A DNA stretch of 50,586 bases, filler included, from Jimgerdemannia flammicorona (lineage: Eukaryota): assembly GCA_003990765.1 (NCBI GenBank). It is 2 parts of 2 records of this genome, joined end to end, with 100 filler letters (N's around TTAATTAATTAA, not from the genome) between each part and the next. Parts side by side here need not be neighbours in the genome. Positions count along the whole stretch, not along the records: positions 25,347 to 50,586 come from RBNJ01000863.1; 1 more part is not named here. The stretch is one strand, 5' to 3'. The position numbers and the translations under genes are program-made. Each line of letters starts with the position of its first letter. Position 1 is the stretch's first letter. Below the pieces are notes generated by a model. That model did not search any database. It was not told where the DNA came from and saw only the letters and a list, made by a program, of their open reading frames with translations. Of the stretch, positions 1 to 50,586 are shown piece by piece.

Positions 1-1058
1 AAAACGATGGAGTGATGGAGCGATGGATTGAAGCCAACAGGAGTTCAGTCGCATATGGGTCTTTATGGAGTCGAGAAAGGCCGCACTTCCACGCGGTGGT
101 TCCTGGGGCCTAGCAAAGACGAATGCTCTACCGCAAGAATTGCAAGCCCATCCCTCTCTTACAATTTGTCGTTCTCTACTTTCGTTTTTGTTCACTATTC
201 ATGCTCTACGGATTTCCTGAGGCGGATACTAATCACACATGGGCTCAATTCATACCACAGATTGTTACCTCCCTTTCCACCTCATATTTCGTGGGTACGA
301 ATGGCAAACCGGTTCGTTGGGTCCAACTTGACAATTGCAGGCTGGGGGGTACTGGCTGAGGCTGGAACATTTCCTCGCGCGGATAATACCAAGCACGGTG
401 GTCTTGGCAGTTTCTACAACTCATGAGTTCTTGAGCAAGGATGAAGCTGCCTATGGTTCCATGAAGTTGCAGAACCAAGGTGGGTTGCAAAAATGTTTGG
501 GTCAATTGTCAGTATGCTTTAAAAAATGTGGGAAGGCGGTAGGACCTGTGGACTTCCAAGGTGTTTCGTGCTCCGTGGGTGTGCCTGGCGCCTGTGAAAG
601 CAAGTTGCCGATACGGATAGGTCCACCAGTATGCTTTTTATTTGTCATGGCCATCAACCCACTGCCCGGACACCTCTTACAATAAATCAACCATCTGCCT
701 TCGACACGGGTATGCCTACATAGAGCCGCATCTCAAACTGGCTCCTGGCTCTCGCATTGCTCGTCACTATCAGTGAACCGATGTCCGCGCCATCGGAGAA
801 AAAGGGAATCAGGGCTCGAGAGTACTGATTGCCGCTCGAGTGTGTGCTTTACGTTGCGGTGGGTGGTTTAAGTAGGGTGCATCTCGGTTCTCGACTGCGA
901 TCACGATTGACAGGAAAGTTGGGAGCACGATAGACATTCCGCTTTCCTCCGATCTTACGAAAAACCAGAATGTCGGGCTCGGAAAGCTGCAGGTCGCCAC
1001 TCGGCAGTACCCTGACCGGAATTAGAGGATTTTTCGGATTTGGTTCAGGTGAAGTCAT
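1..1058 (-). pseudogene. Possible decayed CxxC/zinc-finger-containing gene running off the window edge
   Basis: Minus-strand fragments MTSPEPNPKNPLIPVRVLP..., ...EPV*DAALCRHTRVEGRWLIYCKRC... (in-frame TGA at 733-735) and REGWACNSCGRAF...SIKTHMRLNSC (~40-160). No clean spliced model found. Confidence 0.3.
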
Positions 1059-1917
1059 CTGAGCGATGGTGGATTACTGGTCGTAGATGGCCGAGCTTGG
1101 CTATAATAGGTTGGGTGATTGACTTAAACCATCGTATTCAGGCACCATATTTTGAACACTCTTCGCTCCGACTCCGCATCGCCGATCAGTTTGATACGTC
1201 ACCGACGTGGTTGGGGTTCATCTATTATAATTAGTATCAGGTCAAAGTTTCGCTTTGATAAACGTTTGTGCTGCAGTGGCTGACAGGATCCCAACTTTAA
1301 GTCAGGTTCGACTTTCTGAACCGAGCTCTGGTTCGCTCTTTTTAAGTTTTTTTTATCGGAATATAGCACTGTCTAACAGGCGAACAAACGCGCCGTTGGC
1401 GTCTCGTCTGATCTACTCACTTTTATTCGACGCTAATGAATGTGCTCTCTTATCGGTAATCTTGCGCCATCAAATGTCCCTCCAACTGCTCCAGAACGCA
1501 CATATGTAAATAAACACACAGCACCCAGTCCCTTCATAAAAGATAAGCCTGTTGTGAACGGGAAGAAAACAAAGGGACGACCCTGAAGGGGCAGTTGGAA
1601 GAACGGGAGGGTTCAAACTGGCAAACCGGATGGACAATTTAGATCTAATAATAAAGTTCTGATAGCACATCATCGATCGACATCACAATGACACTTACAC
1701 AATGCTCATGACTACTCACCAGTTCTACGAAAAAAGTCTCTGATAGATTGATACAATCTGGATCAGGAAAACGCCGTCCTGATTTGGGAGTACGGTAGTT
1801 ACGCAAGGTAGAGCTGAACAGACCCTTTTGGGGGATGGGGAGGTGGGGTGGGCGGTGCTAGAAGAGAATCAGATTGGGCCTAGTGTAGGTGAATGGGGGA
1901 GGGAGTTTGTATGAGAG

Positions 1918-2230
1918 TGAAGTGGTATGATGCGAAGTGGGGAGGGAATCTGAAGTGGTGTGATGCAAAGTGGAGGAGTGTTCGAGGTGGTGCATGCGGG
2001 TTAGTGGACGCGGTACGTCCGAAACCTGGTTGTTTGGGATACCGTTTCATCCGGTGCGTCCAATCAAGGAATTTAGGCACAGCCCCATTGACAAGGCCGA
2101 TGAAATGGCAGTTTGCATACAAGGTGAATGGGCGCGTAAGCAGGGATGGGGGGGAGCATAAACAGCAGGGATGGGGGGGAGCATAAACAGCAGGGATAGG
2201 CGCGTAAGCGGGGTAAAGCAGGGATGGGGT
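1918..2230. repeat. Short G-rich tandem repeats
   Basis: TGAAGTGGT(A/G)TGATGC(G/A)AAGTGG twice (~1918-1975); AGCAGGGAT four times, including a direct duplication of CAGGGATG(G)nAGCATAAACAG (~2139-2230). Confidence 0.8.
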
Positions 2231-2411
2231 ACAACAATGCTGACGGCACACAAAATGTGACCATGTTGATGGTGTGTTGGATAATGAATGTGCCAGAGAT
2301 GGGCTTAGGGCGTCGTCACATGACCTGTGTTGGGGAACCGCCGAACATCCAAACCCCACAAAATGCACTCTTCCTCCCACCCCCACCACCACCCCCCACA
2401 CAACACACGCA

Positions 2412-5309
2412 ATGTCAACCTCACCGCATTTCTACGACACTCCCGAAGGCGACGAATTCGACGTCGATTACATCGACGAGGACCACCTGATGGCATTCGC
2501 AAACGCCCTCGCAGAGGACCCCGAACGCGAGAACAGCTCCGCAGAACACATCTCCGCATACACAGACTTCATGCCAATACGGCCGAAGGTACATGGGCGT
2601 GGCGAAAATAAAACGAGCAAGAGGCAGCCCAGGAGGGCCGTCGAAGCTTCCGCTGATGGGATCACATACCACTTGTTGAGGTACCCCTTGATGGTGAGCA
2701 ATTGTGCTTTTTTATTTTTATTTTTAGATCAAGCCAATTAACATTGTCTGGTACAATAAAATAAAAGTAAAAATTCGGATGGTTCTGATCTTATTGGAAA
2801 ATGAGTTTAGATTATTCCTGACTCGACTTGCGATTGCTCGTATATACACGAAACCAATTTACTGATCCACACCCCACTTTTTCTCATCCTTTTAATTGTT
2901 ATTATTATATTTACTCATAGATTATGATTGGTACCATCGTCTTCATTGAACTCGTCATGTATGTCTGGTTACGCCAGATTGTCAACGTATGGGAATACAC
3001 CGTCTCATGGTAAGCCTCTACTTATAAGATTTTCAACAAGGGTTCTCATCCTCCCTTCTTGCCATTCACCAACCTGTTCCTTTTCTTTGTTCGCAGGCGT
3101 GGTACCAAACGCCTCCTCCGTAATACCCTCCGCGCGGCACGATCCTACTCAGAATGGTGCGCCGCGGCGGATCGTCTGGATACTTTTATGCACAAAGACA
3201 CATGGAAGGATGTGTGCGAATTCGGCCACTACGACTACAACCTATTAAACAAGGTGGTGCGCAACATGCGTAGGTACCGCCAATCCTTAGAGGACAGCGA
3301 CCACGCCAGCGCCGAGGACGCGGAGAATCTCGAGGACCTGCTTAAGGCCTGCATCAAGTCCAACTTTGCCGGCATCGAGAACACGAGGCTATACTCGCAT
3401 ACGTATCATGGGACTAAGAGGCTTGTGGAAGACTTTGTGGAAGAGGGTGAGCATTATCATTATTCTTTTTGGGGGGGAAATAACTATTTTTGATATTCGA
3501 CTCCCGTGCACCACACTCATCACTTTACCCCATCTCTCATATATTCTTCCTAATTTCAGCCAGCCACTCCCTCACCACCCTCTCCGCGACCCCCGCCCTC
3601 TCCTTCGACAGCAAGCGCAGCGTTCTCCACACCCTGTCCCGCAACTATGGTCGCACCGCTCTCTGCCTCTCAGGCGGCGCCGGCTTCGGCTACTACCACT
3701 TGGGCGTGATCAAGGCCTTGCTCGAGCACCAACTCCTTCCCTCCGTTATCACCGGCACTTCCGCCGGCAGCCTTATCGCCGCCCTCGTCTGCTGCCGCAC
3801 CGACGTCGAGCTCGCCCCCCTCCTCAACCCACGCCTCTCTTCCCGCCTCACCGCCTGCTCCGACTCCATCCCCGTATGGGTCCTCCGCTTTCTCCGCACA
3901 GGAGCTCGCTTTAGTTCAATGGACTGGGCGAGAAAAATTCAATGGATCACGCGCGGTTCGCTCACCTTCCGTGAGGCATACGCCCGCACGGGGAAGATTC
4001 TAAACATCTCCGTCGTACCTTTTGATCGGCATTCCCCACCCAAGCTCCTCAACTACCTTACTGCTCCTGATTGCGTCATTTGGTCTGCCATTATCGCCTC
4101 CGCCGCCGTGCCTGGGATTCTCAACCCCGTCGTGCTTATGCAGAAGACCCGGAACGGCCAGCTCGTGCCCTACAACTTTGCAGGCCACCGATGGAAGGAC
4201 GGGTCGCTGCGCACCGACATCCCGCTCCAGGCCCTGCATAACCAGTTCGGCGTTAACTACACCATCGTCTCTCAGGTCAACCCACATATCCACCTCTTCT
4301 TCTTCGCTAACCAGGGTTCCCCGGGAAGGCCGTCCAGCCATCGTGCGGGGAAGGGTTGGCGGGGTGGGTTTGTGCTCAGCTCGATTGAGCAATATCTCAA
4401 GCTGGATCTTACCAAATGGATGAAGGTGCTTAGGGATTTGGAGCTGTTGCCCAAGCTGATGGATCAGGATTGGAGCTGGATTTGGTTACAAAAGTTTGAT
4501 GGGAATGTGACCATTTGGGTAATTGTCTTTTTGGTATTTTATTTTTTTATTTTTTTAATGGATGAAGCAGGTGGATTTTGGAGAAACTAAGGACTAGTGA
4601 ATCTCAGGATGACGTGTACTTCGTCGGTCCATGTTGGATATAGAGTGTAGTTATCCACCTCGATTCACACTATATCTAATCTCCCTCATCCTTTATGCAG
4701 CCCAAATCGACCATCTCGGACTGGTTCAACATCCTGACAGACCCGAACCCTGTGCGTCTGGAGCGCTTCATCCGCGTGGGCGAGTCTCAGACTTGGCCAA
4801 AACTCTCCATGATCGCGAACCGCATGACGATTGAGCGGGCCATCGAACGTGCACGCACCGAGGTTCGGCGCCGGATCAAGCGCGGCCGCTCCGCCAGCGG
4901 CAAAAACGGCACCGCGGACGGGTGGTATTCCAGCGCGAACAATGTGACACTCATGGCCATGAATGGGAGCAGCGATGATGTCGACAGCCCCGCAGAGAGG
5001 AATAGGGGGCAGGGGCAGGAGGTGGGAAATGAGACGACTGAAGAGCGGAGGAGGAGAGAGTTTAGGGAGCAGTTTATGGATCATCGGGGCGCTGGCGCGG
5101 GGGATGTCGAGGCGGAGGTCGGGGCTGAGGATGGGATAGGGTTGGTCGAGGAGATGCCGTTGAAGGAGGAGATACTGTTGGAGGATGATGCTGAGGGACA
5201 GGTGGTCGAGGAAAGGGGAATTGGGAAGTTTGATGTCGAGAGCATCGATATTGATGACATTGTGGACGAGGGATTGGGGGACGTGGACGAGACGTCTGAT
5301 GACGAATAA
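2412..5309 (+). CDS. Patatin-domain triacylglycerol lipase, TGL3/TGL4/TGL5 family, 5 exons
   Basis: Exons 2412-2693, 2921-3009, 3097-3446, 3560-4518, 4701-5309 with GT-AG introns keeping frame. Motifs GRTALCLSGGAGFG (oxyanion hole), GTSAG (catalytic Ser), WKDGS (catalytic Asp), VSQVNPH; N-terminal hydrophobic segment; acidic tail. Confidence 0.92.
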
Positions 5310-7873
5310 TGGCGCGTTGTATGTATTTTTTCTCTTTGAATTTTAATTCCCTCCCCTCTTTGTGCTCAGTTTTTCAGATCCAATGTATAAACTCTCAAAA
5401 AACGACGTCTCATTTCTAGTTTTGCTTAGCGATTGGCTATTAGACACATCTTTTCACTTGCATCAACAATTTTTTTCTCTCGTGTCCTCTGCATCGCTTT
5501 GACTCCTCTCTGTCCGGTCGTACCTGTCCTGTCATTGTATATATATCAAGTATTCGCTGGGAAGCGTAACTGCGTGCAGGGTGAGGGTGATTATGTGATA
5601 TTGGGCCGGATCGGAAGATGGTGTGTGAATCTGGGACATTGGTGTGAGGCGGAGTTGGGCGCGAGTGCGCCGTGCGAGGGGTATGTGCGACGGATAGGGT
5701 GTGGTGATGCCCGTGCGTTTCGTGATCGTAGAAACGGGGATCGTCGGGGCTTTAGTGTTTGATTTACTGTGCTGGTTGTTGATTGTTGTTCTATGGACGG
5801 ACCACATGTAGGTCGCAGCATGAGATGTTATTCAAACTCGTAGTCGGACCTCGAAATTATTATTATTATTAGGTATTCAGTTCGGAGAGGAAGAGGACGG
5901 ACAAGACTGACAGGAAAAATCAAGTTGTTAGATTGGACACGCTGCACGGGGAATACGGTTCGCCTCCGAATTATCATCGGTTGGAGGCGCGACTTTCCAG
6001 ACTGTTTGCGATGCGAACGCGAGTGGAAGATGGACAATGGTCAACTTTTTCGTAACCATGACCTGTTCCCACTCCGAAAAAACATACTGTCATATGGCAT
6101 GTCTTCTCGGTATTGATAAGCATCATGTTTCGGGGGTTTTTTTTTTTTTTTTTTTTTTTTTTTGCTCTTCACAGATAATTGAGGGAGCGAAAGTTGTAAA
6201 TGATTAATCAGTGGGACGACCAATTCAGCTTGACTATTGATAAATGATTCGGATAAACAAATAATGATTCACGGCAACATTCTTAGCAAATAGCACGGTA
6301 ATCATACCTTACATTTCGTACAGTTAGGTACTACTACATAACAAAGTTGAGGAGACCTTTAAGTTTTTACTCGAAATGTGTTTCCCTTGATTTATTGAAG
6401 GTCGAGCGCGGATATCAAAATGATGACGGCCAACGTGCAGTCGCAAGATTTCCGAAAGCGGTCCTGTCCAAAACAAATGACAGTGCTTCGGCCGAAATTT
6501 GACGTTGTTCCGAGCGGGGTCCCAATACCAGGGTATTGTCGATCCGGACCCGCTCTGATAGCGCCGGTAATGCGCGGTGATGTCGTCGAGTTCACGCCCC
6601 GCCCTGACACGTCGTTCTTTCGAAGAAAGAGGGACCGGAGCGCGGCTTCGTAGATATTTTCCACTCCAGTGTTATTCAATATATATATATGTACGTGACG
6701 ATGTTTGGCGGTCGTCGGAGAAAACCTCAACCTGTGTCATCGGACCAAACGGATCGGCGTCCCCTCCCCCCCCCTCCCATAGCGGGCTGACCGGGCTGGA
6801 GAAAGGAGAGGACTTTTGGTAACGTTGAGCTCTTGCTGGTAAAAAAAAAACCCCCCGTTGAATCCGCGGGAGGAATGGCCTGCGTTTTTTTGTTCGTGCG
6901 GTTGCCACGATACTGGTACGGAAGATCAGATTTGATAAGATCCACCGGACATTGTATACTCTGATCCTCAGTGCAGGCTGTGTGATCACAGAACTGTGCG
7001 GACCTGGAACGATTTTCCTACTTCGAATTTCGGTTGCCCTGGGCACCGTTTCGTGCCAATGTTTGACGGCGGTTTCAGTCAGGTGTCAAAATAAGCTAGG
7101 GTCCTATAGAACTAACTTGTTACGTTTTGAATTTCGTGCTTGGCGTCCCGCGCCATCCGACCCGAATGGCTGGACGATCCGTTGACGAGCGAGGCGGTTC
7201 CGTCAGTGGGCGCTTGTATCGTTTGGCGAGACGCCTAACAAATGGGCCTGTGTGTCTTGGGTTCCCTGTCGTGGAACCGCCACGTGGCATTGGCGCGCTG
7301 CAACCATTCTAATTTTGAAGTAATTTTTTTTTCTTCTCGCGTCGGAATTCTTTTTGAACTTCGCATGTGATCAAAATCGATACGAGATTGGAATCTTTTT
7401 GCCGAGGTTTCGTTTTGCTTGGTTCAGGGGTCAAAATGTCAAAAAAGTATCGGAAAGGGGAGGTACAAAGGTTTCATAGTATATAGTATTGGTAATTTAT
7501 GAATGCCAAAATGCCAAATCTCCAATTGGCTTTATTAAAAAAAAAAAAAAAAAACCCCCAACACGGGCGCACTATCCAAAACTCGATCGGTCGAACGATC
7601 TCTTTGTAATCTCTGTAACTTATTGTTGTTGTGAGACGCCACACAACAACCCTGTAGATTATCAACATCAAACGCAATGAGACAATCCTATTCAATCGAC
7701 CCCAATCACAAACTGGCAAATTAGTCTGTGTAACGGACACATTGCACGAAAAATTCCTAAACAATCCGCGTCAAAGCTTTCAGTAAATGTGACAGGTTTA
7801 ATATTAGGGATTCACAACTTTATTTAGAGTCTTTTGGTTATATATGTTTATTGAATTGCACTACCGTGTAATG

Positions 7874-7946
7874 GGGCCTATGGCCAAATGGATAAGGCGC
7901 CTGACTACGAATCAGGAGATTCCAGGTTCGACCCCTGGTAGGCTCG
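7874..7946 (+). tRNA. tRNA-Arg (anticodon ACG)
   Basis: 73 nt; acceptor stem GGGCCTA/TAGGCTC, anticodon arm CCTGA-CTACGAA-TCAGG, T-loop GGTTCGAC; T-run Pol III terminator just downstream. Confidence 0.97.
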
Positions 7947-9411
7947 ATTTTTTCTTTTTCTTTTTACCTTATTATTTTTTGGGGTGGCTCAAATGATGGG
8001 TTTTCCAGCTTCCCGGTTTCTTTTACGTCAACTTTTTCTGGTACCTATTTTCTGGTACTTGATATGTCTAGGAGCATGTCAATAGGTTCGAGTTTCTGAG
8101 ATTAATTTTTGGGAAAGAGGGAAACCACTCAATCCTGGTCGCTGACGTAGCAGTGCATTTTTTTTTCCAGGTTTTTTGAAGGTTTGATTTACATAAACAG
8201 TTTGCGGTCTTGGAATTGGGCCTACTGTGCCATATGGTAGGTACTCTGATTTCATGTTTGACGACAGTTCATTTGCTACCGATTGTAGCACATCCTGCAA
8301 ACTCGTACGAGATCGACAAAAAAACCCGCTTCTATGTCATCGACGGGAGCGTGGCTCTCCCCCCGTGACTCGCTCCCGCCTTCTAACAATCAACCTTGAT
8401 TCGCAGTCCCACCGATTCGCGCCACCCCATTTTTTTTTTTTCTTTCTTCCTTCCTATTACCGCGAGGTTGCGCCGAGCCCCTGGTTGGGTATGCATGCAT
8501 ACCGGAACGGTCCGACAAACATCGGGCGACGCGACTGGATAAGCACTCGCATCCGATATGCATAGGCAGATATTGACGATGGTGAAGAAAAAAAAAACGC
8601 CTTGCTGCGTTTTCTTTCTGTTTAAGATAAGATCGATAGACGGTTCGGTGGGTAAAATAAAAATAAAAAAAAAAACCAATTCGCCCCAAGATACCTATTT
8701 TTCTGATTCGAAAGACTGGTTTGTCTCGCTGATTTGTTAGGGATGCACGGATTCGTAAATTACCAAGCGTGGTCATATTTAAGAGATTCCCGTTCCATTA
8801 ATCTAAAACGGTCATCGTTTTCAGATAATATGTTCCTGATTTTTGCGGTTTAGTCTACATTCACCAGGGTTGGGATTTTTCTTCTTGTGTGGTCTCGTAC
8901 GCACGAGAGTTGGGGTTGGTGAAAATCAGCCCATGCAAAATAATAATAATAATAATAAATAAATAAATAAACATCAAGACGCATTCTTCGAGTCGGTTTT
9001 GTCAGTTTTTGTCAGTTTTGTCAGTTTTCGCAAATTTTTTACCGGTAAAAGCAGCGAAGTAAAGAACTTTTAGATAATATACATAAAAAAGCAAATAAAC
9101 AAAAAAAACAAAAAACAAATCTACGTAGAAACATATGTGTATGTATACAATTGATCGTGAATTCATATAATTAATGCATATATGAGATTAATAGGATCTA
9201 TATTTTACACTGACTTTCATAATATAGAACGCTGCAACTGGATCAATCGACCCAGTTCCAGGGGGGCATATTAAATGTTTGTGGGGGTATATCATCGTAA
9301 TAATTTCGGGACAATGCGTTTCCCCCTTGAAAACATGATCCCGCATGCAGTCCAGATGTATCGAGTTTTTGAGAAGATCACGCCAAACCACGCTTACTCT
9401 ACTGACTTGGT

Positions 9412-9699
9412 TCATTCAAAGTCAGAGTCAGAGTCAGAGCCAAAGTCACCCTCGAAGTAGTCACAAGAAAAGCAGAGGCACCTCTTCTTGAGATTGCAGT
9501 AGGGTATAATTGCACTGCAGGTCGGGCAAGGTCGGACCGCAGACAGCTCCTTTTCTTTGCACATGAAGCATTTGGATGGTAATGGGCGACGGCCGGTCGT
9601 TTGTCCATGGGCAACGGCTTGGCTAGAACTAGCAATCGCCGAGGAACCGGAGCTATTGCTGGGAGCGGGGGAACTGGACTTCTTGAAGGGCGCCGGCAT
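9412..9699 (-). CDS. Small 95-aa Ser-rich, 8-cysteine protein, putatively metal-binding
   Basis: ATG at 9699; CxxC-x10-CxxC-x6-C-x5-CxCxxC cluster; acidic DSDSD tail; TATAAAAAG on the minus strand about 90 nt upstream (9786-9794). Confidence 0.5.
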   Translation of the reverse strand: MPAPFKKSSSPAPSNSSGSSAIASSSQAVAHGQTTGRRPLPSKCFMCKEKELSAVRPCPTCSAIIPYCNLKKRCLCFSCDYFEGDFGSDSDSDFE

Positions 9700-12600
9700 T
9701 ATGTTCGTGAAATGGCGTTAGGACGGGGAATTTAGTCGTGGGACTAGTCAGTGGGACTTCGAACTCATGAACAATGATCTTGGGGCTTTTTATACGTGTG
9801 CGCGGCATTTCAATTAGCAAAATTACGTCACACACCGGAGGTTAAAAACCGTCCATGTGCCCTGGCTACACCTATGCCCGGAATCACTACCATGAGATTT
9901 TTATCCCCATGGAGATAAAATATGCAACAGGTGACTAGTAATATCTGAACGCACTACAATTTTTTGCTGTCTCGTTCGCTATGTGCCGTGACGCCTTGGA
10001 TGGTGAACGGTGTCAGACCAGGCTCGTTGTTGGCTGGGAACAGCATGAATAGGCTACCATTCACAAAAAAACATGCTTAACGCCCCTGGGTGCCATTTTG
10101 CAATCTTATGCAGGGACACATTGAAAATATGCACAATAATTTCTATGGGCTCCCACCACATTACTTTGAGCTAAAAAAGAGATCACCGCATCAATTGCAA
10201 ATAGTCTGGCGACGTACCAAAGATCTTGGTATGAACGATATTACTAATGGGCTTTTACTACGTTTCGCTACTGGCCCAATTGTTCTTCTAGGACTGCTGT
10301 GTCGCGGGCGGAGTCGCAACATTGTAGAACGGGCGCATGTGCTGTACCCCTCTCGTCGCTCTTAGAATTGGAAAAAAAAAAAAAAAAAAAAAAAAAGTGG
10401 AGGATCAAATCTGTCACGGCATTATTTGGATGCCTTTTCGTATGGCTACGTTCTTTGTTTCTTAAAAATAGAGTGTGTTGACGCGCTCTATTTTGCATAA
10501 AATGCTCTGCAAAGTGGACCGGTCGAAAAACAATGCTCGCGATCGCCCAATCGCTCTCGTTGATCGATTCGTCGCTTCAACAATTGCTCAATTCTGACTT
10601 CACTACAAGCACGAATGCACGAGATGACTCAAAAACTTTCAGGTGAGCTGAATTATCGTTAAGAAAGCTAACAAAAAAAGAGCAAATAATTCCTTTCGGA
10701 AATGACTTCCGGAGAATTTGAACGGATTTGTATCACTTTTCCATTTAAATTTCCAGACATAGTGTATACACTGGGAGATGCTGATACAAGTATTTCGGGC
10801 ACATTAGAAGACAATGCCTGATTTGTCAAGATCCAAGCTATTCGAACTGTTTACTACGATTACAACTAGAAAGGATATATTAGGATTACTTTATCATCGA
10901 GGCCCTTGCAACATATAATGTAGCTCTTGGGAAAAATAAAAAACTTTACAAACTAACACGAATTCGGAACAATTACTCCTTTTAATCCTCTAACGCGTAA
11001 ATTCCAGGATGTGCAACACTTCAACACATGAGCTCCGCCCCGAACGCGCCCAGTCGAAGCGCCGTGCAGATTATTCAAGTACCCATTCGCACAAATATCC
11101 CGTGTTCATTGCGCTCATCCGAGCAGGAATAAGTCCGGCTCCAACGTTCGTAACGCCCAAGTGGGTCTTTTTGGTGGTGCGCGATTGGAGGTGGCCCAAG
11201 TAAGGACCCGAACAAATCCCAGCCGCTCGCGATAAATGTACATGACGTACGTGGCTGGAAACAATATATTTCTCATGGATTCCGGGAGTTGCTTGACTTA
11301 CTGTCAAGAGTGTCATTCCTTTTTTTTTCTCTTTCTCTTTTTCCTGATCCGCTGCCAGTTATGTCTGGGCACCGATCGTCCGCATCAATCATGGGTGCAA
11401 AGGAGGCATACGAAGTATGCAAGTGAATCAGTGGATCTCGCACAACATGTGCTTTGTCGAGTTAGGAGGTAGGATTTCTTAGATTACTCCATTCCATAAA
11501 AGATACTTTGTGTTCATCTTTCAAATAGTATCGGAGACTAAAATTCCTCGATTGAATGAACGTCTCCTAGCGGAATTTTCCACAAATTTGACATATTGAC
11601 AAGAAATGCCACGTTGTTGCCATGCTCCTCCTGATCGGTTGCGCAAACGTTAAGAACCCCTCAGGTGTGTAAGATGGCACATGCTTGTGCGTCCGGCGGG
11701 ACACTTAACCGGCAAAAAAACTTGATCGTCTGTCCCAGCTTGTCGGGAAAGAGGACCGAATTACATGAGATTATTTATTTGTTCCGAGCATTAAAATTTT
11801 TTTGCTTTGCTCATATCGCTCGAAATGGGTCAACACAAAATTATTGAAATGAAATTATGATATATATGATATGGTGCAAAAGGGATATAGCGTCTCAAAG
11901 GTCTCGAGTCGAGCCGAATTCGATTCCGCATTAACGCCCTGTGAAGCTGCATCGTCGGTAAGCCAGTCGGATGCAACGATAGCTTACATTATCACTGGCG
12001 TATGAAACTTGTCATGCGCAAATTTTGCCAATCGGTTACGATACACGCAATTTTGTTTAGACCACGTAATACAACATATGCCACAGCCGGGGTCAGGAAA
12101 AACCCAGGGAGAGGGAAATAGCGCGCAATTACCGTGTTTTTTGTTATTCTTAAATATATGTTTGCAAGTTTCTATCACGAATCAAAACACAAACAAATTC
12201 AAAGAAAAGAAATAAACAAATAATTCAATCAATCAAGATAGGGCAAAAAAGAAAAAGAAAAAATAAAAAGAAAAAATGAAGACCCCCCCAAAAAAAGAAG
12301 AAAAAAAAAAAAATTCACTCATCAACGCAGCAATCAGTAACCAATAGTCAAAATAAAATTAACTTCTATAAGATGCGAGACCGGGACAATGCATTCCATT
12401 TTTTGGGTTAGGGAAGGACAAGATCGATCCACTATGCAATTCGCACGTACCGGGCCTCGGTAGTACTCTTATGCATTCGATTTCTCAACTTACATAATTC
12501 ACACACGTGCCAGCGCCACTTTGCTGCGCAAAACACTTAATTCTTTTCGCTTCTTGGTCTGTCAACTCTGGTGGGCCCTACGATATCTCCAATGTCCATA

Positions 12601-13510
12601 AATAATCATCGGAACGATCCTCGGGACACTATCTGATCGGACGATGTCTGGGCGACCCGCTTTTAAAAAGGGTCCGCTGGTGCCAGCCGTCCAAGTATGT
12701 GGTTAGAGTTGGTCACTCGTTCACGTGCGCGCGCGCGTCCTATCGATCCAAACCCAAAATGAGAAATTGGCAAGCAACCATCAGGTACCTGACGCCAAAA
12801 CCCGTTTTCCAACATGTCAAAATCACATGACCGCTCAATCTTACCTTTTCTTTAAAGTCTTCCAAGCATCTCAAATAAACAATTGATCGCCCGCCGTCAG
12901 CTGGGTGGCGGCCATTTGATCCACCTTGTCATTATGTACATCGCACGAAATTGACAACCAAAACATAAACAAGGCATGTTTGTTCTGCACGGTCAACATG
13001 TAAGAAGCGAAATCCACCAATTCCGTCGTCGCAACCTTACACTGTTGTATACATATCGTCACCCTCCCCCCTCAACAAGCATTGAGTTGTAGGTTGTGTA
13101 CAGGAACAGTCGCCAATCGTCTTAATATGGTCGATTAGAGATCGTCATCGCAACAGCAGCACCGGGGTTACAATTAAGATGACACTATAACATTATAATA
13201 GTGGTCAAATACATCCAGAGTGACCCGTGTGCAACCGCGCTTGGGACAGTACGGTGTTTCTTGTTTATATTAACCATTGAATATGGCGAGACTTTTTGAT
13301 GTGGGATCTGCGCAGCGGGTGGCTCCACCTGACGCCTCGATATGGAGCAATCAGCACTGGCCGCTCTTCGGCATAATTGTACCAATATGGATTGGCTTAA
13401 AATAACCTATGTGCCAGAATGATCTATTTTAGAATATCGGAAGGGGTGGAGGGATGTCCATCGCCGGAGGCAGATAAATTGGTCTTGGTAAGCAACCATT
13501 CCTTTGAAGG

Positions 13511-13671
13511 ATATACCCCCTAGACAGATTTCGAACAGCTACTCCGCATTATTTCGAATGAAATACTCCCTAGATGACAACATTGGTGACACTAGAATAT
13601 ATACCCCCTAGACAAGCACTTTTGGCCATTGCATCGGTGCCACCAAACATACATACACCCCTGAAACAAGC
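13511..13671. repeat. Four degenerate ~17-nt direct repeats (ATATACCCCCTAGACA-like)
   Basis: Copies start at ~13511, 13561, 13599 and 13651 with unrelated spacers. Confidence 0.55.
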
Positions 13672-14040
13672 TAGGCACTCCTGGATATGAGTTTCACATC
13701 CAACCGTTTTAATGTGCTAGATACCTTTTTTGTTATTTTCACCCGTCTCTAACACGAAGAAAAACCAGAAAGGAAGGAAAAGGAAGAAAATAAGACAGAT
13801 AGCCATTTGTAGATTCGCGTAATATTTCCCAATGAATGAAGGTAAGTTAAAATCCATCGTTGCTGACAAATAATAATTACCCTTTATCGATTTGCGAAAC
13901 AAAAAACATGACTCTAAACATGGGGTTACATATGCCAATACTCATTCATCGCCATAAGCCGGAGGATAATATAATTCAAATGTAAGTGAATAGTAACAAC
14001 TGAAGTTAATTGCTTACTTCATAAAAAAGAGGACACTACT

Positions 14041-14080
14041 TAAAAAAAAAAAAAAAAAAAAAAATAAATTAAATACTAAA

Positions 14081-14124
<44 letters not shown>

Positions 14125-14155
14125 GGTGGGGGGAATGAATATAAAATAAAAAAAA
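14041..14155. repeat. Poly-A low-complexity tract
   Basis: Long A runs visible directly. Confidence 0.9.
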
Positions 14156-17130
14156 TGCAAATGGCTCACGGTTGTAAATGTTCCTTTCGAGTAATTGAAT
14201 AATACTTTAGTTTCAAGCACAAGAGAGGATGGTAATTTAGTGTTGCTCATCGGGTAATCAGAGATGGCTTTCTTACTTTTTTCATAAATGCATTCCTAAC
14301 GAGATTCATGGAGCGAAAGTCAACAAAGGAAAATATATTAAATCTATATTGATCGTGCATAAAGTTTCAGTGAAGGTCTAAAAATACCAGCACTACTTTG
14401 AACGTTCCTATGCTCTTCTTGGCCTTGATTCAACAACACGCAGCCTAAGGCTCTGAGATCATTCGCCACACCAGTGCCATACATCAATGCGCATATATTT
14501 CCGCGTAGGTGACACGCATATCTACCGTGGGAATAGAGTTTGTACAAGATTGTTATATTGGCTAAAAGTTCGCCCGGTAAAGCCAGTGCGGATGAGTCAA
14601 AAGACATGCATCATGCCAAACTAACTGCCGTAACCATTGATTCCGCGCACGAAATTGCTCATTCCTTCGCATTGAAGCTCGCAGGCCGTATTCCACAATA
14701 AGGCACCCCCGAGATGGATAATCGAACGCCACCACTCAAAAACAAGCCAGTCACGCCAGCAACGCCAATCCAATCTGCTTACAGGGCTTCGTCTGTTCAG
14801 GGCGGAACAGTGCTCGGGTGCCTGGACCCACAAGCATGGTGCGTCGGAGCGGGTCGGGACAGGGGCAGGGCGGGGCGGGGCGGGGCGGTGATTGAATATG
14901 TAATTGTTGTGTGGGATTTAATAGATAGGCAGAGAGGATTGGTTAGCGATGATTTTTTGGGTGGTGCCGTTTGTTTCTCCCTTCCATTTGCAGAAAGGAG
15001 TTATTTCGTTGGCCCAGCTTGCCCTCGGACATCAACTCCATGATACCATTCACTCACTGTTGACTGAAGCTTGAGCGTTTGAGGTATTTCGACATCGGTT
15101 TCATGATCCGGGGCTGGCGCGCTCCTAACAGTTCTATGCCAGCTGTATCAACACCGATCACATCAACGAAAATGTGATCTCCAACTATCCAGCTAAAAAG
15201 ATGGAATGTCTAGACATGGTCGTAACGGTCCGGGTTGCATCTGAGTTACGAGAAGGCTCAATGAGGATCGATCCGCAGAATAGGTATCAGGGGTTCAATT
15301 TTAAGAGTATGCGTGTTCTTTAGTTCCGGAGAAGGAGGTCTCCGCGTCAAAGATCGCCGCTTGCTGTCTGCATCTGGGTGCTATTACTAATGTCCAATAT
15401 GTAGCGCTTCATCTATGCAGGCAGAGATACCACGTAACAATCATTTGTGCAGAGATCAGGTATCGATACAATGGATAGTTGGGGGTTTACTTTACACAAA
15501 TAATTGTCAAAGGGTTGTAGAGGCATTATGATATAATACGAATTCATTGCATCAATGAATTCAGCGCGACGTCGAAGAGGTTCACTACATCTCTGTCACA
15601 CCAAGGCCAGCCTCGCTGCTTCTTTTCTGGGGGGAACAAAAACCGGTTCATAAAAATCCATTATCCGGTGGTGGAATTGCCTTGCCGATCTTGCCTTGTT
15701 GTTTGCCGGCGCTTTTTGTAGTAGCCTGTGTCGATTCTTTCTTGGTCTTATCATTGGAGGAATGGCTCGTATTTTACCGTCTATCCCATGATTACTAGCC
15801 TCGAGATCAGGAATACCCATGACGATTGCGAATTGTGTAATGGAAGTGAGGATGTTGAAGAGACGAAGATAAAGAAACAACCTATGGTGAGATAAAGGGA
15901 TTGGGATGTTGGGTAATGGGTACGTGAGCAAGTGGGTTGGCGAAATGTAAGTTAATATGCTTTATAATGGCGGCGATTCCAGTTAAATGCTGTTTCGTAT
16001 CAGAGTACAAGGAATATGCGGGGTTTTGTTCGAAGCTGACTGCTTAGACAATGTTCTAACATTCCACCATCTCTATTAATTTTGTTGTTCATTATAAATC
16101 GCATTCTGCTCCACCATCCTCTATTTCAAAACTCCAGTTCATAACAAAAACGTAAGTTACTCCGCCTGCATTTAATATATTTTATTTTTTTATTTGGCGC
16201 GTGCCATTTACGTCGCAGATTTAAACGGCCAAATTGTCATGCACACCCGTTTGGCCATTCATGATATATCCGTCGGATCGCCATGTTCACTTGTGTCGCT
16301 GTTATACAGACTCCGCGAGAGCACAGCTACCGTATCGAGAGCAGTGACATGCCTTCATCGCACCATTTTAAGCGATGAATCATCGCCAGTTTGGGTGATA
16401 GGTCTTTGGAGCGGAACATTATGGATTGGAGCAGCGGACTTGTGGATTGCGAGTATGACAAACCGATCAATAGGTAGGTGAAAACAATTGGAAAGATGGG
16501 AATCTGCAGTCCTAGCATGCCCTACCACGCCATTAGCATGTCGGGGCCGATTGCCGTGTTGTTTAACATATCTATATTAAGGACTGCAATACAAAAATGT
16601 GAACGGAACTACTTGGTTTGGTTTGTTTTTTGTTTTTTTAAAAAACAAAAAACAAAAAACAAAATAAACAAACACGGTTGGATACACACCGGACAACTTT
16701 ACCGCCCTTCTGCTCACATAGATCACCAGGTGGTTTCTCAAATCGGACACTCGGGGTACGCATAAGGGTCGAGGGCACAAATTTAGCGATGAAATAATCG
16801 AAAATAAATAACAGGCGAGTGTAAATTCATTCACATGTGACGCAAACCTGACAGTATCAACAGGAATCTGTTCACATGGTTGCGTGTGTGTGAACAGATT
16901 TGCCTGTGCTCTCTTTTCCCAATAAACTTAGTGCTATCACATTTCCTCTCCAAATTCCCTATACGCGGTGTATGACGTCGTAAGCAAAATCTAAAAGCTA
17001 TTACGAGTGGGTTTTCCCGTGCCCTCCATAATCTACAAAACAACAAACAAAAAACAAAAAAAACAAAGCATAAGTTTTTAATCTGGTTTACGACAAGCCG
17101 AACATTTCGATTTTTTGTAGATCTTACGCC

Positions 17131-18362
17131 TGAGCGGCAATTAACGAATCAACAGTTGACATTTGTTTATATCCTTTTTTCAGTTCACGAAACATCGGAG
17201 GTAGAGAAGCTGTTGGAAAGGCGTATAGAGCAGATACTTTATGACGAGAAAGGTATCTGCGAGTAATGCCGGTTGTGATGAGTATTTTAATCATATTTGA
17301 TATTCCGTTTGCAAGGATAATGGAAACAGCAGGATGCACATACTCCCAACGCACGTGAAACAGCGCTCGTCGTATACATTCTCGAGTAGCGAGTATCGAC
17401 GCAGCAGGCTCTTTTACAAACCGCCAATAGTTCCGCGGTAAAATGCAGCATGCTGATTCGGCTACGGATTGCGAGGGCGAACGTGATGCGGACCACGGAA
17501 ACAAACGTGATCCTGAACTTCTCTCACGTCCCATTTGCAAGTGAGGACAAGAACTACTCATTGAATGTTGGGGACGTATTTTTGGAAAGGCGCATCGAAC
17601 AGATATTTTATGACGAGAAAGGTATCTGTGCGTAATGTCGGTTGTGATGGATACTTTAATCGTATTTCATATTCCGTTCGCAAGGGTAATGGAAACAGCA
17701 GGATACACATACTCCCAACACACGTGAAAAAATAGCCCTCGTCGCACACATTCTTGAGCAGCGAGTATCGACGCAGCAGATTCTTTTACAAACCGCCAAT
17801 AGTTCCGCGATGAAATGCAGCATGCTGATTTCGACTACAGGTTGTGGAGGGCGCGGATCACGAAAACAAACGTGATCCTGAACTTTTCTCACGTCCCATT
17901 TGCAAATGAGGACAAGAATTGCTCATTGAATGTTGGATATGTATTTGTTGAGCGGCAATTAACGGATGCACGGTTGACGTTTATTTATATCCTTTTTCAG
18001 TCCACGAAACATCGGAGATGGAGAAGCTGTTGGAAAGGCGTATCAAGCAGATACTTTATGACGAGAAAGGTATCTGCGCGTAATGCCGGTTGTGATGGGT
18101 ATTCTAATCGCGTTTGATTTTTCGTTCGCAAGGATAATAGAAACAGCACGATATACATACTCGCAACGCACGTGAAACGACGCTCGTCGCATACATTCTC
18201 GAGCAGCGAGTATCGACGCAGCAGACCCTTTTTACAAACCGCCAATAGTTCCGCCAAGTGCGCGCGGTGAAATGCTGCATGCTGACTTCGACTACGGGTT
18301 GCGGAGAGCGAACACGATGTGGACCACGGAAAAAAAAAAAAAAAAAAACGTGATCCTGGACT
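17131..18362 (+). repeat. Tandem triplication of a ~450-bp unit resembling decayed exon-intron sequence
   Basis: Anchor TTGGAAAGGCG at 17213, 17582 and 18030 (periods 369 and 448). Shared blocks TATGACGAGAAAGGTATCTG, GCGAGTATCGACGCAGCAG, TTACAAACCGCCAATAGTTCCGC. Copies diverge and contain stops. Confidence 0.9.
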
Positions 18363-19159
18363 TGGATCCATCGGGGATGCTTGTGACGTCGTCGCTCCTA
18401 CCGTCGAGCAAAACGAGCATGGAGCTGTTCTCCGTGTCCCCGCCTAGCCATTCCGCTCGCGTGCTCTATTCATTGTCAATTTGAATGGTTTCTTCCCGAA
18501 GACGACGGATGTTCTCCTGGAGCACACGAGGTAGGTTATGCCCTTCAACGCCTCCAAGCATACGCTTCTGTCGTGTCATCAATTGGACTTCACAAGTGGT
18601 GGTATGGGCCAGTCATCAGTTTACACCGGCCAAGGAAGCTCATGAGGAACATCGACGCGTTCGTGGATACCTCTCAACATGACATTGCTTTCATTTACGA
18701 CATCTCCCCGAACAACAATTGTCGTCCTGGACATCCTCGTAAATCGAAAACAACTCACAATATAAGGTGCATGATGAAATGAGGGAACCAGCAACCGTCG
18801 GCGCGAGAGAGAAGCATTTTCGTCGAATTGCTTTGGAAACTACGAATTCAGGGTTGGCTTCCACGATTGTGCTTGCTTTTTCTCGACCAACGGGCGCGAT
18901 CTTCCCGTCCGCGTTGTCCGGTTATATTCTTATATTCCTGGCGGTTACGTTTCATCGACTTCTCGTGTGCGCGAACCCATTTTGCCAAAAAAAAAAACGC
19001 ATCATGCATGAATGCTTTACGGCGCAACGTTGAAACCGTTCTTGCTAGCCAGTGGAGCACTACATCGTGTTACAACGTGCCCAGGGCCCCTTCAAAACTA
19101 GAAAAGGATAGCGACACAACTTCATTCCCTTCAAGTCACCTGCAAAAAGCGATCCTAAA

Positions 19160-19232
19160 CGAGCCTACCAGGGGTCGAACCTGGAATCTCCTGATTCGTA
19201 GTCAGGCGCCTTATCCATTTGGCCATAGGCCC
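19160..19232 (-). tRNA. tRNA-Arg (anticodon ACG), second identical copy
   Basis: Exact reverse complement of 7874-7946. Confidence 0.97.
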
Positions 19233-19648
19233 ATTTCTTATTTGTGAAATTATATAAATATATATAGAATATTAGGAATCCCTAGAGAGGGATTGCGTCA
19301 AAAAGGAATTTTGCATCTGTATGCAATGAAAGGAAAGGCCGCGTACACATTGGCCGACCATTGGCCATTATTCTCGAGCTGGCAGAGTTATGGAAATACT
19401 TGGAGCGGTCGACTTGAAAGTATTACATGCATACCGGCATTCAAATGAAGAAATTCTTATTAAAAGCACTTCGAAGATGTTATTGAGTACAGAATTTCCC
19501 ACTTGCCAATGGCGACATTCCTACTACCTAAATCCCCACGAGAAGCACAGTGGAGGAAAAGGTTCTGAGCTTTCTCGATCCAACGAATGAACCTGTCCAA
19601 TATATATATTCTTCGGCACATTTGCTCGACCACCGTTCCCAAACCCCA

Positions 19649-20592
19649 TTAAAGCCGGGCGGAGTGGCTTTCCACCATTTTAGCTACGTCTCGCATTTCG
19701 ATAGCCAGATCCCTCCACCTATCCAGCACTATCTGGAGCTCCTGCCCTTGGATGGCCCAGGACCCTGCAGCTTGGCCAGCGTCTAACTTGAAATCCTCAA
19801 GGATTGTCTTGAGATTTTTTAAGCGGGAAGACGTATAGAGGAGATATGTCTTCTGATCCGCGACGGCCGTATGGGTAGTCGAGATTCTAGATTGGAGATT
19901 CTGAGCTTGACTGTGGTTTTCCCTCCGGCGAGCAATATTATCGGAGAGGGCTAGTGTTTCGCGTGTTCAAGTTCAAAATGTAGAGAATATTAGTGCCAAC
20001 GTTGTCTTTGTATAACGAAAGCTTGGCATTACGAGCGGGTTTACATACCTTTCTCCTTTTTCTTTAAAAGGCCGCCCAACCAGGATCCTACCGCCAACAA
20101 ACCACTTATTTCAGAAATTTTTTCGACTCCATTTGCGACAAGTTCTACCAACCGTCTGACCTTCTCTGTCATCTCAATACTCGTATTTTCACGGATCAAG
20201 AACCTGTTCATTTTCTCCCCAATTTTCAGCAATCCTTCCTTGACGTCGCCAAAACTTTCTGCTAGCTTGTTCGACTCGGTATCCATATTGCTGCACCGTC
20301 GCACGAGTCGATCGAGGTTCCGCTGCGCCAGGGCTACAGGTGTTTGGGTTCCGAGCTGCCGGAGCGTATTGCGGATCTCTCTCGCCTGATGGACGAAGTC
20401 CGAGGCGAGGTCGGCTAGATCCTCGAGTGCTCTACTGAACCGTGCGTATTCATCGTAGATCTCGGTGAAGGTTGGGTTGATGTTCGCGAAGTCTTGGAGT
20501 TCGATGAATAATTGGACACACGCGGAAAGGCCTTGGTCCCAGAGCTGGGTAGTGTTAACTTCGAATAACTGAAGAGCAGCTTGGGCGGTCAT
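19649..20592 (-). CDS. Uncharacterised ~281-aa helical/coiled-coil protein with one central hydrophobic Gly-rich segment, 2 exons
   Basis: Exon 20592-20049 (MTAQAALQLF...GGLLKKKEK), GTATGT...CTAAT...TAG intron, exon 19950-19649 (ALSDNIARRREN...VESHSARL*). Frame is preserved across the splice. Confidence 0.75.
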
Positions 20593-21408
20593 GATCGGGA
20601 AGGCTAATTTGCGTTGGAAAGCCTGAGGAATACTACATGGCAGATTATTTATTAGATTAGAAATAATGCACAGCTTCATTTTCCACTGGGGCCGCATTCA
20701 TTAATGCTAGATAGATTAATATCACAGCTCATATGCTCGGATATTGAAGATGAATCAACACCCATCACATTGATGTATTGGGAACAAGCGTAGAGAAAAG
20801 GTGCAGGATGGAAGCTTGTGATGCGACACCCAAGATGTATATCCTGTATTACAAAAAAGTTTATTCATAGTTAGGCTTTTTTATAAGTTCTTATTCAAAA
20901 AAAAAAACTCAAAATCTATATAGGCAAATCGTAATGTGCTGCGCGCACTGCCAGGTATATATACGCCTGGCAAGGACGCACTCCAAATCACCGTCCGCAT
21001 TGACTTTCAGAATCCTGCTCTCGACCGGGGTCGATCACAGGTCTCTTACTCGCGTCTACTATCTTGGTCTACAGTGGGCTGCGGCACGCCGATCATCGCG
21101 TGCGTCACAAGAGGGGGGGCCGATCGGTTCGGGCCGATGATGCCGCTGGGCCGCTGGCACGTTGACTTGGGCTTTGTGGTGGACCGGACAAAAAGCCAAT
21201 TGAGCACAAAGAGATCCATCCGCAGTAAATTGTGAGTGGACCAATCGATTGCGGCGGTGTTTTCAAACCATGGAGCGGATACCCCACACCTACATGGACC
21301 TCGAAAACTCTCAGGCAAGTCTGCGCGTCATCTCGGCGCTGATTGGCGCGACTGTGCCACCTTTCTGGAATAAAAAATTCCAAGAGGGGAATCCGATAGG
21401 GCCAGCGA

Positions 21409-21416
21409 TATAAATA
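21409..21416 (+). promoter_or_regulatory. TATA box upstream of MBF1
   Basis: TATAAATA ~115 nt upstream of the ATG, followed by a pyrimidine-rich leader. Confidence 0.55.
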
Positions 21417-21524
21417 ATCCCACCACGAAGCCCTCTCTCTCATCTGCATTGTCCTTACATCATCTGTACATACCACTTCACTCTTTCACTTTTAACCTTA
21501 CCTTTCCCCCCAAACGAACAAATA

Positions 21525-22368
21525 ATGAGCGACGATTGGGATTCTGTTACCGTTATCCGCAAGCGCGCGGACCACGCCAAGGTCACTCGCAGCCAGTCGG
21601 ACATCAACGCGGCGAGGAGGGTTGGCGCCGTCGTGGCTACTGAAAAGAAGAGTATGTCGTCTTTTTTCCACTTCCCATCAAAAAGTCGATTGCGAAAAGC
21701 TCCCCCTCCCCTGACGCTCACCCTCCTCCCTTCATCCATCCATTAGCCACCACGACCAATAAGGGTCACGCGCCCACAGACCATCAGCGTATTGCTAAGC
21801 TGGACCGCGAGAACGAGGTTGCCCCCCCGCCCAAAGTGGACATGTCGGTCGGCCGCGCGATCCAGCAAGGCCGCCAGGCGCTGGGCTTGACGCAGAAGGA
21901 TCTCGCTCAGAAGATCAACGAGAAGCCGCAGGTGGTGAGTGTTCGAAACGGTTTATATATATATATATATATATTGAGGGGGGGGAGGAAATGTGGAGAG
22001 AGGGATATAGAGGAGGAAATATAGAGGGTGGCCCAAGAGCGCAAAGAGAAATGGGACACTTGCTGGGTCTTGCGTGGATTTAGCGCCATTTCCCGAGGAT
22101 TTGGCGGGCCAATGTCATACTTACGCAACAACCCACTCTTGTGCTCGCGAGACTAAGACGCCCGGTGCATTTTCAAATCATCGGAACCTTCATCTAACCA
22201 CCTCTACCATTCTCTCCTCATCTCTTCCCCTCGTCTCAGGTCAACGAATACGAGGCCGGCAGGGCCATCCCCAACCAACAGATTCTGGGCAAGCTCGAAC
22301 GCGCGCTCGGTATCAAGTTGCGCGGCAAGGACATTGGGTCTCCCCTGGGCGGGCCCAAGAAAGGTTAA
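21525..22368 (+). CDS. MBF1: Multiprotein bridging factor 1, 3 exons
   Basis: Exons 21525-21651, 21747-21934, 22240-22368. [14 protein letters not shown]...IAKLDRENE...[45 protein letters not shown] is the MBF1 HTH signature. Confidence 0.96.
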
Positions 22369-22998
22369 GCTGCCTCGGGAGGGGGCGCTAATATCTCAAC
22401 ATCGGGTGTTTAGATAATGATGATCCGGAAAATCTTTTACGTGTGTGTAGTTTGAGGTGGAATGCTGGGCGAGAAGGTTATGATATTTTTGTTTAATGGC
22501 TTCTTTTACCATATGCACATATTGTAAATGTAAAAATGGCATGAGTTCTGTCTAGCTTTCGGCGACAATATAGTCGGAAAAATGAACATATTTGGTTGTG
22601 GTGTATGGTACAGGATGGCGGCAAGCGGATGAAAAACCAAGGATCTGTGGCGATATGCCTATAAACGAGTAGCGAACGTTTCATGGCGAATTCTATTCTA
22701 TTAAATGTGACGATGGAGCTTACATGTCTGCATATAACTTCCCTGATAAGGATAAGACCTGGGATGTGGCGCAGAAGAAAGGGGGCATTTATCGATTTCC
22801 AATATCATTATAACGCCGGATTACCCATGTAAGAAGACCATGGTGCACAGACACGCGGTGCACGTGATAAGCGTATGATTAGGAGCAGAAAAGGGCAATC
22901 TGCATTGGAAAAAAGTGACTTCGGAACTAAACACATATATATATTGTATCTTTTTTTTTTTCATTTGGTATCTAACTCAAACCCAACCCCCAACGAGA

Positions 22999-24191
22999 AT
23001 GTCTAAACCCCCCGAAGCCGTCATCGAGGTCATCTCCCTTCGCGACGGCAAGGCCTCTATTGAGCACCAAATCGACATCCATGGTATGTACACCACCTTC
23101 CCCCTCCCCTTGCCATCACTTTCCTGTCTCGCTCCACCCACCCCTCTTCCCTCCCAACTTATCATCCCCTCCCCCCCAACTCATCATTCCCACCCCCCAT
23201 TATTAAACCCACAGTGCTCGACCTGGTCGACGTCGCCAACAACACTGACATATCTCTCCGCGAGGTCCTGGAGGGCTTGCGCTATGTGATGGATTTCCGT
23301 CTCAAGGGCAGCCGCCAGCCCAACCTAGAGCCTGAGCTCATGCGCCGCCTGTGCGAGGGCCTGATGCTCAACATGGGTCATACTGAGGGCGTGCTGCTCA
23401 GGAAGAGGACCACCGAGGAGGCCGATATGGCGTTCTCGCTGTTTGGAGAGTTTTTGGAAGAAGGTTGGTGGGCGAAATTTCATATATCGGACATGAGTGG
23501 AGCTGCTGAGAGGAGGAGCTCAGCGGGAAGGGGAAATACCTAAGCTACTATCATAACAAGTTTGAAGTTTTATTTGTTGGATCGAGCATCGTTCCACGCC
23601 ACATTACTTACCCTCTCATCATTACCACTCCCAACATCCTTACAGTCGAAGAATTCCGCACGATCGTCTCCACCAAACAAATCTCCGACCTACGCCACTC
23701 ACTCAAGATCCACTACCGTTGCCAGCCCTCCTCGACCCTTTCGCAGAAGCAATCCGCCGTCTCCATCATCCACCTCCTGACTACCTCCTTCGCACATCTC
23801 GCCGACTGGCGCGATCTTGTCAAAGAGTCCGAGCAGGACGACATGGAACGCTTGCTCGCCTCCCCGATCGCCAAGGAGGTCATCTCCGCAGAGAAGTCCG
23901 GCAGGGTCATGCAACCATCCGCACCCTTGCTTCCGCCCCCCGCCCTTTACTTTGATCGTAGCGTCCCAAAGCTCATGAAGATGTTCCCTAGTTCAGATCC
24001 AGAGAGGGGGTTGCCAAGCGAGGCTGTGCCCGCGTTGTTAGAGCGGTATGGGCTGAATAAATTGCCCGATCCGCCCAAGCCGAGTGTATGGAGGATGTTG
24101 TGGACGCAGTTGACAGATTTTATGGTGTTGATCTTGTTGGCCGCTAGTATTGTTACCGGTGCCGAGCAGGTGGGTTTACTGGATGTGAAGT

Positions 24192-24229
<38 letters not shown>

Positions 24230-25207
24230 CGCAACGAAATTACAAAGTTAAAGCTCACATCTATTCCAACCCACCCCACAGGACTTCAAAGGCATGGCTG
24301 TTCTCCTAGTCGTCATTGTCCTCAACACGGCCATTGGCTTCACGCAGGAGTGGAAAGCAAGTCGTGCCCTTGACGCCCTCATGCGCCTCGGCGTCCCGCA
24401 GGCTCAAGTCATCCGCGACGGCAAGGCCCAGCACATTGATTCCTCCTTGCTCGTCCCGGGTGATATCGTCATCCTAGATGAGGGTGAGTCCGTGCCTGCC
24501 GACCTGAGGCTCATTGAGGTTGCACAACTCGAGGCTGTCGAGGCCGTGCTTACGGGGGAAAGCTTGCCAGTTTTGAAGAGCATCGAGGCGATTAAAGTTA
24601 GGGTGGGTAGTGCATTTTTTTGGAACCAGTTATCTGCAACTTCGACCACCACATTATCCCGCACGACCCTTACCTCACCTCCTCCACTTCACTCCACGCA
24701 CTTTAGTCCCGCAAGCTCCCACTGGGCGACTGTCGCGGCAACGCCTTCATGACGACTGTGATCGCGCGGGGCCGCGCCAAGGGTTTGGTGGTGCGCACGG
24801 GTGCCGACACGGAGATCGGTCGGATCTCGACGGCAATTTCTGCGGGCGCCAACAGCAAGATGCGCACGCCCATCCAGCGCAAGCTGTCCCGCCTTGGGAA
24901 GTACCTCGTCCTGCTCGCCATCGTACTGTGTGTGCTCGTCGTCGTCATCGGCATTGCCTGGAAGAATCCAATTAGGGAGATGGTGAATGTTGGGTTGACG
25001 TGAGTCGCGGTTATATATATTTATTAGGGTGAAGGAAGACTTGTTGAAGTGGGGAAAGGATTTCTCGTTGGTCATGTCGTCCATATACGAATTGACCGAT
25101 TTCAATCTAATGACACATCACAGTCTTGCCGTCTCGGTCATTCCCGAGGGTTTGGTCGCTGTCGTGACCGTGACAATGGCGTTGGGCGTGCGGAGGATGG
25201 CAGCAAG
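22999..25207 (+). CDS. P2-type cation-transporting ATPase (Na/K/Ca), 5' part only, truncated at the assembly join
   Basis: Exons 22999-23083, 23215-23463, 23646-24169, 24282-24602, 24707-24999, 25124-25207. Motifs YGLNKL, IGFTQEWKA, LVPGDIV, VPADLRL, LTGES, TEIGRI, TPIQRKL, VIPEGL. The DKTGT motif is not reached. Confidence 0.92.
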
Positions 25208-25246
25208 GTAGGTTTTGATGACGATGGTTGCTGTGTGTTTTTTTTT

Positions 25247-25346
25247 NNNNNNNNNNNNNNNNNNNNNNNNNNNNNNNNNNNNNNNNNNNNTTAATTAATT
25301 AANNNNNNNNNNNNNNNNNNNNNNNNNNNNNNNNNNNNNNNNNNNN
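25247..25346. other. Artificial contig-joining spacer
   Basis: 44 N + TTAATTAATTAA (stops in all six frames, 25291-25302) + 44 N = exactly 100 nt. Confidence 0.95.
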
Positions 25347-26012
25347 GGATATGGAGGAGGAGGATATAGAGGAAAGCGGTTCGGAATATATGGAGGAAGA
25401 TGGTTCGGAATATGAGAAGGAGGAGGATCAGTTGGTTTATAGCGATGAAGAGGAGGATCAGTTGGTTTATAGCGATGAAGAGTAAGATCTATTCACACCG
25501 GTAAGTTCTTTATTTTCCTGATTTACTTCCTATTTATTTCCGATTTCATTTTGATTTCTGATTCCTAATTATGTTTCTGTTTGTTTATTCTAAATATATA
25601 TCTTAGATGTGTAATATATTTTTTTTGGTGCCTTGTAGCTTAAAGGCGGATTAAAGATGGGTCTGTATCAGGTTAAATATGGGTCAGGGTCGGGTCACGT
25701 ATATTTCTCAGGTCGGGTCATGTATATTTCTCAGGTCGGGTTATGTATATTTCTTGGGTTGGGTTAAAGATGGGTTACATATAATTCCGAGTCAGGTTAA
25801 AGACGGATGACGTACGTTTCCAGGTCGGGTTAAAGATGGGTGACGTAAAATTCCGGGTCGGGTTAAAGATGGGTGACGTATTATTCCGGGTTGGGTTAAA
25901 GACGGGTGATATATTATTCCGGGTCAGGTTAAAGATGGGTGATGTCTAATTCCAGGTTGGCTGTTTTACGGGTCAGGTTTTGGGTTAATCGGGTCGGGTT
26001 TGCGGAGCACTA
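25347..26012 (+). mobile_element. Right end of a hAT-like DNA transposon
   Basis: Acidic ORF tail (EEDQLVYSDEEEDQLVYSDEE*, TAA 25483-25485), then ~10 subterminal repeats of CGGGTCGGGTTAAAGATGGGT-like (~25650-26000). The terminus reads TAGTGCTCCGCAAACCCGACCCG on the minus strand; gypsy protease sequence follows at 26013. Confidence 0.6.
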
Positions 26013-29000
26013 TACACAAGCTACCCTCCTTGGCAAAATCCAAGAAGTCTCCATCAAGATAGGAGGAGCTACCATCCCAGTAGATGTGATTGTTACAAGT
26101 GCTACTAACTATGACATCCTCATTGACAATCAATAGCTTTACAAGGCCAAGGCCATCATTGACCTCAATGTCCAGAAGATGCAGATCAACTATAGAGAAA
26201 GAAAGATACAAGTCTCTATCAATGTCCACAAAGGAGTTCTACCAGACATGGAGGAAGGAGATGAAGAAGACACAAAGATCTTCATGTACTCAGTGAATAA
26301 GAACAAGAATAAGGACAGATGAGCAGTGGTACAATAAGATCATTGATGGCTATGCCCCTCAAAGAAGATACCCCCATGATACTAGGATGTACTGCTCTGA
26401 ACACCTGAATGACTGCTGGTCCTATATTAGTGAAGTCAGGAAAATCCATCAACAGAAATATGAGCAAGAAGCCACTGAAGCAAAAAGGAAAGCCAAAAAA
26501 GATGACCAGCCTCCAGAACTTCAAGCTGATAGTGATGATAAGGAGGAACAAGAATCAGACATCACCCTTAAGGTCAAGAAGTTTCACTCTAAAACCAAGA
26601 TCTCAGAATATAAGACTGAAGGAGCCATAGGAATGGACCTTGCCAGTATTCAAGATGTTACCCTTGAACCACAGACCACTATTCTACTTGGCACTAGAAT
26701 TGGAGTCAAGCTGTCAGAAAATTATACCAGAAAACCATACCAGAATTATCAAGACCAGGAGCAGTCTGGTCAAAAGTGAAATCTCAGTTAAAGGAGAAGT
26801 AATTGACCCTGATTACACTGGTGAGATCTTCTTTATAGTCAGGAATCACAACCCCACCACCCCATTCAAAGTCAAGAAGCATGACAGGATTGGCCAGATG
26901 CTGATCCATGAAGTCAAGAAGCCTAAGATCATTGAAGCCATCAAACTCATCAAGACCAAGAGAGGAGAACAAGGCTTTGGATCTACTGAAAGAGGAGCCT
27001 ATGCCGCCACCAAGATTACTGAACTTGAGCATAAGAAAGATAAGGACCAGAACAAGCACACATATACCATTGGAGAAAACTTTCCTCTGGAGAAACAACT
27101 TCTCAAGATCCTGCACCAGAACAAAGGAGTACTTACTACAGACTTTAGGGATATCCACAATCAAGAACCCAAGTACTACTACAAAGTTGATACTGGTGAT
27201 ACCAAGCCCATCTACCAGAAAGCCAGACCCATACCACCTGCCTACAGAGAATGGCTGCAAGCAGAACTCAAGGAAATGGAAGAAGCCAGAATTATCAAGC
27301 AAGCTATCAGCCCCTGGGCTTCACCCATTGTCTTGCCCTGAAGAAAGGAAGCAAGCCTGGAGAGTTTGTACCAAGACTCTGCATTAACTACAGGAAGCTC
27401 AATGCCATCACTAAGAAGGATAGGCAGCTCTTGCCAAATATTCAAGAAATCCTTACCACCCTTAGAAGTGAAGCCAAATACTACACCACCTTGGATCTGT
27501 TCTCAGGCTTCCATCAGATTGGTCTCACTCAAGATACCAGTGAGAAATCAGCCTTAATCATACCTAACACCACCTATATCTACCTGCAAATGCTATTTGG
27601 AATGTGCAATGCCCCAGCAAGTTTTCAGCGAATGATGAACAGAGTCTTCAGTAATGAGATTGGAAAATGGCTCTTTGTCTATGTTGATGATGTGATCATC
27701 TTCAGCAACACTGTACAGAAATATATCAATCACATACAGCTAGCCCTCAAGAAGCTCAAGGAGTATGGTCTCTATATCAAGCCCAAGAAATATAAGTTTG
27801 TAGCTCAAGAAATCACCTACCTAGGACACCTCATCAACCAGACTGAAATCTACACAGACCCTATGAATATTGAGGCTATTGCAGCCTACCCAAGACCCAG
27901 AACAACTACAGAAGTCTATGTCTTCCTTGGACTGGCCAGCTACTACAGAAGATTTATCAAAGGATACTCCAATATTACAGCACCTATCTATGAGCTACTA
28001 AAGAAGGAGACCAAATTCAAATGGACCAAAGAGTACCAAGAAACCTTCAATGAACTCAAGATCAGGTTGACTCAAGCACCTATCCTCAGAAGACCAGACT
28101 GGAACCTAGAATTCATCCTGCAGACAGATGCGAGTGCTATAGGACTTAGAGCAGTCCTAGCTCAGAAAAAAGATGGATATGAATATATCATCTCCTATGC
28201 AAGCCGAGGTACCTGTAGAGCAGAACAGAACTACGAGTCATGCAAGCTTGAATGCTTAGCAGTAGTTTGGGCAGTAGATAAGTTCCACTACTATCTAGCT
28301 GGAAAATACTTCACCATTCAAACAGACTATTCTGCTCTTGCCTGACTATTCCACACTCTGAACCCCAAAGGAATATATGCTAGATGGATCTACAGACTGC
28401 AAGAGTATAACTGTACTGTCAAGTACTACTCAGGAAAGACCAATACCAATGCCAATGTACTCTCAAGGATACCCTGAAACACCCCCATCAAAACTATTCA
28501 ACATGAATAAGGAGCTATACTATGGATTAATTAGCTACCTTAGGCAGCAGAAGATGCCCAACCATCTTGAACCCTGGACAATCACTATTATCAACCAGAC
28601 TTGGAAACAGTTTGAACTAGACAACACTACACTCAGAAAAGGAGGAAAGCTAATAATATCTAAATACAAAAAGTATCAAATAATGAAGGAAGTATACAAG
28701 CAAGGACACTTAGGAGGAACCAATACATATGACAAGACAAGAAGAACTATATGGTGGCCCAAGATAGAAGAAGACCTGCACCAATTTGTCAAAGAGTGTG
28801 ACAAGTACCAAAAACAGAAATAAGATCAGCAAAACCAGGTACCCGGGTCATCAATAATTGAGCCTATCTCCTTCTACCACATTGCAATGGATATCATTGG
28901 ACCACTACCAGTAACACTATCAGGAAACTGCTATATTATAGTTATTGTAAACCTCTTCACTAAATGGATAGAGGCAGGAGCATTACAAGAAGTCAATGTC

Positions 29001-29640
29001 CTCTCTATAGCTGACTTCCTGTACTGAGAAATCATCTGCTGCTACAAAATACCAAAGCAAATCACAACAGACCATGGAACAGAATTTGTCAATGGATTCT
29101 ATGAGATAATATATCAGAAATACAAGATCCAGTACATCAAGACCACTATGTACCACCCTCAAGGAAATAGACAGATAGAGAGAACCAACAAGACCCTCAA
29201 GAATATCCTAGCAAAGATCTCAGAGATATATGAGAATTGGGATAATTATCTCTCAACTATCCTCTCTATCCTACAAGACATATAGTCACAGAGTACACAC
29301 TTTACCCTAAGAGAGCTGCTCTTCGGAGAAGAAGATTCTGATGGAACCTTAGCCACAAATCTAGACCTAACTTGGAGACAGATTGATGCAGAAATCTGGA
29401 GACTATACCAAATCAGGAAGTAGGCTGAAGATTACATCACCAAGTCACAAGCACTGACAAAGAAGAATGTGGAAAAGAATCACAAGGCCCTAGAACTCAT
29501 CCAAATCAGAGAAAAGGTTCTACTATATTGAAATATAGTAGAAGCCTCATGGTCATGAAAACTGGAGCCCAAATGAGAAAAACCCTTCTACATGTAAGAT
29601 ATCAAGAGAACCACCTTCTGGCTTAGAAAATTCTCAAGGA
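26013..29640 (+). mobile_element. Decayed Ty3/gypsy LTR retrotransposon pol: PR (partial)-dUTPase-RT-RNaseH-integrase
   Basis: PR tail (NYDILIDNQ*); dUTPase motifs; RT SPWASPIV / RLCINYRKLN / LDLFSGFHQI / YVDD; RNase H LQTDAS, KLECLAVVWA, TIQTDY; integrase IAMDIIGPLP, ITTDHGTEF, YHPQGN..IER; GPY/F-like tail. Many stops and frameshifts; no LTR seen. Confidence 0.95.
26561..26990 (+). pseudogene. dUTPase domain inside the gypsy pol, frameshifted
   Basis: All five trimeric dUTPase motifs: GAIGMDL, RSSL, VIDPDYTGEI, DRIGQ, RGEQGFGST. Frameshift at a small ATACCAGAA duplication near 26723-26745. Confidence 0.9.
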
Positions 29641-29798
29641 TACATTAAAAACAAACTGTAGGGAATTGCGCGTCATTGGTCCTAATCTCGATAGTTGGAC
29701 GAACTGACAAGGGATACATCAAATTCACCGGTAGTCACGTGCTATATGCAAATAACAAGCATAACAATGTTTGAGAATCATATCCATTTGCCTCTATT

Positions 29799-30912
29799 CT
29801 ACTTGCGAGATACTCCTGTTGACGGCATTAGAAAATCCACTAGTTGTTGCTCCACCTCTTCACACAATTTCCGATGTCCCTGTTGAGTCTCCTCTCTCAC
29901 ACACCTCGCTCGTCCGTCTAACAACCAATTCACGTATTCGCTCTCGAGCAACCTCTTTTCGACATCATTCAAAACTTGGAAGGTCAACAATAGATCGTGC
30001 CGTAAGATACCAACTCGTTCTCGTGTTAGCACAAGTTCCGAGGCGAACACCCGGTGGTATTTTGTAAACCAGTTGTAAGGTAGTGACGCGGAGGCAGTCG
30101 GATCCTCCGAGATATTGATACTCGCGACGACGTTCGGCGATGCGAAGGTCGGCGAAAAACTCGGGCGCGAGCGAAGGAAGAGATTGTAGCTGAATGTATA
30201 AAATATAAAAAAAGGAAAATTGTTATGTGAGCCAGGACACTCGTATTATCGGCTTATTGTCCATGGCATTGCCTTTGAGAAAGAATATATTCAAAATTTA
30301 CCTTTCATACTTGCCACCCACAGGTACCCATCCCGCACTCTTCAATAAACCTTCCTCCAGATCACGGATATAAACAGCCCGTGCCTCGACGTGCTTCTCT
30401 ACCATAGGTGTCACTACAGATGAAACCGAGACTCCATTCACCGTGCTCCTAGTTCCAATCGTAATCAATGCCCACATATTCCATAACAACGACACTACTA
30501 GCAAGACTCCCACAAATAACCGCTTTTCCAGTGGAATCATATCGAGCAGCGCCTCGCCAGCATCCAAAATACTTCCTAAAATTCCACCAGTACTTTCTCT
30601 GTTTACTTTCTTCATCGATTTCTTTCTCTCCACGCTGGCGCTCTCTCCAGTAACCCCTTCTGTCGCACTACTGCCATCGTCGTGGACCCTGTTCCTTCGT
30701 CGGAGAGAACTTCCTGATGGTGCATACCGAGTTCTATTGCCGTGATGTGAAGTTCCCGACCGGTCGACACGATGGCCAGGTCGTTGTAGTTTCCCGGCCC
30801 CCGAATGAGTAAGATGCTGCACATCGGACTGTATAACGTTTGCGATGACCGCCACAGTTTCAGAGAGACCTTTCATTGTCACCTTGGATATCATACCTAT
30901 ATAGTACCCCAC

Positions 30913-30946
<34 letters not shown>

Positions 30947-33900
30947 ATTATGTGAACCACACACGTAATAATAGGTGGAAGGCAGAGATATTGATAATAG
31001 AAAATGAAAGACGATGCTCACTCTTCACCATGGGATTCTTATACCATTTTATACCCGTGTAGCACGCCAGCTTGCATTTCTTTGGGCCAACGTAGGTGAT
31101 ACAATATTTGACGGTCGGCGAGAAGGCATCAGCGTACGGTAACTGTGCTGTCTTGGTCGAGGAGTGGACGGTGTAGGCCCTGTGGAAAACAGGAAAGGGA
31201 TGGTGATGCCACAAATTCCAAGTGCACAAGCATCAACTGCAACATGCCTAACAGATTATGCAATCGTAACGATAAAAGCAACCGCACTGTGCATATACGT
31301 ACAAATACTCTCTTTTCTGCAATAGCTGGTGGGTTTCGAGCACCTCCGTCTCCTTGGCTTTCACCATTGGGTTATTGATTGGCATTGTGTACTTGAGAAT
31401 TCGCCGTTTCTCCCCCTCGACCATTTCCCATTGGCCCACCTGAATATCTGAGGATTCTCACGAAATAAAATATAGAATTGCGGGTCAAAATTGGGAGGCA
31501 CATTGTCTCTTACACCATACATTTCTTCACTTCCATCATATTAGTAACCGAACTGCTCCCCCAATCCCGAATTGTCGGAAAGATGAAACGTCCTCACCAA
31601 ACAGTACTGACCTGTATTACCCCTCTGTTTATTCAGCTTTTCCCATGTCATAGGGGCCTTAGCATCACTGAACATTAAATCGAATAAGCGATGAGCTGAC
31701 ATGTTCAATTCGAGCTCGACCTCCTTCTTCTCCAGATGATCCTCACAACCACAATCTTCTGGGCCTGCGGGTATAGGGAAATCGGGCGGGAGGGTATCCT
31801 CTGCTCGATTGATAAAAATAACCGAGAGCCAATTAGTCAACTGAAATGCTGTGATCATAAGTAATCAAGAAAATGAGAACAACGGATGTTGATTGAAACA
31901 TCAAGACGGGAACGCACCATCAACGGGAGTTGCCTGCTCCTTTTGTTTCTCCTCGCTGGCTTTCGACGACTCCCCTGCTGGTGGCCCGCCACTGGCTTCC
32001 TTTTGCTTTTCCGCATCGCTTTCTTTTTTGGTCGCCGGGGCAAGCATTTCGGTGACTACTTTGGCCTCGTCTGTGCCCTTTGTCTCCTTCTGAGTTGGCG
32101 GAGGTGTCACGGCGGGTGTGGGCGCTACATACACCGAGACGCCCTTGCGCATACTGCGAAGAACTTCAAAGAGATGCTGTAGCTTCATGGACTATGCGAG
32201 GGATATTGATCAATATAGAATTAATATCAGTGCTATGTCGGATTTATTAACTCATGATATGGACGCTCTGTGAAAGGCGCACAAACCCACCTGGTCCGCC
32301 TTCGCTGTTGCCGCTGTCATATTGATCTTCTCCATAATCAACTCCGCATCGTCCATCAGCACACGCAACATGAGTTTCTCCTTCTCCTGCGATCCACCAA
32401 CAGGTGCACTTATTTCGAATACAAGCAGAACATCCCCTCCAGGAATCGGGGATGCATCGCGCACAAGCTTTATCGAAATCACATCCTTCAACCGCAGCGT
32501 GACTGTGTTGACGCAGTTCATAACAACGCGCGAGTGGAAATAGAGCGCGCGTTGCGTGAGGAAGCTACGACCGGGGTAAGAGTAACCATAAGATGAGCGG
32601 GGTGGAGCTGGGGATGTGCTGGTTGACGATGAGGTCACGTCCTTGGATGCGTCGGTTGGCTTTTGTACAAGGGCGCTAAGGAAGGCTGCATGTAGATTTG
32701 AAGTAATGGAAACATGCTGGATGAGGTGATGATGGGATGGTACAAAGGTTATCAGAACAATGTGGTAATCGGTAACAAAAACTACTTACCATCGAGCACG
32801 ACCTCATCCTTTTCCACACTTTGAAACAGCCTTCTCAGCTGCTTGTTCCGCACATCCAGATCCGGAGGGTATCCCGTAATCTCCGTTACTTTGAGATCGT
32901 CATCTCCCGCACCAATCACTGCAGAATTTAGCCGTTCCAACCCACCCGTACCACCTGACCCACTCCGAGGTCGCGAAGCTCCGCTCAAGCTACCACTCCG
33001 GTCTCTCCCTGTGGTCGTCGTAGGCAAGCTCACTACCCCACCATCCACCGAATAACCTTCCACGAGTGCGCCTCCCGAATTGAAGATGCCCGGCTCGCCT
33101 TCTCCATTCCCCTGGTTGTTGATGAACAAGCTAGCACCAGGCACAAGTGTCCATGGGATGCTCCCCCACGCACCGGCAATGCTGCTGGACGATGGGTTGG
33201 TGCCGCCGCTTGCCTTGTACATCAGGTCCGTGCCCTGCCGCGCGGCCTCGCGTATCATCATGCCCGCCAACGACGAGCCCGTGCTGGGCGGACGGTTCAG
33301 AGTAGTCGGCGAGTGAGTCGGAGAAATCGGTACGCCACCGGTCAGGTCTGCGATACTAGTGTTAGGCCCCAGAGACGATCGGGCAGATTTTGTGCGTCGC
33401 TCCGAGTCGCTGCCACTACCTCCAGCTGCGGTGTCACTGCCGTCTTTGTCAACTTCCGCAGCCGGCGGCTCAGTGGATTCATCGCGGGTTTCAGTTGTAG
33501 CGCTGGAGGTAGCGGCTGTTGGTGTGTCAATGTTAGTGGGGTTTGAGGCATCCAATGGTTGTTGAGCGTTTTCGACAATGAACCTTCGTGCGCTCTCGAA
33601 AGTTAACATCCATTCTTGGAGGTCGTCTTCCGTCTCCGCTTGTAATAGGAAAGATGCTCTAAGAGGTAAAATAAATTCAGTTGGTTGGTAACATATACAC
33701 TTGGGAGTATAAATATAGATGCTTTCCTCTACCTTTTTCAACGAATTAAATTATAGGAGTATTCAAAGTAGAAAAAAAAAAAAAGCACTTACTGCGGTTT
33801 TACGCATACCACCTCGAAGCAAAACCTCCGATCTTGCTCCGAATTCTGCTTCACATCACAAAGCAGCACGCCCACACGCTCGCCCAACATAACACAGCCC

Positions 33901-36070
33901 TTGACTTTCCCCACAGTTCCGACGGTAAGGCTCCCGAACCATCCGTCCTCGACGAAGAACCACCTCCGGCTCCAAACAAACCGCGCGGGTTTACCTGTCA
34001 CCGTGCGTTGGTAGAGGTATCCGTGCTTGGTGATGGGAGAGGCCGCATTAGCGTTGCTGGTGGGACTGGAAAAGAGAGAGATCGAGGAAGGGGCATTGTA
34101 ATTCGTGAGGGAGCGCTGCGGACGGGCTAGCGTAATGGCCTCTTCTTCGAGTGGTTTTCGAGAAGCGCGGAGAAGGGAGAGTTGGTAATCGATAGTCGAT
34201 TTGCTCTAGTAGAAAGAAGAATCGTGAGTAATGGAGTGAAAGTTAATGGTCACTGGAGAAACCTAATCGGCCATCATTTGGAACGCAAAATGCTTACCTC
34301 TCCCAACCATGCTCTCCACTGAGTTATCGGTTTCCTCAAACTCTTGTACACTTCATAGCTGCCCTCGTGGTAATCCGCCTCGGCTTGTATGCCATTAACG
34401 AACTATCAAGTATATCGTAGGAAGGTACGGGAATGGATAGCAAAAGATGAGCGCATACTTTAACACATCTACGCCCACTACCTTCGCGAACGAAAACCTT
34501 AACCATCCTACTCACTTGTTCCACGAGCATGTGTTCCAATGCCGCTCTAAAAAAATGAAGATCGTCAATAAGCATGACTCACATCAAAATCATGTTATTG
34601 AGATACAAAACTTGCGCAACCTACTTGAATTCCGTGATCTTTAGCATATACTCGGCCGACACCCTGATGTGCGACTTTCGAATCTCGTACAGCTGAAAAG
34701 CGTCCTCCCGCAGAGCCGAGGCCTCTTTGGTTTTCGAGAGGGCATTGTAGCGGTACAACATTGACTCATACTTCTCGAGAGTCTTGTTGTAATTTTTCCG
34801 GGTTTCCTGTCCAAAATCATGTGCGGAAGATGCCGAGAATGAGATGCCGAACTAAGGATAGAATCAATCTGAAGAAGATTAATCAGATCGTGGCCAAAGA
34901 ATACCTTAAACTCCTTCATTTCAGTTTTGATGAATAGTTGGGTGGGCGCAATCATCCGTTCTTCCATGTCACTGACCTGTATTATGAATATGAGAAAGTG
35001 GCATTGAAGAATCCGTACGCTTTTCTACGTGATATGCGTCTCGTGTCCTACACCATAATTTTCCCAGATCCTCCATACTTGACATTTCACACGGAAACAC
35101 TCACCATCTTTTGCTTAAACGCCAAACTCGCTTGCAAAGAGTCGGTAAATGACCGAACCACGGCGTTAGCGAAATCAGGGTCTGACATATCAAAATTTGG
35201 GTGGGAGACATTAGTCAGTATTGCCGATGAACGATTGATTCGCGAACGATACCATACACTCTTTGTTACCCCCAACGCGTAATGCTTCTTTCCTGGCCAT
35301 CAAGCCCAACGTATTTAGCGACCAACATAACACTTACTCATTACCGACTCGTCCACGTTCGGTACTGCCTTCTTGCTTAGATCAGTTGTTTGCATATTGA
35401 GCCCTGTGGAGAATCATAACAATGTTGGTGCGGTTCATCGTTAGTATGATACATCCCTTTTTAGGCCCAGTGGACGATACCGAGGAGCTCTTCCATGGGA
35501 ATGCATCTGCTACATTGCGCGTATATCAAGCACACGGTATGTGTCGATCGAGGATATTGGGGTAGATTGGATCTCCGATATGCGGACCAGCTGGTGGCTC
35601 GAGCCCACCGCGTTCCGCTACGCGATTGTGTTTACTCAATATCATCGTACGCCCACTGACGTTTCACTCGCTCCACACAACAGTTTGAACAAGGTGATCC
35701 CACAATCAACCCTTCCCTTTCAATCGCAGGTCCAAGTATCACGAACGGCCAATGCTGACATTTGGTTACTACTCTCTCCAGCCTTAGAATCTCGGCAACG
35801 CTTTCAACCCCATTCCCTCGCTAAGCGAACTCAACGCTAATTCCACGCAATTTAGTTGAAGGGTTGAAACCCGTGATACGAGCAAACACACTCACTCGAC
35901 AGCTCCTCGGAATAGTGCTTGAGCGATCGAACCAGGTTCTCAAGCCACCGCTCGAGCAGCTCGACCTGATCTTCAAAGTGCTCGACATTTGAGCGGAATG
36001 CAGGAGTGTCGGAGACAGCATCCTGGACTGTTATAATGTTTGTTGGCAGAGATACTGCAGGTACGGTCAT
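29799..36070 (-). CDS. BAR-PH-GRAM-StART-like (VASt) lipid transfer protein, SIP3/LAM1/YSP1 family, multi-exon
   Basis: N-terminal DTPAFRSNVEHFEDQVELLERWLE (BAR); HGYLYQR...WSRRWFF...DRRFCFEV and LQAETEDDLQEW (PH); YPGRSFLTQRALYFHS (GRAM-like); LFDLMFSD...QLPYADAF...VKYCIT (StART-like); TM LFVGVLLVVSLLWN; C-terminal LRHDLL...EYVNWL; TAG at 29799-29801. Not every exon boundary was traced. Confidence 0.85.
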
Positions 36071-36991
36071 TGTGGCGGATTCTACGAAAGCGAGGGGAGG
36101 TATTTTGCCGAAGCCGGTTCAAATTTAAAGCTAATCAACAGGTCACGAGGCCGTGAGGGACTGCTGCCGACGTAGATTGGTCTGGTTGGTCGCCCAGCAT
36201 GTGTCATAGGCAACTGTGACAACCTTCCCCAACACGAACTTTTGCTTATTGTTGTCTACCACAGCAATGTATCAGTCACAGTAGTATTAATCTCGTATCA
36301 TGGCTTCCGCAGATCGACCCTATGGCCGGCGCCCACGAATTTCTTTACCACTTGGCCAGCGGCTGAGGCTTTGATGTCCGCATTGAGCGCGGAAACCCTC
36401 AAAAGAATGCAAATTAGGCAAATGTCCTCTCGCACGGCAAATCGCAGCATCTCACCCCTGACACCGTAGTTGACTGGAAGGCGTACACACATTCAATTTA
36501 ATACTAGTTCGTCGTCGCTCCTTGGCAATTTTTTTTTTTTTTTAGGTCACCTGCGCCCCGAATTGCAAGAGAAAAGATAGAAGTGGAAATGGAAAATCGC
36601 GGATGTTAACCAGTATATCCAAATATCCCAAGTTTCAATATGAAAGTTTGACTTTGATCGATACCATTTATTGCTTCATTAATTCGTGGTAGCGTCTTTC
36701 TGTATATGTATATTTATATTTTTTTTGGGTTCAAGAATGGGAGCTAGAGCAATCATATGGAACTGACTATGACGTTGTTATGCATTCCGAAACAATTTAC
36801 CACGCAAGACACGCACTCTAGTATGTAATTTTTTAATCGGTGGTTTGTTTTATTCACAGTAGTCTCTCTTTGTACATGATTTTTGCCCACAAACAGAAAT
36901 GAAAGGTACCCTATGCATTGAGTGGATCTCAAATATTCCGTTTTTTTTGGTTGTGCACCGAAGTGCAAGGTCACTAGGTGGTAAGAAGCAT

Positions 36992-38683
36992 TTACTTCTT
37001 GCCGGCCTTGGCGCCGGCCTTGGTGGTCTTAGCAGTGGACTTTTCAACCTTCTCGACACTCTTGATGACACCTACGGCGACCGTTTGCCTCATGTCCCGG
37101 ACAGCGAAGCGACCAAGTGGGGGGAACTCGGTGTAGGATTCAACGCACATAGGCTTAGACGGAATCATCTTGACGATGGCGGAGTCACCGGACTTGACGA
37201 ACTTGGGGTTGTCCTCAAGCTTCTTGCCGGAACGACGATCGATCTTCTCGACAAGCTCGGCGAACTTGCAAGCAATATGGGCGGTGTGGCAATCGAGCAC
37301 CGGTGCGTAGCCAGCGCCGATCTGACCGGGGTGGTTGAGGACGATAACCTGAGCGAGGAAGGAGGCGGATTCCTTGGCGGGGTCGTTCTTGGAGTCGGAG
37401 CAGACGAAGCCACGACGGATTTCCTTGACTGATACGTTCTTGACGTTGAAGCCGACATTGTCGCCGGGGACACCCTCGGTGAGCTGTTCGTGGTGCATTT
37501 CGACGGACTTCACTTCAGTGGAGACACCAGCGGGGGCGAAGGTGACAACCATACCGGCCTGTGTATATGGGACGATGAGATAAAGGAGTGTCAGCGTTTT
37601 GTTCATAAACTTTCTCGATTCAACTTCATGGCCAAAGGCTCCCAGAAATCACTTGCCTTGATGATACCAGTCTCGACACGACCGACGGGAACTGTGCCAA
37701 TACCACCGATCTTGTACACATCCTGGAGGGGAAGACGGAGGGGCTTGTCGGTAGGACGGCTCGGGGGGTCAATGGCATCGATGGCCTCGAGGAGGGTCTT
37801 GCCAGACTTGTTGCCGGCCTTGGATTCCTTGGTCCATCCCTTGAACCAGGTCATGTTAACGGACTCCTCCAACATATTGTCGCCGTGCCAGCCGGAGATC
37901 GGGACGAACGGAACAGTGGCGGGGTTGAAACCAATCTTCTTGATGAAGGAAGAGACCTCCTTCACGATTTCGTTGAAACGATCCTGCGACCATTTGGTGG
38001 TGTCCATCTTGTTGATGGCGACGATGAGCTGACGCACACCAAGGGTGAAGGCGAGGAGAGCGTGCTCACGAGTCTGACCATCCTTGGAGATACCAGCCTC
38101 GAACTCACCAGTACCGGCGGCGATAATGAGAATACCGCAGTCAGCCTATAAAGCGAAATACAAGCATATTAGACGTGGATTCCGACGATCTGATCTGTTC
38201 AGTCCTCCGACTAGGTGCAACACGCCGCCCGCGCCAATCTAACCCAACTAACCTGGGAGGTGCCAGTGATCATGTTCTTGATGAAATCGCGGTGACCGGG
38301 GGCGTCAATGACGGTGACATAGTACTTGGGGGTCTCGAACTTCCAGAGAGCAATGTCGATGGTGATACCACGCTCACGCTCAGCTTTCAGTTTGTCCAAA
38401 ACCCAGGCGTATTTGAACGAAGACTTGCCAAGCTCAGCAGCCTCCTTCTCGAACTTCTCGATGGTACGCTTATCGATACCGCCGCACTTGTAGATCAAGT
38501 GACCGGTGGTGGTGGACTTGCCGGAATCGACGTGGCTGGTGGCGGAGGAGAATTAATAGACAACGAAGATAAGCGTCAGGCATTTCCTTGACGAATACCG
38601 GTTTCGATCCGATGAGAGTAAACGTAGAGGTTGGATACATACCCGATGACGACGACGTTAACGTGAGTCTTTTCCTTACCCAT
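36992..38683 (-). CDS. TEF1: Translation elongation factor 1-alpha
   Basis: Exons 38683-38643, 38535-38253, 38145-37657, 37558-36992. [63 protein letters not shown]. Probable 5'UTR intron 38814-38689 and TATA-like run ~38903-38911. Confidence 0.99.
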
Positions 38684-41614
38684 GGCTACTGCAAGAATGG
38701 GGGGATGGATGGATACAATGAGTTTGGAGATTTTGGAACGGATGAATCGGATAACCGGTTGATTCACTTGTAGGAATCCTGTTTGATGAATGACAGGAAT
38801 GGATGGATGCTTACTTCGAGTGATTACTAGTGAAAGTGGGAGACGTAAAGATAGCTGGTAAACCAACGATGGAAGAGACCGATGCCCCGACCCTCGCATC
38901 TGATATATATACCCATTCGCGCTTTTAGGAGACAACGCCACAAAAAAAAATCTCCGACCCGGGTCTTTTTTTTTTTTTTTCGTTGTGCCTTTGTTTTGCT
39001 TTGATCTGGATCGGACCCGTGCGCTTCGTGCGTTTCGGTCAACGCACATCTGGCCTCCTTTTGATTATTTTTTTAAATCGGACATCAAACTTTGTAAAAG
39101 GAGAGTTTGAAGCGTGAAGCAGCAACATATTTAAACGCGTGTGACACTTTTCAAGCCGCAGGAGGGAAGGATGGTTGTCAGGTGGTATGCTTTTTTTTTT
39201 CTTCTGGAAGTGTGACTCAACCCACTGCCGCAGCAAAGCCGATAAGCCTCGTTTCATCCCTTGTCACTTCTCTTCTTATGTAGGGGTGATCCTGTCATGC
39301 AAAGCAAATAAACATGCATGGTTTGTCACTCCGAGAAACGCGCAACCTGAAACGCACCGCGATAATTTTTCATGCAAGTCGGAGGTGGAGTATATTTTTT
39401 TGACCTGTTTTTTCTGCCGCTTTGCCAAACTAGGTTATATGATGACGGCATCGCGCCCAGCGGCGCGAAGCTAACTGTATATGGAAATAATTTAGCTCGA
39501 CAAAGCCGACCTTGTGTAACGTCACCCCGTCGGACAAAAAAACTTTTCAGCAACACGCGAAGCTTTTCCCTCTTCGTTGTTTTGATTTGAAATCATATCC
39601 TCTACCGCGCGGCTTCGAAGCCTCGAGACCTCCCTTTGTGCAGATCATATTAATCCTGCATTCGTGCAGGCGCTCTGCAACCCCAGCCCCTATGTAAGTA
39701 AGCATCTTGAACACTTTGTAGATCAGAATACCACAGCCTTCGACCACGTAAAACATGATCGATCCGCGGTGTGTTGCATTGTGTCTGTCACAAGGGGCGT
39801 GAAAAATCCTGCGGTCGAAAATACGATTTTTTCCTCGAGGGGCTGTGCCACCCGAGGACGTTTTGACAGTCCGAATTTTTCCCTCTTCGTGCCTTGGGGC
39901 GGATCATCGTGTCAAGCGGGGGTTTTCTTTACTATCCGACGATGATATCCGTAGCCCCGCGGTATGTATGCCAACGGGGACGCGACAGGAGACGATGGAC
40001 CAATTTTGGCGGTATGTTATCCCATGACAGCAACGGGGAGGTGACGTCTCTTGAACTTTCAACTTACTTTTCGCTAACGTTGGTTTGAATCAATACAGGA
40101 AGTACATTAAGACGGAGTGCAAAAGAGCAAGTGCCTTTGATCTCAAGATGTCACGACCTGGACCATCCGAAAGAGACAACGACTCCAGCTTCTCTTTTGT
40201 TGGAATCTCGAGTAATAACAGTCGATAGCGATAAGTAACGATTAGGGAGAGAGTATGATACAGAACGCGCCTTAGAAAACGTTCCCAATTCTCTGTTCGA
40301 CCTATGGATACGGCGGATGGAAACGTAGGTATGTGCAACCAGAGATATTATCCGGAAATTGGCCAGAAATTTTGAAACACAGACCTAGGATAAATATCCT
40401 TCGCACAACAATCAGCAACGAAGCAAACTTCCCGGAAGCCACATCGTCTCTGGCGACGACAGCTCGTCCGCATGCTCTCCCCCTTGCTGTTCCACCATCA
40501 ACCACGACCTTTTCGATGCACTCTCGAGCTACCGGCAGCTCACGCACCTCCCTTCACGACGACGGGTGATGGCGTGCATACTGAACTGACTCATCTGCTT
40601 TGCGTGCCGCGGGCTAGGTGGGCGGGGAAAGAGGCCGAATTTCGTCGGCATGATGTTCACGGCGGAGTTTGAGGATGGAGCTTTTGAAGAAGCGCCAATA
40701 TTTGGGTTTGAGAGGGCTCGGAAGTCTCGTAGGTGACGGTGGTAGATGTCTCTCAACGGCGCGGACCGCGAGCGCTGGAAGGTTCACGATGGAGTTGCTG
40801 ATGTTACAGAGCTGTGGTTTTGCATGGATATACGCGTTTGACATCCATCAAGTATTGTTCTTCTCTTGAGGCACGTCTTCGAAAGTAGTTGGTGCGAAAA
40901 AACTTTGAAAGACCATGATATATTCAATAGTTGAGATTGGTAGAGGGGCGTGGTTTGAATCGGGTCGTTTACTAACCTCTTAACCTTTTTTGGCAGATTG
41001 CGTTGTTTCTATCAGCCAGACCGATTGATGCTTTCCCATCTGAATAAACTACTCGTCCTTCCTTCCTTACCACAAAGAGCTTTTCACATTTTGAGCTACG
41101 AACAAGACTGTGTCCTACTCGCCCACGCGAAAATCGATAGATCTAATGACCCCAAAGAAGGGAAAGGCAGACAAACACGACGATGCTATTTGAACAAGAG
41201 GTCCCGAGTAACAGAAGGATTTCGTCAAAAAGAGGAAACGGCAAGAAAAAACATGTCCATCTTGCGCAACAGCGAGGGTATAGTCCGTAATATTTACAAT
41301 TAGAAGGGCGCGACTTACGAGAAATGATAAAGGGAGAAGAAAGAAAAAAAAATAAAAATAAAAAAATGGCATTTTTGAAATAGAAATCTAAGGCGTAATT
41401 ACGAATAGCTTCCGCACACCCTTGTCAACGCATACAATGTCCTCCGTTCTTAATTCGTCATTTCCTTTTCTTTTTTGTATGTGTTTTCGCATCCAAACAA
41501 TGGATTTCATCTATATGTGATATATGTGATCCATCTTAACCTCAGTTCTATTCGTTCGCTCCCCCGACCCTCTTCTTTTTTAACTCCTTCACAATGATCC
41601 ACCCAGACCCCCCT

Positions 41615-42685
41615 TTACCGCGGATATACCGCATTGACTGCCGCCAACAGCACGAAGCACGTCGCGAACCCCACCACTACAGACGCAAATGTCTGTGTGC
41701 GGCCCGCGTACTGCATCGCCATGGGTACGAGTTCGTGCGCAGAAATAAACGTCATGACACCGGCAACGGAGGCGAGAAGCTCTGCGAGCAGCGCGTCGGT
41801 GAGGACAGACTGGAGCATGAAGCCCGCGACAACGACGCCGAAGGGCTCGAACAGACCGTTGATAAGGGTGAGCTGGAGGACCTGTCTACTGTTCCTTGTG
41901 GCGAGGTAGATAGGGATGGCAACTGCGACGCCCTCAGTCATGTTGTGAAGCATAATGACGATAGCCAGTGGAATGCCGAACTTAAGGTCCTTGAGGGTGG
42001 AAAGGTAGACGGACAGGCCCTCGAGGATGTTGTGCAGAGCCATGCCAATGAAGGTGACGAGCGAGGTTCGGACCATGCGCCGATGGTGCGTCTTGGCCTC
42101 TGAGGTGTGGGAGGTCGTGTGTACGCCGGCGGGCGAGGGAGCCATGCCGACGTTGTTGCCGGTTGATGCACCGAGCTCGACGAGTGCCGGGGAGGATGCG
42201 TCGTGTCCGATGGGCATGATGAGCATCTCCATGATCCACATACCGCCCATGCCGATACAAAACCAAATGAAGGTGAGCCATATTCCGACCTCGGCAGCGG
42301 ACTCGGGGAGGATGTCAAACAGAGAGAGGTAGATCATGACACCGGCGCTGAGACCCTGCATGCGACCCATGAAGATGGTCTGCGAGTTGCCTAGCGTTGA
42401 CTGGAAGTCGGACTTGATTGAAATGGAGACACCGTGCGAGCCGGGCCGCTTGCTGCTAGCATTGTTTTGCTGGTCATTGAGATCCCCCGCGAGCGGTTCG
42501 TACTCGTGGTTGCCGTTCCCATTGGATCCGTTCGAGCGTGATTTATGCGTGAATACGACGATAAGGCCACCGATCCCCGTTCCCAAACCTGCGAAGAGGG
42601 CGAGGAGAAAGGCGATAACGGCGTTGCTCGCTGTGTCGTCAGACAATCCATTGGAGAGGTCATTCGTGCTGTTGGGGTTATCCAT
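41615..42685 (-). CDS. ZIP-family zinc/iron transporter (ZupT/GufA-like), intronless
   Basis: 356-aa ORF with multiple TM helices, LSAGVMIYLS, HNILEG and HNMTEG metal-site motifs, His-containing TM3-4 loop, ELVP. Confidence 0.92.
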   Translation of the reverse strand: MDNPNSTNDLSNGLSDDTASNAVIAFLLALFAGLGTGIGGLIVVFTHKSRSNGSNGNGNHEYEPLAGDLNDQQNNASSKRPGSHGVSISIKSDFQSTLGNSQTIFMGRMQGLSAGVMIYLSLFDILPESAAEVGIWLTFIWFCIGMGGMWIMEMLIMPIGHDASSPALVELGASTGNNVGMAPSPAGVHTTSHTSEAKTHHRRMVRTSLVTFIGMALHNILEGLSVYLSTLKDLKFGIPLAIVIMLHNMTEGVAVAIPIYLATRNSRQVLQLTLINGLFEPFGVVVAGFMLQSVLTDALLAELLASVAGVMTFISAHELVPMAMQYAGRTQTFASVVVGFATCFVLLAAVNAVYPR

Positions 42686-43428
42686 TGAGAAGAATGGATG
42701 GCTGAGTGGCTGCGGTGGATGCCGGAAGGTGAATAGGTCGTCAGATGAGAGGGACAGACCGAGATGGGAAGAGGCTCTTGGTAGAGAGTGGGTCAGGGGT
42801 GTTGAAGTCGACGCGTCACGTGGGGTCAGGTGCAGTCAAAGGGGCATCAATGACTGACAATTTGTTCGATTATTGTATATCCATTACCATGCGAGACAAA
42901 ATACAACAAAAACTCAATTCTAAAAATGGCATTTTCGATATACATCGAACCGATGATGTCATTTAAACGTCAGCAGTGCACAATCTCACCGTAAAACTAT
43001 GTATATTACCCTCCGCTTGGACAAAAAAAAAGGGGGAACCAGTCTATCTACACATCCAACGTCGTTTTGTTTCATGATCGATGGTATCTCGGACACTCGG
43101 GTTGCGATTTACAATGGAGAAAGGGGAGATTTGTTTACATGGAATAAATCACACGATGGGCGGGGAGGAAGGAACGATTGCAATGCAGGTACCAAAAGAA
43201 GTAACATGAAGGGGATCCAGAGAACTGAACGCGGAAGCTACCGCGGAAGAGATCGACGCCTATATCGAACAACCAAGGCCGACAGCAGGAATGGCCAACT
43301 CGCCACCGATACCAAAAAGAAAACAATGTCCATATAGTTGTCACCCTGTATATCTCTCCAACTCACGGGGCCATCTCCACGTATCATCACAGCCGTACTG
43401 GTTGCCGCATCCGCCTCCCTAACGATCC

Positions 43429-45192
43429 TCAACTCCCCAGTCGCTTATACCCCGGCAGGCCATACCTATTCTTGAATGGCCCAAAGTTCCTCGCTTGAAG
43501 TTCCTCCGCGACGTTCGACGACGTAACCACATGCCGTGGCAGCCCGAATTCATCAAGTGCGGGACACCCGGCCAAGGCGCGCCTGACTACCTCAGGCTCG
43601 ACAAGCGGACATCTGTGCAGCGAGAGTGTTGTCATGATCGGCCACTTGAACGCATCAGACGCATCGTCGACGGGGTCTGCGGGGACTGGCTTTTGCTCGA
43701 TGATGATGGGAGCAGACTTTGAATCCATAAACGAGGCGGGCCTGGTCCCGACGGCGATGGAAGGGACCCTTGTTTCAATGAACGAAGCGGGTCTGGCCCC
43801 GAAGGTTGGCTTCAGGTTGACCTCGAATGCAGGCCTCAAGCTTGTCTCTATGAACGAAGCGGGCCTGGCCCCAACGACGATGGATGGTTGCCTTGTCTCG
43901 ATGAACGAGGTAGGCCTGGCCCCGAAAGCCGGCTTCAGGTTGGCCTCGAAGGCGGACCTCACCCCCGCGACCTGTTTCACACCCACGCCCACGGTCTGTC
44001 TAGTTACCGTTGTGGGCCTTGTGGATGGCCCCGCAGCAGTCTCGAGCCACTCGCGTTTGCGTGCGAGGACGCGGAGTTGAGCGGGGTCGGTGATGGGTTG
44101 GCAGGTGAGTTTCGGGCATCCGACAAGGTTGAGCTCCATGAGTTTTGGTGTGGATGTGGCAAGGAAGTGAAAGAAAAAGTCATTAACGACCTCACTGTGC
44201 TGGATGGTGAGGGAGTTCATGTAGCGGCAACGAGAGAAGAGATGGGCGAGGGAGGCAACTGGTGCAACGTGGTCCTGGCCGGGGAGGCGGCGCCAGTTGA
44301 CGATAGTGAGATCCTCGAGGCGTGAGCAGGACATGGCGAGGCTGAGAAGAACGTTGGGCGTATCGTAGAAGGGGCCCTTGGAGGTACTACTCAGCGTGAA
44401 GTCGCCGAAGATGATCGAGGTGAGATTAGGGAAGCATTCGACCGCGGAGGCGAGCATGTGCGAGGAATGTAATGAGCCAATGAGCCGCAGGTCCTTCAAC
44501 TTCGTGCAGAGGCTGATTGGTGGCAGGTCGTCGTTGTCAAGGGTGATCCCCGAAAACGCGAGCTCCTCGAGCTGGGGCGCCGTACGCTCTAGTATGGACA
44601 TCCATGATCGCTTGACGTGCAGGTTGCTGAGCGCGCGATCACCAACGTGAAGGAACGCCAATTTCTCGCAATAAGCGGCTATGCTGTTGAGGAACAGGTC
44701 GAGCTCAGGGTTAGGAGTAGATGGGGTGGGTCTGGACTGCAGGGTTCGGAGGGGCGGAAGTTCCAGAGGCCCGAGCGACAGTGTCTCGAGCGAGAGCATC
44801 TGGAATATCTGCAGGATAGGCGCACCTGGGAGCACCTTTCTCACGTCGCAAATGATACCCTCGACTTTGGACGGGTGTGGCAGCTGGAGCACCCTCGCCC
44901 GCGTCAGCAGCTTTGCGAGCCGCTGGGCGTCCTGGTCGGTGAAGGAGTCGAGCTTCAGTAGGACGGCGCCGGACTCGATGGTGATGCGGGGGTAGGCCAC
45001 GGCGTTCCACTTTTTGGAGACGAGAAGGCAGGAGAAAAGGGCCAGGAAGTCCTCGGCGCTGTCCTCATGATTGAAGAAGCCGAAGACATGATCGAGGATC
45101 TCTGGCGGGAGGTGGGGTCGATGGACTCGTGGGAGGTGGATGGTGGTGGGCCTCGGTTTGGTTGACTTGCTGGGCCATGGCCATTGCCTCAT
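43429..45192 (-). CDS. F-box/LRR protein, intronless, with an internal repeat insertion
   Basis: 587-aa ORF; F-box HLPPEILDHVF...CLLVSKKWN; LRR-like units (CEKLAFLHV, CTKLKDLRL, FPNLTSI, CSRLEDLTI, PKLMELNLVGCPKLT). Confidence 0.85.
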   Translation of the reverse strand: MRQWPWPSKSTKPRPTTIHLPRVHRPHLPPEILDHVFGFFNHEDSAEDFLALFSCLLVSKKWNAVAYPRITIESGAVLLKLDSFTDQDAQRLAKLLTRARVLQLPHPSKVEGIICDVRKVLPGAPILQIFQMLSLETLSLGPLELPPLRTLQSRPTPSTPNPELDLFLNSIAAYCEKLAFLHVGDRALSNLHVKRSWMSILERTAPQLEELAFSGITLDNDDLPPISLCTKLKDLRLIGSLHSSHMLASAVECFPNLTSIIFGDFTLSSTSKGPFYDTPNVLLSLAMSCSRLEDLTIVNWRRLPGQDHVAPVASLAHLFSRCRYMNSLTIQHSEVVNDFFFHFLATSTPKLMELNLVGCPKLTCQPITDPAQLRVLARKREWLETAAGPSTRPTTVTRQTVGVGVKQVAGVRSAFEANLKPAFGARPTSFIETRQPSIVVGARPASFIETSLRPAFEVNLKPTFGARPASFIETRVPSIAVGTRPASFMDSKSAPIIIEQKPVPADPVDDASDAFKWPIMTTLSLHRCPLVEPEVVRRALAGCPALDEFGLPRHVVTSSNVAEELQARNFGPFKNRYGLPGYKRLGS

Positions 45193-45859
45193 GAATAGTA
45201 GCTGAGAGTGATGTAATGGCTAATGTGATGGGCTCGCGAGAAGCAGCACGCGGATTGTCGGAGACGAAAGTTTAGGTGGGTCGGAGGTGAAAGGGGGAGA
45301 GAGTGGGACAAGGAGAAGCCAAGAACAAACAAGAGACACACATGGCCTGTAGCTCTTAAAAGTTGGCTGTGCTGACATCACGAAACCCTGCCTATGTTGG
45401 TTCGCTTTCATGTTTAACACGACAGCCAATGTCCAACAAAAACCCCGATCTCTCGTTGCGGTGCGTGTTACCTTGCCAAATTGGGAAATTGGCTTTACCA
45501 CTCAGCCATCGCCCAACGAAATTGTTTTATTATAATTATAATCCACACCCATTGAATTCATCAACCACCCGTTCGATAATCTATATAATTAGTCCACCAC
45601 CGCTGTTGCCACCAAAAAATGAATTTCCCATAAGGTTTCACCTACCTAAACAATAGTCACGGCATCTCTGATAAAGTCATTAATTGACACATTCGCCATA
45701 TCTCTGACACTTGCGCCAGCGAGTGTAACGCCCTGTGGTGGCGGCTTCTGCACAAGTCAAAAGCGAGCGGGAGTTAGGCGCGGGTCCTGCCGGACTGAGA
45801 CAGCTGTTTAGGAACTGCGGCGTGGATAGGGAGTGTGGCAAAACGGTATTGTTAATGTA

Positions 45860-46448
45860 CAGTGTACCCAACCTATAAACCTGAAGGAATAGAATATTAT
45901 AAAGAAGAAGATATCAAAAACAAAATCCATAGAATGATTCTTTAATTGATTTATTATAATTCTATAGATTTAGACCTTTATGTAGCTCTTCTTTCTATTA
46001 AGCTTATTTTATTTTATTTTATTATTTTTTTTATTTTATTTTATTTTTTTTTATTTTTTTTTTTATTCTATTAGACTATGACCAAAGTCCCAAGTTACTC
46101 AAAAAGGAAATCACTGTATAAATTTTATAATACTATATAAATTTATAATATAATAATAATAATTAGTATTTATCATTTATCTTTATCTGTCTATTTTGAG
46201 ATATATTAAATAATAATTAAGAACTTATTATCAATTTATTTATTTATATTTATATTTTATATATTATAAATTTAATAATTAGAATAATTTTTTTTTTTTT
46301 TATATTTAAAAGATATTTTAGTATATTTATAAATAGTTAATAATTTAAAAAATAAGTCAAATATCTTAATTATTATTACTATTTTATTAGAAACTCTTTA
46401 AAATTACTAAACTCTTATAAAATACTATATAAAGACTAATATATATAT
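45860..46448. mobile_element. Extremely AT-rich decayed element, possibly a Tc1/mariner/pogo-type end
   Basis: TA followed by CAGTGTACCC at 45858-45869 coincides with the shift to very AT-rich, CpG-free sequence. No second TIR found. Confidence 0.35.
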
Positions 46449-48346
46449 TGTAACAGTAACCTTAGAATAATGACATTAATACAGGAGATAGTCTTTTCTT
46501 GCAAGTCACTAGATTGGAGTACAAGAAGATCATATAGTATATAAGATGAGTAATGATGACCAACTATAAGTCATTGTGATCACAGTATAGATATCTTGAG
46601 AAATATAAAAGAAGGATCAAGAAACTGCAGTAGCAGTAACTAACAAGACCCACCAATCCCAAAATAGCTCAAAGACTTACTATAAACAAAATACCTACTG
46701 CTCACCAAACCTCAAGATCAAAGAACTATTAAGGTACCTTAGTTGAAGAAAGGATGTTCTAAGATATCAGAAGAGTCATAAGGACTTACTCAAGAAGGAC
46801 TTCTAGTATCAATCTGAGTACTAGTGATCCTTATTATTATATTCTCTACTGCCATAAAATGGAAATAAGGATCACCATTACTATCAAATACCTCCAAATG
46901 TAGCAGGAGTATAAAATAGGAAACCTTCTCTGTTGGGAGTTTTCACCTCAAGAGCTATAAGATATTACTTCCATAGATATATATGAAACAAGGACAGCTA
47001 AGAAGATCTATCAAATCTTCAGACATATACTATAGTTGATCCCCAACTTAGAGTATGTTAGAGTCTCAGACTTCAGAGATCTATCAGCCCACCATATTAA
47101 TACACTAGAAGCCAGGGTGGCTATAGAAGCTCAGTCTACTATTACTCTTAATAATGATGAAGTAGAAGACTTCTGGCATTCCATCCTCTAGGAAAAACCA
47201 GACCAATTCCTGCAAGAATTGATCTCAGTATTCCAAGGCCCAAGCATCCAGATTAGACCTCTCCAAGAGCTCACATTTGTCCCCTATTTTATAGAAGAGA
47301 ATCTTATAGACTGGAGAGTTCCAGACCTCCTTATTCCCACTGCTACTGAATATGATGACATCATCAGTAATGACATCATCCTGCATAATATATACAAGAT
47401 ACATGATATATACAAAACATGTGATCTATATGATGACAATGAATTCACAGACCTTATCTTCTTTAAAGACATTCTGACCTCTAATGAGAATGAAGCCTCT
47501 ATAGTCTTAAACATTCTGCTCTAAAGTCCTTTAGTGATACTGAATTATGTCAGCACTAGTATTCTGATGTGATACTGAATTATTCCAGCACCATTTTTCT
47601 GTATTACTGAAATTATACTAGTATTCTGATCTTGTATAACTATTTATGTCAACCCTAGAACTTAGCAGTTTTTCCTGTTCTGGCATTTTATTTTAATTAT
47701 TGAAATTTATATTTAGCTTTATATCTTAGCAATCATTGAATTATATTTGATATCAGTTTCTCTCAGTGCAATATATACACTTCCTTGCAAGCAATCTAAG
47801 AGACAACAAGATAGTTTAAAGATAAGAAGTTTGAGGACTATAAGACCTTGGGAAGACACTCCAATAAGAACTTACTTATAATAAACTTGAGTTAGTTTAA
47901 GAGATATACCTTGAAGAGAATCTGATATATTTGAAGAACTCAGTGACCACTATGTGACAACTTGGTGTCCATTGGCTGGTAATTCAAGACAAATCCCTCA
48001 CTTTCAAGCTAAAAAATGAATAACCTCCACAATAACTACTCTGACTACAAGAGTTACCCCTGTAAGAATTCAAGATAAGATAGAAATGTATCTCTTCACA
48101 TTCTATAGATATACTACTAAAGAGTCAATTTTGACCTTCATTGAAGACTTTGAACAATTTACCACCATATGAGCTCTTGGTGTAGATGCACAATTGGCCC
48201 TTCTACCAGTCAGCCTCAGAGGACCTACTAGAGACAAGTTCAATGCAGCCACTATTGCTGATAATAGTACAGCCAAACTTACCAATATAAAGGCCTTCCT
48301 CAGAACAACATACTATATCAAAGAGATTAAGCAAGCTCTCAAGGAT
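46449..48346 (+). mobile_element. Decayed LTR retrotransposon A: ~1.5-kb LTR-like segment, PBS-like site and gag start
   Basis: TGTAACA (46449) ... TGTGACA (47953-47959) imperfect inverted termini, then ACT-TGG PBS-like site (47963). Gag-like relic ESILTFIEDFEQF..*ALGVDAQLALLPVSLRGPTRDKF (~48070-48346). CpG-free. Confidence 0.6.
46859..47524 (+). pseudogene. Unknown-family ORF relic inside LTR-like segment A
   Basis: Single frame with 4 internal TAG/TAA stops; homologous to 49255-49815. Confidence 0.7.
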
Positions 48347-48934
48347 CACGTCTCTTTCCAGTACCATTCAGGTTACACAACCTTTGGAAGGCACTTTCAA
48401 CATCGTTTTCAGCAAAAGGAGACTAACAACATGGCAACCGACAGACAACCTGAGGTGTGTACTGGGCAGGGCGGCCCTAGCACTTTCGACTGGCAGCAGG
48501 TGGGGAGGGGGCCAGGCCTGGGGGGAGGTATGAGGGGCCTGCTGGTGGGTGGACATAGAAGGGGTGGAGGAGGTGGGGGAGGATCAGGATCTGGGAGGGC
48601 AAGCTTCGCAGAGATGGTGAAGGGGAGACAGCAGGCATCAGGGCTGGAGGGCTGGCTAAAGAAGAGTAAGGAGACCGAGAAGGCAATGGTGCCGGGGGGT
48701 GCGGCCCTTGGAAGGGGGGCAGTAGAGCTGTGGGAGTAGTGGCTGGGGGGGGTGTGACTGCTGATGGTGTTGGGACTGTTGATCTGGAAAAAAATCCAGA
48801 TGTGATGGCTGATGGCGAGGCTGAGCAGCTGAGGCTTAGAAGGCAAGGGGACTTAGTGGATGGTGTAACAGATCTGGCGGTAGCTCCATTACTCAAGAAA
48901 TCGATTTTGGCATTCGTGGTCACACTATGCTTCC
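48347..48934 (+). mobile_element. 5' end of a probable non-LTR retrotransposon (LINE ORF1-like)
   Basis: Abrupt switch to GC-rich sequence; ATG 48431 MATDRQPEV..., Gly-rich stretch then ASFAEMVKG, resembling the SF/YAxxV motif common in LINE ORF1 N-termini. Cut off at 48934. Confidence 0.45.
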
Positions 48935-48951
48935 TGTAAGTGCACAACCTC

Positions 48952-49063
48952 CAAGCCACCGAAATTACACGTCACCCTCTGAACAAGCCACCGAAATTAC
49001 ACATCACCCTCTGAACAAGCCACTGAAATCACACGCGACCTCCAAACAAATCTGGAAATCACC
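48952..49063 (+). repeat. 32-bp tandem repeat, 3-3.5 copies
   Basis: CAAGCCACCGAAATTACAC(G/A)TCACCCTCTGAA repeated with increasing divergence. Confidence 0.9.
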
Positions 49064-49254
49064 TGCTTGATCATGAAGCTGAGTCAAACCGAAGTCATAG
49101 CGCATAAAGCTAAGTCAATATGAAGTCACGGAACACAAGATCTACACAAACAGAACCTTACCAATCAGGACCAAATGCATATATACTGAGCACCGAGACG
49201 TGTCGAATCAGAGAACTAAAACAAACAACAACTACAACTTCCAAACACACAAAT

Positions 49255-49815
49255 ATGACCACTGAGATCTACAACCGCATCCGCGCTGACATTTGGAATG
49301 CCATTATCAACCGAGCTACACCCCCTCTGCCCCTTATGAATATCCATAGCCTGGCCCCCCTCTACTTCGTGGAAGCCTGATGGAATGCCCTGAACATGCT
49401 TAGCGAGGCCAACCGAATCGGACAAATCTCAAGCTACTATCAGATCGGCCGCCTCTTGGAAGACATGGTCGAACACCACCACGATACAGACATGACCCAG
49501 ATGTCTCAATACCAGAAGCTCATCGCCCGCAAACATCGAGAACTCTTCTATGAGTACAACACCTTTATTCCCCACCTCCGAGTTACTACTAGCGAAATGA
49601 TTGCTACCCTGTCCTATGGCCAAATCGATGACATGATACAAGAAATCAACCACAAGTACCTCGAGTATGTCGAAACCACAGACAGAATCTTCCCGCACCC
49701 CGATGACCATATCCTGCAAATGCCTCAAGTCGAATACGCCATGAAGGACATCTATGATATAATCCACTTCGAGAAGACGAAGCAGAAGACAATGATCCCT
49801 CTGACGCCGACATGA
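49255..49815 (+). pseudogene. Unknown-family ORF1 of segment B (one in-frame TGA at 49378-49380)
   Basis: MTTEIYNRIRADIWNAII...VEA*WNALNMLSEANRIGQISSYYQIGRLL...IPLTPT in one frame. Confidence 0.7.
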
Positions 49816-50351
49816 CCTCTAGCCAAGGATCTCTGCCAACCCTGATCACTCTGTCAACCTTGCCGATGAACTTATAACAGTTCATAACTACATACAAGAC
49901 TTATTGGGACAATGACCACTGGCATGAATACCAACCTGCATTCACTCCCGACTACTTCAACTATAATGAAGAGACCGGAGAACACAACCTGTACCTCCAG
50001 ACAACCCTCGAGATTGAACCAACAATGCCACCACCTGAGTACAAGCAACTTGAACCACAGCCGCCAGCTTACTACAACCCTGCGACTCATAGTGCTGTAA
50101 CCTATAGAAGGTACGCAGATAGCGAATCCGATGAAAGCGAAGACAGTACACCCATCCTTCGCCCAGCAACACCTTACCCAGCATACGAAACAGATGATGC
50201 TATCCTGTGGAATGGAGATGAAGTCCCAATGTATTACTACCTCAGCCAACAAGGAGAAGTAATCCGCGAACCACTCTTCCTAGATGACTACTTCATCAGA
50301 GATGATACAATCGATGGTGATGTTATCGAGGACTACCCAGATAGTGCCTAA
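49812..50351 (+). pseudogene. Acidic Pro/Tyr-rich ORF2 of segment B (one in-frame TAA at 49875-49877)
   Basis: ATG overlaps the ORF1 stop (ATGA); same frame as the 50025-50351 ORF; contains PPEY and PPAY. Confidence 0.6.
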
Positions 50352-50586
50352 AACCTATAAATAGTTTAGCAGTCATAGTATAGTTAGATTAGCCTTGTAT
50401 GACGTGACTGTGAACTGACTCAGCAGTCAGATGATCTCTTGACATGTCAGATCACACTTGTACTACGTGACTGCATTCCGACTCAGCAAGGCACTTAGTG
50501 CTACATCCATATCTAGTATAGTCCAGATAGCCCCTCACTAGTATAAATACCCCCTCCCCCAGACCTCAGAATCTCAGACTCGAACA

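Follow-up and report, generated by a model that had tools for sequence, protein, structure and literature searches.

Two orphan protein families in decayed repeats of Jimgerdemannia flammicorona and their possible location in long LTR-like segments

The window analyzed in this study, a stretch of 50,586 nucleotides from Jimgerdemannia flammicorona (GenBank assembly GCA_003990765.1), carries near its end two broken genes, here called ORF-A and ORF-B, which represent two families of orphan proteins associated with decayed repeats. The region contains the dead remains of two distinct families of repeats, located head to tail on the + strand, and each repeat begins with a terminal segment (segments A and B) which bears its own sense-strand orphan gene. 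The repetitive or mobile character of both is deduced from C>T/G>A hypermutation and CpG loss in A and from nonsense changes and a frameshift in B. The leading reading takes these terminal segments for long 5' LTRs (at least ~1.5 kb) from LTR retrotransposons, whose U3 would contain the gene; we hold it to be plausible but somewhat short of probable. The following features were identified:

45845-48348, no strand: hypermutated block without CpG (none between 45844 and 48349), comprising segment A and the preceding AT-rich tract
46449-47959, + strand: segment A, putative LTR-like terminal segment, starts TGTAACAG and ends ...CTATGTGACA (read directly)
46538-46544, + strand: TATATAA, 147 nt upstream of the ORF-A start (consensus match only, pattern scan)
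46691-47524, + strand: ORF-A, 277 codons plus natural TAA stop; pseudogene
47534-47601, + strand: 35-nt tandem duplication, 1.9 copies, directly 3' of ORF-A (Tandem Repeats Finder score 101)
47772-47885, + strand: second TATA-like site TATATAC at 47772 and AATAAA at 47880 (pattern scan)
47963-47979, + strand: PBS-like TGGTGTCCATTGGCTGG, TGG-initiated, 3 nt after the ...GACA end, hypermutated (read directly)
48020-48346, + strand: remnant of a second ORF ('gag' in an earlier, sequence-only reading), ~109 N-terminal codons, ends where the hypermutation ends
48346-48934, no strand: G-rich, CpG-poor spacer between A and B, GC 56.5%, 13 CpG, no Pfam match
48935-50586, + strand: segment B, putative LTR-like terminal segment, starts TGTAAGTG and extends past the window end
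48952-49035, + strand: 32-nt tandem array, 2.6 copies, upstream of ORF-B
49180-49186, + strand: TATATAC, 69 nt upstream of the ORF-B start (pattern scan)
49255-50351, + strand: ORF-B, ~365 codons, natural stop at 50349; pseudogene
50383-50488, + strand: 43-nt motif, two copies 63 nt apart with 74% identity, 3' of ORF-B
50542-50548, + strand: TATAAAT, 38 nt before the window end (pattern scan)

ORF-A is a genuine protein-coding gene, of which the window holds a broken copy. It aligns end to end with three intact relatives (P0006, P0007 and P0008), which are mutually 79-80% identical and show 58-64% identity to it across 100% of the query. Its start codon was changed from ATG to ATA, and six internal stops occur (46730, 46760, 46901, 46958, 47033 and 47189); the four stops within the alignment with the relatives sit opposite W or Q. 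The frame contains 6 stops compared to 18.4 ± 4.0 after shuffling, and 0 of 2000 shuffles were that low. Among the differences between copy A and its relatives, 46 of 51 fit C>T/G>A changes only, while the reverse direction fits 0 of 51. Copy A was thus killed by C>T/G>A hypermutation, which removed every CpG (0 CpG in 46449-48345 at a GC content of 34-38%). It has in common with RIP and RIP-like hypermutation of fungal repeats the one-way C>T/G>A changes, a raised TpA/ApT ratio (0.99 vs. ~0.45 in host genes) and the total loss of CpG. Classical CpA-directed RIP is usually taken as an index (CpA+TpG)/(ApC+GpT) below ~1.03. With a value of 1.23 copy A lies above this cut-off and differs from classical RIP in the CpA>TpA index; its pattern is also compatible with CpG-biased mutation or methylation-driven deamination.

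ORF-B, too, is a genuine protein-coding gene with intact relatives, and its copy in the window is broken at three points, namely 49378 (TGA), ~49775-49800 (a frameshift of one base) and 49875 (TAA). In the relatives, R stands in place of the TGA and Q in place of the TAA. One of them, P0002, spans 49255-49638 with 91% identity. The other, P0003 (62% identity), is colinear across the frameshift, matching 49597-49800 and, one frame on, 49773-50345. Over the whole region, coding frames contain 1-6 stops vs. 7-18 in shuffles of the same sequence. The sequence-only reading had taken up a piece of 71 residues from each gene (46895-47107 and 49423-49635), and both translations were reproduced exactly. 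The coding character of these pieces was borne out, but their limits were drawn too narrowly, as the ORFs actually comprise 277 and ~365 codons. Intact relatives, few stops and the lack of Pfam or PDB matches support the claim that both stretches are parts of protein-coding genes without a described domain.

In Pfam, only sub-threshold matches (E of at least 0.042) were obtained for the ORFs. A sequence search of the PDB gave 0 matches for query A5 and a single match at E = 1.4 for query A3, and an Rfam search of 45500-50586 yielded 0 matches at E ≤ 1. When the N-terminus of B was searched exhaustively against 1.84 billion representatives, only P0002, P0003 and P0004 were returned; P0004, a repeat protein, was judged a spurious match and rejected as a relative. 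The relatives found outside the window are only five predicted proteins from 'jgi' and 'ena' environmental assemblies, on contigs of 900-1625 bp. No related locus was confirmed in metagenome contigs (596 and 190 pattern matches, 0 confirmed), viral contigs or genome contigs. Parts of 48900-50586 were contained in 20 of the 24 sequencing runs listed (14 studies, best share 0.25). The runs with such parts are mostly labelled soil metagenome, and no RNA run is among those listed.

For the proteins of ORF-A and ORF-B, the N-terminal part is predicted to be helical and is followed by a long acidic, aromatic-rich tail with no confident fold. This tail is the sole indication of a transactivator or anti-silencing role, as suggested in the sequence-only reading. 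In the ORF-A product, the first and the second block of 30 residues each carry a net charge of +4 and the final two blocks -7 each, and in the C-terminal half of the ORF-B product the net charge ranges from -1 to -8 per 30-residue block. AlphaFold2 models of P0007 (3 sequences) and of the B N-terminus by itself reached a pLDDT of 34.7 and 46.2, respectively, and both are unusable. Searches of the ESM Atlas with P0003 and P0007 gave no usable match: the feature matches for P0007 were at most 0.83, the structure rows had TM values of at most 0.33, and the Atlas's own models have a pLDDT of 0.39 and 0.35. As the structure models are unusable, the protein function proposed below is conjectural. 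PPxY late-domain motifs in ORF-B were considered and rejected, since PPPEY and PPAYY in the window correspond to PLSEY and PLAYY in P0003 and are not conserved.

In the sequence-only reading the two genes were joined into one family by an ungapped alignment with 18 of 71 residues identical and no similarity at the DNA level. Both observations hold. With blastn, 46449-48345 against 48935-50586 gave only matches of 10-15 nt (E of at least 1.3), and a transition-tolerant alignment of the flanks of A and B stayed at shuffle level (z = 1.05 and -1.17). The shared family itself is borderline. The resemblance could be due to chance, the two being unrelated orphan ORFs which happen to adjoin; we slightly favor this explanation, which is independent of the other rivals discussed below. 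An hhalign comparison of the A family with the B N-terminus gave P = 0.003 over 104 columns, in the same register as the earlier alignment, but the probability was only 10%. Moreover, the HMMs of the two families miss each other: on 1272 six-frame ORFs of the window, the other family was absent among the best 12 matches, the weakest of which had E-values of 9.3 to 12. Smith-Waterman alignment of the two window copies gave a score of 60 vs. 34.6 ± 5.4, reached by 1 of 500 shuffles, and with the exact ORF limits a score of 55, reached by 20 of 1000. In a tblastn search of the window with A, B was the best non-self match, yet at E = 0.31. Scores against B are lower for the intact relatives of A than for the mutated copy in the window. 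Across six pairs of A and B proteins the score was reached by 72, 4, 491, 39, 251 and 127 per 1000 shuffles, and the values for the intact A relatives against the window copy of B (72, 491 and 251) are at shuffle level. The C-terminal halves are dissimilar as well (534 of 1000 shuffles reach the score, hhalign P = 0.023), being alike only in a 12-residue acidic motif.

Against chance stand the recurrence of one register, ~17-123 of A vs. 4-108 of B, in the alignments of P0006 and P0007 and, in its later part, of P0008, and the position of the identities (Y-x-I-G-x-L-L, A-[KR]-K, F and I-P-x-L), which fall on residues invariant in both families. In addition, the score of P0006 against P0002 was reached by only 4 of 1000 shuffles, and the acidic motif, RDD-[VT]-I-x-[DG]-D-[VL]-I near the C-terminus, is common to both proteins. 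Since the similarity of the two proteins is borderline, the argument from two families with one architecture rests on a few features chosen by eye.

The landmarks on which an LTR reading can be built are present where they had been reported, namely TGTAA at 46449 and 48935, the junction of ...TGTGACA and TGGTGTCC, and TATAAAT at 50542. Both segments begin with TGTAA beside DNA of very different composition. At ~46434, shortly before the start of segment A, the GC content steps from 9% to 30%. In the spacer, cumulative G-C climbs from 48450 to 48883, and at the start of segment B the strand composition flips to A+C-rich. As TGTAA occurs 5 times within 46400-50586 (4.2 kb), it is not distinctive by itself, and the termini of segment A (TGTAACA at the start, TGTGACA at the end) were chosen by eye. 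TATA-like strings, which are common in AT-rich DNA, number 12 in the region. The AATAAA at 47880 is the only one in the region and lies between the second TATA and the end of segment A; it may act as a poly(A) signal and the TATATAC at 47772 as a promoter. At 47953-47970 the ...TGTGACA end is followed by ACT and then by TGGTGTCC. The frame of the second ORF begins ~60 nt after the PBS-like site and has 1 stop in 109 codons vs. 6.8 ± 2.5 after shuffling (12 of 2000 shuffles had as few). For this 'gag' remnant, neither a Pfam domain nor a PDB chain nor, among 5.8 billion proteins, a longer homologue was found. Neither of the two tRNA-Arg(ACG) genes, which are the sole tRNA genes in the window, has a 3' end complementary to the PBS-like site. 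Self-priming at this site was considered and rejected, since no convincing inverted repeat with the predicted transcript start was seen. An LTR is defined by its repetition in direct orientation at both ends of an element; neither a full element nor a second copy of segment A or B was found in the window, and B extends past its end. The sense strand of segment B is A-rich and C-rich, like a Ty3/gypsy pol fragment at 26-29.7 kb. This fragment was rejected as the body of either element, as it has no adjoining LTR or relative of ORF-A or ORF-B.

Both segments would share a layout of TATA-like site, ORF, duplicated enhancer-like motif and second TATA, the duplicated motifs being found between each ORF and its downstream TATA. 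In segment A this would continue with AATAAA, the ...CA end, the TGG-initiated PBS-like site and the start of the second ORF. This order of signals matches U3-R-U5-PBS, and it speaks against the view that the segments do not belong to LTR retroelements at all and that their LTR-like strings are coincidental. On that view the ORFs would be first genes of a repeat of another kind (DIRS/Ngaro-like, LINE ORF1-like or a DNA transposon) or pseudogenes of a fast-evolving family of host orphan genes within a repeat-rich region. No tool ties a retroelement domain to either ORF, isolated proteins on short contigs are all that is known of the relatives, and the TATA and TGTAA strings are frequent in the region, all of which speaks for such an origin. 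However, hypermutation and pseudogenization are typical of repeats, and the acidic C-terminal tail is unlike LINE ORF1 proteins, which bind nucleic acids. We consider this origin unlikely, while leaving it some weight.

Two other arrangements keep the retroelement and move the gene. The ORF could be an internal 'ORF0' in the 5' leader, located after a short LTR and PBS and before gag, with both copies truncated at the 5' end within this leader. A TATA-like site of its own precedes each ORF, the 5' boundaries of the segments rest solely on composition and a common pentamer, and LTRs of at least 1.5 kb are uncommon in fungal elements. Yet the two copies would have to have been truncated independently, 242 and 320 nt ahead of their ORF starts, and the series of TATA, AATAAA, ...CA and TGG between ORF-A and the second ORF would be left unexplained. 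Furthermore, a short LTR and PBS before the ORF are unlikely because the lone TGG of the non-hypermutated copy B within 48937-49254, at 49053, lies upstream of the TATA at 49180, assuming that the 5' limit of B is correct. We judge this arrangement to be distinctly improbable. The ORF could also occupy the env position as a 3' accessory gene, with a short 3' LTR behind it (~430 bp; ~47535-47959 in A, from ~50397 in B), the frame at 48020 then being unrelated flank. The duplicated motifs and the TATA right behind each ORF resemble a compact U3, and the 'gag' has no Pfam, homologue or PDB match. A 3' LTR boundary after the ORF is nevertheless disfavored because no purine tract was seen before any candidate TG start when the sequence was read directly, including those behind the ORF stops. 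Pfam scans detected no pol or integrase upstream of either ORF, and the TGG 3 nt past ...CA together with the stop-poor frame fit a 5' LTR better. Such a 3' gene is very doubtful in our view.

Genes embedded in U3 are known from retroviruses as accessory genes, such as sag of MMTV and the overlapping nef of HIV/SIV and bel/bet of foamy viruses. With these, the LTR reading of segments A and B would share a sense ORF in the 5' part of the (here putative) terminal repeat, upstream of the promoter of the genomic RNA and provided with its own upstream promoter-like site. The host here is of fungal type, however, and neither in sequence nor in fold is there any similarity. Whereas the retroviral genes overlap the repeat from the internal region, the ORF would here lie wholly within the putative LTR. 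ORF1 of the plant Ogre elements is an extra ORF in the internal region. It follows the PBS, while ORF-A precedes the PBS-like site, and in B no PBS lies between an LTR end and the ORF as in the Ogre-type layout, given the 5' limit of B. Going by the title of Zhao et al. 2011, brtn is reportedly an antisense gene, in contrast to the sense ORF-A and ORF-B. Extra ORFs outside gag-pol are described for brtn of Botrytis Boty/BcGypsy1 (PMC8365987) and for LTR retrotransposons of bdelloid rotifers (PMC5408684). Like ORF-A and ORF-B, the ORFs of all three systems are element-borne orphans without a known domain that supplement gag and pol. A literature search that covered papers outside subscription journals listed none describing a sense ORF within a fungal LTR.

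If the segments are LTRs, each would by itself combine a promoter, an ORF and a poly(A) signal, and the protein could be expressed from both LTRs and from solo LTRs, independent of a genomic RNA starting at the second TATA. As a guess, the product may be an element-encoded accessory or adaptor protein recruiting a host factor via its acidic tail. In its widest form, the proposal is a fungal LTR retrotransposon lineage whose LTRs are complete genes, with ORF-A and ORF-B as anciently diverged members of one LTR-borne family, kept across element families without DNA similarity. This we put forward as a tentative and, on balance, rather unlikely possibility.

The secure result is smaller and consists of two orphan families in decayed repeats, with dead copies in the window and no recognizable domain or fold. 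Should the ORFs lie within LTRs, they would be a fungal counterpart of the U3-embedded genes of retroviruses. Solo LTRs are commonly regarded as inert scars or promoters. If the LTR reading is true, they may be protein-coding units, and both the annotation of repeats and the judgment of their effects on the host would change.

The two 71-residue peptides (46895-47107 and 49423-49635) on which the sequence-only reading had based a shared ORF family, carried in two LTR-like segments, are present in the window exactly as quoted, and their ungapped match was confirmed, with 18 of 71 residues identical. Both are pieces of longer frames, ORF-A and ORF-B (copies A and B), which contain 1-6 stops per coding frame compared to 7-18 in shuffles.

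Features of segments A (46449..47959, +) and B (48935..50586, +); the segment anatomy was read from sequence alone
46449, +: start of segment A, TGTAACAG; GC step from 9% to 30%
46538, +: TATATAA, 5' of ORF-A
46691-47524, +: ORF-A frame, 277 codons, followed by a natural TAA
47534-47601, +: 35-nt duplication, 3' of ORF-A
47772, +: TATATAC
47880, +: AATAAA, the sole one in the region
47959, +: end of segment A, ...TGTGACA; 3 nt further on, PBS-like TGGTGTCCATTGGCTGG
48020 to 48346, +: second stop-poor frame (the putative 'gag'), breaking off where hypermutation ends
48935, +: start of segment B, TGTAAGTG; strand composition flips here
5' of the next TATATAC, +: 32-nt array, 2.6 copies
49180, +: TATATAC, 5' of ORF-B
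49255-50351, +: ORF-B gene, about 365 codons
Between ORF-B and TATAAAT, +: two copies of a 43-nt motif
50542, +: TATAAAT, 38 nt from the window end

ORF-A is interrupted by six internal stops (46730, 46760, 46901, 46958, 47033 and 47189). Searching a 5.8-billion-protein set with these stops entered as X identified three intact relatives, predicted proteins from environmental assemblies (P0006, 247 aa; P0007, 271 aa; P0008, 215 aa), which show 58-64% identity to the query at 100% query coverage and are 79-80% identical among themselves. The relatives carry W or Q opposite the four stops that lie within the alignment, and at the start position of P0007 the window has ATA instead of ATG. Copy A departs from its relatives in 51 of the 176 columns where these agree; 46 of the differences are explainable by C>T/G>A alone, none by the reverse changes. 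CpG is absent from the block 45845-48348, and TpA/ApT reaches 0.99 in the copy A block compared to about 0.45 in adjoining host genes. The (CpA+TpG)/(ApC+GpT) value of 1.23 is not a classical RIP signature. Because of the intact relatives, the stops facing W or Q, the one-way C>T/G>A changes and the CpG loss, copy A is recognized as a hypermutated, dead pseudogene of a real gene. Directly 5' of segment A, inside the CpG-free block, lies a tract of 11% GC with short T/A-rich repeats (46000-46448), possibly the remains of an older repeat that has degraded completely.

Copy B, with 59 CpG, is not hypermutated; it is a dead, frameshifted pseudogene. A 139-aa ORF (49396-49815) forms part of the ORF-B gene. 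Two further environmental predicted proteins are related to it. P0002 (128 aa) is 91% identical to 49255-49638 and has R at the window TGA at 49378. P0003 (247 aa) shows 62% identity and is colinear across the frameshift, residues 1-68 matching in one frame (49597-49800) and residues 60-246 in the next (49773-50345), with Q at the window TAA at 49875. When the B N-terminus was compared exhaustively with 1.84 billion representatives, the sole hits were P0002, P0003 and one repeat protein, the latter judged spurious.

Whether A and B form one family, as had been proposed, is borderline: register and invariant positions align, but the HMM searches miss each other. The window copies score 60 against 34.6±5.4 in shuffles (reached by 1/500), or 55 with exact ORF limits (20/1000 as high). 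The score of P0006 against P0002 was matched by 4/1000 shuffles. hhalign of the A family with the B N-terminus gave 104 columns in the register of the ungapped peptide match at P=0.003, with a probability of only 10%. A-B identities fall at positions invariant in both families, and a 12-residue acidic motif close to both C-termini aligns at P=0.023. The tblastn match has E=0.31, the intact A relatives score below the mutated copy A against window B (72, 491 and 251 of 1000 shuffles reach their scores), and the C-terminal halves align no better than shuffles do (534/1000 reach the score). Among 1272 six-frame window ORFs, the 12 best matches of either family HMM do not include the other family, the weakest of the 12 having E 9.3 to 12. 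No DNA similarity was found in ORFs or flanks. Judged from these comparisons, homology of A and B would fall slightly short of an even chance.

Neither protein matched a Pfam family or has relatives in PDB. ESM Atlas entries for P0003 and P0007 are poor models (pLDDT 0.39 and 0.35) with no usable neighbour. AlphaFold2 predicted all-helical structures at low confidence for P0007 with three sequences (pLDDT 34.7) and for the B N-terminus alone (pLDDT 46.2). The A family N-terminus is Arg-rich, its first and second 30-residue blocks each carrying a net charge of +4, and both families have long acidic, aromatic-rich C-terminal tails. Beyond this acidic tail, the suggested transactivator or anti-silencing role has no support.

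Other repeats also occur in the window. A pol fragment of Ty3/gypsy type, into which a dUTPase domain is inserted (25990-29660, +; Pfam dUTPase, RVT_1, RT_RNaseH_2, Integrase_H2C2), is cut at both ends, contains 8 CpG in 3.65 kb, and has neither LTRs nor an ORF-A/B relative beside it. Just 5' of it and 3' of P-type ATPase exons (23.5-24.75 kb), the region ~25250-25990 holds the N stretch joining the two records (~25.25-25.35 kb), a perfectly duplicated 30-nt sequence (25420-25479) and a tandem array of 33-nt units (25640-25986). At 17176-18232 a 240-nt unit occurs three times, at spacings of 369 and 448 nt and with 67-90% identity between copies, interleaved with a second, 104-nt repeat; the ORFs of this region match no Pfam family. 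Two near-identical tRNA-Arg(ACG) genes lie in opposite orientation 11 kb apart (7874-7946, +; 19159-19233, -), and an unbroken A run of ~30 nt separates two minus-strand ORFs at ~30915-30945. Between the two segments, 48346-48934 is G-rich (56.5% GC), CpG-poor and without Pfam match; it is in frame with the second-ORF remnant of A, and together they read as an apparent ORF of 181 aa with a Gly-rich run (48194-48739).

The best single reading, a tentative one drawn from the feature order, would place both ORFs within LTRs: a U3 bearing its own gene, then R, U5, PBS and gag. The frame from 48020 has 1 stop in 109 codons compared to 6.8±2.5 in shuffles (12/2000 as few). This layout is weakened because the putative 'gag' matched nothing, the PBS-like site matches neither tRNA-Arg gene of the window, and TGTAA and TATA-like strings are frequent in this region. 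Neither segment has a second copy within the window, and scanning contigs from metagenomes, viruses and prokaryotes yielded no confirmed locus.

The ORFs could instead be internal leader ORFs, 3' accessory ORFs accompanied by a short LTR, or could belong to a non-LTR class of repeat or to an orphan family of the host. Against such alternatives argue the lack of a purine tract before any candidate LTR start 3' of either ORF and, in copy B, the position of the single TGG found 5' of the ORF, which precedes TATA. Our literature search on ORFs inside retrotransposon LTRs found nothing on point; the nearest fungal case found is brtn, an antisense gene carried by Botrytis BcGypsy1 (PMC8365987). A and B are two genuine orphan gene families borne by decayed repeats.
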